A DNA stretch of 64,000 bases. Origin: a phage. The stretch lies in NCBI GenBank assembly GCA_012178725.1, contig GCA_012178725.1_3030.1, one strand, 5' to 3'. Of the stretch, positions 1 through 64,000 are shown piece by piece. The stretch's first letter is position 1. The number at the start of each line of letters is the position of its first letter. A program made the position numbers and the translations under genes. The notes beneath the pieces are model-generated. The model was not told where the DNA came from. It saw only the letters and a program-made list of their open reading frames with translations, and did not search any database.

Positions 1-1821
1 ATGAACGTTAACGGTTCATTTGAATCATCCGGTGTTACTGCTGGAAATAGAGGAGTTCACACAACAGGCGAAATTTCATCTGGAGCAGTGAATGCTCTTC
101 GCATTTGGAATGCAGATTATGGAGCTATTTTTAGACGTTCAGAAGGTAGTCTTCATATTATTCCAACTGCTTATGGTGAAGGCAAAAATGGTGATATCGG
201 TCCACTTCGTCCATTTAGTATTGCTTTGGATACTGGTAAGGTTGTTATTCCAGATTTAGAATCAAGTTATAACACGTTTGCTGCAAATGGCTACATTAAA
301 TTTGCTGGTCATGGCGCTGGCGCTGGTGGTTATGATATTCAGTATTCACAAGCTGCTCCTATTTTCCAAGAAATTGATGACGACGCTGTAAGCAAATATT
401 ATCCTATTGTTAAACAGAAGTTTCTAAACGGTAAATCCGTTTGGTCTTTAGGTACTGAAATTAATTCGGGTACATTCGTTATTCATCATCTGAAAGAAGA
501 TGGATCGCAGGGCCATACATCTCGTTTTAATCAAGACGGTACTGTTAACTTCCCGGATAACGTTCAGGTCGGCGGCGGTGAAGCTACTATTGCTCGTAAT
601 GGTAACATCTGGTCTGATATCTGGAAAACGTTTACTTCAGCAGGCGACGTAACTAATATTCGCGATGCTATTGCTACTCGCGTTGCCAAAGAAGGCGACA
701 CGATGACCGGCACTCTTTGGATTAATAAAGATGCCGCTGGAATAGTTCTTAATCCTCCTTTGACCAGTGATTCATCATTTATTCGTTCTGATACGGCCGG
801 GGCCAATAATTGGTATATTGGTAAAGGCGGTGCCGACAATGGTCTAGGTTTTTACAGTTACATTACACAAGGCGGTGTATACATAACAAATACCGGTGAA
901 ATATCGCTTTCTCCTCAAGGACAAGGAACATTTAATTTTAATAGAGACCGCCTTTATATAAATGCTAGTCAATGGGTTGCACATAAATCTGGCGCTTGGG
1001 GCGACCAATGGGGCTTAGAAGCTCCTGTATTTGTGGATTTTGGTAGTGTCAGTAATGACTGCTATTATCCTATTATTAAAGGAAAATCTGGTATTACTAA
1101 CGAAGGATATTTTTCCGGCGTAGATTTTGGTATGCGACGCATTACTAATACATGGGCACAAGGTATTATTCGTGTAGGTAATCAGGAAAACGGTTCAGAC
1201 CCACAAGCCATCTATGAATTCCACAGTAACGGTACTTTTTATGCCCCTAGCCTACTTAAGAGCAACAGAGTATCAGCAGGTGGCGGTGACCCTGTATGGG
1301 CCGGGCCATGTATTGTTCTTGGCGATAATGACACAGGTCTAGTTTGGGAAGCAGATGGTATTTTCAACGCATATGCAAACGGCCAAGGTGTATTCAGTTT
1401 TAGAGCTGGTCTCGCACAAACATTCGGTAACGTAGCGTTAAACGTTAACGCAGGTATGTATGTTCGTGATAACATTGATGTTAACGACGTTTATATCCGT
1501 TCTGATATTCGTTGTAAGTCAGAAATTAAGCTTATTAAGAACGCTCAAGAGAAATCTAAACTCTTAGGCGGCTATACTTATCTGCTTAAAAACTCTGTTA
1601 CAGACGAAGTTAAACCATCTGCAGGTTTAATTGCTCAGGAAGTTCAAGAAGTATTGCCTGAACTTGTTTCTGAAGATAAAGAGACCGGACTGCTTCGTTT
1701 GAACTATAACGGTATTATCGGTTTAAATACTGCTACAATCAACGAGCATACAGATGAAATCAAGGAATTGAAATCTGAAATTGCCGAATTGAAAGCATTA
1801 ATTAAATCATTGATAAAATAA
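1..1821 (+). CDS. 37: Long tail fibre distal subunit gp37, C-terminal part (ORF runs off the 5' window edge), with a C-terminal intramolecular-chaperone-like module
   Basis: 606-aa frame open from base 1; C-terminal ...GGYTYLLKNS...GLIAQEVQEVLPELV... then a heptad-like tail; lies directly upstream of a gp38-type adhesin and holin t as in T-even phages. Confidence 0.75.
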   Translation: MNVNGSFESSGVTAGNRGVHTTGEISSGAVNALRIWNADYGAIFRRSEGSLHIIPTAYGEGKNGDIGPLRPFSIALDTGKVVIPDLESSYNTFAANGYIKFAGHGAGAGGYDIQYSQAAPIFQEIDDDAVSKYYPIVKQKFLNGKSVWSLGTEINSGTFVIHHLKEDGSQGHTSRFNQDGTVNFPDNVQVGGGEATIARNGNIWSDIWKTFTSAGDVTNIRDAIATRVAKEGDTMTGTLWINKDAAGIVLNPPLTSDSSFIRSDTAGANNWYIGKGGADNGLGFYSYITQGGVYITNTGEISLSPQGQGTFNFNRDRLYINASQWVAHKSGAWGDQWGLEAPVFVDFGSVSNDCYYPIIKGKSGITNEGYFSGVDFGMRRITNTWAQGIIRVGNQENGSDPQAIYEFHSNGTFYAPSLLKSNRVSAGGGDPVWAGPCIVLGDNDTGLVWEADGIFNAYANGQGVFSFRAGLAQTFGNVALNVNAGMYVRDNIDVNDVYIRSDIRCKSEIKLIKNAQEKSKLLGGYTYLLKNSVTDEVKPSAGLIAQEVQEVLPELVSEDKETGLLRLNYNGIIGLNTATINEHTDEIKELKSEIAELKALIKSLIK

Positions 1822-1851
1822 TAAAAGGGCCTTCGGGCCCTGGAGGTTTTT

Positions 1852-2631
1852 ATGGCAGTAGTAGGAATTCCTGGTTGGATTGGGACTTCAGCCGTCGCTG
1901 AAACAGGCCAGCGCTGGATGTCAGCGGCCTCTAGAGAATTGCGTCTAGGGAACCCATCTTGGATGTCACAATTCGCTGGACGCTCAAGAGAAATTATTCA
2001 CACGCTTGGAGCAGACCATAACTTCAATGGTCAATGGTTTCGTGACCGTTGTTTTGAAGCCGGCGGTGCTCCTATAGTGTTTAATATCACAGGCAACTTA
2101 GTATCATATTCTAAAGACGTTCCTTTATTCTTCATGTATGGTGATACTCCTAACGAATATGTTACTTTGAATATTCATGGTGGTGTTCATATGTGGGGCC
2201 GAGGTGGTAATGGTAGCGTAAATGGAAGCCCAGGCACTAATGGTGGCGACGTAATCCAAAATGATATTGGTGGACGACTTCGTATTTGGAACTATGGCGT
2301 TATTGCATCAGGCGGCGGCGGTGGTGGTGCAGTGTCATTACAGAATAGCTGGGCACCAAATGCTACAGCAGGTGGCGGTGGTGGTAGACCGTTTGGCATC
2401 GGCGGAGGCGGCGTTAATTGGCCGGGTGGTAATGCTAGTTATGACGCGCCTGGCGGTGCCGGTTACACTTCCCAATTCGGCGGAGGCAATGGCGGTGATG
2501 CTGGAGGTCGGGGTGGAGATGGATGGGGTAATCACTTATCTAGATCCGGCGGTGGTGCTCCAGGTAGAGCGGTATTCGGTTCTTCACCATCATGGGGTGC
2601 AACAGGCACGATCTACGGTTCCTGGATTTAA
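1852..2631 (+). CDS. 38: gp38 receptor-recognising adhesin (T2/T6 type) with glycine-rich motifs
   Basis: 259 aa; conserved N-terminus [11 protein letters not shown]...RWMS...[35 protein letters not shown] then poly-Gly blocks ([20 protein letters not shown]) separating short variable segments; 30 bp after gene 37 with GGAGG SD. Confidence 0.85.
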
Positions 2632-2650
2632 ATGGTAATACCTCTCAGCA

Positions 2651-2658
2651 TATAAATA
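2651..2658 (+). promoter_or_regulatory. Late promoter (TATAAATA) for holin t
   Basis: Exact TATAAATA 19 bp upstream of the t start, followed by AAGGAGG. Confidence 0.6.
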
Positions 2659-2676
2659 TCCTTAAAAGGAGGGTCT

Positions 2677-3333
2677 ATGGCAGCACCTAGAATATCATTT
2701 TCGCCCTCTGATATTCTATTTGGTGTTCTAGATCGCTTGTTCAAAGATAACGCTACCGGGAAAGTTCTTGCTTCCCGGGTAGCTGTCGTAATTCTTTTAT
2801 TTATGATGGCGATTGTTTGGTATAGGGGAGATAGTTTCTTTGAGTACTATAAGCAATCAAAGTATGAAACATACAGTGAAATTATTGAAAAGGAAAGAAA
2901 TGCACGCTTTGAATCTGTCGCCCTGGAACAACTCCAGATAGTTCACATATCATCTGAGGCAGACTTTAGTGCGGTGTATTCTTTCCGCCCTAAAAACTTA
3001 AACTATTTTGTTGATATTATAGCATACGAAGGAAGATTACCTTCAACAATAACTGAAAAATCACTTGGAGGATATCCTGTTGATAAAACTATGGATGAAT
3101 ATGCAGTTCATTTAAATGGACGTCATTATTATTCTGACTCAAAATTTGCTTTTTTACCAACTAAAAAGCCTACTCCCGAAATAAACTACATGTACAGTTG
3201 TCCATATTTTAATTTGGATAATATCTATGCTGGAACAATAACCATGTACTGGTATAGAAATGATCATATAAGTAATGACCGCCTTGAATCAATATGTGCT
3301 CAGGCGGCCAGAATATTAGGAAGGGCTAAATAA
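2677..3333 (+). CDS. t: Holin t
   Basis: 218 aa, near-identical to remembered T4 holin (MAAPRISFSPSDILFGVLDRLFKDNATGKVLASR...); one N-terminal TM segment; AAGGAGG SD and TATAAATA late promoter upstream. Confidence 0.95.
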   Translation: MAAPRISFSPSDILFGVLDRLFKDNATGKVLASRVAVVILLFMMAIVWYRGDSFFEYYKQSKYETYSEIIEKERNARFESVALEQLQIVHISSEADFSAVYSFRPKNLNYFVDIIAYEGRLPSTITEKSLGGYPVDKTMDEYAVHLNGRHYYSDSKFAFLPTKKPTPEINYMYSCPYFNLDNIYAGTITMYWYRNDHISNDRLESICAQAARILGRAK

Positions 3334-3606
3334 TTATTTGTTTGTATACATTTCTAAATATCTATATACACCCTCAAAACCCTCGTTGAATTCGTCGATG
3401 AGGGTTTTCTTATCTTCTTGAGTTAATTCAGAAACAATTTTACGGAATGAATTCTGATTTAATTTTCTACCTTCATGCGTTACTCCAATCTCATTCAGAA
3501 ATGCAATAAAATTAGCACGATTCTCAACAATATCTTCTCTGGAAAATTTAATCAAAATAGACGCAACAGTAATAATTTCACGAACTGTATCAATGTTTTT
3601 ATTCAT
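3334..3606 (-). CDS. asiA: Anti-sigma70 factor AsiA
   Basis: 90 aa, matches remembered T4 AsiA (MNKNIDTVREIITVASILIKFSREDIVENRANF...). Confidence 0.95.
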   Translation of the reverse strand: MNKNIDTVREIITVASILIKFSREDIVENRANFIAFLNEIGVTHEGRKLNQNSFRKIVSELTQEDKKTLIDEFNEGFEGVYRYLEMYTNK

Positions 3607-3618
3607 TAACTATACCAC

Positions 3619-3771
3619 TCAATTAGTTGACTTTGTTATAATATCATCAGACGCTTGATTTGTAAACTGGTCTGTGTTATTTTCTTCAAAAATTTTTTCT
3701 GCGAATTCCTTGAACGACTCACGTTCCTGAGCTACATTGTGCTCGATTACCTTTTCAAGATTATGACTCAT
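3619..3771 (-). CDS. Small acidic protein (asiA.1-like), 50 aa
   Basis: Hand-translated MSHNLEKVIEHNVAQERESFKEFAEKIFEENNTDQFTNQASDDIITKSTN*; its ATG overlaps the arn stop (ATGA). Confidence 0.4.
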   Translation of the reverse strand: MSHNLEKVIEHNVAQERESFKEFAEKIFEENNTDQFTNQASDDIITKSTN

Positions 3772-4046
3772 TCGAAATAATCTTCAATTTCGTAATCATG
3801 GACATAAATCATTATAGTTTTTAATACATCATCAATACTTTTTCCTGGAGCTGGAATTACGTAAAAATATCCTGCTTTTGAGAGGTCTTTATAAGTTCCA
3901 ACCAAGAAATCATTATTCTCGAGATGTAATTCTTCAACTAATTCATTAACAATTGAATGGTATAAATTTGGTAGAAACTTATATAGCTTTTCTAGAGTAT
4001 CAATTTTGATTGTGTATTGAACCACGGACTGAGAATCAATAATCAT
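3768..4046 (-). CDS. arn: Anti-restriction nuclease Arn (McrBC inhibitor)
   Basis: 92 aa, acidic; size and position between asiA and motA as in T4. Confidence 0.8.
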   Translation of the reverse strand: MIIDSQSVVQYTIKIDTLEKLYKFLPNLYHSIVNELVEELHLENNDFLVGTYKDLSKAGYFYVIPAPGKSIDDVLKTIMIYVHDYEIEDYFE

Positions 4047-4129
4047 AGACCTTCCCCTTATGTTTCTGTTTGCGATTAGATTCTTTAAACGCTTTCTTCT
4101 TATCCTTATGAACAGAAGCTTTATTAAAA

Positions 4130-4348
4130 TTATGTTTTGCGACTAAATTGTTCATAGTGCTGAATTACCTCTCTTAAGCATTTACATGTGAATGAAAACT
4201 TTTTAGCTACACCACATTCAAATATATGTTCTCTTAAATCACGTGTATCGGTATATCCCATCTCAACAATAAAATGCCGTATTAGATTTTTATCTTTATC
4301 ATTGAGAGAATTAAAATAATCAGATTTTGAATTAATTTCCCTGGCCAA
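4130..4348 (-). CDS. Hypothetical early protein (arn-motA interval)
   Basis: 72-aa ORF in minus-strand operon; overlaps next ORF start. Confidence 0.5.
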   Translation of the reverse strand: MAREINSKSDYFNSLNDKDKNLIRHFIVEMGYTDTRDLREHIFECGVAKKFSFTCKCLREVIQHYEQFSRKT

Positions 4349-4628
4349 ATTGAATCACCTTCAGTTGACGTTTTAGCTCTTTTATCATCTCTTCGTTCAT
4401 CGCAATATAAAGATCGCGTAAAGCAGGTTTTAGCATTCCATTTACTGGAGAACTAAATGGGCACACATAATCTTTTCCTACAAGCTTTTTAGTTAATTCC
4501 ATATCACAGAACTGAAATGCCGGTTCATTGGCATAAATTCCCCAATTAGTTGACATCATTTTATTGGCATATTCCAACGCCTGGATTTGATTCATAATTC
4601 CATCAATTTGAAACTTTTTAATATTCAT
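4332..4628 (-). CDS. Hypothetical early protein
   Basis: 98-aa ORF, tightly packed with neighbours. Confidence 0.5.
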   Translation of the reverse strand: MNIKKFQIDGIMNQIQALEYANKMMSTNWGIYANEPAFQFCDMELTKKLVGKDYVCPFSSPVNGMLKPALRDLYIAMNEEMIKELKRQLKVIQFGQGN

Positions 4629-5089
4629 TAGTAAAGGTCCTCAGAGTAAAGTTCTTTTTCACTACCACCACGTTCAATACGTACTTGTCCAGCGTAAGTT
4701 GCAATAATCATTGCTTCTTCACGTGTCCAATAATTACTATATTGGTCAATAAATCCTTGGTCATCATCGCAAACTTGCTGAGTAACTAATTGAGGTTTAA
4801 CTACATCTAAAACTTCTGCCATATCTTTAGAATAATGACGAGCACCTGGAATAATAAGAGTTCGTCCATCTTTTAATTTAAAACGATTGGCTGCGCAAAC
4901 AATCCGTCGTTGATACTTTTGGTTTTCATCCCAATATGCAGTCTGCCAACAGATTTCAGGAACTTCTTTCAGAATATCTTCTTCTGTGCATTTATAACCA
5001 TGCGCTTTAAATTTTTCAACAAGACTTTCTGGAGTCTCACGAGATAAAGGAACATTCAGCATTTTTAAACGATTAATAAATGGGTTCAT
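4628..5089 (-). CDS. Hypothetical early protein
   Basis: 153-aa ORF; stop/start overlap with neighbours. Confidence 0.5.
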
Positions 5090-5415
5090 TTAAACCATCC
5101 TTTAATACGCTGCCACAAAGTTTTCTGTTGAGCTTTGTTAACACCAATTGAACGAATAACTGGTTGAGATTCCTGGAATTCTTTATAATCAGCAAGGTAA
5201 ATTTCGTAAGCTGCATCCGTAAATGAACTTATCGCTGCCATAAAATTATTGCGAATACCTACTGGAGCATCTTTACTTTCACGAATAATCATGTATTTAC
5301 CAGTCTTAATCTTTACGATAGTTCCAAGATAAGCTCCATGGTACCAGATGTCCCATCCCTCTTGAGTGGGTTCTGCGCAACGACGAAGTTCATTGACAAT
5401 TTCTAACTTGTTCAT
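5086..5415 (-). CDS. Hypothetical early protein (motA.1-like position)
   Basis: 109-aa ORF immediately downstream of motA. Confidence 0.5.
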
Positions 5416-5425
5416 TATTTATTCC

Positions 5426-6061
5426 TCACAGTTCAGATGCTACAGTGATTACAGCTTCAATGTTTTCTGCCGAGCGTTTAATGTCAAGATACACATTACC
5501 GTTTTTAGCGATTTTACATGACATTCCGATGTCAGTAAATTTCTGAATATGATGTTCCATCATTTTGTATCCAAAAATTCGCATATTTCCATTATTGTTA
5601 ATTTCAAAATTACGAATTCCGTGAGTACGTTTTTCTAAAATAGCGAGATAGTTACTGCGATAAGTTTCAACCTTTTTAAGAACAAATCCATTTTCATCTA
5701 AAAGTTTTAACATGAGGTCTTTATCTTCTTCCATATCAGAAGTAATTTCACGAGCTTTACGAGTTGCTCGTTTTTTCAGTAGTTCCGGAGCATTTTCCTG
5801 TGCATATAAAGTTGCTGCGTTTGAAATAATATCCTGAGCTTCACCTGTAATGATTAATCCATCACCAGATTTCTCCACCAGGCCTTTTTTAATCAATACC
5901 CCAATATTACTATTAACTACTGCGTTACCTAAATCTGGATGTACCTCACGAACTTCTACAGCTGTAATGAAATCTTTCTTAGCAATGGTAATTAAAATCG
6001 CAGCAGTTTTTTCATTCAGAACATCGTTAGAAGCTTTGATGATATAAGTTACTTTAGACAT
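5426..6061 (-). CDS. motA: Middle-transcription activator MotA
   Basis: 211 aa, matches remembered T4 MotA (MSKVTYIIKASNDVLNEKTAAILITIAKKDF...); early promoter cassette upstream. Confidence 0.92.
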   Translation of the reverse strand: MSKVTYIIKASNDVLNEKTAAILITIAKKDFITAVEVREVHPDLGNAVVNSNIGVLIKKGLVEKSGDGLIITGEAQDIISNAATLYAQENAPELLKKRATRKAREITSDMEEDKDLMLKLLDENGFVLKKVETYRSNYLAILEKRTHGIRNFEINNNGNMRIFGYKMMEHHIQKFTDIGMSCKIAKNGNVYLDIKRSAENIEAVITVASEL

Positions 6062-6094
6062 TTTCTAATCTCCGTAATTCTGTATCAGTAGTTG

Positions 6095-6131
6095 ATAGTT
6101 GTATAGTACCACAGTATGCTTTGGTTGTAAA
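6095..6131 (-). promoter_or_regulatory. T4-type early promoter upstream of motA
   Basis: Minus strand GTTTAC-18-TGGTACTATACA, conserved leader ACAACTATCAACTAC..., SD GGAGATTAG. Confidence 0.6.
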
Positions 6132-6147
6132 CCGTTTTGTGAAAAAA

Positions 6148-6183
6148 TTTTTAAAATAAAAAAGGGAGAGCCTCGGCTCTCCC
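6148..6183 (-). terminator. Rho-independent terminator downstream of gene 52 / small membrane ORF
   Basis: GGGAGAGCC...GGCTCTCCC hairpin followed by TTTTTTATTTT on minus strand. Confidence 0.6.
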
Positions 6184-6188
6184 TAAAA

Positions 6189-6338
6189 TTACTGCATGAC
6201 TGTGATAACTGTCATGATAACACGTTGAATTCCGAACGCAAGAAGACCTCCTGCTATGGCTGGAACAACGCCTAAACCCGCCAGTAAAATGCTACCAGAT
6301 ACTAATGCAGCGCTTGTAATACCAATGAATGGACTCAT
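6189..6338 (-). CDS. Small glycine-rich membrane protein, 49 aa
   Basis: Hand-translated MSPFIGITSAALVSGSILLAGLGVVPAIAGGLLAFGIQRVIMTVITVMQ*; ATG overlaps gene 52 stop (ATGA); followed by a terminator. Confidence 0.4.
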   Translation of the reverse strand: MSPFIGITSAALVSGSILLAGLGVVPAIAGGLLAFGIQRVIMTVITVMQ

Positions 6339-7663
6339 TTGATTTCCTCTAAATCTTTGGTGTATTCGGTAACTACATCAGTAGTTTTCCAATATTCGTT
6401 TTCTTCTTTTTTAGCTTTAGCTTCTTCAGCAAGTTTCTTTGCTTCATCGGAAGTCATATGAAAAATATTCATTCCAACTAGTTTATCAACATAAGAAGAA
6501 TACATATCGATTTTCGAAAGTTCTTCGGTCAGTTCTTTACGAGTTTTACCCTGTACAACAATTTCACCTGAAATTACTTTCTTAATGAAATGTGCCTTGG
6601 CAAAGGCTAAACGAAAAGCTGACTCAGTTTCTTTGATTTTGTTATCAATTCGTTTTTGGACATAAGTTTTACGAACTTCAACAAAGTCTTTAATTAAATC
6701 AACTACGTTATCGTAAACTTGTAGTTTTCCTTTCTCATTAATAACCGTAATATTCTGAGAACGACGCTCAATCAACCCGAAGTCTTTCATAATTTTTGCG
6801 TGGCGTTCTTCTTCATTATCGCTCAAAGAATATTCTTTACGGAATTTAACTTTGAATCCAAAACCGTGCTCACCGCAAGCATCATCCCATGTAATGAAGC
6901 CTTTATCTTCAAGTGGGTCTAAAATTTTACTCACATAAGTTTCACGATCATACTTATACGGAATCTCAGTGATATGCATTTGAGTTCGTGAAGTAAACTT
7001 ATATGTTCCACGAATTTCATATTGCCCATCAATTTCAACGACTTCACCACGAAATTCTGGGAATTCTACCTTCGGTTTAGTTACTTTCTTTCCTTGAAGA
7101 GCTTGCAGTACAGCTTTCTTAACAGAAGAAACACTATGAGGAAGAATGTAAGTTGCATAACCAGTTGCAATACCGGAAACACCATTAAGAAGAACAGTAG
7201 GAATAATAGGCAAATAGAAAGCAGGCGGAATGTGTTCTTTATCTTGATGTACCGGAGCATATTCAGTATCTTTATATACGTTATAGAAATTTTTACTTAC
7301 ACGAGCAAAAATATAACGACTTGCTGCTGCTTTTTGGACGGTACGAGAACCAAAGTTTCCTTGACCATCTAACAGAGGAAAGTTATTATTCCAAGTGTTA
7401 GCCATCAAAGCACCTGCGTCTTGCGCAGAGTTTTCACCATGATGATATCCAAGGTCCGCTACACCGCCTGCGATAGAAGCGAGTTTGTGAAACTTATCTT
7501 TATTTCCTCGTGCCAAATCAAGAGCTCGAGCAATAACAAATCGTTGAACTGGCTTAAATCCATCAATCATATTTGGAATGGCACGATTTTCAACCGTGTA
7601 CATAGCATAAGCCAATGCTTCATTATCAATGATACTTTTTAAATCGCGATTATTCAGTTGCAT
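6335..7663 (-). CDS. 52: DNA topoisomerase II medium subunit gp52 (GyrA-like)
   Basis: 442 aa; GyrA-like breakage-reunion region; T4 gp52 size and position. Confidence 0.95.
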   Translation of the reverse strand: MQLNNRDLKSIIDNEALAYAMYTVENRAIPNMIDGFKPVQRFVIARALDLARGNKDKFHKLASIAGGVADLGYHHGENSAQDAGALMANTWNNNFPLLDGQGNFGSRTVQKAAASRYIFARVSKNFYNVYKDTEYAPVHQDKEHIPPAFYLPIIPTVLLNGVSGIATGYATYILPHSVSSVKKAVLQALQGKKVTKPKVEFPEFRGEVVEIDGQYEIRGTYKFTSRTQMHITEIPYKYDRETYVSKILDPLEDKGFITWDDACGEHGFGFKVKFRKEYSLSDNEEERHAKIMKDFGLIERRSQNITVINEKGKLQVYDNVVDLIKDFVEVRKTYVQKRIDNKIKETESAFRLAFAKAHFIKKVISGEIVVQGKTRKELTEELSKIDMYSSYVDKLVGMNIFHMTSDEAKKLAEEAKAKKEENEYWKTTDVVTEYTKDLEEIK

Positions 7664-7806
7664 AAATTTACCATACTAGTGAATGTAGTGCCATAATAAC
7701 ATCAGAAATGAAAAGCACGACTTGAATTAATCCGAACATTACTCCATAATATAGTGCTACTAATAAAGTAGCAAGGGCTAATGAATAGCCCAAGATTTTC
7801 TTAATC

Positions 7807-7959
7807 ATTAGTAGATAACAACACAAATGTTAAATATGCACACATACCCTGGGCTAAAGCTTGCGAAAACACGCTGCTGGCATCAATACAGATAGTTAAA
7901 ACACATGCTACTATCCAACAAATAAATGAAATAACTCCTAATAATTTTGCAATATTCAT
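7807..7959 (-). CDS. ac: Small membrane protein Ac (acridine sensitivity), 50 aa
   Basis: Hand-translated MNIAKLLGVISFICWIVACVLTICIDASSVFSQSFSPGYVCIFNICVVIY*; GAGGAAAAT SD overlaps stp stop; position between 52 and stp. Confidence 0.55.
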
Positions 7960-7966
7960 ATTTTCC

Positions 7967-8047
7967 TCACTGGCGTCCGAAGACGCCTTTAGTTTTAAGA
8001 TTATTACGATAGAACTGCATCACATGTTCGTTATGGAAATTACTCAT
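7967..8047 (-). CDS. stp: Stp peptide (26 aa; activator of the host PrrC anticodon nuclease)
   Basis: Hand-translated [26 protein letters not shown], matching remembered T4 Stp; ATG overlaps ndd stop (TAATG). Confidence 0.75.
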
Positions 8048-8505
8048 TAATATGCCTGCAAAACAAATTTAAAGTTATCAGCCAACATACGGTTCATTTC
8101 TTCAAGTGTTTGATACTCAGAATGATGATTACGAGTAAACGCCAAAGCTAACTGACCTTTACCAAATCCTGTCGTCAGAGGTTTCATCTTAGAAGCAGGC
8201 AGATAAAATACTGTGTATGGAACATTGTTATTTGCAATAGTACGTGCAAGCTGAGACCGACGTTGACGAATATGACTTAGAACTGCACTGAATCCTTGCT
8301 TAGAACGCTGATTACCTACATAAAATCGTGCAGACACACATGGATTACTAAATGGACGACCATCTAATTTACTTACTAAAAAGTAAAATCCAGGTTTAGA
8401 TAAAATGTCTTTATGCGGAGTTCCCAAAAACCATTCACCGCCCTTGATTGTGCCAATAACAGTTGCGCCTGCATTATTCAGATCAGTAACAGTCATGTAT
8501 TTCAT
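8047..8505 (-). CDS. ndd: Nucleoid disruption protein Ndd
   Basis: 152 aa from internal ATG ([13 protein letters not shown]...) with GAGGAAATTAAT SD; track ORF is N-terminally extended; T4 Ndd size and position. Confidence 0.8.
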
Positions 8506-8565
8506 ATTAATTTCCTCTAAATTATTTTCTACTCCAAGGCCGCATGAATACACGCGGCCATTAAA

Positions 8566-8781
8566 TTAATCGTCGCAGTCGACGCTCAATTCCCAAAACT
8601 CTTCTACGGTATAAGTTTCAATATCATTTTCAATACAGAAACGTTCATTACTATTGTTTGCTAAAGTAGCGTTAACTGTCATTTTCTCGCTGGTACTCTT
8701 AAGAGGTGAAATACGAATTAACTGATCACCGTTATCTAAACAAAAAATTTCACCAACTTTTACATCTTTAAAACTTTTCAT
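8566..8781 (-). CDS. Hypothetical early protein (ndd.1-like)
   Basis: 71-aa ORF with AGGTGAATT SD. Confidence 0.5.
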   Translation of the reverse strand: MKSFKDVKVGEIFCLDNGDQLIRISPLKSTSEKMTVNATLANNSNERFCIENDIETYTVEEFWELSVDCDD

Positions 8782-8789
8782 AATTCACC

Positions 8790-8897
8790 TCAAGGAGTAT
8801 AAAATCCGAATGCAGTTGTTGACCATCCCATCCAGTATGGGAAATTTGCACCAATGTAAAACATAAGAATATAAAACCAACCGCTCAGCAAATTCAT
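8790..8897 (-). CDS. Micro membrane protein, 35 aa
   Basis: Hand-translated MNLLSGWFYILMFYIGANFPYWMGWSTTAFGFYTP*; start overlaps upstream stop (TGATG). Confidence 0.3.
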   Translation of the reverse strand: MNLLSGWFYILMFYIGANFPYWMGWSTTAFGFYTP

Positions 8898-9094
8898 CAT
8901 TTTACACCGTTCCAAATTGTTTCAACCACGGATTTTAAGCCATTTTGATGAATGTCCATTCCAACTACCGCCATCAAATAGATTCCAACTACAACTGAAC
9001 CTAAGGCAAAAATCAGCATGAAAATGAATAAAGCCGGAAAAATATTATCGAAAAACCATTCAATAAATGTAAAAGCACTGCGTTTACGCTTCAT
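8897..9094 (-). CDS. Small membrane protein, 65 aa
   Basis: Internal ATG (MKRKRSAFTFIEWFFDNIFPALFIFMLIF...) with GAGGAAAAT SD; hydrophobic. Confidence 0.45.
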   Translation of the reverse strand: MKRKRSAFTFIEWFFDNIFPALFIFMLIFALGSVVVGIYLMAVVGMDIHQNGLKSVVETIWNGVK

Positions 9095-9101
9095 ATTTTC
9101 C

Positions 9102-9215
9102 TCACATAAATCCAAAGTAAACGTTTAATACATCAATCATTAAAACGATTGGGAATATACTCAAAACAACTAAAATTATAATTATATTCCATATAGCTTT
9201 AATAATCTTTTTCAT
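9102..9215 (-). CDS. Small membrane protein, 37 aa
   Basis: MKKIIKAIWNIIIILVVLSIFPIVLMIDVLNVYFGFM from internal ATG; GGAGGAAC SD; early-promoter cassette immediately upstream. Confidence 0.4.
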   Translation of the reverse strand: MKKIIKAIWNIIIILVVLSIFPIVLMIDVLNVYFGFM

Positions 9216-9220
9216 TTTGT

Positions 9221-9273
9221 GTTCCTCCGTGGTTGATAGGGTAATAATACCACAGAGGAACAGTCTTGTAAAC
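9221..9273 (-). promoter_or_regulatory. Early-promoter cassette with SD-complementary spacer
   Basis: GTTTAC AAGACT GTTCCTCTGTGG TATTATTACC...CCACGGAGGAAC ACAAA ATG. Confidence 0.55.
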
Positions 9274-9280
9274 AACTTTT

Positions 9281-9379
9281 TTAAAAATATTCGTAATAAA
9301 TGTGAATACCAATCACTACTGCCGAAACTTGCGCAACCCACCACGCACAAGCAATAAGTACAGAATTAAAAATTTTCAT
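9281..9379 (-). CDS. Micro membrane ORF, 32 aa
   Basis: Hand-translated MKIFNSVLIACAWWVAQVSAVVIGIHIYYEYF*; ATGA-coupled to upstream micro-ORF. Confidence 0.25.
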   Translation of the reverse strand: MKIFNSVLIACAWWVAQVSAVVIGIHIYYEYF

Positions 9380-9462
9380 AATAACCTCATCACAAAAGTA
9401 AATGTTAAACAAATTACTGGAATACTAATTAACCAAACAAAACACCACCACAATGAACTCAT
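9376..9462 (-). CDS. Micro membrane ORF, 27 aa
   Basis: Hand-translated MSSLWWCFVWLISIPVICLTFTFVMRLL*; preceded by 8-codon ORF MKIAEIEL* (9459..9485), ATGA-coupled. Confidence 0.25.
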   Translation of the reverse strand: MSSLWWCFVWLISIPVICLTFTFVMRLL

Positions 9463-9515
9463 AGTTCAATCTCAGCGATTTTCATTTTATTCTCCAAATC
9501 TGTATCAGTATTTGA

Positions 9516-9551
9516 TAGTTGTATAGTACCACGGTCCTTGTGGTATGTAAA
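9516..9551 (-). promoter_or_regulatory. T4-type early promoter
   Basis: GTTTAC ATACCACAAGGACCGTGG TACTATACAACTATCAA...GGAGAATAAA ATG. Confidence 0.55.
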
Positions 9552-9567
9552 CCATTTTGTGAAATTT

Positions 9568-10125
9568 TTAAATGGAAAGATACCATCCATTGTAGTTGCT
9601 TTTTCTTACAACCTTACGAAGGTCTTCTCTATCACCGATGAACTTCGGAGTGTACTGGATGACACCTGGATGAATTTCTTTAGTGTTGAATATAATTATA
9701 CAGTCCGCGACCTGGTGATTTAGAATGGGCCCTAGATTTATTCCAGAACCATATGGATACTCTCCGCTGCATCCTGTTGTTACAGAAATCCAACGTGAGT
9801 CAGTTTGATGTGTCTTAACTTCTACACGGAGCCCGCAATATTTTGGATGTGCTAAAACATCCCATGCATATGTGTACGGATCATTGACATCTTCTTGGCC
9901 TTTATTGACATATCCGCTTAGCCAATCTGCTACAAAAAACTCTGCGTACACAGCGATACGGCATCTTTCGATAACTTCTGTCTTATCCTGATTTGGGTTT
10001 TGTTTTAAAGAGTATCTTGCAGTATCAGCAATTTTGACCTTCATTTCACCAGTCAAGTCACTGTTCGATAGGGTAAATGTCGGAATCTGAAATAGTCTCT
10101 GTAGCCCCGGATTCGTTTTCTGCAT
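9568..10125 (-). CDS. denB: Endonuclease IV DenB
   Basis: 185 aa; T4 DenB size and position next to rIIB. Confidence 0.88.
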   Translation of the reverse strand: MQKTNPGLQRLFQIPTFTLSNSDLTGEMKVKIADTARYSLKQNPNQDKTEVIERCRIAVYAEFFVADWLSGYVNKGQEDVNDPYTYAWDVLAHPKYCGLRVEVKTHQTDSRWISVTTGCSGEYPYGSGINLGPILNHQVADCIIIFNTKEIHPGVIQYTPKFIGDREDLRKVVRKSNYNGWYLSI

Positions 10126-10170
10126 TTAAACTTTCCTTTATGTCGGAATCACTGATATTCATATAATAAA

Positions 10171-10197
10171 TCATAAAACAAAAGGGCCGAAGCCCTT
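10171..10197 (-). terminator. Rho-independent terminator upstream of denB
   Basis: GGGCTTCGGCCC (UUCG loop) followed by TTTTGTTTT. Confidence 0.55.
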
Positions 10198-10200
10198 ATT

Positions 10201-10395
10201 TTATTTGAATTGTGCAATTCTTTTCTCTAGACATTCAGCATAAGATTTCATTGAGATGAACTGTGAAAGCAGCAGTTCTTGCTCAACTGCACTAACCGTT
10301 AGAAACTTTGTGCTTTCTAAAAATTTGCTCAGTGCATTAATTTTGAGCATTAATTGATCGTATTCTTCTTTTACTCGTGCTTGATAACCTAACAT
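10201..10395 (-). CDS. Hypothetical protein (denB.1-like)
   Basis: 64-aa helical ORF between rIIB and denB, flanked by GGGCTTCGGCCC hairpins. Confidence 0.5.
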   Translation of the reverse strand: MLGYQARVKEEYDQLMLKINALSKFLESTKFLTVSAVEQELLLSQFISMKSYAECLEKRIAQFK

Positions 10396-10423
10396 AATTT
10401 TCCTTAGTTAAGGGCCGAAGCCC

Positions 10424-11362
10424 TTATTTAAATTGTTCAGTAACGTCTTCAACTACTTCATATTGGCAGGTACGCATTTTAGCATCATTGTAATCAATCG
10501 GAATTGATACTACATCACGTGGATGTACTTTAACTTTTACAACTCGGCTGGTTGAACTGCCAAAGTGACGAATATAAGATTTAGAACACACATGCAGACC
10601 ACGAGAACAAGTTTGTGTATCATCGTCATTCACACGAGTACGCGGCATTTTAACTACTTTACCAGGACTGTTATCAAAGGTATTTGAGTGACAGTCAAAG
10701 TAATTGCTGCGAACTACTTTCCAAGCATAGAAGTAACCATCTTCTGTAATTTCAATATCGTTTGCTACCAAGAAATCAAAAAGTCGAGATACCGCTTTCT
10801 GGCTTGGGTTTTCCAGCAGATTTTCCAAGAACGGAAAATAAAATTCAAAGTTTTCGCCTTTTTCCATCGAATCAAGAATACGATCAACCAAACCAGACCG
10901 CAATTCAATATTTTGATAGAATAAGCTTCCACCTTCAATTCGAACATCACCGGAAATATATTTTTCAACAGCGCGACGAACATTAATTTTTTGTGCCGCT
11001 TCTTCCAACTTATCCGCTACAAGCAGATTAAGAATTTCCTGGAAGTTTGAATGAGTATTAGGAGTTGCGTTATAAGTTACACCGTCAACAGTAATTGAAA
11101 TGAATTTTTTAGATGCATTCCAAATAATGTCAGATTTAGCAACTGGAGCAATAACTGCATCGCTATTAACTTTAACTGTAATATCACCACTAATAGTAAC
11201 TTTAGGGCGTTTAGCTTCTTCAGCATTTTTCAAAACACGACGGATTGTGTCAACCGATACACCTTGCCAATCAGCCAATTCCTGTTGAGTGTAATTACCA
11301 CTTGAATACAGTTTAACAATTTCAGCTTGTTCGTTTTTGGTCAGGCATTTAATATTGTACAT
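10424..11362 (-). CDS. rIIB: rIIB membrane-associated protein
   Basis: 312 aa (T4 rIIB size); N-terminal HTH-like region; immediately downstream of rIIA. Confidence 0.93.
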   Translation of the reverse strand: MYNIKCLTKNEQAEIVKLYSSGNYTQQELADWQGVSVDTIRRVLKNAEEAKRPKVTISGDITVKVNSDAVIAPVAKSDIIWNASKKFISITVDGVTYNATPNTHSNFQEILNLLVADKLEEAAQKINVRRAVEKYISGDVRIEGGSLFYQNIELRSGLVDRILDSMEKGENFEFYFPFLENLLENPSQKAVSRLFDFLVANDIEITEDGYFYAWKVVRSNYFDCHSNTFDNSPGKVVKMPRTRVNDDDTQTCSRGLHVCSKSYIRHFGSSTSRVVKVKVHPRDVVSIPIDYNDAKMRTCQYEVVEDVTEQFK

Positions 11363-11373
11363 AATTTTCCTTA

Positions 11374-13551
11374 TTAGGCCGCAAGGGCCTTCATAGTTTT
11401 AGCGATTTGGGAAACTTCATCATCACTTAAAGAGTTGCGATAACCGATGAAGTCGGAAACAATACGGAATTTCTTGGTAAACTCAGCAACCATTTTATCA
11501 CTGTTTTTTGAAGCATTATTTGATAATACATCAAAAAGATTAGTTACTGTCCAGATGTCATGACCGATGGTATCTTTTCCACCATTAAAATATACACCGC
11601 GCAATGAACTAACTATATTAGCGAGTCGTGTATATTCTTCAGAAACTTCATCTGTACTGAAGTACTTCATCATAAAATCTAGTTCAGGATACTTGATAAT
11701 TTTATCAATATATCGTTGAGCTGAACTTGAATAACCTACGTACTTATCATAATCTACATCATCAAAAGCATCTACATATAAATCACGCAAAGCTTCAAAA
11801 ATACATTGGCACTGACCGAGTTCTTTTACCTTTTTCTGTAAAAGCGGACGAATAACATAAAATTCATTAATGCCAATAAGATTAGCCATACGAATCAAAA
11901 TATTCATAGATGGATGACAAAGAGATGTAGTACCATCCATAGAGAAAATATCAGAACGATGCATATACGCTACATAACCAGTAATTTCATCTGCTTCTGA
12001 TGTGAGCGTAAATAGTTCCTCTTTTTCCCATCGCCCATCTTTAATTTCAAATTTAAATGCTGTAGCAGCTTTAGGACGAGGAGCTTTACTTTTAACTACC
12101 TTTGGAATATAGCTTTTAACTAAAGCTTCAATTTCTGACAAATAATGAATGTTAACTTCATCACTTTCAAACATCGCCATAATATCAGGAAGTAAATCAA
12201 TCTGCGATTCTACTTCCGGATTAATAAACAGAAGACGCTCATTGTGATGAATATTCAAAGTGTTATTAAATTCACTATCATCTAACGCGTGTGCTAATCC
12301 ACGGACAATATTAACACGATTTTTAATATTATCAATAACGATATTAATTTTTGTTGCATTAATACCAAACAGACGATAACTTGATGCAACGGCTGAAGTT
12401 TCATGACTTTGCTTAATGCGCTTCAGTCGAGGGTCAAGATTTACTTCATACACAACTCCTGCATTACATAACTTACTATCAGGTTCAAACATGCTTTGCA
12501 TCTTCTTATATGACAGATTTTTAGTCGTAAATTTGACTGAATTACTAATCATATAATCTCGAGCAGAATATCCCATCTTCATCAATTCACGATATGTGTG
12601 ACGAGGAGATGTAGATTCTTTAAATCGTTTTACATCTTCATTAAATGCTTTCTCACTGAGTTCTTTAACTCGTTCAATAATATTTTTACGAGTGCGATCA
12701 TCCAGTGAAAGAGCCTCGCGAGATGGAGCAATATCAAGTGAACCCATTGGAAACTTAATGTAATTCACTTCATTGCGAATGCTTAGCCAGTTACGGTCTC
12801 TAATAACACCATCGATAGGATAAACAATACCGCCATAGATAGCATACAATCCGCCGCGATCAGGCCAGTATCTTTCTGGATTTACACCGTAATAGTCATC
12901 AAAATCTGGAAAATAATCAATTTCGCGGTCAAGACCATTAATGATAGCCAAATCTTTGAATGGTCGCATGATATAAGAAACTTCATAAGCAAAGTTTCTA
13001 AAGTCTTTTTCTTCAACTGGAACTACAATTTCAATACCAGTTTTATCATCTGGACCCATTTCTTTTACGAATGTAGGTTTAATCTGTGGACCATCACCAT
13101 CCATATAAGCTACATAACCACGAATTTCACCTTTATGATACGAAGTAATACTAAATGTATCAGTATAACTAAACGGAGATTTAGAACCTAAACCAAATCC
13201 GCCAATGAAATCGTTAGATTCAGCCTTAGATGAACTGAAGTATGAATTATACAACCCAGGAGAATTATCATCACCTTGAATATCAAAATCACTCATACCC
13301 GGACCAAAATCTCGACAAACAAATCGTGGGTCTAAACGTCCAGGAATTTGTATGATAAATTTTTCAGGATTTCCATTAAGTGCATGAGCATCAATCATGT
13401 TAGTAATCAATTCACGGACTACTGCGCGAATCTTGTTTGTATACAAATCAGATGATAGAATTTTAAATACTTTAGGATTTGCTGCGATGCTAAATGCTTT
13501 TGATTTAGAACCATTACCAAGAATTGTTTCTTTTTCAGTGGTGATAATCAT
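11374..13551 (-). CDS. rIIA: rIIA protein
   Basis: 725 aa (T4 rIIA size); N-terminal GHKL-ATPase-like motifs ([17 protein letters not shown]). Confidence 0.95.
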
Positions 13552-13561
13552 AATTTCCTCA

Positions 13562-13765
13562 TTAATTCATATTACGTTTAATAACTTCGGCAACTTCTAG
13601 TAGTTCATCTTTAGTTGCAGTGTCGGATTGAATTTTATCTCTAATATCTTTAAAGCGGTTTTTAAATTCTTCGGCTTCTCCCATATCGAAAAAGCGTTGA
13701 ATGATTCTATATTCTCGATGAACTGCTTTATCAAAAAGTTCTAAATTTACTTTATATGATTTCAT
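13562..13765 (-). CDS. Hypothetical protein (rIIA.1-like)
   Basis: 67-aa ORF; early promoter GTTTAC-18-TATAAT upstream. Confidence 0.55.
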
Positions 13766-13790
13766 TTCAATATCCTCATTTGCCCAATTA

Positions 13791-13820
13791 ATTATACCAC
13801 ATCCTTGTGGTAAAGTAAAC
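13791..13820 (-). promoter_or_regulatory. Early promoter upstream of rIIA.1/rIIA
   Basis: GTTTAC-18 bp-TATAAT; -35 overlaps gene 39 stop. Confidence 0.6.
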
Positions 13821-15640
13821 TACTGGCTCATCCATTCTTTACGAAGGTCAGCATTATCTCCCATGAGCATTTCAAAAAGCTCTTTCCAGTTCTCAGGAAG
13901 TTTAACAACATCATATACTGGATTTTGAATCATCTCACGATATTCAGATTTTTCCAAAGAGCCAAGTCCTTTAATATAACGGATGCTATGTTTAGGTAGA
14001 GCATCTTTGGCACTCTCATATTCAGCGACTGTATAAAACCATTCTTGTTTTTTACCGACCTGAGCGATGATTACAGGAGTTTTGACAAAGCGAATTCGTC
14101 CTTGCTCAAACAGTTCTGGCCAATTACTAAAAAATCCAAGAAGAGAAGGATAAATGCTTCCTAGACCATCATGGTCAGCATCAGTCATAATAGCAATATT
14201 ATGATAATTCAAGTTTTCAGCTTTTTCACCAAGAACTAGACCAGTGATTGCGCAAATATCAAACAGTTCTTTGTTTTTAAGCATATCTGCATAAGACATA
14301 CCCCAGCTATTAAGAACTTTACCACGCAATGGATAACCACCGTGAAGTTCTTTATCACGAACATCAATAAGATATCCGATAGCAGAATCACCCTCAGTCA
14401 AGAAAAGAGTAGTGTCAGCATCTTTACCGCAAAGATTCGCTTTGATATGTTTATGAACCTTAGCTTTAGAAGCCTTTTTAGCTGCTTTAGTTTCTGCTGC
14501 TTTTTCTGCCGCCAATTTACGAGCCAAAGCAGCTTCAATAATCGGCATTAGAATTGCTTCATTATTTAGAATAGCACGTGAAATCTTTTTAGCATCAAGT
14601 TGAATATGACTACGGATTTCACCAAATGGAGAAGTCAAACGCTCTTTAGTTTGAGAATCAAATCGCATGTTTTTCATATCACGAACAAACATAACGATAG
14701 TCAAACATTCTTTGACACGCGCTTTGGTTACATCAATTTTGAACTTACGTTTGATTTGTGGAATAAGGTCTTCACAAATATCATCCATAACACAGTCAAT
14801 GTGATGGCCACCATTCTTAGTATGAATGTTATTCACATAAGTTAATTGACGAAAACCATCCGGTGAACGACCAACTGCAATAGAACAATTTTCTTGTTCT
14901 TGAACGATAGCATGCTCATCATATTGGCGTGCATATTTCTTAAAATTACCCTGAACCTTTTTACCATTAAAGGTAAATTGAATATCAGGATAAACAACAG
15001 CAAGTGTCTGGAGACGATCTAGTGTAATGTCAAGATAAACTTGGGACAGCTCATTAGTTTCAAATGACATAAAATCAGGAATGAAAGTAACACGAGTTCC
15101 TTTCCATTTTCCTGGAATAGTTTCCCATGATTTATTTTCCATGCCATTTGAACAACGAACTACAATATTATTTTGACCATCGCCAGTTTCACCAACAAAC
15201 ATCACAGAAAAAATGTTAGTTAAACTAGAACCAACACCGTTCATACCGCCGGTGACGCGTTCTTTATCATCACCGAAGTTACCACCTGCTTTTGGAATAG
15301 TCCATGCAGCAACAGGACCAGGAATTTCTTCACCGGTAGGTGTTTTAACCATCGCTTGTGGAATACCGCGACCGTTATCTTCAACTGTTACTTGATTGTT
15401 TTTAATAGTAACGTTAATTTTATTTGCGAATTTAAACTTAGTACGAATACCTTCATCTACTGAGTTATCGATAATTTCATCAATAAGCTTAACAAGACCA
15501 GGTACATACTGAACACTTTCCCATTTACCAAACAGAAAGCGCTCATGCATTTCATTAGCAGAAGAACCAATGTACATGCCGCTACGCTTTTTGATATGTT
15601 CAATATCGCTCAGAATTTTAATTTCATTCTTAATCATCAC
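13820..15640 (-). CDS. 39: DNA topoisomerase II large subunit (GyrB-like ATPase), uninterrupted gene 39 (T4 39+60 equivalent)
   Basis: 606 aa; GHKL ATPase and TOPRIM-like motifs; one continuous frame with no gene 60 split. Confidence 0.95.
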   Translation of the reverse strand: MMIKNEIKILSDIEHIKKRSGMYIGSSANEMHERFLFGKWESVQYVPGLVKLIDEIIDNSVDEGIRTKFKFANKINVTIKNNQVTVEDNGRGIPQAMVKTPTGEEIPGPVAAWTIPKAGGNFGDDKERVTGGMNGVGSSLTNIFSVMFVGETGDGQNNIVVRCSNGMENKSWETIPGKWKGTRVTFIPDFMSFETNELSQVYLDITLDRLQTLAVVYPDIQFTFNGKKVQGNFKKYARQYDEHAIVQEQENCSIAVGRSPDGFRQLTYVNNIHTKNGGHHIDCVMDDICEDLIPQIKRKFKIDVTKARVKECLTIVMFVRDMKNMRFDSQTKERLTSPFGEIRSHIQLDAKKISRAILNNEAILMPIIEAALARKLAAEKAAETKAAKKASKAKVHKHIKANLCGKDADTTLFLTEGDSAIGYLIDVRDKELHGGYPLRGKVLNSWGMSYADMLKNKELFDICAITGLVLGEKAENLNYHNIAIMTDADHDGLGSIYPSLLGFFSNWPELFEQGRIRFVKTPVIIAQVGKKQEWFYTVAEYESAKDALPKHSIRYIKGLGSLEKSEYREMIQNPVYDVVKLPENWKELFEMLMGDNADLRKEWMSQ

Positions 15641-15664
15641 TTATCCTCGTTTGGTTTCGGGAAT

Positions 15665-15689
15665 ATTATACTCCGGTAATCATAAAGCT
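15665..15689 (-). promoter_or_regulatory. Candidate MotA-dependent middle promoter upstream of gene 39
   Basis: Minus strand AGCTTTA (MotA-box-like) - 12 nt - TATAAT. Confidence 0.4.
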
Positions 15690-15706
15690 AAAGGCCCGAA
15701 GGCCTT

Positions 15707-15967
15707 TTATTTAAAACGGATAGTCGAATCCTTGAAGAATAGACCAGAACATACGGTTCCTTCTACTTTCTGCCCGGTAGGTCCAATAGCGCGAAATCCA
15801 GTATGTTGGAAATCATTTTCAGAGCAACCGAACCAATTGTATCCAGTGATTTCAATATTAGTAAAACCGCTTGATGACAAAATTTTGGTTGCATTATCAG
15901 CATCAGTACATCCTGCTAAAGACACTGCTAATACTAATGCTGCGATAGAACGATTAATATATTTCAT
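15707..15967 (-). CDS. Predicted lipoprotein
   Basis: MKYINRSIAALVLAVSLAGC...: signal peptide plus lipobox LAGC. Confidence 0.5.
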   Translation of the reverse strand: MKYINRSIAALVLAVSLAGCTDADNATKILSSSGFTNIEITGYNWFGCSENDFQHTGFRAIGPTGQKVEGTVCSGLFFKDSTIRFK

Positions 15968-15971
15968 AATT

Positions 15972-16343
15972 TCACTCAAATTTAATGGCTTGAAGAAGAC
16001 TAATAATTCTCAAGCGACTTCTTTCATCTTTAACTGTAAAAGAAAGAGGGTCACCAGATTTCATAGTGATGGTGCATCCAAAATCAAAATCTTCTGTAAC
16101 TTCTTCGAAGAAGTCAAATTCTTCATCATAAATTAGAACATTACTCTGAAAGCTGTGAAGAATTTTTCCATCATTTCCAGATGCTGTACTAATCATTGTA
16201 ACATTATGACCTTTCATATCTTCAACGATAAATTCGCTTGTAGATATTACTGCATTAATAGAACCGTTCCTATGAATAGCAGAAAATAGATATTTCTTTT
16301 CTTCACCTTCGCGAACACGATATTTCTTACCGATTTTAAACAT
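15972..16343 (-). CDS. Hypothetical protein
   Basis: 123-aa ORF; TAATTATG junction with upstream zinc-ribbon ORF. Confidence 0.5.
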   Translation of the reverse strand: MFKIGKKYRVREGEEKKYLFSAIHRNGSINAVISTSEFIVEDMKGHNVTMISTASGNDGKILHSFQSNVLIYDEEFDFFEEVTEDFDFGCTITMKSGDPLSFTVKDERSRLRIISLLQAIKFE

Positions 16344-16345
16344 AA

Positions 16346-16522
16346 TTACCCTTTAAGTAAGTCGTAAAATCCACCATTCACATGCTTAGGAGCAGAAGGC
16401 CGACGAGTAGACAAACGATGACATTTAGGGCAAACATCATTTTCTCGTTCAGAAATCTTTTTAATTTTTTCATATTCATGCCCGCAATCTTCGGATTGGC
16501 ATTTATAATCATACATTGGCAT
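16346..16522 (-). CDS. Zinc-ribbon micro-protein (FmdB-like), 58 aa
   Basis: Hand-translated MPMYDYKCQSEDCGHEYEKIKKISERENDVCPKCHRLSTRRPSAPKHVNGGFYDLLKG*; two CxxC pairs. Confidence 0.45.
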   Translation of the reverse strand: MPMYDYKCQSEDCGHEYEKIKKISERENDVCPKCHRLSTRRPSAPKHVNGGFYDLLKG

Positions 16523-16524
16523 AA

Positions 16525-16950
16525 TTATTCCTTAAAGTGTGCTTTCAACATCTGATACAAGGACCATGCCTGTTCATTATTTTCAATAGTAACTTTCATG
16601 ACCGGGAATTCTGTGAAATCTTCTATTTGTTCTTGCTCTTTCTCTTCCTGCTCTTGCTCTTCAGCTGCCTGGTATGGATTTTCAACTTCATCAAAGAACC
16701 CAGCTTCGCTAGTAGAAAGCCAGATAAAGTTTTCGTCAAGGATATCACCATGTGTTGCATATCCAACTGTGCCAGTAGATGTCACAATTTTAGTAGGACG
16801 ACCAAGATGGTCAACATCTAAAATTTTAAAAGGATGCATACCTAAACGGCGCGCATAGATTCCGTTATCAGTATGATCTTTAATAAAATTTTCTTGAGCT
16901 TGTTTATTTTTAAATTGATACCATTTATTAACTTCAAATTTAATAGCCAT
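16525..16950 (-). CDS. goF: Hypothetical protein with acidic tail (goF-like position and size)
   Basis: 141 aa; acidic run [18 protein letters not shown]; position between 39 and motB. Confidence 0.4.
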
Positions 16951-17165
16951 TAATAAGTTTCCTTCCAGTAAGTTGTGCCATCTTCAGTAATTTCACGAAA
17001 TACACCGTAAATTGGTTGTTTATCACCAACCTTTTCATACACATAAACCGAAGTCAAGTGAGTAAACTTAACGGTATGTTCTTTTTGAACTACTACCAAA
17101 TCTGGATCGAATAGTACATCTTCAAATTCGTCATTAGTGCAATTCTGAACAATTTTACGTTTCAT
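16950..17165 (-). CDS. Hypothetical protein (cef-like position and size)
   Basis: 71-aa ORF; ATGA overlap with neighbour. Confidence 0.4.
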
Positions 17166-17178
17166 TACAATTTCCTCA

Positions 17179-17448
17179 TTAATTGAACAGTGGAGCGATG
17201 CGTTTCAGAAGAGTAGCAGCACCTTTAGCGAATTTTACATCATGAAAAACAGTTTCTTCTTCCGTTACAACACGAGCTTTAATGTTTTCACAATCCCAAT
17301 TTTTGCGAACAATCTTCAAAAGCTGCAGTAAATCTTTACATTCAGCAATATCGATAACACATCCACGAGAATCTTCCATTATCGCACGATAACCGTAAGC
17401 CATACCATAATCATTGAAAGATTGCTCGATGATAATTAAATTTTCCAT
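17179..17448 (-). CDS. Hypothetical protein
   Basis: 89 aa from ATG (MENLIIIEQ...) with GGAGAATAAA SD; track ORF starts at an upstream TTG. Confidence 0.5.
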   Translation of the reverse strand: MENLIIIEQSFNDYGMAYGYRAIMEDSRGCVIDIAECKDLLQLLKIVRKNWDCENIKARVVTEEETVFHDVKFAKGAATLLKRIAPLFN

Positions 17449-17545
17449 TTTATTCTCCAAGTTGTTTTCTGTATCAGTAGTTGATATTGATATAGTACCA
17501 TAATCAACTACTGATGTATATAGTTTTATGAAAAAATTTTAAACT

Positions 17546-18037
17546 TTATGCATAGCGAGCTTTGCTATAGTGTTTAATCCAACTTTCAGGAATGACTTTG
17601 TATGTTCCTAAAAATACCGCGTTGTATAACTTAACGCCATCTTCTACCCATTGATCAGTAATGTATGCACACATAGCGCGAGTACGGTTAACAACACCTT
17701 CCTCACCTTCAGTAAATTCAAACTCATAAGGAGCAACGAACTTAATAGCCTGACCGAGTTTCCACTTAAAGTCTACACCTACATGCGAAGTATCAATCGT
17801 TTCAATTCCTTTAGCGGGAACAGCTTTCAAAAACGCAGGCTCAAGAAATTTCCATCGAACATAACCAAACTGAGGTTTAGACATTCCATCTTTAGGAATG
17901 ATACGCACTTTTACTTCAGAATCTTCATCTTTAACACCATGTTTAAGCTGAATGCTTACGACTTCAACCAATTTTCCTGCTGCTTTAGAACGGGATTTAT
18001 CAGATACACGAGCAATTTCACCGATATTAATATTCAT
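17546..18037 (-). CDS. motB: MotB-like DNA-binding protein
   Basis: 163 aa; T4 MotB size and position; shares C-terminal motif with adjacent paralog. Confidence 0.6.
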   Translation of the reverse strand: MNINIGEIARVSDKSRSKAAGKLVEVVSIQLKHGVKDEDSEVKVRIIPKDGMSKPQFGYVRWKFLEPAFLKAVPAKGIETIDTSHVGVDFKWKLGQAIKFVAPYEFEFTEGEEGVVNRTRAMCAYITDQWVEDGVKLYNAVFLGTYKVIPESWIKHYSKARYA

Positions 18038-18110
18038 AATTATCTCTCACTTGTTAAAAAGATTTTATACTCCGCAGGACCATTATACTCTGGTCCCAAG
18101 AGTTTGTAAA

Positions 18111-18611
18111 CTAGCTTACACGAACATTAATCACTGCGCTGCGAGGAACTACAGAGTACTCTCCAGCATGAACTACGTTCAGAAGTTCAACACCATCTTC
18201 AATCCACTGATCAGTTACCCAACCGCCAATCGGATTCGCGAATGGACGACGAATATAAACTGCCTTACACAACAAATCAGTCGGGTCTTCAATTTTTTCA
18301 ACTGGTGTTACATACATAGAAACTAAATCCATATCAATATGGGATTTTTCTTGTTCTTCTTTTTCAATTTCTGTCAATAAATTGAAATCTTCTTCATAGA
18401 TGATGAATGATGATACCCTTCCATAATAGTTTCTAATTTCCATGTACACTGTACCAATGAGAATTCCGCTATTAACACTAATAACAGTAAAAGGATATCC
18501 GCCAGTTGTACCAAGAAGTTCCCAAAACTTGCTATCAGTCGTATTCGACATTGTCTGGAAATCAATTTCAGATGGTTTTTTCATTTGATACGTAGTATTA
18601 ATTTTAATCAT
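18111..18611 (-). CDS. MotB paralog
   Basis: 166 aa; C-terminal ...GGWVTDQWIEDGVELLNVVHAGEYSVVPRS vs MotB ...AYITDQWVEDGVKLYNAVFLGTYKVIPES. Confidence 0.55.
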   Translation of the reverse strand: MIKINTTYQMKKPSEIDFQTMSNTTDSKFWELLGTTGGYPFTVISVNSGILIGTVYMEIRNYYGRVSSFIIYEEDFNLLTEIEKEEQEKSHIDMDLVSMYVTPVEKIEDPTDLLCKAVYIRRPFANPIGGWVTDQWIEDGVELLNVVHAGEYSVVPRSAVINVRVS

Positions 18612-18620
18612 AATTTTCCT

Positions 18621-19133
18621 TTAATCTAAGGTAATAAAGCCTTTTAATTCGGCATGCGATTTGCGAAACATTACTTGATGCCCACCAATGATAACTTGAT
18701 CATCTGGCACTTCATAAATCGCAATGTACATTCCACGATCTTTTAAGTCTTCACGCTCTTCTCGAGTAAACCATCTCATTATATCATATTCACTAGCGAA
18801 AGCAAAATGATATAATGCAATAAACCACAATGGAATATAATTTTCAATTCGTGAATAATCTTTATTCCATTTAGTTTTAATAGCATCATTAGCATTTTCA
18901 ACTAATAACTTATCATCGTGCGGAATAGGAATACTTTCATGACTTTCATAATTATCGCTATGATGATGAAATGACGATGAATTAATACCGCAAAATTTTA
19001 GCCAAGTTCGAGTTTTCATAGAATCAAATCCACGATAAGGAGTTGATTGAACACATAACTCTTGCCTAATTTTCATTATACCACTATCATCATTTAATGC
19101 GCTAAACGATGATTCAACACGATAAATTTTCAT
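18621..19133 (-). CDS. Hypothetical protein
   Basis: 170 aa from internal ATG (MKIYRVESS...) with GAGGATAATAAA SD. Confidence 0.5.
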   Translation of the reverse strand: MKIYRVESSFSALNDDSGIMKIRQELCVQSTPYRGFDSMKTRTWLKFCGINSSSFHHHSDNYESHESIPIPHDDKLLVENANDAIKTKWNKDYSRIENYIPLWFIALYHFAFASEYDIMRWFTREEREDLKDRGMYIAIYEVPDDQVIIGGHQVMFRKSHAELKGFITLD

Positions 19134-19196
19134 TTTATTATCCTCAGTAGCTATGGTGTTATAATACCACAACTGACCGAGGAAGTAAACAACTTT

Positions 19197-19880
19197 TTAT
19201 CGTTTAGTTGGAAGAGATAGAGGATCGCATTCTTCCTCTGATGGAGCGTCTTCTAGACCCATAGCGTATCGCAAAGCATACTTCATCATCAGGATGTCTT
19301 TCGCACAGTCATGAATAGAATCATGTGCAACGAATCCATCTAAAGTTCCCTTTGGAAGAGGACATGTGGTCATATCACGAACAAGCAGAAGTGCTTCAAT
19401 TCTGGTACGAATATCACGCTGATTCCAGAATTTACACGGTTCTAACTTAAATGTGTCAAGCTCATTCTCAGAAACACCATTAAGACGTTGAATATCACGA
19501 ATGAGATCGACTAAAATTGGAAAATCAAACGACATTCCACGGCACCAGCCTTGAGATTTCCAAGGATCGATATTATGCGCATTGATGTAATCATTAAATT
19601 TTGCAATACCATCGATAGTGCTTACATCTTCATCTGATGGTGCAATATTTTTTCTAGCTTCAGGTGATTGATTTTTCCACCATTCGATAGTGCTTTTAGT
19701 AAAAAGACGATGTCCTTTTTGGCTTTTTAAATCAAATTTGATTTTAATGCCGCGTGAAACTAATTCATCAAATGTTTCAACAACTTCCGGGTTAGGGTCA
19801 AAAGCAATTACAGCCAAATCAATAACAGCTGCTTTTTCACCACTTCCCATCGTTTCAAAATCTATAATAAAATCAAACAT
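19197..19880 (-). CDS. dexA: Exonuclease A DexA (DEDDh 3'-5' exonuclease)
   Basis: 227 aa; FDFETMG, ...HDSIHDCAKD... exonuclease motifs; T4 DexA size. Confidence 0.88.
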   Translation of the reverse strand: MFDFIIDFETMGSGEKAAVIDLAVIAFDPNPEVVETFDELVSRGIKIKFDLKSQKGHRLFTKSTIEWWKNQSPEARKNIAPSDEDVSTIDGIAKFNDYINAHNIDPWKSQGWCRGMSFDFPILVDLIRDIQRLNGVSENELDTFKLEPCKFWNQRDIRTRIEALLLVRDMTTCPLPKGTLDGFVAHDSIHDCAKDILMMKYALRYAMGLEDAPSEEECDPLSLPTKR

Positions 19881-20137
19881 TAAATTTTCCTTGCTAAATC
19901 GCGAATTTGACCTACAGTATAGTCTTGAATATAAACTTTATTGATAGGCTCATCAATAAATTTTGCCATAGATTCAATGTCTTTTTGTATTTCTTCAAGA
20001 CTGTATACTATCTTTAAAGCTTTTTCGCGAATAGTAATATTTTCAGGACCCTGATTTTCTTTAATGACAGCTTTAACATTTGCCATAAGAGATTTAAATT
20101 GGTACCAACTTAATTCAATCATTAATAATCGCCTCAT
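19880..20137 (-). CDS. Hypothetical protein (paralog pair member)
   Basis: 85 aa; similar to adjacent 86-aa ORF (LEEIQKDIESMAKF...YIQDYTVGQIRDL vs LEEIERDLIALEFF...TINDYVLGEISYL). Confidence 0.5.
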   Translation of the reverse strand: MRRLLMIELSWYQFKSLMANVKAVIKENQGPENITIREKALKIVYSLEEIQKDIESMAKFIDEPINKVYIQDYTVGQIRDLARKI

Positions 20138-20375
20138 AAAGATAGCTAATTTCGCCTAAAACATAATCATTAATTGTAACAGTTTTCACTTCACCGCAAA
20201 AGAATTCTAACGCAATTAAATCTCGTTCAATTTCTTCTAATTGAAGCATCAACTTATTAGATTCAATTTTTACAGTTTCACGATTTTTACCATGAGCAAT
20301 TTCATAAATTTCGCTAATTTTATCCTGAAGAAAATAAAACTGATCTTTAGTTATTTCCACGAATAGCTTCCTCAA
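20115..20375 (-). CDS. Hypothetical protein (paralog pair member)
   Basis: 86 aa; see adjacent paralog. Confidence 0.5.
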   Translation of the reverse strand: MRKLFVEITKDQFYFLQDKISEIYEIAHGKNRETVKIESNKLMLQLEEIERDLIALEFFCGEVKTVTINDYVLGEISYLYEAIIND

Positions 20376-20414
20376 ATTTAATCAATAATTTACAGACACT
20401 TTCATCTAGTGTAA

Positions 20415-20606
20415 TTACCGTATCTGTATTACTGTGATATGATTGTTTTCAATTCGTTTAATTGCTAATATAGTATCACTTATAAGATAAAGCTTATGAA
20501 GGAGCTCAGCTCCTGTTACCATAACATTAAGATTATCTTGCTTATTAGTATGCTTCCTTATACCATCTATTAGACGATTTAAATATTTTGAATTGATGTT
20601 AATCAT
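20415..20606 (-). CDS. Hypothetical protein
   Basis: 63-aa ORF upstream of dda. Confidence 0.4.
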   Translation of the reverse strand: MININSKYLNRLIDGIRKHTNKQDNLNVMVTGAELLHKLYLISDTILAIKRIENNHITVIQIR

Positions 20607-20612
20607 ATATCC

Positions 20613-21932
20613 TCACACATAAAACACATCATAACGACCACGAGTGACACCAACATAAAGAAGCTGCTGAGCTAATTCAGCATCTGCATAATGAATACAA
20701 GGCGTATAAATGAAAGCACGGTCTACAGACATACCCTGCGCTTTATGGAATGTTGATGCAGGAAGTGCTTTCACTTTACTAAACTGTGATTTAGCATCCC
20801 AAAAATCGCTCCACGGAGCTTTTCCGCCTTTGTTCCAATTTTTATAAGTTTCTGCTGTTTTACCTAAAAATAGGTTAAACTTATACAATTCTTCATCAGA
20901 TGAAATTATTTTAATCTTTTCACGATAATATTCATCATCGCCATAAGTTTCTACTGTTAAATCCCAATGACGAATTAAGTATTCCCCAGAAACACCACGA
21001 GCTTTAACAAACGTTGATGTATACTCTGCTTCTATAATACGAACTAATTGTCCGTTATTAAAAATAATTTCTGACACAGGCTTTCCATCAATTTTATATG
21101 TTTTAATTAATGGTTCCTGCATTACAATAATTTCACCGACAATAAAATCTTTATCAGTTTCAAAAATCTTTTTACGAATGATGTTATTTAACTTGTCAAC
21201 AGATTTATTCGTAAATGCCATTACGCGATTTTCAAACAAATCATCTAGTGATTTTACGATTGAAAAATAATTTACCATAAAATCGCGTAAAGCAGTATCA
21301 CCAGTAAATCCACGTACTCCATGCCCGTCAACAACTTTGTCATAAATCCACTTACCGTTGCGAACGTCAGTAGCTACATCAATAATAGGAGCATTACTGC
21401 GTTTAACTTCAGTGAGTTCACACTGATAAAAATCTTTATGTGTAAAGAATGGACTGATATAAGCAGTATTTTCTCCTGGGTCAACAGGTCTAATTTGCTT
21501 ATTATCACCTATTCCAATTATAGTACACCACGGCGGGATAGTTGAAAGCAGAATTTTAAATAGCTTTCTATCATACATTGACACTTCATCGCAGATTAAT
21601 ACCCTGCATTTAGCTAAATCTGGTACTTCCTTCTGCTCAAAAAGAACGTTTTCTTCATATGTTACTGGGTTAATTTTAAGAATACTATGAATAGTACTTG
21701 CTTCTTTCCCTGATAGTTTTGAAAGAATCTTTTTAGCTGCATGAGTAGGAGCTGCTAAAATAATACCAGTTTCACCCGTAGATATTAAAGCTTCAATGAT
21801 GAATTTGGTAAGAGTAGTCTTACCGGTGCCAGCAGGTCCATTAATAGTTACATGATGTTTCTTTTCTTTAATAGCCTTCATAACAATGTTAAAGGCATTT
21901 TTCTGGCCTTCGGTCAAATCATCAAATGTCAT
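20613..21932 (-). CDS. dda: Dda DNA helicase (SF1B)
   Basis: 439 aa; Walker A GPAGTGKT and SF1 motifs; matches remembered T4 Dda N-terminus (MTFDDLTEGQKNAFNIV...). Confidence 0.95.
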   Translation of the reverse strand: MTFDDLTEGQKNAFNIVMKAIKEKKHHVTINGPAGTGKTTLTKFIIEALISTGETGIILAAPTHAAKKILSKLSGKEASTIHSILKINPVTYEENVLFEQKEVPDLAKCRVLICDEVSMYDRKLFKILLSTIPPWCTIIGIGDNKQIRPVDPGENTAYISPFFTHKDFYQCELTEVKRSNAPIIDVATDVRNGKWIYDKVVDGHGVRGFTGDTALRDFMVNYFSIVKSLDDLFENRVMAFTNKSVDKLNNIIRKKIFETDKDFIVGEIIVMQEPLIKTYKIDGKPVSEIIFNNGQLVRIIEAEYTSTFVKARGVSGEYLIRHWDLTVETYGDDEYYREKIKIISSDEELYKFNLFLGKTAETYKNWNKGGKAPWSDFWDAKSQFSKVKALPASTFHKAQGMSVDRAFIYTPCIHYADAELAQQLLYVGVTRGRYDVFYV

Positions 21933-22240
21933 CGTAAATTCCCTGCAATTGGTATACTAACAATACGCCCAGTATCTAAAATTCGCTGATATAATCTTTG
22001 TGTGTCTACGTCAGGCTTAACATGTTTAACTTCTATTTTATTAAACCAAAACTTACGTGGAGTCTCAACTAATCTTGGAATTCCCTTACCTAAAGCTAGT
22101 CGATACTGTTCTTTAAGAGTAGTAAATACTTTATCAGCAATCTTCCATTCAAAAAATACAGCAGGACGATGTTCATCAAGCGGAACTGGCGCCGTAAATC
22201 CGTCTTTGTCTCGGTAAACTATCGCATATACATAAACCAT
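21929..22240 (-). CDS. Hypothetical protein (dda.1-like)
   Basis: 103-aa ORF; ATGA overlap with dda. Confidence 0.5.
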   Translation of the reverse strand: MVYVYAIVYRDKDGFTAPVPLDEHRPAVFFEWKIADKVFTTLKEQYRLALGKGIPRLVETPRKFWFNKIEVKHVKPDVDTQRLYQRILDTGRIVSIPIAGNLR

Positions 22241-22241
22241 A

Positions 22242-22988
22242 TTATCCTCGGATAAGTTTAAAAATTGAACAATTTAGCGGGTATCCTCTTTTCAGTTTAA
22301 GTTTATCAATAAAAGACAAGTTTTGATACCGCTCTACACCTTGAATAATTTTATCACACATATCATATTGCATTTCTGCTTCTGACAACTTTTTCACAAT
22401 TTTCCAATCCGAGCCTTTAAGAAGAACGTTCAGTTTAACAACTTCAGCGCCTTCTGCTATGCGAGAACCATCAATACGAGCTTTAAGTGCTATAATCCTT
22501 AGCTTAATGTCAGAGGTCTGTTTTGATTTAGAAAGCTGAGAAATGTGTTCAATTCGATTTTCACGTTTTTTCTGTATAGCTTTAATTTGATTATAAGTCT
22601 TTTTGATTTTAGCCCATTTCTTTTCATCTAAATTTAGTTTATGAACTTTTTTCGCAGATGAACGACCAATTCGCAAAGCAAATAAATCCCGTTTTTCAAT
22701 TAACTCCTCTAAAGTATAATCAGAACGAAATGTATTATACTTTTTCTTTACTGCAATAACATTCCCTTTAATGTATCCAACGTTATTATCAAAACGTTCT
22801 AATGATAATTTCTCTCCTTCAATACGATTATCAAAAGGTTCTCCCGAGTAAGCACAAACTTTTTGATCTAAAATGTTCTTAATGTAATTGAAGTCTAAGT
22901 TAAAATCTTTAGAACGTCTTTTTGCAGATGCCTGAGTATGCTCTAAACGACGTTTAATTTTACGAATTTGGTTATTAGACAGCTTCAT
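22242..22988 (-). CDS. srd: Basic protein at the srd position, with a degenerate HNH-like segment
   Basis: 248 aa, Lys/Arg-rich; CAYSGEPFD...LERFDNNVGYIKGNVIAVKKKYN resembles an HNH_3 core lacking the catalytic His/Cys; position between dda and modA. Confidence 0.4.
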   Translation of the reverse strand: MKLSNNQIRKIKRRLEHTQASAKRRSKDFNLDFNYIKNILDQKVCAYSGEPFDNRIEGEKLSLERFDNNVGYIKGNVIAVKKKYNTFRSDYTLEELIEKRDLFALRIGRSSAKKVHKLNLDEKKWAKIKKTYNQIKAIQKKRENRIEHISQLSKSKQTSDIKLRIIALKARIDGSRIAEGAEVVKLNVLLKGSDWKIVKKLSEAEMQYDMCDKIIQGVERYQNLSFIDKLKLKRGYPLNCSIFKLIRG

Positions 22989-23111
22989 ATTTTTCTCACA
23001 TCTTACGGACGGTTAACTACTTATACTATAACATTTTTACTTCAGCTTGTAAACAACTTTATGTAAAAATGCTTTAAAAATTTCATGGTATAATGAATCT
23101 AAGTCCTTCCA

Positions 23112-23714
23112 TTATAGATTAAATCCTTCAAAATCAAGAGTATAGATAGTGTATGTTGAATACTTTTTGTACTCATATCTATCTGCAATTCTAAATACAC
23201 TTCCAGCTGGTATCATTACTTCTTGTTCATCTGAAACTAATTCCATATTACGATAACGATGGCTATCCGGAAACTTAAAGTTTGGATTGTATTCTTTACA
23301 GCGCAGAGCTTTTATAGCATACTCCTGGAAATTGAATACCATAGGAGCTTTGAATTCAAAAATAACTTGTGTGTTATACTCTAAACCAGAAGCAAAATGT
23401 AGAGCTATATTTTTATCATATGAAGCTGATACGACTTTATCAAATGTAATAATATCAATTCCTTGATTTAACACCTGCTTAGTCTCAGCTGGAACACCTC
23501 TCCAAAGAGGTTTATCGTTTGGAACCAAACGAGATTTGATTATTTCATTTAACCAAGTATGGTCATCTGGCTTATTAGTAATACAATGAATTAAAAGTTC
23601 AATTTCAGATAAATTAAACCCTTCAGAAAGTAATTCTTCACGAATAGAAGCACGCACCGATGCATCCATTGATTTTATTTTAAAATCTTTTAGTTGCATT
23701 ACTGAGTATTTCAT
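23112..23714 (-). CDS. modA: ADP-ribosyltransferase ModA
   Basis: 200 aa; R-S-E-type motifs (LWRG, SAS, EQEVMIP); T4 ModA size and order. Confidence 0.85.
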   Translation of the reverse strand: MKYSVMQLKDFKIKSMDASVRASIREELLSEGFNLSEIELLIHCITNKPDDHTWLNEIIKSRLVPNDKPLWRGVPAETKQVLNQGIDIITFDKVVSASYDKNIALHFASGLEYNTQVIFEFKAPMVFNFQEYAIKALRCKEYNPNFKFPDSHRYRNMELVSDEQEVMIPAGSVFRIADRYEYKKYSTYTIYTLDFEGFNL

Positions 23715-24334
23715 TCAACTACCTCAATATCATAAACTTTAAATGTTCCAAATGAATCGTGTAATTTTTCTTTTGAAATAGAAGTTATTCTATACTTTCC
23801 AATTGGAATCATCCATTCTTGTTCACGCACAATCATCATTAAGTTATCAGTACGCTCTGAATCTAATCCATCAGTATCTTCATACGTGTACTTAAACTCA
23901 GTATTAGGAGAAGAAAGTATAATATCGCTGATATGGTCAGAATAATTAAAAGCTTTATTAGTTTTTAAGCGAAGTATTATTTTAGTAAAATATTCAGCAT
24001 AAGAAAAAGAACATGCTGTGAGCAAACTAGTAGTAAATGAATCTACTCTATTCGTTGAAAACACTTCTCCAACTTGTAAATCTTTAATAAGTTCTTCTGT
24101 TGATTTTGATATACCACGATATAGCTGATAAGGAGATTTAGTTAAATGCTTTTTAATGATTTTATTCAACTGCCTATGAAGAGCTTCATTCTTTTTGGCT
24201 TCCATACATTGCCAAAGAATTGACTGTTCAAAGTCAGTAAATTTTTCACAGACCTTTTTATACATATCATATTGAAAATCAACGCTTTCAGCTTTTATAG
24301 ATAACTGTTCAACATCTGCAAGATTAATAATCAT
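23711..24334 (-). CDS. modB: ADP-ribosyltransferase ModB
   Basis: 207 aa; LYRG ... FSTNRV ... EQEWMIP; overlaps modA by 4 nt. Confidence 0.85.
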   Translation of the reverse strand: MIINLADVEQLSIKAESVDFQYDMYKKVCEKFTDFEQSILWQCMEAKKNEALHRQLNKIIKKHLTKSPYQLYRGISKSTEELIKDLQVGEVFSTNRVDSFTTSLLTACSFSYAEYFTKIILRLKTNKAFNYSDHISDIILSSPNTEFKYTYEDTDGLDSERTDNLMMIVREQEWMIPIGKYRITSISKEKLHDSFGTFKVYDIEVVE

Positions 24335-24401
24335 GATAGCCTCCGTATACTTCAGAAGCTATCATATCATTGTTAGAAAGGAAAGTAAACAACTTTTTGA
24401 A

Positions 24402-24584
24402 TTATTTTGCCCAGGGAGCCCAAGGCGGAGGGTCAAGATGGTATGAAGCTAGTTCTTCTAGAAGAGCATCTGGGGCTTCAATTCCATAATTCTGTAATAC
24501 TATACGGTACTCTTTCTTATAATCACTAGAATCATTCTGGATATTCGTAGAATGATTATCTTCTAACATCTCAAATAAATCCAT
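24402..24584 (-). CDS. Hypothetical acidic protein
   Basis: 60-aa ORF. Confidence 0.4.
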   Translation of the reverse strand: MDLFEMLEDNHSTNIQNDSSDYKKEYRIVLQNYGIEAPDALLEELASYHLDPPPWAPWAK

Positions 24585-24592
24585 ATTAATTC

Positions 24593-25063
24593 CTAGCGAT
24601 AAAAACCAAAGTGACGATTAGCTTCAACAATCTTTCTTTCTTCTTCAGACATTCTCCAGCGTAGTCCAACATCAAAATGAGCCCAGACCATCCTAACAAA
24701 TGCATTTATATCTTTAATATCTTCAATAATGAATGTTTTACTTTTAAAAGGTTGACTCGCTAATTTAACTTTATCGTCTTCAAACATGTCAAAAAGACCA
24801 TATTCATGAGCTCTTTTATAGCCTTTAATAGTTAAAGCTTCAGAAGAAGAAAATGGTGAATCTGTATTCTGCAAAATATCTTCAGTATGCTTTATAATTA
24901 GAATAACATTTTCTGGATATTTTCTTTCTTTTATATCTTTAATTAAAATATCCGGATTTTCTGCTAAAGGAATAATTAACGAGCATTTTTTATCAAGTGT
25001 ATTTACTGATTTACCTTCTTTAGACATAAATTCTATTGAATAATGTTTTGCTACTTCAATCAT
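24593..25063 (-). CDS. Hypothetical protein
   Basis: 156-aa ORF. Confidence 0.5.
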
Positions 25064-25216
25064 GTGATTTCCTTTTGCCTACTAATGGACCATCAGGAAT
25101 TTTGTTTTCCTGGATATATTTCTCATTTTCTTCCATCATTTTACTGCCAATTTTAAGAAGCAAATCCAAGGCTTCATTTGCTTTAGCCTTTGCCTCTTCT
25201 AACGTCATATCTTTGG

Positions 25217-25420
25217 TCATGATTTATCACCATAGATGTCTCTCATCAATTTAAGCGCTGAGCGTTCTAATTTCTTTTCTTTCTCAGCACTAATCATTGA
25301 TTTCATCCATTCTTCTGACTCGTTCTGCATTTCTTTATTTGCCTGTTCAACCCAACCATCATCAATATACATTGAGTTTGGTCTATTGAACCATTCAAGA
25401 ATCTTCTTGAGAGCTTTCAT
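25217..25420 (-). CDS. Hypothetical protein
   Basis: 67-aa ORF. Confidence 0.4.
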
Positions 25421-25889
25421 TTATTTTACCTAAAACAATAGTAGGAGCATCGTCAAATTTATGAATTTTTAGCAAATTTGGATTTAACTTATTCCATAAA
25501 GAGGTAATAAAATATGATAGCGCACTTTCGTCCGTAATTATAAATTTATTTCCTTTATCTATTTTCCAATCATATATTGAATCATATGAATAGAAGGATA
25601 ACGGTTTATTATAATATGCTTCACTAACATCAATATAGTTAGATTTAGTAAATGCTTGAATTGCCATAAATGGAGAATTTTGTACAGTTTCAATAATTCC
25701 GATCTTTTTAAGTTTTATTTCAACATCTTCTGGAATTGGCATTGAAATAAAATCTTCTACTAGATACATATTATTGTCATATCTTTTATCAATCATTACT
25801 GCTACGGTAATTGGAACATCCTTAACAAACGCCATACTAATACTATTGATAGACATTTCAAACAAAATTGCTTCCATAATTTTCCTCAA
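25395..25889 (-). CDS. Hypothetical protein (mrh-like position)
   Basis: 164-aa ORF in modB-soc interval. Confidence 0.45.
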
Positions 25890-26227
25890 TCACAAGATGT
25901 AGATGAACAACTAGAATCACAAGAACTTCCACATGAATCGCCCGCCCATACATGAATAGGAACATTAGTATCATATGAATCAGAACTAGACTGTGTTTTC
26001 TGTGTGTTAGATGATGTAGTAGGTACTGACCAGCGCCAAGGATTTTTATAATATTCTTGGGCTTCTTCATAAGTCATAGTAACTGCTTCTACTGTTCCAT
26101 CTCCCATATAAACATACTCAACTACAGTTAAAGGAAGATAGTCATTTGAAATAGGAACTACACCTTCTCCCGGAGTTGTAGAGAAAAAATCTGTAAAGAA
26201 ATTTTTAAACCAATTAAAGATAAACAT
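25886..26227 (-). CDS. Hypothetical protein with C-terminal Ser/Cys-rich tail
   Basis: 113 aa ending ...[19 protein letters not shown]. Confidence 0.5.
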
Positions 26228-26433
26228 TACAAAAAGCCTCTTTTGAATTCGACTTGCTTCTTACCATAATCATACCGAATCTCTGCATTAAATTCGACAG
26301 AACCATCTGCGTACATCATAAATGAATGCACAACAACTTCTGTAGACCATGGCTGTAGTTCATATTTCTTCATTACATGCCGTGAAATGATAATATCTAA
26401 ATCTTCATTTGGTTTAATCCAACGATTTAACAT
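26227..26433 (-). CDS. Hypothetical protein
   Basis: 68-aa ORF, start overlaps upstream stop. Confidence 0.45.
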   Translation of the reverse strand: MLNRWIKPNEDLDIIISRHVMKKYELQPWSTEVVVHSFMMYADGSVEFNAEIRYDYGKKQVEFKRGFL

Positions 26434-26491
26434 AGCGCTCTCCTCTATAAGATAATTTTATTATACCATACTCATTTTGGAAAGTAAACCA

Positions 26492-26526
26492 TTTAAATGA
26501 AAAAAGGACTCCCGAAGGAGTCCTTA
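26492..26526 (-). terminator. Rho-independent terminator downstream of soc
   Basis: AAGGACTCC-TTCG-GGAGTCCTT followed by TTTTTTCATTT. Confidence 0.7.
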
Positions 26527-26529
26527 AAT

Positions 26530-26775
26530 TTATTCACCAGTTACTTTCCACAAATCTTCATTTGCAGCAATCCATTCAGTACGTTGATTTTCTTCATATA
26601 CTGTAGAATATGCTGCTTTTTCTGAAGGGAATGTCTGGTAATGTGCACCAGAAATTTTGTGAACGTCAGAATAAAGAGGGAAAGCTACAGAAATTTCCTT
26701 TCCTTCAATTTTCTTATTTCCATCTAATTTCTGCTCAAATGTTTTGATATTAACATAACCGCGAGTACTAGCCAT
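26530..26775 (-). CDS. soc: Small outer capsid protein Soc
   Basis: 81-aa ORF (T4 Soc ~80 aa); TATAAATA late promoter upstream and strong terminator downstream. Confidence 0.88.
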   Translation of the reverse strand: MASTRGYVNIKTFEQKLDGNKKIEGKEISVAFPLYSDVHKISGAHYQTFPSEKAAYSTVYEENQRTEWIAANEDLWKVTGE

Positions 26776-26805
26776 GTAATTCTCCTTTTATTTAAATTAC
26801 ATGAT

Positions 26806-26813
26806 TATTTATA
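26806..26813 (-). promoter_or_regulatory. Late promoter (TATAAATA on minus strand) for soc
   Basis: Reverse complement of tatttata about 30 bp upstream of the soc ATG. Confidence 0.55.
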
Positions 26814-26858
26814 ATAAATTCTCGCGGCTTTTAAGTCGTCGTTTATTTAAACGAGCTA

Positions 26859-27377
26859 TTAATAGCCTCGGTCTTGACGAGCGAAATTTTCAGCATTTTT
26901 CAGATAATAAAGTTTAAATATTTCTTCAGCTGACATTCCAAGAGCAATAAATTTATTCATGAAAAAGTGAAATTGGTCAATCAGTTCAAATTTAATTTCA
27001 AGCTGATCTTCAGGAGATAAGTCTTGAATTTTCTTGGATTGCATTTCAGAATAACGTTTCTTCCAAGGTTTCCATACGGCAGAAGCTTCTTTTTCACCAT
27101 TACTCATACCACCAAGAGAAGTATATAGCTCGCGAGTTTCATCTGCGATATAATCGTCTTGGTTTCGCAACCAAGCAAGAACTTCTCCTGCAGTTTCAAG
27201 TGAATCAGGATGACGATTTGTTTCTGGTTTATCATTAGCCAAACGAATCTGTAAATGCCGCTGCATATCAAGCATAACCTGCAGTGGGTCAATATTGTGC
27301 ATAATATTCTCAGCATATGCACGAGTTGCTTTATCAACACCTTCGATCAAATGAGCGCATTCATTAAAGTGAGCCAT
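26859..27377 (-). CDS. 56: dCTP pyrophosphatase gp56 (MazG-like)
   Basis: 172 aa from internal ATG (MAHFNECAHLIEGVDKA...); track ORF N-terminally extended; MotA-box middle promoter upstream. Confidence 0.88.
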   Translation of the reverse strand: MAHFNECAHLIEGVDKATRAYAENIMHNIDPLQVMLDMQRHLQIRLANDKPETNRHPDSLETAGEVLAWLRNQDDYIADETRELYTSLGGMSNGEKEASAVWKPWKKRYSEMQSKKIQDLSPEDQLEIKFELIDQFHFFMNKFIALGMSAEEIFKLYYLKNAENFARQDRGY

Positions 27378-27411
27378 TATTTTTCCTTTCAATTCATGGG
27401 TTAGTAGATTA

Positions 27412-27437
27412 ATTATACAATAAATATATAAAGCAAT
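27412..27437 (-). promoter_or_regulatory. Candidate middle promoter upstream of gene 56
   Basis: Minus strand TTGCTTTA - 11 nt - TATAAT. Confidence 0.45.
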
Positions 27438-27448
27438 AAGGAGGACAT

Positions 27449-27649
27449 ATGGTACAAAAATTAATGGCACTTGTTAATGCCATAAAAGGTAATAAAAAAC
27501 GTATAGCTTTTACTATTTCTGCTATGGTAGGAATTTTACTCTGGAACTTTATTCTATCACCTGTTGCAATTGCACATGGTATTAATATTCCAGTAGTTAC
27601 TCTTGATACATTTGTAGATTTAGCATTTGCTTTAGTTGGGTTGATTTAA
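27449..27649 (+). CDS. Small membrane protein (plus strand), 66 aa
   Basis: Strong SD AAGGAGGACAT-ATG; two hydrophobic segments; occupies the 56-61 interval. Confidence 0.45.
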   Translation: MVQKLMALVNAIKGNKKRIAFTISAMVGILLWNFILSPVAIAHGINIPVVTLDTFVDLAFALVGLI

Positions 27650-28674
27650 ATCTTAGCATATTTAGATAGCCGCATTTTAGCCATCAACCCCTGGGCAATA
27701 TTATTTTTCATATATTCCATAATTTGTTCAGGGGTTGCACCTTCCTTTCTAATCATATCATTAACATCTTTTGATTTCCAGGGAGATTTATCCCAAAACA
27801 TAACCCTTTCTCCTGCATCAACTAATTTAGTCATTCGCTTAATAGTGTCAGGATGACGAGGTTCATTATCTAAAACCCACACTCGTCTATCTTTAAATGG
27901 AACAACTTCTAGGTCTAATTGACCACCCGTAATAGCTATACCATTTTCAATAAAAAGTGAATCTATAGGTCCTTCTAGAACATATACATCACCATCTTTA
28001 ACTCGTTCGACTCCATAGATTTTTGTTGCTTCAGGATAAGCTTTGATGGTGATATATTTTTGGGGAGCATCTTTCTTTAATGCACGTCCTTGAAAAGACT
28101 CAGCTTTTCCATTAGCATTATAAATTGGAATAACAAGACGAGGCTCAGGTATTTCCTTTTTATATGTTCCCGGTGCTATACTATTAACTAATTTAGGCCA
28201 TTCGGTTGTAAACCAAAGATATTTCCATTTATCCTTTGGAATACAACGAGCTTTTACATATTTTATAATTGGATGGTCTTCCGCCAATTTATCTAATCTA
28301 ACACATGACAGAAGAGATTTAATTATTTTCTTCTCAGGTTGTTTAGGAAGTTCTTTAGGTTTTTCTACTGGACGACTTTTACCTTTTTCTTTTCTTATTT
28401 CAAAGATATACTCACGATATAAATCGGGTTCAAACTCCTTTAAATATATTCCGATTGGCGCATGATAGTTACAGTTATAACAATGAATATTTCCTTCATT
28501 ATTATCGCCATAATACCATCCACGAGCTTTATTCTGGTCGGTTTTTGAATCTCCACAAACAGGGCATCTAAACCGTAATTTAAAAGTTGAACTATTATTT
28601 ACTTGTGTGAATTTAGGTAAATGAGCTAATGCACGGTATGCAAACTCATTATCAATCCAAGGTATTGATGACAT
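27646..28674 (-). CDS. 61: DNA primase gp61
   Basis: 342 aa; zinc ribbon CPVC...CYNC plus TOPRIM-like region; T4 gp61 size. Confidence 0.95.
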   Translation of the reverse strand: MSSIPWIDNEFAYRALAHLPKFTQVNNSSTFKLRFRCPVCGDSKTDQNKARGWYYGDNNEGNIHCYNCNYHAPIGIYLKEFEPDLYREYIFEIRKEKGKSRPVEKPKELPKQPEKKIIKSLLSCVRLDKLAEDHPIIKYVKARCIPKDKWKYLWFTTEWPKLVNSIAPGTYKKEIPEPRLVIPIYNANGKAESFQGRALKKDAPQKYITIKAYPEATKIYGVERVKDGDVYVLEGPIDSLFIENGIAITGGQLDLEVVPFKDRRVWVLDNEPRHPDTIKRMTKLVDAGERVMFWDKSPWKSKDVNDMIRKEGATPEQIMEYMKNNIAQGLMAKMRLSKYAKI

Positions 28675-28676
28675 TT

Positions 28677-28841
28677 TTACTCTTCTTTTTCTTTAGATTC
28701 CTCTTTTTTCTTTTTAGGAATCTGTTCAGGACCTTTATTTACTACAGCGCCTGATGTTGTTCCAGTAGAGATATTTTCAGGATTACCACCTGAATCTCCA
28801 GCGACCATATCTTCTTTGATAAATTCTTTATATGTTTTCAT
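28677..28841 (-). CDS. Small Lys/Glu-rich protein (61.1-like), 54 aa
   Basis: Hand-translated MKTYKEFIKEDMVAGDSGGNPENISTGTTSGAVVNKGPEQIPKKKKEESKEKKR*; TAATATG junction. Confidence 0.4.
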   Translation of the reverse strand: MKTYKEFIKEDMVAGDSGGNPENISTGTTSGAVVNKGPEQIPKKKKEESKEKEE

Positions 28842-28842
28842 A

Positions 28843-28888
28843 TTAACCTCTATTCATAAAAGCATTAAAAATTTGGTCATCAATAGAT
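28843..28888. repeat. 46-bp direct repeat, copy 1 (3' end of the 118-aa ORF)
   Basis: ttaacctctattcataaaagcattaaaaatttggtcatcaataga; 45/46 identical to copy at 29201..29246. Confidence 0.8.
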
Positions 28889-29199
28889 GGTGCAGTAATA
28901 TTTTCTGCATCATTTAGCAAATCATTAATTTCATCAAATAGCATAACACATGTACCTTTATTTCCTGTAATTGTTACTGCGCAATTACGAACGTTTTCTT
29001 TATTAAATTTTAGGTTAATATTTTCGTAATGAAAATCCTTTAATGCTGAATATATTTTTAAAATAAAATTGTCTTTTACTACAATAAACCCAACCTCACT
29101 ATTAAAACGTGGTTCATGGAAACTGTAATAAACCTTTTCATCTATAAAATCGTATGAAATTTTTTCCATTTTTAAATATGAAAATTCAGAACTATACAT
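28843..29199 (-). CDS. Paralog of the C-terminal half of the adjacent 61.2-like protein
   Basis: 118 aa; shares F(I/V)VKDN motif and identical tail SIDDQIFNAFMNR with the 208-aa neighbour; 46-bp near-exact DNA repeat at the 3' end. Confidence 0.5.
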   Translation of the reverse strand: MYSSEFSYLKMEKISYDFIDEKVYYSFHEPRFNSEVGFIVVKDNFILKIYSALKDFHYENINLKFNKENVRNCAVTITGNKGTCVMLFDEINDLLNDAENITAPSIDDQIFNAFMNRG

Positions 29200-29200
29200 A

Positions 29201-29246
29201 TTAATCTCTATTCATAAAAGCATTAAAAATTTGGTCATCAATAGAA
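29201..29246. repeat. 46-bp direct repeat, copy 2 (3' end of the 61.2-like ORF)
   Basis: ttaatctctattcataaaagcattaaaaatttggtcatcaataga. Confidence 0.8.
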
Positions 29247-29827
29247 ACATTTACTTTAGACTGTTTTTCAGATGGCAATTCATATCCACATATTACAATT
29301 TTATGATCAATATCAAAATACACAGAAGCAATATGATTAATGATATTTTCAGTGAAGTCTAAATCGACATCAATATCTTTTTGACCAAAGCCCAAAGGAT
29401 AAATAATGCGAGTAATTCGATTATCTTTAACAAAGATTCCACCGACATACTCTGTACTGCGTTTAAAGTCTACACGCCGACGAAATGAAAAATATTCAGG
29501 CTCTTTATGAGCTCGGCTCATAGGACACAACGAATAACTAGAATAAGAGATGTCAAATCCTACGCCTTCGATATGAGCCAAAGTGTCATGATTAAACCAA
29601 TTATAATCGTACGCCAAATCCATTAGATTATAATATGTAAAAGGCACCGGATTAACATCATTAGTCACAAGCATGTAATTAGCAACTGCTATAATTTCAT
29701 TGTTTTTAACGAATACAAACCGTGATTGATGCGAATGACCTGGACCCGCGTTTTCACGATTAATGATATAACACTGGGCACCTTTATATTTGTATGTATC
29801 TTTGCACTTGTGCATTTGATAGAGCAT
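29201..29827 (-). CDS. Hypothetical protein (61.2-like)
   Basis: 208-aa ORF between sp and gene 61. Confidence 0.5.
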   Translation of the reverse strand: MLYQMHKCKDTYKYKGAQCYIINRENAGPGHSHQSRFVFVKNNEIIAVANYMLVTNDVNPVPFTYYNLMDLAYDYNWFNHDTLAHIEGVGFDISYSSYSLCPMSRAHKEPEYFSFRRRVDFKRSTEYVGGIFVKDNRITRIIYPLGFGQKDIDVDLDFTENIINHIASVYFDIDHKIVICGYELPSEKQSKVNVSIDDQIFNAFMNRD

Positions 29828-30120
29828 TATTCACCTACCACTTCAGCGATGATATTTTTGTTATTAAAGTTTTTATCGCAATACAGAACATAATTATACT
29901 GCATTACACCACCAGACTTAAGCTGTTTTTGCACTTCAGCTTTCATTTCAGGACGATCGCGCTTAACGATATTCATAATATCTGCTTCAATTTGAGTTTC
30001 AACCTCAGTCTGATCAGCAGTCATAGACCATTCGCACAAATCTTTATCATAACCTGCCATAGCAGGCTGAGCAGCACAAGAAGCTAAAGCAAAAATTGTA
30101 GCAAAAATAAATTTTTTCAT
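29827..30120 (-). CDS. sp: Spackle periplasmic protein Sp (61.3)
   Basis: 97 aa with signal peptide MKKFIFATIFALASCAAQPAMA; T4 Sp size and position. Confidence 0.85.
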   Translation of the reverse strand: MKKFIFATIFALASCAAQPAMAGYDKDLCEWSMTADQTEVETQIEADIMNIVKRDRPEMKAEVQKQLKSGGVMQYNYVLYCDKNFNNKNIIAEVVGE

Positions 30121-30180
30121 GATAATCTCCTCAGTAGTTTATGTTTATATAGTATCTCAATTTCCAACAAAAGTAAACAG

Positions 30181-30438
30181 CTATTTTAAAACTTCTGCGT
30201 AATCACATGTTACAAACTGTTTCTCTAGCTTAACGATCTTACGAAAGTATCTTTTACATTGACGAATCTGTCGCTTAGTAGGGCGCACAGCAAACTTAAT
30301 AAATTCCACTCGACCAAATGGAGGGCTTTCTTCTGATGGAATATCTAACACCAATTCCCACGTATCTGCAATAAGTGCTTTGAATTGCGTATTTTTCCTG
30401 ACGTTATACGGAGTAGGTTTAAATAAAACAATATGCAT
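30181..30438 (-). CDS. tifA: TifA-like protein (61.4; ToxIN inhibitor in T4)
   Basis: 85 aa from ATG one base after dmd stop (TAATATG, GAGGA SD); basic; position immediately downstream of dmd. Confidence 0.55.
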   Translation of the reverse strand: MHIVLFKPTPYNVRKNTQFKALIADTWELVLDIPSEESPPFGRVEFIKFAVRPTKRQIRQCKRYFRKIVKLEKQFVTCDYAEVLK

Positions 30439-30439
30439 A

Positions 30440-30622
30440 TTATCCTCGGCAATCCACTTCACATACTTTCTTGTCATCAATGAAAGCTTTAACTAATGCT
30501 TTATTAACTTCAGCATACTGAGTAGTAGCCCATTGAACGTCATCTTTCATCATTGTGATTTCTTTAGTAAACATGCTTTCATTCTTAAACCATCCCATAA
30601 AAACTACCTTTACCAATTCCAT
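30440..30622 (-). CDS. dmd: Dmd antitoxin (RnlA/LsoA inhibitor)
   Basis: 60 aa, matches remembered T4 Dmd (MELVKVVFMGWFKNESMFTKEITMMKDDVQWATTQY...). Confidence 0.85.
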   Translation of the reverse strand: MELVKVVFMGWFKNESMFTKEITMMKDDVQWATTQYAEVNKALVKAFIDDKKVCEVDCRG

Positions 30623-30680
30623 AACAATCTCCTCATTTAACCAACAAGACTACTATACCATAGTCTCGTCAGCTTGTAAA

Positions 30681-32108
30681 CTAAAATTTTAATTCATTCG
30701 CCAAAGCATCTAACTGAGCTCGAGTGGATTCATTTCTTTGATAGCGATTCTGCTCAGCCTGAATCTGTTGTGAACCTGCTACTTCGTTCACTTCAGTTGG
30801 AGTAGAATCTTGTTCAATTTCTACCCATTTCTGATTTCCCTTTTGAACACCCATCAAAAACTTATTCCACTTATTCTTATCGCCATATCGTGATTTGATT
30901 TGCTTAATGAGTTGTTGTTCAGCAGCTGCTAGCTCCTCGGTTTCAATGACCGCAAGCATAAAATCGGCTGTTGCTGGAAGACCGGCAGATTCTGCAATAT
31001 CGCTCATGTTAACATCAGAAGAGTCCCAAGCTTGTTTACCGACCTGTGCTGCAGTCCAAAGAACAGTTTCGGTTTCAACAGCCAGAGCACGCAATTCCTC
31101 TGCAATAGCTTTAACAGTTGTGTAACTATTTTCTGAATAAACTCGGATGCGACAAGATTTACAAATACCCAGATAATCTACAATAATGATTGTTGGAACA
31201 AAATTCTTCTTGAGCTTCAATTCATTCAAGAGAGACCTGAATGTATTAGCGTCTGCTCCACCAGTAGGATACTGTTTAACGATTAAACGACCAAGAGTAG
31301 ATTTCTCACGCCATTTTTCCATTTTTCCTTTATACTCAGCGTAAGAAATATGCCCATCATCAATGTCATCAAGAGAAACATCAAGCATATTAGCATCAAT
31401 ACGCTTAGCACAGACTTCTTCTGCCATTTCCATGGAAATGTAAAGAACATTATGTCCGAGCTGCAAATAATCTGCTGCCAATGAACACAGACCTAATGAC
31501 TTACCAACGTTAACGCCAGCCATTAAAACGTTCAGTGTTCCAGTCTCAGCTCCGCCTTTAGTAATTTTATTTAGAATTCTGAGTTTAAATGGAACTTTAC
31601 GAGCTTTATTCATATAAGATAGCCAGCGTGCTTCGTAGTCATCCATCCAATCATGACCAACGTAGCTATCAAATGAAATTGATAATGCTTGGCGCATGAT
31701 GTCAGGAATAGCACCAACATCCGGCATTTTCTTATTTCGTTTTTCCGGAGGAAGCTCAGCATTAGTTTGAATTTCGATTATTTTAGACGTAGCATTAAAC
31801 ATCGCCCTTTGCTGAACATATTTTTCTGTTTCTTTTACTAACCAGCTGTGGTCTTCTGGAGAATCAGCCAGTTTTGAAATAAGTGTTTTTACACCAGAAT
31901 ATTCTGTTTCAGTAAATGAACTATTTTCTAATGCAACATTTAACGCATTAATAGATGGAACGCTATGGTACTCATTAACATGAGATTTAATTAATTTGAA
32001 TGTATTTTTAGCTGGACCACTTTCAAAATATTCTGAATCCATATATGGCCAAACTTTTGAAAAATAAGCTTGATCAAATATAAGATGAGAAAGAATAATT
32101 TCTACCAC
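30681..32108 (-). CDS. 41: Replicative DNA helicase gp41 (DnaB family)
   Basis: 475 aa; Walker A GVNVGKS; T4 gp41 size. Confidence 0.95.
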   Translation of the reverse strand: MVEIILSHLIFDQAYFSKVWPYMDSEYFESGPAKNTFKLIKSHVNEYHSVPSINALNVALENSSFTETEYSGVKTLISKLADSPEDHSWLVKETEKYVQQRAMFNATSKIIEIQTNAELPPEKRNKKMPDVGAIPDIMRQALSISFDSYVGHDWMDDYEARWLSYMNKARKVPFKLRILNKITKGGAETGTLNVLMAGVNVGKSLGLCSLAADYLQLGHNVLYISMEMAEEVCAKRIDANMLDVSLDDIDDGHISYAEYKGKMEKWREKSTLGRLIVKQYPTGGADANTFRSLLNELKLKKNFVPTIIIVDYLGICKSCRIRVYSENSYTTVKAIAEELRALAVETETVLWTAAQVGKQAWDSSDVNMSDIAESAGLPATADFMLAVIETEELAAAEQQLIKQIKSRYGDKNKWNKFLMGVQKGNQKWVEIEQDSTPTEVNEVAGSQQIQAEQNRYQRNESTRAQLDALANELKF

Positions 32109-32117
32109 ACTTACTCC

Positions 32118-32480
32118 TTAAAAGAATTTAAATTTTTTCTTTGACCTTTTATTAAATGCATCTTGCAGTTGCATTGTAATACATTTTTCTACATGAGGAG
32201 CTAACTCAGCTTTTCTTTCTTGGTCAAGAACAGCAAAGTCCATTACGACTTTTCCATCAACCCAATCTAATTTTGTCACATACACAATGTGTGTAGAACC
32301 ATCTTCTAGTTTAATGACAATCTCCTGGATAACATTTTCCATGGCAGATTTAATTATCTTAAGAGATTCATTAAAAAGACGTTCTTTTCTTTCTTCTTCC
32401 CCCTCCGAAGAGGGGGATTCATCGATAATTTCTAGATCTAAATCTAAATCATCTTTATTCATTAAATTCTTCCATATCAC
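32118..32480 (-). CDS. 40: gp40 head vertex assembly chaperone (positional)
   Basis: 120-aa ORF between uvsX and 41; overlaps uvsX 3' end. Confidence 0.6.
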   Translation of the reverse strand: MIWKNLMNKDDLDLDLEIIDESPSSEGEEERKERLFNESLKIIKSAMENVIQEIVIKLEDGSTHIVYVTKLDWVDGKVVMDFAVLDQERKAELAPHVEKCITMQLQDAFNKRSKKKFKFF

Positions 32481-33636
32481 TTAACTGTTCGAGGTCAGTT
32501 TCTAAATCAGCAGCTGATTTACTTTTACTTTCTGGAGATTTAAATTTTTCAACCTTTGAGTTAATCAATTCATCAACTTCAGCTTCAACAATTTCATTAC
32601 TATCAATAGCACCTAACTGATAAGCACGTTTAATAGCATCTCGGAATGGTTGATGCTTAAATAAAGGACCCCAGAATGTAGTGCAGTTGGTATCTTTTGC
32701 ACGCCAAGATTTTTCTTCGCGAATCATCTCGCCGGTTTCTTCGTCAAGAAATTCACGAGCATACCAACCATTCTTAGGTTTTACTACAAATCCTAATTCT
32801 AGAGCCATATCTAACAATCCAGAATAAGGATCGATACCACCGTCAAATTTAACATCAATAAAGAATTTACTTTTTTCTTTAACGGTACGAGATTTTTCTA
32901 CATTTAGAACAAATTGATACCCTTGAAGATCAGAACCATCTTTAATCTGACGCTTACCGATAATGAATACGGTATCAGCCGAATACATTACGCCTGTACC
33001 ACCTGTCATCACGGTTTTACTAAACATTTCAATTGTTTCAATTGTATGGTTAACCGCAACACATGGAATATTTTTAATGCTAAAGTAAGGAGTAACAATA
33101 CGGAATAATGACTTCAGTGATTTAGCACGAGTCATATCTGCCACAGATTTTTCATTCAAGGCATCTTCCGTTTCTTTCTTAGAAGCCATATTACCAATTG
33201 AGTCGATGAATACTATAACCTTTTCACCACGCTCAATAGCTTCAAGCTGATTCACCATATCAATTTTCAGCTGTTCAACTGATTGAATTGGCGTATGAAT
33301 TACACGTTCCGGGTCAACTCCCATGGATCGCAAATAAGCTGGAGTAATACCAAATTCGCTATCATAGAATAGACAAACTGCGTCAGGATATTTGTTCAAA
33401 TATGCCGCAACCATAGTCAAAGACATATTTGATTTAAAGTGTTTAGAAGGCCCTGCGAAAATAGTTAAACCAGACTGCATACCGCCATCAATCGCACCAG
33501 AAATAGCAATATTAAGCATTGGGATTTTTGTACGGATTACATCCTTTTCATTAAAGAATTTAGATGTAGTCAGTTCAGCAGTCATTTTAGAAGTGGAAGC
33601 TTTAATCAAACGGGATTTTAAATCTGCAATAGACAT
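32455..33636 (-). CDS. uvsX: UvsX recombinase (RecA-like)
   Basis: 393 aa; RecA fold motifs (GPSKHFKS Walker A); N-terminus resembles T4 UvsX. Confidence 0.95.
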   Translation of the reverse strand: MSIADLKSRLIKASTSKMTAELTTSKFFNEKDVIRTKIPMLNIAISGAIDGGMQSGLTIFAGPSKHFKSNMSLTMVAAYLNKYPDAVCLFYDSEFGITPAYLRSMGVDPERVIHTPIQSVEQLKIDMVNQLEAIERGEKVIVFIDSIGNMASKKETEDALNEKSVADMTRAKSLKSLFRIVTPYFSIKNIPCVAVNHTIETIEMFSKTVMTGGTGVMYSADTVFIIGKRQIKDGSDLQGYQFVLNVEKSRTVKEKSKFFIDVKFDGGIDPYSGLLDMALELGFVVKPKNGWYAREFLDEETGEMIREEKSWRAKDTNCTTFWGPLFKHQPFRDAIKRAYQLGAIDSNEIVEAEVDELINSKVEKFKSPESKSKSAADLETDLEQLSDMEEFNE

Positions 33637-33713
33637 TCATTTTTTCCATAGGCATCATTATATTTTCCTCACTGGTTAAAGATAGAGTAATTATAACACA
33701 ATAAATTTAGGCA

Positions 33714-34562
33714 TTAATCAACTGCTATTGGATGAATAGCATTAAACTTATGAAATGCTTCTGATTTTTCTTTACGAGAAACACACATGCGAAGAACCTT
33801 TAATGGCTCGTCTTCTTCACCCAACGATTTTCGTTTTTCAATATTAGAAGTTTTCCAACGAGCTTGCTCTGGAAACTCTCTATTGATTTGCTCAAGCGCT
33901 CTATTATGTTTAGAATTACTACGAATTGAACTGCACCCGCCAGGAGCTTGTGCTTTTCCAGATACAACCAGATATTTGAACAAGGCCAAATGCGGATAAC
34001 CTTGATTAATTAAATTGAGAAATGCATACATATCTTCGCATAAATCAATTTTTCCATACCCAATTTGTTCTGTCGTAAGTTTTCCGAGATCATACCATGT
34101 ATTCGTGAATCCATATGAATTTTCACGATAATTACCCCAAGATGAAGTAATTTTAAAAATAGGTAGACGAGCATGGCCATGATAATACCCACAATCCATG
34201 GCATCCTCAACATATTGAATCAATTCATAGAACTGTTCACGAGTCAATTGATTGACTTTATCCACACAACGACGATCATCTCTTTTTCGCATTGAACTCA
34301 TACGAATAGTAGTATCATCGTCAATCATCCAGATTCGTTGACCTGCATACATATCAGTAATTGCTTTACGAGTACCAGCAATTCCATTTACATCATCAGG
34401 AATAGTTATAATTTTAGCTCTAGACCCATAGGCATCATAATAAGCTTTTTCTTCGTGTTCACGCACTACAATATGGGGTTCATAATCAGTCGGAAACATA
34501 TCAAGGGCAGAAACTGCCCCAACACGCTGATAACTTGGAATTACGAATTGAATCATTTCCAC
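33714..34562 (-). CDS. Putative hydroxymethylcytosine-DNA glycosyltransferase (DxD-containing, GT-A-like) at the beta-gt position
   Basis: 282 aa; ...RIWMIDDDTTIRM... DxD motif; sits between uvsX and 42 where T4 has the 351-aa beta-gt. Confidence 0.5.
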   Translation of the reverse strand: MEMIQFVIPSYQRVGAVSALDMFPTDYEPHIVVREHEEKAYYDAYGSRAKIITIPDDVNGIAGTRKAITDMYAGQRIWMIDDDTTIRMSSMRKRDDRRCVDKVNQLTREQFYELIQYVEDAMDCGYYHGHARLPIFKITSSWGNYRENSYGFTNTWYDLGKLTTEQIGYGKIDLCEDMYAFLNLINQGYPHLALFKYLVVSGKAQAPGGCSSIRSNSKHNRALEQINREFPEQARWKTSNIEKRKSLGEEDEPLKVLRMCVSRKEKSEAFHKFNAIHPIAVD

Positions 34563-35293
34563 TCACCGTTATAATCTTTTTTCACAATATGAGTTTCGCC
34601 AGTATTCCACCAATGATCAACCAAGTAAAAATGACGAGAATATACATGAAGACTTCCAACATTCCATATAATAGAACCTGCTTTATACTGACGAGTTGAA
34701 TCGCCTGCATTCAAATCAGATACTAATTTATCTAATACGTATTTTTGCCATGCATAATCATTACGGAATCCGAAGACCACGTCATTTGAGCGCATGTTAA
34801 CAACCGCATTGATTTTCTTGTCACGAATCAGATACTGTACGGTATTCGTACACATGAAATCTGACATGCCATCTTTATTGTAGTCAAATTGCATGGATGG
34901 ACGAGTATAAATCATGATACCACGTCGAGAATCAGGATTTTGACCAAGTTCAGCTAAACACATATCATATTGAGCATAGTTATCTTCTGACCAGATAGCC
35001 CAACCATAATTCGAGTTAATTTCACCTTTAGAAGATGCTACTTGTTGCCAAATCTTCGGTGTTTCACCCGGAATATCTTTAACGAACAAGCTCTTAGATT
35101 TATACCATTCAAGTTCACGCTGAATGTATTCATCATTAAGAGCGCCAAAAATAAACGGTTCATCTGCTATAAATGATGCGCCAATAATTTCAATAGTTTT
35201 AACGCCAGTTTTATCAACTACGAAATCTTTTTCTTTTAATGCAAGCCCCAAATGAAGACGGATTTCTTCAACTGTCATAGAGTCACTAATCAT
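34553..35293 (-). CDS. 42: dCMP hydroxymethylase gp42
   Basis: 246 aa; thymidylate-synthase-like fold; T4 gp42 size. Confidence 0.95.
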   Translation of the reverse strand: MISDSMTVEEIRLHLGLALKEKDFVVDKTGVKTIEIIGASFIADEPFIFGALNDEYIQRELEWYKSKSLFVKDIPGETPKIWQQVASSKGEINSNYGWAIWSEDNYAQYDMCLAELGQNPDSRRGIMIYTRPSMQFDYNKDGMSDFMCTNTVQYLIRDKKINAVVNMRSNDVVFGFRNDYAWQKYVLDKLVSDLNAGDSTRQYKAGSIIWNVGSLHVYSRHFYLVDHWWNTGETHIVKKDYNGEWK

Positions 35294-35446
35294 TTAAACC
35301 TCAATTGATACATTCATATTTAACTTGTAACAGTAATAAACCCCAACCTAAAATAATAGTTGGAATCATAAGAGGAACCGTTACACTATAGTATATACTT
35401 ATTATAACCATCAAGATTAAAAGCAACACTGCTATAATTTTGCTTT

Positions 35447-35698
35447 TCATTCTTTCTCTCTGATGATAATTACCTGATTTGGATGTGCAGACTTTTTGGT
35501 TTCACCCGCAATTGACCAAATGAATGTAATAAACCAACCAATAATTGACCAATTAAACAGTAAAGATGTGAAAAAGATTCCTACTGTCGATTTTGACCCA
35601 CGCATCAAGGCGATAAACCATGGAAGCATGTATATAATAATAGCCAACACACCTGAAACTAAAACCATAAAAATTGAACCTGCTACTAAAGTTTCCAT
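35447..35698 (-). CDS. imm: Superinfection immunity protein Imm
   Basis: 83 aa, two TM helices; T4 Imm size and position. Confidence 0.88.
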   Translation of the reverse strand: METLVAGSIFMVLVSGVLAIIIYMLPWFIALMRGSKSTVGIFFTSLLFNWSIIGWFITFIWSIAGETKKSAHPNQVIIIREKE

Positions 35699-35705
35699 GT
35701 TTTCC

Positions 35706-36086
35706 TCACTTAGTCAAATTTTTTACACATGAATTATAAGAATTCACTACATACTCCATCGGAGCATTTTTACCAGTACGCCATTGGTAATTATTAGCCC
35801 AATTAGCCCAAAGCTCGGCGCAGTAGTTTTCAATTTTTTCTTCGCGTGTAATTACATCCGAATTACGATATGCTTGAGCAGATTCATCTGGACGAATAGC
35901 TTCGTCAAAATTCGCCTGCATTTGTTCGACTGTTTGCTTTGGAGCTTCTTTATAACACTTGACATTAGGATTATAAAACTTGCTTGAACAGTTTACAATT
36001 TTTCCTGCATCAGACTGATTTACTACCGGTCCTTGATCTACACAACCAGTAAGACCTAATGCAATAACCAAAATAGTGATTTTCAT
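35706..36086 (-). CDS. Predicted lipoprotein (imm.1-like)
   Basis: MKITILVIALGLTGC: signal peptide plus lipobox. Confidence 0.5.
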   Translation of the reverse strand: MKITILVIALGLTGCVDQGPVVNQSDAGKIVNCSSKFYNPNVKCYKEAPKQTVEQMQANFDEAIRPDESAQAYRNSDVITREEKIENYCAELWANWANNYQWRTGKNAPMEYVVNSYNSCVKNLTK

Positions 36087-36098
36087 AATAATTTCCTC

Positions 36099-36350
36099 TT
36101 AAAACTTAACAAATAACTTTAAAGCATCTTCAGTTTTAATTCCTTTTCTTACACCCATAACAGAAATTGGCTGTGACTGAAATTTTCCTTTACCATTATA
36201 AATTTCTAATCCAGTCACCATTCCATTTTGTTCTATAATACCGTAAGTGTTACCTTCATTTTCAAATTCTTTAACTTTAAAAAGTTTATTCGCTTTTTCT
36301 GCGTTAACAACTTTTAAATTTTGAATAAAATTAGTTTGAATATTTTTCAT
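36099..36350 (-). CDS. Hypothetical protein
   Basis: 83-aa ORF with GGAGGAAC SD and early-promoter cassette upstream. Confidence 0.45.
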   Translation of the reverse strand: MKNIQTNFIQNLKVVNAEKANKLFKVKEFENEGNTYGIIEQNGMVTGLEIYNGKGKFQSQPISVMGVRKGIKTEDALKLFVKF

Positions 36351-36355
36351 TTTGT

Positions 36356-36408
36356 GTTCCTCCGTAGTTGATAGTTGTATAGTACCACAGAGGAACGGTC
36401 TTGTAAAC
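36356..36408 (-). promoter_or_regulatory. Early-promoter cassette with SD-complementary spacer
   Basis: GTTTAC AAGACC GTTCCTCTGTGG TACTATACAACTATCAA CTACGGAGGAAC ACAAA ATG. Confidence 0.55.
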
Positions 36409-36483
36409 AGTTTTGTGAAAAAATTTTTAATGAATCCAAAAGGTCCAGAATCATCTGTTTTTCATAAGTATAGATTTATATTA

Positions 36484-36513
36484 CTTGTATGAAAAAGGGA
36501 CCCGGAGGTCCCC
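36484..36513 (-). terminator. Rho-independent terminator downstream of gene 43
   Basis: GGGACC-TCCG-GGTCCC followed by TTTTTCAT. Confidence 0.6.
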
Positions 36514-36525
36514 AGATTTATTCTA

Positions 36526-39222
36526 TCAGCCAAACAGGAAGTCTAACGAAGCTTTTTCTTCATAGTCCATACCAGCCGATTCACACATACCCGCAAGCGG
36601 TTTAACAAACGATTTTTGGAACAAAGTTGAGTAGTCAATCCAAGACAGTACGTCAGAACGAATTTCTTTTGGAAGTTCTGTGCCCGACGGCCAAGCAATA
36701 CACTTGTCACCAAATGGATTTCCTTCACGTAATGGAAGAACCATTACCTTATTTCCATCCAAAATTGGAGCTACACCTAAACCGCTAACAGCTCGACGAT
36801 AAGTTAGCACACCACGAATATGGAACGGGCATTTAAATCCTGGCCAACCTTTATCATCATATTTCGCTATATCGTTCGCAGTTTTTACTTCAGCAATAAC
36901 TTTATAGTCAAGTTGACGATATTCTTTCTCGAAGTTCTTGTAATATTCTTGGACAGACTCTTCACCTTCCTGAAGAATACGACGAATACTTTCTTCAAGA
37001 GCTTCTTGGACCGCTTTAGGCGTTGAACTTTGCTGAGTTTCCATACCCATGATTTTTAGATGCGGTTCAGCAAATCGCTTATCTTCCATATCATAAACAT
37101 TCAGAGCATAACGCTTTTTCGCTTTCCAAAATCCACCAACGCCCTTTGAACCAAGCGGAGGGCAAGAAATAGCTTCACGGTCCATATGCATCAGATGCTC
37201 GCGGTTATTCATATAATCACATAACTCACGATATGCAACATCAATCATAGGTTCCATCTTTTTCTTACCGAACTGATTCATAAATTCAACTAAATCGTTC
37301 TGCTCTTTGAATCGGTCAAGACCAACTTTTTCAATAACTTTATCTACACAAACATATACCGAATCAGTATCACCTGCTGCAATGAAATCTTCACCATTAG
37401 TTCCGCATACTTTATTCAGATATTCATTAATTTTACGAGCAATCCACTGAATACCGACTTGGCCAAAAATTGTGATAGCAGTAGCATTTCGCAAATCATA
37501 GTAACGGAAATGAATATTACCAAGAGCACCATAAAGACTGTTAATGAGAATTTTACGGTTCAGCTGATTTGTGTTAGCAAGTGTAGCAGCTTTTTCACAT
37601 TCCTCAATCAGACTATTGAGAACAGATTCAGTATAATTCGATAGCTCATTTAAGAAATCATCACTGAACTTAACATATCGTTCAACTTCTGGTTTAGTTG
37701 AACAGGACCCTGCGCCTTTCATAATAATCTTTTTAATAGCTTCGGCATTCATTTCTTCAGCGAACATTTTCTTTTTCCAATCTTTACGCTGGAAAAATAC
37801 TTTAGCGATTTCCTTTGGAATGATACCTTCTTGATGCTTATCATACATCCATCCATTCGGAGAACAAGAATATTCATCACTTGGTTTAGGAGCTGTTCCT
37901 GCGATATATTCATGAATTGGATGAACTTTAAACTGTCCACGAATAGTCTCAGGACTAATGTTAACCTGACGAATAATGCTCGGATACAGAGACGTCAAGT
38001 CAAAACTCATAATATATCGACGAGCAATTGGTTTAGGTTCAAACACAAATGCACCCGGAAAACTCTGTTTAACGTGCGAACCTTGTTGAGGAATAACCTT
38101 ATGTTCACCTTTCAATGAGTTAAAAATAATAGCATCCCAAGTTTTAATAGGACTCATTACACCAGAAAAAGGCATTTTAGCGTAATAAGACATACTTAAA
38201 ACTAGATCGATAAACCCGCGAATTTTATCAATTGCTTGAACTGATTCTACGTCAATGATGTTATAACTAATGTATCGTTGATGATTAGTCTCACGAAGTT
38301 TATTAATAGGACCGTCGTATGGTAATTTACCTTTTTTGGTTTCATGTTGAGCAACTGATTCCAAAGAGAATGACGGCAAATTAGTAAAAGCGAATTTCTT
38401 GTACAAATCTAAATAATCAAGAATAGATACGCCATCAATAGAATAAATTTCTTTGCTACCGTACATATTTTGAATTAGTTTAGATTTTACTCGACCGATT
38501 GGAGAGAAACGTTTCATACTGCGTTCGCCCAGAATCATTTTAACACGATTCATGATATACGGAACGTCAAATCCCTCAATATTCCAACCAGTAAAAATAG
38601 CAGGTCGTTTCTGTTCCCAGAGATTGATATATTCCATGAGCATATCACGCTCATTATCGAATGGCATATAAATTACTCGGTCAAGAATTTCTTGAGGAAC
38701 TTCATCACCACCTTCACAGTCAAGCTTAGCAGCTAACTTTGCATCCCATTTTGATACTGAACCGTACATTGAATTCAAAAGGTCGAAAACATAAAAACGA
38801 TCGTCAATTGAATCGTAATGAGTGATAGCATCAATTTCATATTCAGCTTTCATTGGGTCAGGAAATTTATCACCAGTAACCTCAATGTCACAGTTAGCTA
38901 CACGAACAAATTTTCGGTCATAAACAATTTCTGAACCATATGTATCACTGATATAAGCGAGTTTAAAATCGTTCATACCGAGAGCTTCAAGACCGATGTC
39001 TTCCATTCGCTTCATCCAATCTCGAGCATCTTTCATTGATGGAAATTTTTGAGGAGCACAGTTTTTACCATAGATGTCTTTGTATTTTGACTCTTCCTTA
39101 CAATGCCTAAACATAGTCGGAAGATATTCTACTTCACGGGTACGTTCCTTTCCATTTTCATCAATATAACGTTCAACAATGTTATTTCCGACTGTTTCAA
39201 TAGAGATATAAAATTCTTTCAT
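36526..39222 (-). CDS. 43: DNA polymerase gp43 (family B)
   Basis: 898 aa; exonuclease and polymerase motifs (YGDTDS); T4 gp43 size. Confidence 0.97.
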   Translation of the reverse strand: MKEFYISIETVGNNIVERYIDENGKERTREVEYLPTMFRHCKEESKYKDIYGKNCAPQKFPSMKDARDWMKRMEDIGLEALGMNDFKLAYISDTYGSEIVYDRKFVRVANCDIEVTGDKFPDPMKAEYEIDAITHYDSIDDRFYVFDLLNSMYGSVSKWDAKLAAKLDCEGGDEVPQEILDRVIYMPFDNERDMLMEYINLWEQKRPAIFTGWNIEGFDVPYIMNRVKMILGERSMKRFSPIGRVKSKLIQNMYGSKEIYSIDGVSILDYLDLYKKFAFTNLPSFSLESVAQHETKKGKLPYDGPINKLRETNHQRYISYNIIDVESVQAIDKIRGFIDLVLSMSYYAKMPFSGVMSPIKTWDAIIFNSLKGEHKVIPQQGSHVKQSFPGAFVFEPKPIARRYIMSFDLTSLYPSIIRQVNISPETIRGQFKVHPIHEYIAGTAPKPSDEYSCSPNGWMYDKHQEGIIPKEIAKVFFQRKDWKKKMFAEEMNAEAIKKIIMKGAGSCSTKPEVERYVKFSDDFLNELSNYTESVLNSLIEECEKAATLANTNQLNRKILINSLYGALGNIHFRYYDLRNATAITIFGQVGIQWIARKINEYLNKVCGTNGEDFIAAGDTDSVYVCVDKVIEKVGLDRFKEQNDLVEFMNQFGKKKMEPMIDVAYRELCDYMNNREHLMHMDREAISCPPLGSKGVGGFWKAKKRYALNVYDMEDKRFAEPHLKIMGMETQQSSTPKAVQEALEESIRRILQEGEESVQEYYKNFEKEYRQLDYKVIAEVKTANDIAKYDDKGWPGFKCPFHIRGVLTYRRAVSGLGVAPILDGNKVMVLPLREGNPFGDKCIAWPSGTELPKEIRSDVLSWIDYSTLFQKSFVKPLAGMCESAGMDYEEKASLDFLFG

Positions 39223-39224
39223 AG

Positions 39225-39262
39225 ATATTCCTTAGTTTATAGCCCGAGTTATTAGGCTCTTG
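39225..39262 (-). promoter_or_regulatory. gp43 translational operator (autoregulatory RNA site at the gene 43 start)
   Basis: Minus strand ...AAGAGCCTAATAACTCGGGCTATAAACTAAGGAATATCTATG matches the remembered T4 gene 43 operator. Confidence 0.5.
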
Positions 39263-39271
39263 ATATATTAT

Positions 39272-39297
39272 ACTCCAAATAAGGGGCCGAAGCCCCT
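39272..39297 (-). terminator. Hairpin/terminator downstream of regA, abutting a TATAAT -10 element
   Basis: GGGGCTTCGGCCCC followed by TTATTTGGAG TATAAT. Confidence 0.45.
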
Positions 39298-39300
39298 TGC

Positions 39301-39669
39301 TTAATTACCAATCGTATATTTAGGAACGAGTTTCCATTCATGTTTTTGTTTAAAAGAAATAACTCGGAAGTTATTAGTTAAATCTTTCATAAAAGTTCTT
39401 TGACCAGGAACGATTTCAATCAGTCCCCAATCTTCTAACAACCATGCAATCGAATCACGACGAACTTCATCTTCTTCTGTCATTTCAACTTGGCGACCAT
39501 CCATACGAAGCATTTCTTTAAAATGAACGATATAGTATAGTCCTTTTTTCTGAAGAATATGACAGGACTGATACAGAACTTTATCTTTATTATTAGCAAT
39601 TCCCATACGAGTCAAAGTTTCTTTTACTTTCAGAAAATCTTCAGGTTTTTTAAGAGTAATTTCAATCAT
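39301..39669 (-). CDS. regA: Translational repressor RegA
   Basis: 122 aa; T4 RegA size and position. Confidence 0.9.
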   Translation of the reverse strand: MIEITLKKPEDFLKVKETLTRMGIANNKDKVLYQSCHILQKKGLYYIVHFKEMLRMDGRQVEMTEEDEVRRDSIAWLLEDWGLIEIVPGQRTFMKDLTNNFRVISFKQKHEWKLVPKYTIGN

Positions 39670-39670
39670 T

Positions 39671-40234
39671 TTACCATTCCAATGCTAGTTTTTTGAGTTG
39701 TTTCTGTTCTTTTACGTTCTTAGTCACTTCTTTCAAAAAATCATCCGTGACTAAACCTTTTAGTTCTTTTAATACTAAAGGAAGTTTTCCATTTTTAGTA
39801 AGAATTGATTTATAGTTAATTGCATCATTTGTATTAACTTGATACCGTTTAGCAAGTAACTTAATAATCAATACTTCGGTGGAATCTTCAACCAGTTTTG
39901 CCCATTTACCATATCTTTTACCACGAGGAACTGCAGCCATTAGATAATTAAAATGAGCTTCATCACTTAAGCCTGATCCAATTAAATTCATAGCATATAC
40001 AGCTGGCATGCACTCTGGAAATTGTGATAATGCATTTTCGACCATGAATTTTGAATAATCTTTTTGAGCAATAGAGCATTTAGTTTTATTATTGATAGCT
40101 CCAATTATTTCAAAAAATTCATTTTCAGCTTTTTCTTTAAAAGAATCAGCAGCGGATTGGACAGCTGTCCAATCTTTTGAATACCAAGCAACTTGATGCT
40201 CGTTTAATTGAATATCATCTTCAAATAAGCTCAT
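39671..40234 (-). CDS. 62: Clamp loader subunit gp62
   Basis: 187 aa from [12 protein letters not shown]...; start follows gene 44 stop (TGATATG). Confidence 0.9.
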
Positions 40235-40235
40235 A

Positions 40236-41195
40236 TCACTTCCACTGCATTTCACATGCTAATTGAATGAAAAGATAAGCTAAATGTAATTCAGTGTTAG
40301 CTGCAATACCATGATACTGATTATTTTCGCCGACAATTTCGTACATACGAATAATACTCTGTGGAGTTACACGTGAATAGATTTCTTCGGCAAGTTTACC
40401 CACGAACCACGAATAATCGGCTGCATATTTTGGTGCTAAAGCTCTGAGTTGTTTAACATCTTTATTTTTGAGAGACTCAAGAACATCATCAATAGCACCA
40501 CGATCGTTAGTAACCAGTGATAAAATACCAGCATCCAAAACACCTTTAGATGAATAACTATCGAGCTCGCCAATAGTTTTACGAAAATCAGGAAAATTCT
40601 TTTTAACCAAAGCTGCTACAACTTTCATATCAGCTATAGCAATTCCTTCATGCTTACAGATTTCAGTCAATCGACGAATCATCTGCTTCATCATTTCAAT
40701 TTTATCTTCATCGGTCGGTTGACCGAATGTAATAACTCGGCAGCGTGACTGGAGAGGTTTAATAATACCATCAATATTGTTAGCAGTAATAATAATACTA
40801 CAGTTTGAACTATAAGCTTCCATAAAGGAACGAAGATGTCGCTGAGACTCTGCTAACCCTGAGCGGTCAAATTCATCAATAACGATTACTTTTTGACGAC
40901 CATCAAATGAAGCTGCGCTGGCAAAATTAGTCAAAGGACCACGAACGAAATCAATTTTACAATCTGATCCATTCACAAACATCATATCAGCATTTACATC
41001 ATGACACAATGCTTTTGCTACAGTTGTTTTACCTGTTCCTGGAGAAGGAGAATGAAGAATAATATGTGGAATCTTACCTTTACTTGTAATAGATTTAAAG
41101 GTTTCTTTATCAAAGGCGGGAAGAATACATTCATCGATAGTAGATGGACGATATTTCTGTTCAAGAATGTGTTCTTTTTCATTTACGGTAATCAT
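40236..41195 (-). CDS. 44: Clamp loader ATPase gp44 (AAA+)
   Basis: 319 aa from [20 protein letters not shown]...; Walker A GTGKTT; GAGGAAATT SD. Confidence 0.95.
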
Positions 41196-41246
41196 AATTT
41201 CCTCATTCAAGTTTTAGTGTAAATTATAAAGGGCCGAAGCCCTTTA

Positions 41247-41933
41247 TTAAAAATCGTGGGTAGAATCAGCTTCAAGAGCTACTACATAATTCGCGTGTTC
41301 ACCTTCAAATTTAGCAGCACCTTGTTTACCTTTTGCCCAGAGCAGAAGTTTATAATTTCCTGGTTGCATTTTCATATTTGCCATATTGATAATGAAATTA
41401 AATGTATTTTCACCATCATAATCACCAAGAGTCAAAGAATATTTAACACGGGTCAAAGCAGAATCTTCTACTTTATTAAAACCGTTAATTACGATTTTAC
41501 CTTCTTTTACTGTGATAGCAATTGTATCAATCTGCAGACCACGAGATACACGCAACAGTTGTTGAAGGTCTTCAGCTTTAATTTCAGTAACAACAGATGC
41601 TACCGGGAATGGAATCGGTTTATTAGGAGCAACTACTGTACTCGGATCGGCTGCTGGCCAAAAAATTGTTGAGCGGGCATCAGCAATTTTAATATTTCCA
41701 TCTTCTGACTGGGAAATTTCTGCATCATCATTAACTAGAGACAGAATACCGAGAAAACCGTTCAAATCGTAAATCGCTACATCAAAATCAATAACGTCAG
41801 AAATATTTGCTTCCGCATAAGTTGTACCATTAACTGCACGAGTCATAATAAATTGACCTGATTTAAGCATAATACCGGAGTTAATAGTAGCGAAATTTTT
41901 AAGCAGAGCAGTAGTATCTTTAGACAGTTTCAT
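41247..41933 (-). CDS. 45: Sliding clamp gp45
   Basis: 228 aa; T4 gp45 size and position. Confidence 0.95.
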   Translation of the reverse strand: MKLSKDTTALLKNFATINSGIMLKSGQFIMTRAVNGTTYAEANISDVIDFDVAIYDLNGFLGILSLVNDDAEISQSEDGNIKIADARSTIFWPAADPSTVVAPNKPIPFPVASVVTEIKAEDLQQLLRVSRGLQIDTIAITVKEGKIVINGFNKVEDSALTRVKYSLTLGDYDGENTFNFIINMANMKMQPGNYKLLLWAKGKQGAAKFEGEHANYVVALEADSTHDF

Positions 41934-41988
41934 GTAATTTCCTTCAATTCAAATGAGATTTAATTTTATAACTAATTTAATAAAGCAA

Positions 41989-42378
41989 TTAACGATTAAA
42001 ATCAGCCGCAATTGTTTCAGCGACAATTTGAGCAGCAACAATTAGACGTTCATCTGCATTACCGCAATAATCATCTTCAAGGCGTTCACCACATGAAGTC
42101 ATAATAAATTTAGCACCGGCGTTTAGGGATTCTGTAGTATGTTTGCGCATTAGTTCAATCCATTTATTACTTACTTCACGATCGATAGCTTCATAATACG
42201 CATGACGAGCAGGTGCAGATTTAATTTTGTTCTGAATAACTTCCATTGCGTTATCAGAAAGAGACAAAACCCATGCTCGACGAATTTTATTTTGATTTTG
42301 TGGATTTGATTCAGAACGCACGTGTTTTGGCTGAATATCTTTTACATCAACAGTATAATTCACAGTAATTTTAGTCAT
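41989..42378 (-). CDS. rpbA: RNA polymerase-binding protein RpbA
   Basis: 129 aa; T4 RpbA size and position. Confidence 0.8.
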
Positions 42379-42387
42379 AATACACCT

Positions 42388-42576
42388 TTAATCATAATAA
42401 TCAGTAACAGTCCAAGCTTCATTTCTATTGGACATTATTTTTGTATATTCTGCTTTAAATGCATTCTTAAGCATAGATTCAGTAACTATATGCTCTTCAT
42501 TAGAAAAATTATTTCTCAGAATATATCGTTTTATTTCAGGAATAGTTAATAGATGCTGTCCAGTTGAATATTCCAT
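42388..42576 (-). CDS. Hypothetical protein (45.2-like)
   Basis: 62-aa ORF between 46 and rpbA. Confidence 0.5.
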   Translation of the reverse strand: MEYSTGQHLLTIPEIKRYILRNNFSNEEHIVTESMLKNAFKAEYTKIMSNRNEAWTVTDYYD

Positions 42577-42631
42577 GTTTTTCCTCCATAGAGATTATAC
42601 TCTAATAAATTAAAGCATAATCTCTTATAAA

Positions 42632-44314
42632 TTAAACCATTACAGTAAATCGACCAACTTTCTTCATTTGAAGATGCTGACCATATTCTTGCGGGTCATG
42701 GTCTTTATGTGAAATTATAAAAACATTAGTGTTTTTCATTGAATTTATAATATTAGCTACACCTTTAATACCTTCGGCATCAAATGACCCATCAAACACT
42801 TCATCGAGTATTAATGTACTAATACTAACACCAGATACAATAGAAGCAATATCACGCCAAGTAAATAAAAGAGCAATATCAATTCGTGCTTTTTCACCTT
42901 CACTAAATGAAGCATAACTAAAATCTTCACGACCACGGGATTTAATTGTCTCATTAAATTCTTCATCTAATGTAAACACATAATCCGCTTCCATTATTTT
43001 AAGATAATGGTTAATCTGCTTATTAAATAATGGAATGTACTTTTTAATAATAGCACCTTTAATACCAGAATCTTTGAGCATATCAGTCAAAATTCCTCTG
43101 TGGTATTTTTCCATTACTAAATTAGTTTTTGTCTTAACAATTTTATCAAGTTCTTCTTGAAGCAGTGCTATTTCATCAGCATGGTCAATAAACTCAGAAG
43201 ATGCTTTTTCTATAGCCGCTTTAACCTTTTTAGCTTTATCTACCGTCGTGATTAGAGATTGCTTTTTATTGCGAATATCATTTGCCAACGACTGTTGGGT
43301 TTTAATATTATCTCGGTATTCATCAACAAGAACTTTTAAATTATCACGGTGTGTTGAAAGCTGTTCAAACGAATGCGTACATTCAGAAACTTTATCTTTA
43401 ATTTTAGAAACAACTTTATCACCGGAACTTAATTGTGACAAGCAGGTTGGACATAATCCACCTTCGTGATACATATTAATGACTTTATTATACGAGTCAA
43501 TTTTTGATTTAATTAAAACTGCTTCTTGACCGATTTTATTAAATGCATCAGTCGGGTCTTCATCTAAAACAATATTAACTAATCTTTCATTAGCTTCTTC
43601 TATTTCCGATTTTAGCGTTCTAGCTTCTTTTGCCAAATCATCATACATATTTTGAAGACGAGTAAGGTTGTCACCCGTTAATTTTTTCTGGCGTTCAACG
43701 TTATCATTATATATTTTAATTTGTTGGATAATACTATCTTTTTTAACATCAAGCACTTGGTTTTGTGAATTTAATTCACGTATTAGTGCTTTATTAAGCT
43801 TATCCATTTCAGCTAATGTTCCTACCTCAAGCAGGTCTTCCACAAGCTTTCTTCGCGCAGGGGTCGACAAACCCATGAAAGGGGTATACCCTGCTGTACC
43901 AAGGACAACAATCTGCTTGAAACTGGCATATGACATTCCGATAAGCTGTTCAAATTCTGCTTGGAAATCTTTACTGCTGGCAGATTCATTAAGACGTGTA
44001 CCGTTAACGGTGATTTCGAAAACGTTCGGTTTTTGTCCTCTTTTGATATAGTACTTTTTCTCATCATATTCCATCCACAGTTCAACTAAAAGTTCTTTCT
44101 TATTTGTGCTGTTTATTAATTGACCTTTCTTTACATCACGAAATGGCTTACCAAAAAGCCCAAATGTGATGGCTTCTAACATAGTAGACTTACCACCGCC
44201 ATTTCGGCCAGTAATAAGAGTTTTTTGAACCTTATCTAATTGAATGTCAACTCCATTTTGACCAACTGACATTATATTTTTATATTTTACTCTATTAAGT
44301 TTAAATGATTTCAT
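42632..44314 (-). CDS. 46: Recombination nuclease subunit gp46 (SbcC/Rad50-like ATPase)
   Basis: 560 aa; Walker A GRNGGGKST, coiled-coil middle with CPTC zinc hook, C-terminal signature/Walker B. Confidence 0.95.
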   Translation of the reverse strand: MKSFKLNRVKYKNIMSVGQNGVDIQLDKVQKTLITGRNGGGKSTMLEAITFGLFGKPFRDVKKGQLINSTNKKELLVELWMEYDEKKYYIKRGQKPNVFEITVNGTRLNESASSKDFQAEFEQLIGMSYASFKQIVVLGTAGYTPFMGLSTPARRKLVEDLLEVGTLAEMDKLNKALIRELNSQNQVLDVKKDSIIQQIKIYNDNVERQKKLTGDNLTRLQNMYDDLAKEARTLKSEIEEANERLVNIVLDEDPTDAFNKIGQEAVLIKSKIDSYNKVINMYHEGGLCPTCLSQLSSGDKVVSKIKDKVSECTHSFEQLSTHRDNLKVLVDEYRDNIKTQQSLANDIRNKKQSLITTVDKAKKVKAAIEKASSEFIDHADEIALLQEELDKIVKTKTNLVMEKYHRGILTDMLKDSGIKGAIIKKYIPLFNKQINHYLKIMEADYVFTLDEEFNETIKSRGREDFSYASFSEGEKARIDIALLFTWRDIASIVSGVSISTLILDEVFDGSFDAEGIKGVANIINSMKNTNVFIISHKDHDPQEYGQHLQMKKVGRFTVMV

Positions 44315-44329
44315 TTTGTATCCAATTGT

Positions 44330-45184
44330 TCACAATGAAGAAAATTCTTTAACTAAAGCCTGTAATGAAGCCTCTATTGGATATCCATTCTTAACTAACA
44401 TTTTCCTAAACATTACATGTTTAGGACGATTATATGATATCCACAATTCATACAATTTATCTTTATTATCCCAATGATAGCCTTTTCGTCGAGATGCTAT
44501 ATGAGCTTTTCTAATCTCCGGATTTTTCCAACTAGCAGCTACTGAATTTGATATAGCTATTTTATATTCAGGTTTTGATAAAGCAGCACGAACAGCCTTT
44601 TGGTGTTTAATTTTATTTTCTTCGTTATTAAACCATTCCCTTGAAGCCATTGAAATTTTTTGTTTTGTTTTAAAATTATTTAATCTTTCTTTATTATCTT
44701 TCCTATTTTTTGCTACTGAAAAATATTTTAATGCCCTTTCTCTAGCAGCATTTCTATTTTGCGGATTTGAATAATACTGTTGAAGCCTTTTTGATATTGT
44801 GTCACTTACATCTTGTTTTATAAAACTATATTCAGCAGCTATTAAATCAACTTCGGCTAAAGATAAATTTTTATATGTTTTTCCTGACATCATTCTATTT
44901 AAAGCATTTAGCATTTTTCCATTTTTACCTTTTGCTAATAAGAAGTGTGCTTTAAAATGATTAAAATGACTTAAATTAACTAAATTCCATGTAGATTTTA
45001 AATATTCAGGAAATATTGATTTAGGAAGCACGTGGTGTGCTTCCGTTTTACCTGGAGTTTTAACAGTTGAATTCACAGAAATAAAATTAATGTAAGACTT
45101 GGCGTCTTCTTCACTCAACGCTAATTTTTCAACTAATTCCTTTATTAAAAATTCATCATTAATGTCAAGTTTAAAATTCTTCAC
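44330..45184 (-). CDS. Free-standing HNH homing endonuclease (mob-like) with C-terminal basic repeat motifs
   Basis: 284 aa, GTG start with AAGGAA SD; EAHHVLPKSIF...NLVNLSHFNHFKAH HNH core; repeated ...KPEYKIAISNS / ...WKNPEIRKAHIAS... DNA-binding-like motifs. Confidence 0.7.
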   Translation of the reverse strand: MKNFKLDINDEFLIKELVEKLALSEEDAKSYINFISVNSTVKTPGKTEAHHVLPKSIFPEYLKSTWNLVNLSHFNHFKAHFLLAKGKNGKMLNALNRMMSGKTYKNLSLAEVDLIAAEYSFIKQDVSDTISKRLQQYYSNPQNRNAARERALKYFSVAKNRKDNKERLNNFKTKQKISMASREWFNNEENKIKHQKAVRAALSKPEYKIAISNSVAASWKNPEIRKAHIASRRKGYHWDNKDKLYELWISYNRPKHVMFRKMLVKNGYPIEASLQALVKEFSSL

Positions 45185-45387
45185 AAAAGATTCCTTTTAA
45201 TGTATCTTTTAGACCATTCTATCATATCATCATAATCTAAAAAGTATTCATCAAATTCAGCCATGCAAACAACACCTTGTGCTGCTTTTGATGTGATATA
45301 AATTATTCCAACATATCTAGAATCTTCTTCGGTGTAATCAATATTTGCTATGAATTCATCGTTAATGTCAAATGTCGAAAACTTCAC
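45181..45387 (-). CDS. Hypothetical protein (46.1-like); N-terminus duplicated in the adjacent endonuclease
   Basis: About 68 aa from GTG (VKFSTFDINDEF...); start uncertain; overlaps upstream ORF. Confidence 0.35.
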   Translation of the reverse strand: MKFSTFDINDEFIANIDYTEEDSRYVGIIYITSKAAQGVVCMAEFDEYFLDYDDMIEWSKRYIKRNLL

Positions 45388-45631
45388 AGTATGCATCCTT
45401 AATACAAGATACAGCCATATCTCGCAATGATTTAGGTGTGTCATTATCTAAAATGTTGAAGTTAAAGGATACAGCCCAGTCAGTGCAGACCGTAACCTTT
45501 TTAATACAATTATCTTCAACCTCTAGCGGTTCAAACCAATATTCAATAATTTCTTTATGACCAATATCATCTTTTACTTCGCATTCAAAATGCTGACTCA
45601 TCATAACATTTTTAAATTCATCAAAAGTCAT
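45368..45631 (-). CDS. Hypothetical protein (46.2-like)
   Basis: 87-aa ORF; ATGA overlap with gene 47. Confidence 0.45.
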   Translation of the reverse strand: MTFDEFKNVMMSQHFECEVKDDIGHKEIIEYWFEPLEVEDNCIKKVTVCTDWAVSFNFNILDNDTPKSLRDMAVSCIKDAYCEVFDI

Positions 45632-46647
45632 TGTGTTGCCTCTACATATAGCTGATTTGCATATTGAATAAGTGCTTCACGATCAGAATCAGTGATGTCT
45701 GGAATTGCATTAATATACTCTTCCATTAATGTCTGAAGCGATTGAACTTCAACTTCTTCACTGTCATCTGACTCGACAGAGTTATCAATCTTTGACACAA
45801 CTCGTAATGAATGCACAACTTTTTCTAGTTCAGATTCGAACTTCGTTAGATTTTTGTCTACTTCAGTTACTATAACACGTACTGATAGATTTGTAAAATC
45901 TTTATAGTCAATTTTTCCCTTAAATGGATATTGAATTCGACGATGCCAGGTAGTGTTGTTTGGAATAAATTCCATTCGTTCTGTTTCTGTATCAAACATC
46001 CAGAACCCGCGAGGGTCATTCTCGTCACCTGCAGTTAGTGTCCATGGTGTCCCAATATATCTGACGTTAGCAGCCTCAGAGATAGTATGGAAGTGACCAG
46101 ACCACACCTCTTTATAAGTCTTAAGGAAATCAGGTTCAAGACCGTGAGATTTCATTCCTTTATAAAAATAAAATCCATTCAGTTCCCAGTGACCAACGCA
46201 AAAAGAAGCAGATGAAGTTTTGATGTGTTCAAGAATTTCACCAGTATTTTCTTCACACATCCAAGGAATTAAATCAATCAAACATCCGTCAAAATCTACT
46301 GTAGTAGGCTTATCATATACTTTAACATTAGGATATTTAGCCAAAAGCTCAGTAGAAGCATTTGGAGTTAAAGTATTTTTAAAGTGCATATCATGGTTTC
46401 CTACAACAGTATGCAGGGTAATACCAGCATCATCAAGCATTTGAACTATTTCACGGGCGAATTCCATAGTTTTATGTGTGATTGCTTTTCGCACATCAAA
46501 AATATCGCCGTATTGAATCCATGTAGTAATTCCATTTTTCTTAGAATATTCTATTGCCTGTTTAATTCCATCCAACTGAATGGATTGAACCCACTCATCA
46601 TCGGCTTTAACACCTAAATGCCAATCACCTAAATTTAAAATTTTCAT
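45628..46647 (-). CDS. 47: Recombination nuclease subunit gp47 (SbcD/Mre11-like phosphoesterase)
   Basis: 339 aa; calcineurin-like motifs (GDWHLG, GNHD); T4 gp47 size. Confidence 0.95.
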   Translation of the reverse strand: MKILNLGDWHLGVKADDEWVQSIQLDGIKQAIEYSKKNGITTWIQYGDIFDVRKAITHKTMEFAREIVQMLDDAGITLHTVVGNHDMHFKNTLTPNASTELLAKYPNVKVYDKPTTVDFDGCLIDLIPWMCEENTGEILEHIKTSSASFCVGHWELNGFYFYKGMKSHGLEPDFLKTYKEVWSGHFHTISEAANVRYIGTPWTLTAGDENDPRGFWMFDTETERMEFIPNNTTWHRRIQYPFKGKIDYKDFTNLSVRVIVTEVDKNLTKFESELEKVVHSLRVVSKIDNSVESDDSEEVEVQSLQTLMEEYINAIPDITDSDREALIQYANQLYVEATQ

Positions 46648-46780
46648 ATATCAAGAACCGTCATTGAAATGCAAAATAAAATTATTGAAATAAATCCATC
46701 TGGAGTGCTAAAGAACCCAATCCAACATGCTCTAGTGAATAGATAAAATGCGAGAAAAAGTATCACATATCCAAGAAATA

Positions 46781-46805
46781 TCATTATATCAAACTCCGTA
46801 TAAAG
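46781..46805 (-). promoter_or_regulatory. Candidate middle promoter upstream of gene 47
   Basis: Minus strand AGCTTTA - 12 nt - TATAAT, right after the agt terminator hairpin. Confidence 0.4.
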
Positions 46806-46823
46806 CTAAAGGGCCGAAGCCCT
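46803..46823 (-). terminator. Hairpin/terminator downstream of agt
   Basis: AAAGGGCTTCGGCCCTTTAG directly after the agt stop. Confidence 0.45.
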
Positions 46824-48026
46824 TTATTTTGTAATAATGTCAAACTGTTCTTTAAAGCAGAAGCTTGAATCTTGATGCTGATACAAAAATTCATAAGCTT
46901 TTTCGCGTTCGCGGTCATAAAGAGTTCGATCAGATGACAGTTCTTTAATACGTTCAAATGTTGATTCCATGTCATTTTCATCAAACCAAATGATACCGCT
47001 ATCATGCGAGGTCAAAGGAGTATTATCAACACGGAATTTTAAATTTTCGCCAGTAGATTTCCAAAATACCGGAATTGTTCCACATGCACCAAGCTCGAGA
47101 TGAGTATATTCTAAAGAACGTTGTAGATATTTTTTATCCAACTTACTCAACTGATAACCAAAACCGGATTTACTCATACGTTCAAGCATTTCGCTATTTA
47201 CATAACGGTCAAGAATTTGCGTTGGCAAATTAGGAGCAATTTTAATTTGGTCTACTTGATGAAGACGATAATACTCGTATGGAATTCCTTTTTCTTTAAT
47301 AGGAATGAACGCTGGAGAACGTTCCAGACCTTCCATAATAGTACTTAGTCCTGCAGGTTTAAGATGTTTTTCATGAAAATCAAACATCTGATAAAAACCT
47401 TTCCATGTAGTCGTACGACCAATCCAACGGTTGATATTCATGTTAATTTCAGAAACATCTTTCCAGTAGGTTGATCGAACCTTCGCAATATCCATCGGAG
47501 GTTGAAAGTTATATACTGTCGGTGCTTCTTCAATATCATCAAACAGAGAAACTGTTTCAGGATACCATTCTTTCATCAGAACTTTATTAAAATCACCATT
47601 ATCAGAATGGCTAAAAATAACATCAGCTCGACGAACAGTTTCTTCTAATCCCAAATTTCGGCGCAAAGAAAGAGAAGAATGGTCATGTTGATAAACTACA
47701 ACACGAACAGAAGGTTTAATGTTATCAATAATTTTTTTATAGTTATTAATAGTGTCTTCTTCAACCGAAGTAGCAGGAACTGAATTGATAATTAGAATAT
47801 CACAATCATTTACCAGCTTAAGTGTTTTATCATATTCTTTTGCCAATAAAACCGGAATTGAAAATGATTTATAATCATGCGCGCAATTACGAGTAAATGA
47901 TTTATCTTTAGCATAAACCAAAGTTACTTCATGACCATTCTTAATAAACCAATCACGTTGCTCAAGAGAAAATTTAGTTACACCACAACCTTCAAGACCT
48001 CGAGCCATAAAAATACATACTTTCAT
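46824..48026 (-). CDS. agt: DNA alpha-glucosyltransferase
   Basis: 400 aa; N-terminus M.ICIFMARGLEGCGVTKFSLEQRDWFIKNGHEV matches remembered T4 alpha-gt. Confidence 0.88.
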   Translation of the reverse strand: MKVCIFMARGLEGCGVTKFSLEQRDWFIKNGHEVTLVYAKDKSFTRNCAHDYKSFSIPVLLAKEYDKTLKLVNDCDILIINSVPATSVEEDTINNYKKIIDNIKPSVRVVVYQHDHSSLSLRRNLGLEETVRRADVIFSHSDNGDFNKVLMKEWYPETVSLFDDIEEAPTVYNFQPPMDIAKVRSTYWKDVSEINMNINRWIGRTTTWKGFYQMFDFHEKHLKPAGLSTIMEGLERSPAFIPIKEKGIPYEYYRLHQVDQIKIAPNLPTQILDRYVNSEMLERMSKSGFGYQLSKLDKKYLQRSLEYTHLELGACGTIPVFWKSTGENLKFRVDNTPLTSHDSGIIWFDENDMESTFERIKELSSDRTLYDREREKAYEFLYQHQDSSFCFKEQFDIITK

Positions 48027-48050
48027 TTAATATCCTCTTTGTTTTGGTTT

Positions 48051-48075
48051 ATTTTACCAAAAATTTATAAAGCAA
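48051..48075 (-). promoter_or_regulatory. Candidate middle promoter upstream of agt
   Basis: Minus strand TTGCTTTA - 11/12 nt - TAAAAT, after hairpin ATAGGAGCTTCGGCTCCTAT. Confidence 0.4.
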
Positions 48076-48269
48076 TATAGGAGCCGAAGCTCCTATCCAC
48101 ATAATACGCCATACAGAGGCTCGTTAGAACTTTTAAATTTTATGCGCTTATATTTTATAGTTCCTTCTGCTTTAGCTTTATCATGAGACTCTTTAAAGCG
48201 TCTCATCATTTCCTCTTTAGAGGAACGAATTTTATTATAATCTATTTCAGAAGTCTGGGTGTTCATCTT

Positions 48270-48476
48270 TCATAACTGCCACCATTTTTTGACTTGATAA
48301 GAATCAACCCACACTTTCATATTAGGGTCTGCTCTTACAATAGGAGGATTAACTTCTTTAATTGAACTATCATGGTATTCTTTTTCAGAAATTTTCACAC
48401 AAAGATGACCATTCAAAGATTCAGTAAATCCTGCATTAATTTTAAGACGCTTGAATTTTACGTGTGTAAGCATCAA
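48270..48476 (-). CDS. Hypothetical protein
   Basis: 68-aa ORF in agt-55 interval. Confidence 0.4.
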   Translation of the reverse strand: MMLTHVKFKRLKINAGFTESLNGHLCVKISEKEYHDSSIKEVNPPIVRADPNMKVWVDSYQVKKWWQL

Positions 48477-48759
48477 TCATATCCTCAATTTGCGATCTAG
48501 TAGTCTTCCAAAGAATACTGATGAGTTCATCGTTATATGGCTGTTTTAGAATATCCCGACTTTTCTTGATAGCATATTCGTATTGAGCAAAATTATTATT
48601 TTCAGCTGCAATCTGAGCGTGCTTATAAAGACGATTCAGTTCGCGTTTGTTTTTAGACAATAACTTATTTGCTTTTCTTTCTGCTTCAAGACGGTTCTTT
48701 TCTTCAATAGAAGAAATAAGCTTTTCCACTTCATCATTAATTTCGGGTTTATCAGTCAT
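48442..48759 (-). CDS. Hypothetical protein
   Basis: 105-aa helical, charged ORF. Confidence 0.5.
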   Translation of the reverse strand: MTDKPEINDEVEKLISSIEEKNRLEAERKANKLLSKNKRELNRLYKHAQIAAENNNFAQYEYAIKKSRDILKQPYNDELISILWKTTRSQIEDMIDAYTRKIQAS

Positions 48760-48760
48760 A

Positions 48761-48979
48761 TTATTTCTCTAATATAAAATAAAAATCATCATCTGTTAAA
48801 TGATACCGATAGTTTAATTCTACACCATTAGATTTAAAAGCGGTATCATACGGATTTTCTGGATCAATATCAATGTCAAGAGCTAAAACTTCCCTGAGAT
48901 ACATTTTAAGTAAATAGGGAATAGCTTCAACTTCAGGTATTTCTTCCAAGAATCCGGAGAGGTTAATCGTTAGCCTCAT
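48761..48979 (-). CDS. Hypothetical protein
   Basis: 72-aa ORF directly downstream of gene 55. Confidence 0.45.
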
Positions 48980-49520
48980 ATAAAAAATCCAAACTAGGAG
49001 AATCGTCTACAACACTTTTCTTTTCAGCCCCCGGTGTTCTATAGGTTGATTCTTCGTAATGCGTCATTTTATCGTAGATGTCTTGAATAAAAGTTTCATC
49101 TACTAACGCAACCATATCGTCGTCACGACTGTCATAGACATTGTGAACGAAGTAACTATATTTCTTTGCAACTTCCTTACGTTCTTTTTTAATACGCTGG
49201 ACGAATGCATTAAAACAAGCTTGAGTTATATATGCATGTGGGTTTTTATATTTCGTTTCATCAAAATTATGAAGCCCCTTAATAGAAGCTTCTATACCAT
49301 CTGCAATCATTTCTTGTTTCCAAGACTGGGTGTATCCTGAAAAGTTGAAACGTTTAGATAAGCCTTCTGCAATAAGCATAATGGCTAATCCGATAGTATC
49401 ATTTTGACGAACTACTTTATTTGGGTCTTTATTATTTGCTAATTCTGTTTTCCAATCAATAATAGCTTGTAAAAGCTCTTTATTGTTTACGTAATTATAT
49501 TTAGGCTTAGTTTCTGACAT
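48963..49520 (-). CDS. 55: Late-transcription sigma factor gp55
   Basis: 185 aa from [27 protein letters not shown]..., matching remembered T4 gp55. Confidence 0.9.
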
Positions 49521-49598
49521 TTTCACCTCTTAGCTCAATTCATAGATCTATTATATCATAATATTTGAAGATCTATCTTAAAGCATAGAGGATATCAG

Positions 49599-49868
49599 TT
49601 ATCTAAGTAAACAGTATGCTTGGAATACTTTCTCCATCATCTTTTTAAATTCATGAATATCTATATAATGACTAGTTAGATCAGCATGATATAAAAAGTC
49701 TAAAAACTTTTCATGTGTACTAACATATTCACTTTCATTTAATTCAGAAACATGGCTTTCCCAATATCCAACACCAGTCTTATTTGGGAAAAATGAAATT
49801 TTCATGTATTGGTCAACATAGAAAATGCCATAATTTTCAATAGTAATAGAAATATTAATAAATTTCAT
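49599..49868 (-). CDS. Hypothetical protein
   Basis: 89-aa ORF. Confidence 0.45.
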   Translation of the reverse strand: MKFINISITIENYGIFYVDQYMKISFFPNKTGVGYWESHVSELNESEYVSTHEKFLDFLYHADLTSHYIDIHEFKKMMEKVFQAYCLLR

Positions 49869-50086
49869 ACATTCATCAACTTAGCCGCTTCAAGAGCTGC
49901 ATCTAGTGAATCAAATTGGTCAACGTATTCAATCAATTCACCATAATTGGCATATAACCACCATTGGCTAAATTCATACTCAAGGATGAATCCGTTTCCT
50001 TCAATTTGAGTTAAACCAATGCCATTTGTATTTACTTCATATCCAGCAAGACGCAAATCGTTAATAAGAGCTTCGTTCATATTCAT
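49865..50086 (-). CDS. Hypothetical protein
   Basis: 73-aa ORF; ATGA overlaps on both sides. Confidence 0.45.
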   Translation of the reverse strand: MNMNEALINDLRLAGYEVNTNGIGLTQIEGNGFILEYEFSQWWLYANYGELIEYVDQFDSLDAALEAAKLMNV

Positions 50087-50409
50087 ACCTTAGCAATTTT
50101 CAGGTCAGCAAATTTTTTCTTGCGTTGATTTTTCATACGACGAATAGTTTTATCGGAAATTTCATGCTTTTGATAAGCTTTAGATTCTACGCCAAAAGCT
50201 TTAACATCAAATTCCGACAAGATATATTGAACCAGCAATTCACGGACAGTATTACGTCCAATTTTCTGATCATTCTGTTTCATCGTCTGATGAAGCTCTT
50301 TTTCCCATTTATCCAAAATTTGAGGAGTTACAATATCGCCTTTTTCTAGCAAAGAAACTACTTTATCATATGCGTAAGAATTGATGGCGTTTTTAATTTG
50401 AATAGTCAT
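50083..50409 (-). CDS. Hypothetical protein
   Basis: 108-aa ORF with GAGGATAATG start context after a terminator hairpin. Confidence 0.5.
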   Translation of the reverse strand: MTIQIKNAINSYAYDKVVSLLEKGDIVTPQILDKWEKELHQTMKQNDQKIGRNTVRELLVQYILSEFDVKAFGVESKAYQKHEISDKTIRRMKNQRKKKFADLKIAKV

Positions 50410-50437
50410 ACATTATCCTCAATTGCGTTAAAATTTT

Positions 50438-50463
50438 ATTATCCAAAAAGGGCCGAAGCCCTT
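50438..50463 (-). terminator. Rho-independent terminator
   Basis: GGGCTTCGGCCC followed by TTTTTGG. Confidence 0.55.
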
Positions 50464-50662
50464 AGCTAAACTTTTTGGCACCCTTCCAGCCTTCATACAT
50501 CATTGCGGCTGATATTAATATTGCTCCTGAGCAACTTGAATATTTGTGATTCCAAAACCAGTTTAGAAAAACTTCGTCATCAATACCTTGTGCTATCATA
50601 TTTTCAAAGAACTGACGACGAGCTTCGGCAATTCGCTGCGATAATTTAGATTCAGGATTCAT
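50462..50662 (-). CDS. Hypothetical protein
   Basis: 66-aa ORF followed by terminator hairpin. Confidence 0.45.
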   Translation of the reverse strand: MNPESKLSQRIAEARRQFFENMIAQGIDDEVFLNWFWNHKYSSCSGAILISAAMMYEGWKGAKKFS

Positions 50663-50794
50663 TTAAATTTTCCAATTACCATTTTCATCAATAAATTTAA
50701 TCCAGTCATTTACTGACCACTTAGTTGTATCGCCTTTTGGAGTAACATTTAAAGTGTATAACCCCTGCTTAAAAAGCATTCGTTTAATATTCAT
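50663..50794 (-). CDS. Hypothetical small protein
   Basis: 43 aa from internal ATG (MNIKRMLFKQ...) with GAGGAAAAT SD; track ORF longer. Confidence 0.3.
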   Translation of the reverse strand: MNIKRMLFKQGLYTLNVTPKGDTTKWSVNDWIKFIDENGNWKI

Positions 50795-50801
50795 ATTTTC
50801 C

Positions 50802-51095
50802 TCAGCTGTAACGATAACATTCGTTTGATTTGCGCTTAGCAACTCGTTGAGATGTATTATAATCAAAATCATCGTCAATGTAAACTGATTTTTTCAACTT
50901 TCTTACTTCACCACGCAGTTGACGATTCAATTCATTCTTAACCTCTGAATCAACACCTCGCATACGTCGCCATTTATCTGAACGAAAAATGTTTTCAACC
51001 ATATCTTTATGACTTACCCCATCAGGAGCTTTACGCTTTCCGAAATAGTCATAATCACGAACTTTCAAGTCTTTACGACGATACGTTTTACCCAT
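50802..51095 (-). CDS. Hypothetical basic protein
   Basis: 97 aa from ATG MGKTYRRKDLK...; start overlaps upstream stop. Confidence 0.45.
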   Translation of the reverse strand: MGKTYRRKDLKVRDYDYFGKRKAPDGVSHKDMVENIFRSDKWRRMRGVDSEVKNELNRQLRGEVRKLKKSVYIDDDFDYNTSQRVAKRKSNECYRYS

Positions 51096-51270
51096 GGAGT
51101 TTAATTTCCTTAGCAACTGAACTAAATACAGCACGATCACAAATCATGTGTTTATGTAACTTAAGTATAAGATAATAAACATCATAACCATTTACGTAAG
51201 TAACACGAACAACATTACCATTAATAAAATAATATTGTCCCTTTTTAATTTCTTTATCAACCACAACCAT
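51088..51270 (-). CDS. Hypothetical protein
   Basis: 60-aa ORF; TGAGGATTTGAT SD; early promoter GTTTAC-18-TATTAT upstream. Confidence 0.45.
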   Translation of the reverse strand: MVVVDKEIKKGQYYFINGNVVRVTYVNGYDVYYLILKLHKHMICDRAVFSSVAKEIKLHG

Positions 51271-51300
51271 ATCAAATCCTCAAAGGCAATTCATATGTTA

Positions 51301-51330
51301 ATAATACCACGGTTTGAACTTGTTGTAAAC
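51301..51330 (-). promoter_or_regulatory. Early promoter
   Basis: GTTTAC-18 bp-TATTAT upstream of ORF 51088..51270. Confidence 0.5.
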
Positions 51331-51428
51331 AACTTTGTGAAAAATATTTTAGGGAATGATAAGAAGGGAACGATAGCTTAGAATGGTAATATACAGAATG
51401 TAAGAAAGAAAGGCCCAGAGGGCCCATC

Positions 51429-51752
51429 TTAGTCTTCTATGATATCTCTATCATATCCAAGTGAAATGAGAGTTTCTTTGAAGTGTTTAATGTTCTTTTG
51501 TCTGGAATCATTAATGAAAATGACTGGATAACGAATGTTAAGAGATGTGAATCCAGCGCGTTTAGCAAGAGATACAATCAGTTGACGATCATACTCAATC
51601 TTACCATTATTAGTAAGAACTTTATAAAAAGTAAAAGGAACATTGAGCTCCTTTAGAAGTTTTGTAACTGATTGACATCCAGGACAACGACCTACTTCAT
51701 CTGGAATTCCATAGACTTCAATCTTATTCTTTAAGTTCGAGTTTTGTTCCAC
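51429..51752 (-). CDS. nrdH: Glutaredoxin-like protein (NrdH-like, CPGC active site)
   Basis: ...IEVYGIPDEVGRCPGCQSVTKLL... redox motif; start uncertain (GTG chosen; track ORF extends to 51881); next to nrdG. Confidence 0.5.
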   Translation of the reverse strand: MEQNSNLKNKIEVYGIPDEVGRCPGCQSVTKLLKELNVPFTFYKVLTNNGKIEYDRQLIVSLAKRAGFTSLNIRYPVIFINDSRQKNIKHFKETLISLGYDRDIIED

Positions 51753-52035
51753 GAGAAATAATTCCTTGGTAAGCCCAATAAGGAGGATTAACAGAATCCT
51801 CACCAGAGTTTTCTTCAGGAAAATAAACCTGGATAACGAAGCCGGATTCATCAAAGGTAAAATAAACCGTAGGCAGTTCACCTAACAAATCGGCACGAGC
51901 GTTGATTTCTTCGAGGTCTTGTTCACGTCCAGCCCAGAAGCTTGGGTTCAGACTACATTCATAGAAATAATAGTCATTACCGAACATATCAAAACCATTC
52001 CAACTCTCTACTACATACCGCTCAAAACTAATCAT
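51724..52035 (-). CDS. Hypothetical acidic protein
   Basis: 103-aa ORF. Confidence 0.5.
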   Translation of the reverse strand: MISFERYVVESWNGFDMFGNDYYFYECSLNPSFWAGREQDLEEINARADLLGELPTVYFTFDESGFVIQVYFPEENSGEDSVNPPYWAYQGIISRGTKLELKE

Positions 52036-52037
52036 AA

Positions 52038-52253
52038 TTAATCCTTTTTATCAAGAACCGCATTCAGCTTGTTAGTAATTTTATCCAGACGCTCATTGAA
52101 CTCACTAGAAGATAAGCCCTTTTCTGGAGAAATTAAACTAATCACGAAAAATATAGCAATAAAAGGAATAAGGAAAATAGCTCCAACTGCCATAAACAGA
52201 AAGAATGTTACAGTTGTAAGAAAATCAGCTAAACCTTTACGAAATTTATACAT
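52038..52253 (-). CDS. Small membrane protein
   Basis: 71 aa; hydrophobic TTVTFFLFMAVGAIFLIPFIAIFFVISL. Confidence 0.45.
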   Translation of the reverse strand: MYKFRKGLADFLTTVTFFLFMAVGAIFLIPFIAIFFVISLISPEKGLSSSEFNERLDKITNKLNAVLDKKD

Positions 52254-52368
52254 ATTTTACCCTTAATTGATTAACCAAGCATTGATAAGCACTAAACTAT
52301 ATTGCGAATAAAATTCTGGACCAAAATGAAAAATCATATCATTTATAGTGTCCATAATATAATTCAAT

Positions 52369-52839
52369 TTAATCATGTTTCCACACCCCATCGGTATTTG
52401 ACCAAAGTCGCTGATTATCTGATCCTCGCCACAGCTTTTTAGTCGGAAGATTTTTCTCATACTTCCCATCAATAATAACATCAACATATTTAAGCATTTC
52501 TAGTTGTTTAATATCTTCAAACTTATATCCTGTCCACAACCAAATGCTTTTATTGGGATAAAGATTTTTTACTGTTTGAACCACAGAGTGAATCACGTCT
52601 CTGTTATCAGGATAAAGAGGGTCACCTCCGGTTATAGTTAATCCTTCTATATAATCATTATTCAAACATTCAATCAATTGTTCTAGTGTTTCACCAGTAA
52701 ATGGAATACCATTTCTAGCATTCCATGTTGATTTATTATAACACCCTTCGCATTTATGCAAACAACCTGTAACGAAAAGAACGACCCTGCATCCAGGGCC
52801 ATTCACAAAATCACAGGGATAAAATCTATCGTAATTCAT
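52369..52839 (-). CDS. nrdG: Anaerobic ribonucleotide reductase activase NrdG (radical SAM)
   Basis: 156 aa; cysteine cluster CDFVNGPGCR...GCLHKCEGCYN. Confidence 0.9.
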   Translation of the reverse strand: MNYDRFYPCDFVNGPGCRVVLFVTGCLHKCEGCYNKSTWNARNGIPFTGETLEQLIECLNNDYIEGLTITGGDPLYPDNRDVIHSVVQTVKNLYPNKSIWLWTGYKFEDIKQLEMLKYVDVIIDGKYEKNLPTKKLWRGSDNQRLWSNTDGVWKHD

Positions 52840-54653
52840 TGGTGTTTAACCCTATGCATGATTTCTTTATTTTTACCGAGATTAAATCCGCGTTCGTTCG
52901 GATTTCCCAAATAACCACATGTTCTTCTTATTGTGTTCATCTTTTTAGGATCAGTTTCTCCACAAATAGAACAAACAAATCCGTTTTCAGTAGGAGTCAT
53001 TTCATGGGTACTTCCACATGTAAAACATTTATCTACTGGCATATTAACACCAAAATAATCTAAATGTTGTGCAGCATAATCCCATACGGCCTCAAGACCC
53101 TTTAAGTTATTTTTCATATCAGGAAGTTCAACATAAGAAATGTGACCACCTGTCGCAATGAAATGATATGGCGCTTCACGAGAAATCTTTTCAAACGGAG
53201 TAATATTTTCTTCTACTGAAACGTGGAAACTGTTAGTGTACCAGCCTTTATCGGTAACATCTTTTACACTTCCATATTTTTCTGTATCAAGTTTACAGAA
53301 GCGATAACAAAGGTTTTCAGCAGGAGTAGAATACAAACTAAAAGCAAACCCAGTTCTTTCAGTCCACTGTTTAAGACGAGCATTCATTTTAGTTAAAATT
53401 TCTCGTCCAATATCACGACCTACAAGAATATTCAATTCGTGAATACCAATGTATCCTAGAGACACTGAACTTCTGCCATTTTTAAATAACTCAATTATAT
53501 CGTCATCAGGTTTAAGACGAACCCCGAATGCACCTTCTTGGTAAAGAATAGGAGCAACAGTTGCTTTAACTCCTTTTAAGGAACTAATTCTACACATCAA
53601 AGCTTCAAAACACAAATCCATTCGCTCATTGAACAATTCGATAAATTTCTGTTCATTGAACTGTGTTCCAATATAAGAATCTAATGCGATACGAGGAAGA
53701 TTCAGTGTTACAACACCAAGATTATTACGTCCATCAAGAATTTCATTACCAGTCGAATCTTTCCATACGCTCAAGAAACTACGGCAACCCATCGGAGAAA
53801 CAGGAACAGATGAACCAGTGATAGCTTTATTGTTCTTAGCTGAAATAATATCAGGATACATCCTTTTGCTTGCGCACTCTAGAGCAAGCTGTTTAATATC
53901 ATAGTTTGGATCGTCTTTATAAAGATTAACACCTTCTTCAACAAACATAACAAGCTTAGGGAAAATAGGAGTTATCCCATCACGACCAAGACCTTTAATA
54001 CGATTTTTCAGAATTGCTTTCTGAATCATTCGTTCAGTCCAGTCAGTTCCCGTACCAAATGTAATTGTTACAAAAGGTGTTTGCCCGTTTGAACTAAAGA
54101 GAGTATTTACTTCATATTCATAAGCTTGGAATGCATCGTATACGTCTTTTTCTGTTTTAGATTGAGCATAATTCAGTGCATCGGCGATTTGCCATTTTTC
54201 TGCATCCTCAATATGTTTTGCATAGGTGCGTTTAACATAAGGAGAAAGTACTTTATCTACATTAGCAAAAGTCGTTCCGCCATATTGATGGGAAGCAACC
54301 TGTGCAGTAATTTGTGCCATAATTGCAGTAGCAACGCCAATTGATTTAGGAGTTTCAATCTGTGCATTACCAAGCTTAAATCCGTTCTCAAGCATTCCTT
54401 TTAAATCTACTAAACAGCAATTAGTAAATGGAAGAGCAGGGGAATAATCAATATCATGGAAATGAATAATTCCGCTTTCATGCGCTTTCATAATAAAAGA
54501 CGGGACCATATTTTTGGCAATGTGTTTAGACACAATACCAGCCATAAGGTCCCGTTGAGTTGGAAAAACACGAGAATCTTTATTAGCATTCTCGTTTAAA
54601 AGGTCTTTATTAGTTTTATGAATCAATCCTTCAATTTCTTTTTCAATTGTCAT
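52836..54653 (-). CDS. nrdD: Anaerobic ribonucleotide reductase NrdD, uninterrupted
   Basis: 605 aa; C-terminal zinc ribbon CFTCGS...CSICG and glycyl-radical region RRTCGYLG; single continuous ORF. Confidence 0.95.
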   Translation of the reverse strand: MTIEKEIEGLIHKTNKDLLNENANKDSRVFPTQRDLMAGIVSKHIAKNMVPSFIMKAHESGIIHFHDIDYSPALPFTNCCLVDLKGMLENGFKLGNAQIETPKSIGVATAIMAQITAQVASHQYGGTTFANVDKVLSPYVKRTYAKHIEDAEKWQIADALNYAQSKTEKDVYDAFQAYEYEVNTLFSSNGQTPFVTITFGTGTDWTERMIQKAILKNRIKGLGRDGITPIFPKLVMFVEEGVNLYKDDPNYDIKQLALECASKRMYPDIISAKNNKAITGSSVPVSPMGCRSFLSVWKDSTGNEILDGRNNLGVVTLNLPRIALDSYIGTQFNEQKFIELFNERMDLCFEALMCRISSLKGVKATVAPILYQEGAFGVRLKPDDDIIELFKNGRSSVSLGYIGIHELNILVGRDIGREILTKMNARLKQWTERTGFAFSLYSTPAENLCYRFCKLDTEKYGSVKDVTDKGWYTNSFHVSVEENITPFEKISREAPYHFIATGGHISYVELPDMKNNLKGLEAVWDYAAQHLDYFGVNMPVDKCFTCGSTHEMTPTENGFVCSICGETDPKKMNTIRRTCGYLGNPNERGFNLGKNKEIMHRVKHQ

Positions 54654-55123
54654 TTTAAACTCTTTCTAAGCTGCTTCTTAAATGAAGCTATTAACTGTGT
54701 TTTGGTGTCAGATTCATTATATTCAAATCCTCTTTGAAGCATCTCGGCCATCATTTCCTCTTTTCCTAAACGAGAAAATTCCTTTGATTTATCTCCAACA
54801 AAGTTAGGGTGAATATTATTTTGGGTGTAATCGGATTTTAAATAAGTAAGTAAATTTTCTAACCATTCAAGATAATCAACACCTTGTCCCTTTAAGCCAG
54901 AACGATTAAATTTGTGCTTCATTTGACCTTCTGCGGCATTGCAGAGATTACAAAGCAATCCACGTACCTTTCCTGCTTTTGGTCCATTTAATTCATGGTC
55001 ATGATCGAGGTGATTAGCTTGAACATCAGGATTTAGTTCTCGTTGGCAAATTAAGCATTTACCGTTTTGTGCATCATAAAATTTCTGTTTTTCTTCTTTA
55101 TATAATTTGCCAGTCAATAACAT
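54650..55123 (-). CDS. 49: Endonuclease VII gp49 (Holliday junction resolvase)
   Basis: 157 aa; zinc-binding CLIC...CNLC and HLDHDHE; T4 gp49 size. Confidence 0.9.
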   Translation of the reverse strand: MLLTGKLYKEEKQKFYDAQNGKCLICQRELNPDVQANHLDHDHELNGPKAGKVRGLLCNLCNAAEGQMKHKFNRSGLKGQGVDYLEWLENLLTYLKSDYTQNNIHPNFVGDKSKEFSRLGKEEMMAEMLQRGFEYNESDTKTQLIASFKKQLRKSLK

Positions 55124-55339
55124 AATAAACCCTTACCTTAAATAGATAAGGGTATTTATTATTTCAAGTATTGTAAAACATTCGATGCAATCGCTTATAT
55201 TGTCGAATCATCTTTTTAGTAGGACGAGAATAAGTTCCTATACAAGTGGTCATATTAGGGTCAGTAGGACTTCCTTTAATAAAAAGTTTCCAAACCTTAC
55301 CACCATTTAACTTTTCAGTATAAATTAATTCGGTTTTCA

Positions 55340-55804
55340 TTAAAATGCTCGGTCAGAAAAAGAAATTTGAGTTTCAAGCCATTCAATATATTCTGCCGCG
55401 GCTTGCATTAAATTTCCTTCATAATCATCAATATCTTTTTTCAACGCCGATTTAGATAATGCGTATGAAATGCGTTCACCCTGAAATCCAGCTTTAGGTT
55501 TATGAAGAACTTGATCAATTCGTTCTACAACTTCTTCAATTTCGCCATTTTCTGCGGATTCAGTATTCCACAAGCACCAATACGTAATTGGCTTATCATA
55601 GATGTTAATAATCTTTCCATCAGAAAGTTCAATTTCAATAATTCCAGTATCAGGTTCTATGTCATCTTCACATTCTTTTGCAAGTTCACGAACTTTAAAG
55701 ACAGTACCTGCACTAAGTTCCGGCCAGTAATTACACAACCCTTTATCAACACGATTAATTCTAAACCACTTATCTACTGCAATCATGTCCCATCTCCATA
55801 TCAA
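55340..55804 (-). CDS. Hypothetical protein (49-nrdC interval)
   Basis: 154-aa ORF. Confidence 0.5.
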   Translation of the reverse strand: MIWRWDMIAVDKWFRINRVDKGLCNYWPELSAGTVFKVRELAKECEDDIEPDTGIIEIELSDGKIINIYDKPITYWCLWNTESAENGEIEEVVERIDQVLHKPKAGFQGERISYALSKSALKKDIDDYEGNLMQAAAEYIEWLETQISFSDRAF

Positions 55805-55909
55805 TTAAGTCATTTATTGTTGGTTCATTATATACTGTTTCTTCATCAGTGTAAACCGGTTCTTCCGGCTCTGGCTCTACAGTTTCCCATCTAGCCGCCC
55901 ACCAAGGTT

Positions 55910-56230
55910 TTATAGCGTAATCCATTCTCGTACTATCTGAGTTACTACACGTTCACGGGGCTCGACTAGTTCAACAGTCGGAACTGCATAATACCAGTCA
56001 GAATGATAAGAACCTGACCGAGATTCATTTACCGCTACATGTACATTATGTTTTGGACTAAAGTAAACACACTGACGATATTGGCATTTACCATCTTGCA
56101 CCCAGTCTTCTATTTCGATAGGTTTAAGATAGTCGGAAAAATCGAAATCATAGTTTTCCGAAAATGCATCATGGTCTTCGATGATTTCGCTCAGAACTGC
56201 ATCAACATCTAATTTATTTTCAATAGTCAT
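55910..56230 (-). CDS. Hypothetical acidic protein
   Basis: 106-aa ORF. Confidence 0.5.
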   Translation of the reverse strand: MTIENKLDVDAVLSEIIEDHDAFSENYDFDFSDYLKPIEIEDWVQDGKCQYRQCVYFSPKHNVHVAVNESRSGSYHSDWYYAVPTVELVEPRERVVTQIVREWITL

Positions 56231-56240
56231 TTTTCACCAA

Positions 56241-56450
56241 TTAATTTCGCAATTTATTAAGTTCTTCATAATCAATCCAGGATTCTAATCCTGATGGCAA
56301 ATCAGATTCAATTTCCCAAAGAAGTTCTTCAATTTTATGAAGACGATCTAGTTCTTCAGCAGGAATAGTAACCATTGACGGAGCTCTTGCTACATTAATA
56401 TCGTAAATCATATTTACCCCAGTTTGACCATACAATCGCCGTATTTCCAC
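56241..56450 (-). CDS. Hypothetical protein
   Basis: 69-aa ORF. Confidence 0.4.
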   Translation of the reverse strand: MEIRRLYGQTGVNMIYDINVARAPSMVTIPAEELDRLHKIEELLWEIESDLPSGLESWIDYEELNKLRN

Positions 56451-56629
56451 TTAGAAATAGACTTTTCACCGTTAGAATAATAAACTTCGAGTTTAGCACG
56501 ATTATTTTTAATTTGAATAACCTTGGCTGTCATCAAAGTTCCATACCCATAATAAACTGCAACTTCATCACCTACATATACAGCGCTTCCGCGGTAATCG
56601 TGAATATAGTCAGTTCCTTCGAGCATCAT
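56414..56629 (-). CDS. Hypothetical protein
   Basis: 71-aa ORF; ATGA overlap with nrdC. Confidence 0.4.
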   Translation of the reverse strand: MMLEGTDYIHDYRGSAVYVGDEVAVYYGYGTLMTAKVIQIKNNRAKLEVYYSNGEKSISKWKYGDCMVKLG

Positions 56630-56889
56630 TTAAAATATTCTCGCAGTTGGTCAAATCCACCAATATGACTTCCATCAGGAGCAAATACCTGAGGCATTGT
56701 CAAGCCGATTTGAGTATCACGACCTAGTTTAGTCAGAAGCTCAGCGATTTTCTCATCATCAAAAACACCTTTTTCCGGCATAATGTTGATAAATTCAAAC
56801 GGCTGTTTCTTCACGGTCAAAAGACGTTTTGCATTATCGCAATACACACATTTATGAATGTTGCTATCATAACCATATACTTTAAACAT
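56626..56889 (-). CDS. nrdC: Glutaredoxin/thioredoxin NrdC
   Basis: 87 aa; CVYC active site; matches remembered T4 NrdC start MFKVYGYDSNIHKCVYCDNAKRLL. Confidence 0.9.
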   Translation of the reverse strand: MFKVYGYDSNIHKCVYCDNAKRLLTVKKQPFEFINIMPEKGVFDDEKIAELLTKLGRDTQIGLTMPQVFAPDGSHIGGFDQLREYFK

Positions 56890-56890
56890 A

Positions 56891-57133
56891 TTATTCCTTA
56901 ATTCCTAGTACTTGTTTAAAAGTCTCGTCGTAATCAAGACTTTGGCCCGTTTGTTCTTTATGTTTGTATATAATATCACTTACTTCTGATAGCATATTTT
57001 TATATGAACGAGTTAAAGCAGATTTAAGCACGCTGTATCTATCAGGAAATTTACCATGTTCATTATAATAAGCTATTGCTAATTCACGGACTGCCTTTTC
57101 AGCAGCTTCCATATATTCTTTACGCTTGGTCAT
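56891..57133 (-). CDS. Hypothetical protein (nrdC.1-like)
   Basis: 80-aa ORF. Confidence 0.5.
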
Positions 57134-57135
57134 TT

Positions 57136-57525
57136 TTAATCCAAAATATTATTAGGCATTGGTTGAACACTCACAAGTTCTTTAAAGAACTCAGTAGAGT
57201 CAGGCAATTTAACCATTTCCGGAGCATGCTTACTGAATTTATGTTTACATTGACGGCATTTATATTCAAGCTCTGGTTTACGCCAGTTAATCAATTGAAC
57301 TTGTTCAGTACCGCATTCAGGGCAATTAGGAACGTTTTTAGAAGCTCTTTCACGTCGTTCAACCATAGCCATAATAGCATCCCATGCTGGAGGTTTAAAA
57401 TCTAAATCGTCGCAGCCGTGAATCTTTCCACGCATTTCCATATCATCTTCCTCACCAGCCATAATAATTTTAATTAAACTGGAATTACTTGAAGCTGCAA
57501 TGTCTTCTAATAAACGCTTTTTCAT
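57136..57525 (-). CDS. Zinc-ribbon protein
   Basis: 129 aa; CPECGTEQ...CRQCKH four-cysteine ribbon. Confidence 0.5.
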
Positions 57526-58451
57526 TTCAATACCTCAATAGCATTACGTAAACCATTTGCTTTTGCATTAAGAGCTTTTAACAATTTGGTGTGTTCTGCA
57601 ATTTGGGCTTCAACTTCAATCAAACGGGCATTGAGATATTCGCGTTCTTCACTCAGATTATCAACCTTTTCTACTTTAGGCTCTTTTACAACTGTCTTAT
57701 ATGTATTAGGGTTCTTCAGTTTAATTAGAATGCGTGAACTGTATAACATTGAACCATTATCTTCGGTTTCGTCATACATTTCCACTACGTCCATAATTTT
57801 TAACATCATGCGGAGTTTATAAGACAACGAACAAATAGTTTTGTTGTGCTTATTAATTTCTTTAGCTGTCATGGTGCCAAGATTACGTGAGTAATAATAA
57901 GGAACCTGGATATTAATTAATACTGATGAACCACCTGGCTTGTGTGTTACTTCATCAGCAATAACCCAGTCCTTAACATGAACTGTATTTGTACGGTCAT
58001 CGCCCGCGGTAAATAGTTTGCGAGCATGCTTAAAAAGCATATTCACTTGGTCATTGAATTGACAAGCAAATTTATCAGCAAATTTAGTTTCAGGAATGGT
58101 AGATAACCAATCAGCCAAATGAGTCTTTTTAACATCGTTAACAATAGTAAATTCAACCAAATCGGTTATAGATGTCTCAGATTTAATAAAGCTCGGCTTC
58201 ATAAAGTTTTTAATGTTATCGTGAGCTACAGTAGAAGATAACATACGAGAACGTTTAAACCATTCAAGCAAATTACCTAACGAATGAGAATAAGCGTTTT
58301 GAGTATCTTTACAGATATGATTTTCCTGGCCAACATATTGAAGGAAATCACGAAGAATATTATTGATTACTGCTCTGTGTCCGATCTGATAATTACGATG
58401 TTTAGTAATAAGACTGTCAAAATAATCAATATAATGTTTACGAGTTTTCAT
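57522..58451 (-). CDS. Member A of tandem paralog family with C-terminal coiled coil
   Basis: 309 aa; shared motifs with next three ORFs (see findings). Confidence 0.55.
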   Translation of the reverse strand: MKTRKHYIDYFDSLITKHRNYQIGHRAVINNILRDFLQYVGQENHICKDTQNAYSHSLGNLLEWFKRSRMLSSTVAHDNIKNFMKPSFIKSETSITDLVEFTIVNDVKKTHLADWLSTIPETKFADKFACQFNDQVNMLFKHARKLFTAGDDRTNTVHVKDWVIADEVTHKPGGSSVLINIQVPYYYSRNLGTMTAKEINKHNKTICSLSYKLRMMLKIMDVVEMYDETEDNGSMLYSSRILIKLKNPNTYKTVVKEPKVEKVDNLSEEREYLNARLIEVEAQIAEHTKLLKALNAKANGLRNAIEVLK

Positions 58452-58505
58452 GTTCTTCTCACTTGGTTAATGATTTATACTCCGAGCCATCCTTGGCTTT
58501 AAATT

Positions 58506-59537
58506 TTACTTAATTAACTGTAAAGCCTGTTCTAAACGATCAAGACGATTAACAGATTCTTCCCAAATCCTTTTAGCCTGCTCATATTCTTTCTGCGCTT
58601 TATTAGAAATTTCTAGAACTTCTTTATAAGCTTTTTCTAATGCAATAACTTCTGGACGAATTTCTATCGGTTCAGGCGAATCGTCAAGATTATCCATTAG
58701 TTCCTCAAGGGTAGTTTCTTCTTTAGGAGTATTCACAATTTCATCACATTTTTGTTGGTAAATTTCTTTATCAGTAGGTGAATAAGCACATTTCACTTCA
58801 CGAAGACTAATTACAATTTTATATCCTTCCCAGCCGCATATATTCTTAAAAGGATATGTATGAATATTTTCTACTGTTTCCATACAAAGTAATGCGGTCT
58901 CTAATTGACGAGTTATAGTGCTAGCAATTGAGAAAAATTTATTAATATTCTTTTGGTTAGTTTCTGGTGTAAAAAATCCATAATTCACAAAAATAGATAC
59001 TTTATTTTTATCAAGTTCATATTCTTTTATGATAATCATGTCAGAAGCCAAAGGATGAATTTGACGATAATCGCCATAACATAATTTAGAAGCTGATTTT
59101 AGAATTTGCTTCTTAAAAAGTCTGAAATTACTAATCCAACGACGAGTAAAAATATTCTCAGGGTCTTCTTTGACATTAAGATGATAAGAATTAACATCAC
59201 CGAACCAATTATATCCTACTACATCTTTGGTTCGTTTAATTTCTTTCCCAAAATTACCAAGAATATCCCGATTAACCAAATATGAAAGAAGACGAGACTC
59301 TTTAAAAGTTTTTTTGATAACATCTTTATCTACACGGCTAGAAATTTTACGAATTTCATGAATAAATTTAGTAGAAGAAACAATACTTGCATCAACACTA
59401 TTGAGCCATTGATTGATAATAGAAAGAACGATATTTTGACCAAACATCGGTATAGCTTTATCATCAATAACGCTGTTGAACGATTTAATATATTCGTTGC
59501 GAGTCATATTAATTTCCTCAGTAGAAAGTAAGAACAT
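58506..59537 (-). CDS. Member B of tandem paralog family with C-terminal coiled coil
   Basis: 343 aa; shared motifs. Confidence 0.55.
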   Translation of the reverse strand: MFLLSTEEINMTRNEYIKSFNSVIDDKAIPMFGQNIVLSIINQWLNSVDASIVSSTKFIHEIRKISSRVDKDVIKKTFKESRLLSYLVNRDILGNFGKEIKRTKDVVGYNWFGDVNSYHLNVKEDPENIFTRRWISNFRLFKKQILKSASKLCYGDYRQIHPLASDMIIIKEYELDKNKVSIFVNYGFFTPETNQKNINKFFSIASTITRQLETALLCMETVENIHTYPFKNICGWEGYKIVISLREVKCAYSPTDKEIYQQKCDEIVNTPKEETTLEELMDNLDDSPEPIEIRPEVIALEKAYKEVLEISNKAQKEYEQAKRIWEESVNRLDRLEQALQLIK

Positions 59538-59564
59538 TATACCACATCCTTGTGGCGAAGTAAA

Positions 59565-60584
59565 CTAGTTTAGTGCATTTAGTGCGTTGTTCAGTTTAGA
59601 ACGTTGCTTCGTGAGATTTTTGACTTTTTCTTGTGCTTTTTCTAGCATCTTTTCAGCTTCTAACACTTCATTGGTCGCTTTAACGAGTTCATCATCTACT
59701 GCCTTAAGAGACTTCTCAATCGCATCCGCGTGCCATTTTTCAACAGGTTTAAGACTCGGATTTTCAATAGGAAGAAAATTCACTTTATTGAATTTCCATG
59801 CATCTTTATTGCCTGAACTATACATCCAAAATTTAGAATCGTTTGATGAGTAATTAGATAAATTTAAGTTATCTTGCACTTCTTGCTTTTTCTCTTGCGG
59901 GACTTCGTCCTTTCTCAAAAAATCGTATTTAAATGAAACGACCATATCAAGTTCATATGTTGTTGTATGTTCCCAATTTCGCTCAAAACGAGGTAAAATC
60001 TTAGAATGAACAGCGGCAACAACATCCATATACTTAAATGCTTCTGTCAACTGCGATTTAAGGCATTCGCAAATTGAAAGAGAATTTTTTGTATTAGGTT
60101 TAAAGCTAATTCGTGCAGTTCTATTATTTTCTTTTAATGGTCTTACTTCCATCTGAAGAGTATAACCATCAAATTTCAAATTCTTTAAGTTAATATCAGA
60201 GCCTTTTAATCGACTAGCAGTAGACAAAATTTGCTTTAATTGTTTACGGAATAGAGCAATAAATCTCCATTCAAGACGATAATGATTTGGATTGAAAAAT
60301 CCAGATGATAAATCGACCTTACTTTGACCAACGCCTTGAACAAATAGAGGATTTTTATAATCAATAGTTTTACAGAAATCGGTGAGCTGCTCACGAGCAG
60401 TCATTTGTGTAATATACCCCGCTTTACTAAAATGACGTAACCATTCACTGCTATTCATATATTTAAAGTGAATATCACGATTAACTTTATCAGGGTCTAA
60501 ATTATTTTGGCACAAAAATGTCATAACATCACGAGTATAGCTGGCATTACGAATCATATCTTCAATTTGAGAACGAGTTTTCAT
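59565..60584 (-). CDS. Member C of tandem paralog family with C-terminal coiled coil
   Basis: 339 aa; shared motifs. Confidence 0.55.
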   Translation of the reverse strand: MKTRSQIEDMIRNASYTRDVMTFLCQNNLDPDKVNRDIHFKYMNSSEWLRHFSKAGYITQMTAREQLTDFCKTIDYKNPLFVQGVGQSKVDLSSGFFNPNHYRLEWRFIALFRKQLKQILSTASRLKGSDINLKNLKFDGYTLQMEVRPLKENNRTARISFKPNTKNSLSICECLKSQLTEAFKYMDVVAAVHSKILPRFERNWEHTTTYELDMVVSFKYDFLRKDEVPQEKKQEVQDNLNLSNYSSNDSKFWMYSSGNKDAWKFNKVNFLPIENPSLKPVEKWHADAIEKSLKAVDDELVKATNEVLEAEKMLEKAQEKVKNLTKQRSKLNNALNALN

Positions 60585-60592
60585 GGTGTTCC

Positions 60593-61495
60593 TTAAGATT
60601 TAAGTAAATCAACAATTTTAATTAACTTTTCACGCTCAGATTTAGCTTTACTACTCAATCCAGATAGTCTAAAAATTTCATCATCATATTGTTGAATAGA
60701 AATATTCAGCTCTTCAATCTGTTTATTAAAATAATCAATTTGTTCAGAATGTTTTTCGTTACTACGAACTGGTACAGGTTTTGTAGGCAATTTAGTTGAA
60801 CTGGATTCATCCGGGCGATAAATTAAAATACAACTTGAACCAATAGGGCATTTTGCACCAGATGAATATTCTAATGTTCCAGCTTCTTTTAAAACTTCAA
60901 AAGCTAAACAGAGATGATGCCCCATATTAACATAATCTGTAGAGTGAGCTCTGATGTAATAATCATCGCCGCGAATACTAAATTTAAAGCATTTAAGGTC
61001 TTCTGTATTATTGGTCTTAAAAATCATTTGTTTATCTAGACCTTTAGCTAATCGAGCGCCTAATGCTAATAATCGTCGTTGATTTTCCCACAAATCTGCG
61101 ATCATTTGGTCAAATGATAATTTCGGCATTAGTCGACCATAAAGGTCATATCCTTTATTATAATTGCGAAGGATTTCACTCGCGTTAATACGAGACAATG
61201 CTCCAATTTTATTAAGGGCTTTCATAATGCGATTAGATAAACCCATTCCAGACCCATTTGTTCGTTGTAAATGTTTTTCTAATCCAAATCCAATATCAAC
61301 TTTAAATTTATCTAAAATTTCAGCATGAACATCTCTGTCAATAACATTCAAATCCAAAGTTGGGTTAAATCTATGAAAAAATTTATCTGGCTCTCCACGA
61401 CGAAGTACAGTCCATTCATTTAATTTTTTATTAACTAAAGATTTAATTACTGCATTGACATTATTAATTACTACTGACATATTTTTCTCACTCAA
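60593..61495 (-). CDS. Member D of tandem paralog family with C-terminal coiled coil
   Basis: 300 aa; shared motifs. Confidence 0.5.
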   Translation of the reverse strand: MSEKNMSVVINNVNAVIKSLVNKKLNEWTVLRRGEPDKFFHRFNPTLDLNVIDRDVHAEILDKFKVDIGFGLEKHLQRTNGSGMGLSNRIMKALNKIGALSRINASEILRNYNKGYDLYGRLMPKLSFDQMIADLWENQRRLLALGARLAKGLDKQMIFKTNNTEDLKCFKFSIRGDDYYIRAHSTDYVNMGHHLCLAFEVLKEAGTLEYSSGAKCPIGSSCILIYRPDESSSTKLPTKPVPVRSNEKHSEQIDYFNKQIEELNISIQQYDDEIFRLSGLSSKAKSEREKLIKIVDLLKS

Positions 61496-61896
61496 TTTTC
61501 AATTTTACTAAATACACAGAATATGATGGAAAAGACTATATAAGCACCGCATACAGATTGAACTAATACCATTCCAAAGAACCAAACAATATTATCAAAC
61601 AATGTCTGTTTTACGTCGAAAGGACGTAAACTTACAGTAATATTATCGCCTTTTTCTATTGATGAATACATCTCTGGTGAAATATATTCGCTAAATCTAT
61701 AACCATCATTCAGCTCATATACAGCAATAAACGATAAACTAGACCCCTTTCCTTGTGTTCCTGTAAAGGTATTAACCACAGTAACATCATAATCTTTATA
61801 ATGCATATAATCATTAATTGCGTAATAACCATATGCAATTACTATACATAAACAACATATCAATAAATTCAATCTTTTAATTATCAACTGTTTCAT
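61492..61896 (-). CDS. Membrane protein with two TM segments
   Basis: 134 aa; hydrophobic N- and C-terminal segments. Confidence 0.5.
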   Translation of the reverse strand: MKQLIIKRLNLLICCLCIVIAYGYYAINDYMHYKDYDVTVVNTFTGTQGKGSSLSFIAVYELNDGYRFSEYISPEMYSSIEKGDNITVSLRPFDVKQTLFDNIVWFFGMVLVQSVCGAYIVFSIIFCVFSKIEN

Positions 61897-61951
61897 AATA
61901 ATCTCAATTAAAAGGGCTTAGAACCATTATACCATCCTTGGTATAAAGCGG

Positions 61952-62479
61952 TTATGCGAGTACCGTCTTTAACCGTTCTTCAAACTTCCGAAGAGTATTC
62001 TGGCGTTCAGCTCTTTGCTTTTTGTAAGTTTCAATACGCTCTGAAATGAGAGTGTATCGTTCATTTACTGATTCTTTCATAAAATCAGGAATTTCACGAG
62101 AAGCTTTAATCTCATCAAATTTATCAATAACAGCTTGCTCTTCAGCAATTAAGTTATCATACATCAAAATATCTTTCTTGATGAACTCAATATCTTCTTG
62201 AGTTACACGAGATAACTTAGATGCTTTATCCTTTTTGTACTGTTCGTTAGTATCACGAGACCAGTGTAATGTACGATTTTTATTCGTATTTTTGTAAATT
62301 TCTACAATACCAATCTCATCGATGATAACAATCCAATTCCAACGAGATTTATAAATTTGTCCTCCATCAACCGTGATTTCATCTCCAATTGAGATGTCAT
62401 TAAAGAACTTGCTTTGTGCTTCAGATTTAAATTTACCATCGTTGTAATTTACCAAGTTGAAAATATCTTTAGCATTCAT
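61952..62479 (-). CDS. Hypothetical protein
   Basis: 175-aa ORF; GGAGGAAC SD and early-promoter cassette upstream. Confidence 0.5.
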   Translation of the reverse strand: MNAKDIFNLVNYNDGKFKSEAQSKFFNDISIGDEITVDGGQIYKSRWNWIVIIDEIGIVEIYKNTNKNRTLHWSRDTNEQYKKDKASKLSRVTQEDIEFIKKDILMYDNLIAEEQAVIDKFDEIKASREIPDFMKESVNERYTLISERIETYKKQRAERQNTLRKFEERLKTVLA

Positions 62480-62484
62480 TTTCT

Positions 62485-62537
62485 GTTCCTCCGTAGTTGA
62501 TAGTTGTATAGTACCACAGAGGAACAGTCTTGTAAAC
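62485..62537 (-). promoter_or_regulatory. Early-promoter cassette with SD-complementary spacer
   Basis: Near-identical to the 36356..36408 cassette. Confidence 0.55.
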
Positions 62538-62539
62538 CG

Positions 62540-62854
62540 CTAAAAGAAACTTCTTTCACAATTTTTTCCACTGAACCACGCGCTCACTGCTTTCTTAGTC
62601 TCAGGAGCAGTGTTATCCATAAACCATTCAAAGGCAGCCTTTTTATGATTCTGGAGGGCTTCTCGGGCTTTAATCTGCTCACGGTCTATTAACACTAACA
62701 TATGAGCCTTTCTTGTCACCAAGGGCTTCTTATGATTTTTTGAATACTCCCAGTCATTTGTCCATCGCATTGTCGTTGCAAATTGAAATACAGCTTCTTT
62801 AATTTTAGTTTCGTAAATTTCACGAGCCTTTGAGTATAACATCATTACCTCCAT
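62540..62854 (-). CDS. Hypothetical protein
   Basis: 104-aa ORF. Confidence 0.5.
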   Translation of the reverse strand: MEVMMLYSKAREIYETKIKEAVFQFATTMRWTNDWEYSKNHKKPLVTRKAHMLVLIDREQIKAREALQNHKKAAFEWFMDNTAPETKKAVSAWFSGKNCERSFF

Positions 62855-62943
62855 TTACCAGTTTAATTCTAGTCATCTTTTTGATGGCAGTCCATATAAT
62901 CTATTTCTGAACTGCCTTTTTGTCATAGAAGGCCTCTTATGAA

Positions 62944-63924
62944 TTATTTCAGAAGAGTAACCTCAGCAATTTCTTCCCAACCATTTTTGTCGGTCATAAT
63001 AAAGTCAGCAAGATAAAGAGCAGTACGCAGTGAAACATTGCGTAAACGATTAACATTGACTTTCATCCATGATAATGCTTTATAAGTTTCTTCATCAGAA
63101 AGACCGCGCTTTTGCATCATGTCAGTTGAAAGAATAACATCTTCAACCCTGACCATAATTTCTTCATTAGTGTGAACACCCAAATCCAAATAAACTGAGC
63201 GGGACACTAATGCTTGTAAATGTGGAGCAAGTTTAGTACCACGGTCTAATTCGCGGTCAATGTCAACGTTTGTGATAAAAACAATCGTTCCTTTAAATTC
63301 AAACTCACGCTCAATGCCTTTTTCTTCTAAGTAAGAAGATGCGGTGCTCCAGCAGACTTTACGGGTCTCTCCAGTGTCCAGAGCAGCTTTCAGAAGATTA
63401 AGAATGTCCATATCAGAGAAAACATCCACATCATCAATCAAAAGGACAGAATTCTCTTCACGATTATTCCAAAGCTGCTCATAAAGACCAATACCAGAGA
63501 TTTTACCATTAATGCTTTTATATTCAATGTATCCAATATCATTTGCTTTATTTAAAGCTTTATCTAAAGAATACGTTTTACCAATACCTGCTGCACCAGA
63601 GATAATTAATGAACGAATGTTTCCGTTAATAATACCATTCGTCATCATTCCCATAACATTAAATCTTTTATTAATGCGGGTTTTCATATCTTCATACGAT
63701 TCTTTAACTTCTTCAACTTTTACACCATCATATGAAATGTCTGATTTGTAAACCCAAACACCGCGACGTTTACCGTCAATTTCAACAAAAACTTTACCAT
63801 CTCCTTGTGCATCTACCGGAGCATTATCTGGGAACCATTCGCCTAAGAGCTCAAAAGTTCCAGAGATTTCTTTACCGAAGTAGATACCCTTATTGATAGT
63901 TACAGTTTTCATTTTATTCTCCAA
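62944..63924 (-). CDS. AAA-type ATPase (nrdC.10-like)
   Basis: 326 aa; Walker A GAAGIGKT, Walker B LLIDDVD; early promoter upstream. Confidence 0.6.
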   Translation of the reverse strand: MENKMKTVTINKGIYFGKEISGTFELLGEWFPDNAPVDAQGDGKVFVEIDGKRRGVWVYKSDISYDGVKVEEVKESYEDMKTRINKRFNVMGMMTNGIINGNIRSLIISGAAGIGKTYSLDKALNKANDIGYIEYKSINGKISGIGLYEQLWNNREENSVLLIDDVDVFSDMDILNLLKAALDTGETRKVCWSTASSYLEEKGIEREFEFKGTIVFITNVDIDRELDRGTKLAPHLQALVSRSVYLDLGVHTNEEIMVRVEDVILSTDMMQKRGLSDEETYKALSWMKVNVNRLRNVSLRTALYLADFIMTDKNGWEEIAEVTLLK

Positions 63925-63939
63925 ATCCGTATCAGTTGA

Positions 63940-63976
63940 TAGTTGTATAGTACCATAAAGCTTTATGCTTGTAAAC
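63940..63976 (-). promoter_or_regulatory. Early promoter with palindromic spacer
   Basis: GTTTAC AAGCATAAAGCTTTATGG TACTATACAACTATCAACTGATACGGATTTGGAGAATAAA ATG; spacer holds 14-bp palindrome CATAAAGCTTTATG. Confidence 0.5.
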
Positions 63977-64000
63977 AGTTTTGTGAAAAATTTTTGAAAT

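Follow-up and report, generated by a model that had tools for sequence, protein, structure and literature searches.

A T4-type early promoter of nrdC.8 whose spacer is predicted to mask the Shine-Dalgarno sequence in read-through RNA

Results and Discussion

The intergenic element ahead of nrdC.8 in a T4-like phage is, judged by its -35 element, spacer length, and extended -10, a sigma-70-type early promoter. This promoter probably belongs to the PeSL family and lies in a hairpin that masks the Shine-Dalgarno (SD) sequence in read-through RNA, with nrdC.8 being translated mainly from transcripts of its own promoter, in the immediate-early period. Cassettes of that family comprise an AT-rich block, GTTTAC, a 17-nt spacer, TGn-TAYWAT, a start-site/leader block, the SD, and the ATG. 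RNA arriving from an upstream promoter (that of nrdC.10, through nrdC.9) would fold into a 15-bp hairpin that buries GGAGG, whereas RNA initiated at the promoter itself would begin in the hairpin loop without the 5′ arm and would carry a free SD on a leader of ~22 nt. The nrdC.8 GGAG would be open to the RegB/S1 endonuclease mainly on own-promoter transcripts, and read-through RNA would carry nrdC.8 in a translationally silent, RegB-protected form. Each promoter-ORF cassette would be a self-contained expression unit, an inverted counterpart of the late-gene arrangement known from T4 (e, soc, 49, I-TevI), in which a late promoter lies within the SD-masking hairpin.

The promoter and the repeated cassettes are a known class, re-discovered here in a near-copy of a model phage: both an extended T4 early promoter consensus and repeated promoter/stem-loop/SD cassettes have been published (PMC2988021, PMC2839356, PMC4122927). 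Pairing between the spacer and the SD, with compensatory changes at many early promoters, is a modestly interesting and testable extension, and we found no statement of an early-promoter spacer acting as an anti-SD element in the T4 literature consulted. If the gating is real, it would supply a simple rule for which densely packed early-operon transcripts are translated, could be part of the reason that RegB spares some GGAG sites in longer RNAs, and would describe the autonomy of mobile promoter-ORF cassettes.

Identity and Anatomy of the Element

The window, the whole stretch of 64,000 nucleotides that was analyzed, is from a Tequatrovirus. It is ~98% identical to sequenced T4-like phages, its final 4 kb match many of them over the full length at 98% identity, and all of it is collinear with T4 160196-168903 plus 1-55408. 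Positions 62477-62537 on the minus strand are the nrdC.9/nrdC.8 intergenic region, which reads GTTTACAAGACTGTTCCTCTGTGGTACTATACAACTATCAACTACGGAGGAACAGAAAATG from 62537 to 62477. The ORF annotated nrdC.8 starts at the ATG at 62479-62477, and the stretch between its SD and this ATG is AACAGAAA. The equivalent T4 cassette, at 53886-53945, differs from the window copy by three substitutions. Table 1 gives the anatomy of the element together with its relatives in the window.

Table 1. Features of the nrdC.8 promoter cassette and of related early promoters in the window
Feature	Positions	Strand	Basis or remark
-35 element GTTTACA, nrdC.8 early promoter	62531..62537	-	Fits T4 early -35 GTTTAC at -36..-31 (PMC1524935)
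Promoter spacer, 17 nt, AGACTGTTCCTCTGTGG; 3′ end is the extended -10 TGG	62514..62530	-	Promoter anatomy
Predicted hairpin 5′ arm (anti-SD), CUGUUCCUCUGUGGU	62513..62527	-	Spacer plus one base of the -10; 5′ of the inferred start
-10 hexamer TACTAT	62508..62513	-	Promoter anatomy
Predicted hairpin loop: remainder of the -10 plus inferred start	62498-62512	-	Predicted fold
Inferred transcription start, A, 7 nt past the -10, in the hairpin loop	~62501	-	T4 numbering, -10 at -12..-7 (PMC1524935)
Conserved leader ACAACTATCAACTAC, about -6 to +9; core CTATCAAC straddles the inferred start	62493..62507	-	Repeat and orthologue comparison
Predicted hairpin 3′ arm, ACUACGGAGGAACAG: ACUAC plus SD	62483..62497	-	Predicted fold
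Shine-Dalgarno GGAGG, including RegB motif GGAG	62488..62492	-	Sequence
nrdC.8 ORF, 175 aa, served by the cassette	61952..62479	-	phrog_2274
nrdC.9 ORF; stop codon 62540-62542, 2 nt ahead of GTTTAC	62540..62854	-	Putative source of read-through RNA
First SD-hairpin cassette, ndd.4 promoter	9213..9273	-	Sequence and fold
Second SD-hairpin cassette, gene 43 side; drives an 83-aa ORF absent in T4	36348..36408	-	T4 homology breaks in the leader
motA early promoter: same -10 and leader; long leader, hairpin absent	6059..6132	-	-35/-10 annotated in T4 record Z48569
ndd.6 early promoter: same leader, 1 mismatch; long leader ending GGAGAATAAAATG	9483..9552	-	Alignment
cef-side promoter: 13-bp spacer/leader hairpin without the SD	17446..17521	-	Fold
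nrdC.10 early promoter: same leader, 3-nt deletion; palindromic spacer	63910..63976	-	Alignment
motB.2 early promoter: predicted SD-masking hairpin of unrelated sequence, UCCUCGGUCAG / CUACUGAGGA	19131..19190	-	-15.6 kcal/mol; 1/500 shuffles; SD 4/4 paired

An earlier note, made from the letters alone, had placed a promoter-like element upstream of the ORF at 61952..62479. The element does lie directly 5′ of nrdC.8, and its -35, spacer, and extended -10 are those of a T4 early (sigma-70, Pe) promoter: GTTTACA, 17 nt, TGG, and TACTAT at 62537-62508. The 30 nt upstream of the -35 element are at least 60% A+T, but they are the 3′ end of the nrdC.9 coding sequence, and the AAAAATTTTTTCACAAAAC block of the sister copies is absent there. 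The spacer is the most variable segment across orthologous nrdC.8 promoters. A PHROG scan of nrdC.8, nrdC.9, and an extra 83-aa ORF returned "unknown function" for all three and gave no hint as to why gating would be needed; an Rfam scan of the whole window gave no match at the gathering score. A 2026 paper on DRT1 mentions nrdC.8 only as a down-regulated transcript, which is irrelevant to the cassette.

Predicted Pairing between the Spacer and the Shine-Dalgarno Sequence

The 15 nt ahead of and entering the -10 hexamer are complementary to the leader plus the SD. The predicted nrdC.8 stem has 15 bp, two of which are G.U pairs, and a folding energy of -27.1 kcal/mol (z = -5.8). None of 200 dinucleotide shuffles folds as well, and none of 500 shuffled spacers equals the spacer/leader pairing. 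The geometry is that of a promoter inside a hairpin: the 5′ arm ends within the -10, and the inferred +1 falls in the loop. Folding with 150 nt of upstream RNA predicts an unpaired probability of at most 0.002 for the SD in all three SD-hairpin copies, and covariation (below) supports this predicted pairing of the SD in upstream-promoter transcripts. Transcripts beginning at the start site are predicted to be unstructured or weakly folded (0 to -6.7 kcal/mol, no better than shuffles): the SD is mostly free in those of the copies at 36379 and 9244, and that of the copy at 62508 gives a weak, non-significant fold.

Because the 5′ arm lies 5′ of the inferred start at ~62501, own-promoter RNA would lack it, and masking of the SD would be confined to read-through RNA. 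The description of the cassette as SD-sequestering in the earlier note is apt for RNA begun upstream, in which the 15-bp stem is predicted to bury the SD; it does not carry over to the promoter's own transcript, which would lack the 5′ arm at 62513-62527. Read-through RNA into the cassette is expected, with the nrdC.10 promoter as its likely origin, and a terminator scan found no minus-strand terminator-like site between that promoter (63976-63947) and the nrdC.8 cassette. In T4, an intrinsic terminator lies directly 5′ of the nrdC.10 promoter. A ribosome ending at the nrdC.9 stop codon, 12 nt ahead of the 5′ arm, could open the stem in part and bring about translational coupling.

Cassette Family and Leader Conservation

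Exact matches to the 15-mer ACAACTATCAACTAC are found at 6088, 36364, and 62493, and near-matches at promoter-like sites occur at 9508 (one mismatch), 63932 (two), and 17477 (three). Allowing up to three mismatches, the window contains 12 matches versus 2.6 expected, a number reached in none of 100 shuffles. Seven cassettes in the window align over the -35, TGGTACTAT, and the leader core. The proposal in the earlier note that at least seven elements share the leader survives for the core CTATCAAC, which all seven cassettes contain; the full 15-mer is not common to them, because the copy at 9244 has TACCCTATCAACCAC as its leader and the copy at 63947 has a 3-nt deletion. Three of the cassettes, at 9213-9273, 36348-36408, and 62477-62537, have a short leader ending in GGAGGAACA and a spacer complementary to the leader, so the nrdC.8 element was correctly called a third copy. 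The motB.2 promoter is a fourth SD-masking case in the window. At the nrdC.10 promoter, the ORF call starts at the TTG at 63924; the true start is probably the ATG at 63912-63910, which follows GGAGAATAAA at a spacing suited to an SD.

The leader was compared among related phages by aligning the nrdC.9/nrdC.8 intergenic orthologues of T4, one divergent Tequatrovirus (F2), one Mosigvirus (JS09), one Gaprivervirus, and two Dhakaviruses. The nrdC.8 proteins of these phages share 67-85% identity. At the orthologous promoter, CTATCAACTAC is invariant in Tequatrovirus, Mosigvirus, and Dhakavirus, with Gaprivervirus as the exception, while the spacer between the -35 and -10 is rewritten across the same promoters. 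Since CTATCAACTAC is invariant in all but the Gaprivervirus, the leader is conserved in related phages. Loss of the leader in such phages had been named in the earlier note as the finding that would overturn its claim of conservation beyond the -35 and -10 hexamers. That claim stands: the leader is common to the copies listed there and is kept in the orthologues of three genera.

The T4 early promoter consensus is reportedly that of Liebig and Ruger (1989) and Miller et al. (2003). That consensus has GTTTAC, a TGn-extended -10, an A-rich upstream block, and extra conserved regions, and compared with it the nrdC.8 promoter shows nothing beyond membership. Most of the stringent early promoters in T4 have nnnnCTATCAA after the -10, and nine T4 promoters have the shared leader. 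Published T4 numbering puts GTTTAC at -36..-31 and the -10 at -12..-7 (PMC1524935), which places the conserved block of nnnnCTATCAA at about -2 to +6. C residues are preferred at -3..-1 (Nolan et al. 2006, PMC1524935), and alignments of T4 early promoters show "additional regions of consensus" (Hinton 2010, PMC2988021). The segment CTATCAAC(TAC), from -2 to about +9, is most simply read as the early-promoter start-site/initial-transcribed consensus; it is also the stretch of homology in which the cassettes recombine. The 15-mer singled out in the earlier note is the start-site/initial-transcribed part of the T4 early consensus in its most conserved sub-family.

Signs of Selection on the Helix, and Generality of the Stem

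In the Dhakavirus orthologue, the SD-masking stem is kept with rewritten arms, AUCUCCAGUAG/CUACUGGAGGU; in the Mosigvirus orthologue, the stem flanks the -10 and leaves the SD free. The same architecture with unrelated arms occurs at the T4 early promoters of denV (UCUCCUGUAGGU/AACUACAGGAGA), regB (CCUCUUGACUG/CAGUUAAGAGG), motB.2, and ndd.4. An IMG/VR scan with the pattern GTTTAC..TAYWAT..CTATCAAC, combined with T4 and the window, gave at least 112 unique cassettes. At least 40 of those listed have spacer/leader duplexes of -11 kcal/mol or better, and the whole SD is covered in 34 of these 40 strong duplexes, among the matches listed.

Compensatory change was counted in two ways. When arms were picked by the 5′ motif [AT]TCTCC-NN-TAG alone, the two variable bases matched their partners in 13 of the 16 unique cassettes listed, the matching pairs being TG/CA, AG/CT, and AT/AT; the three exceptions have a different, shorter leader. 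A formal count over nine sequences gave 98% of cells paired and 8 double-sided changes, where shuffles gave 3.1 ± 1.2 and slid controls were near zero; these nine were chosen for strong stems, which biases the statistics upward, so the unbiased 13/16 is the fairer figure. Cassette families are related by duplication and recombination, and the counts therefore do not represent independent events. At internal non-Watson-Crick positions, G.U outnumbers A.C by 12 to 3, an excess expected of sense-strand RNA rather than of DNA or antisense RNA. Together, these observations support selection on the helix as sense-strand RNA. The 12-to-3 ratio also disfavors a cruciform at the DNA level.

At 10 of 21 stringent early promoters in T4 and at 5 of 11 early promoters in the window, the spacer pairs with the leader better than at least 99% of its shuffled versions do. 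In about half of the significant T4 hairpins, those of cef, the promoter near 73.9 kb, 30.7, and cd.2, the partner of the spacer is +1..+12 instead of the SD. For this reason, the general selected role of the stem-loops may be something else, with SD masking a by-product wherever the SD is the sole G-rich partner. Because only about half include the SD, and because the Mosigvirus orthologue leaves it free, the general feature is a stem-loop overlapping the promoter, of which SD masking is one frequent form. We propose only tentatively that in T-even-type phages the "free" spacers of many early promoters have been recruited as anti-SD elements, which would let each cassette be translated from its own promoter alone and leave it silent and RegB-protected on read-through RNA, and that compensatory evolution has kept the pairing. 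Were this so, early genes would widely possess an equivalent of the hairpins at the late promoters of e, soc, 49, and I-TevI, and the insulation of shuffled ORFan cassettes from their genomic context would be explained.

The cef-side promoter of the window has a degenerate -35 (ATATACA) and a perfect 13-bp hairpin, AUCAGUAGUUGAU/AUCAACUACUGAU, that pairs the spacer with +1..+13. Its SD is left free, so SD masking cannot be the role of this hairpin.

Relationship to PeSL Cassettes and Attenuation

An RB49 PeSL stem-loop is reported to have terminator/attenuator activity, and recombination crossovers in RB49/phi1 were mapped between the -10 and the SD/ATG (Arbiol et al. 2010, PMC2839356). PeSLs have also been described in the T4/PST pair, with the consensus TTTACW-N17-TAYWAT and an exchange at ndd.4/.5, and in nt-1/KVP40 (Comeau et al. 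2014, PMC4122927). The window cassettes resemble them in being repeated intergenic units of an AT-rich block, a sigma-70-type early promoter, a stem-loop, an SD, and an ATG. They fit the PST/T4 consensus, and the composite is present in seven window copies, three of them with the same stem. As in the window, PeSL stem-loops may sit between the -35 and -10 or overlap the -10. ORF indels and crossovers between the -10 and the SD/ATG are likewise common to PeSLs and to the window family: the copy at 36379 drives an extra 83-aa ORF relative to T4, with the junction in the leader, and the ndd.4 locus is both a published site of PeSL exchange and one of the three hairpin copies in the window. The genes flanking the copy at 62508 are syntenic with T4.

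The published PeSL stem-loops are described as terminators/attenuators, with G-tract/C-tract stems in RB49 and a position drawn "just upstream of the promoter" in PST, whereas the window helix joins the promoter spacer to the downstream SD and has no U tail. Neither Arbiol et al. 2010 nor Comeau et al. 2014 was found to mention SD masking. An intrinsic (rho-independent) terminator was rejected for nrdC.8, where the tail after the stem is AAAAUGAAUG, with no U tract.

The stem-loop might still attenuate or terminate RNA polymerase arriving from upstream, which would stop strong tandem promoters from summing and make the SD pairing incidental. This is the PeSL authors' own proposal, and the reported activity of the RB49 stem-loop favors it, as do the hairpins that do not touch the SD. 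It also accords with the four T4 promoters that lie just after an intrinsic terminator (motA, frd.3, nrdC.10, mrh.2), none of which has a spacer/leader stem, and all nine strong T4 stems lack an upstream terminator. Over the 21 T4 promoters, stems occur in 0 of 4 with a terminator versus 9 of 17 without, a difference that is not significant (Fisher about 0.08). This trend, suggestive though not significant, fits a role in the handling of read-through RNA. However, a U-rich tail is absent at the nrdC.8 cassette and after all 40 strong stems listed, the 10 nt past the 3′ arm being 59% A and 21% U; the terminator scan of the minus strand gave no site at the nrdC.8 cassette; and the arms are centered on the SD in 34 of the 40 strong stems, among the matches listed. 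We regard attenuation as an unlikely main role for this hairpin.

RegB Sites and Late-Promoter Hairpins

Translational gating resembles a known arrangement in T4 late genes. The SDs of e, soc, 49, and I-TevI are masked in long RNAs and freed in late-promoter transcripts that begin inside the structure (Uzan and Miller 2010, PMC3014915). As in those genes, where the SD and/or AUG lies in a helix of the long transcripts and the genes' own transcripts lack the 5′ strand, the nrdC.8 SD is predicted to be paired in read-through RNA and free in own-promoter RNA. Expression of e, soc, 49, and I-TevI is delayed until late by promoters of the late type (TATAAATA, gp55), whereas the promoter inside the nrdC.8 hairpin is of the early sigma-70 type. 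By analogy, the nrdC.8 cassette appears to work like the late-gene set without being a member of it, and since its promoter is early, the same logic would confine translation to promoter-proximal early RNA.

The SD of nrdC.8 also contains a candidate RegB/S1 site, GGAG in the SD of an early gene being typical of such sites. All T4 intergenic GGAG sites have been tested, with nrdC.8 "moderately cleaved" and denV resistant; secondary structure inhibits RegB, and the consensus is GGAGAAUAAAA (Durand et al. 2006, PMC1702504). The nrdC.8 site GGAGGAACAGA differs from this consensus by a C at position 8 and is predicted to be paired in read-through RNA. Its GGAG is followed by GAACAGA, which includes this C; own-promoter RNA is the only transcript in which this GGAG is predicted to be unpaired. 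The long-leader sisters (ndd.6, cef side, nrdC.10) end in a perfect match to the RegB/S1 consensus, GGAGAATAAAA. On the minus strand, GGAGAATAAAATG at 9483-9495, 17446-17458, and 63910-63922 matches GGAGAAUAAAA perfectly; the hairpin cassettes have GGAGGAACA(C/G)A instead, with the C that the consensus disfavors.

These sites bear on another reading, in which the hairpin serves mRNA processing or stability: after cleavage in the A-rich start region it would be left as a protective 3′ stem-loop for nrdC.9, and it would shield GGAG from RegB so that polycistronic messages survive. The inhibition of RegB by secondary structure and the resistance of structured GGAG sites (PMC1702504) are in keeping with such a role, as are the merely moderate cutting at nrdC.8, the in vivo resistance of the SD of denV, a T4 gene whose promoter shares this architecture, and the selection on the helix at the level of sense RNA. 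Durand et al., however, see the A-rich context on the 3′ side as the main cause of resistance, and GGAGGAACAGA does not conform to GGAGAAUAAAA. Protection of this kind also overlaps the translational reading and does not exclude it. As the principal explanation, a stability element seems quite doubtful.

Signs of Recombination within the Leader

Several marks at these promoters are in keeping with cassette exchange. The 83-aa ORF (phrog_18567), at 36099-36350 on the minus strand of the window, lies between the gene-43-side early promoter and imm.1 and is absent in T4. There, the same promoter is joined to a long leader plus imm.1, and homology resumes exactly in the leader, at 36361. A junction in the leader is as expected for PeSL-type cassette exchange. 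In T4, the nrdC.10 (55355) and frd.3 (146846) promoters show no difference between about -55 and +2, and their sequences part after ACAACTATC. Two further T4 promoters, those of imm.1 (27051) and e.8 (70667), combine a long leader with an "orphan" anti-SD arm, TGTTCTTCC. The nrdC.10/frd.3 identity and the orphan arms of imm.1 and e.8 look like footprints of recombination within the leader.

It is very improbable that leader and hairpin are functionless products of duplication, gene conversion, and cassette shuffling, of use, if at all, to recombination alone, as inverted repeats or DNA homology: the junctions in the leader (including that at the imm.1 locus), the identity of nrdC.10 and frd.3 to +2, the orphan 5′ arms on non-matching leaders, and the experimentally shown RB49/phi1 crossovers (PMC2839356) fit this well, but compensatory arm changes and a G.U bias are not expected of a patch of DNA homology, the leader is invariant in three genera while the adjoining spacer is rewritten, and stems that are not related in sequence turn up at unrelated promoters, for example those of regB, motB.2, and denV.

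Elsewhere in the window, most homing-endonuclease genes of the corresponding T4 region are lacking. Relative to T4, segments at mobA/60.1, segF, the dam region, segA/beta-gt, mobB, mobC, and the I-TevII intron are missing or replaced, and the gaps in the T4 comparison lie, for example, at window positions 14155-14220, 26813-26896, 33624-34571, 48014-48042, and 54115-54118.
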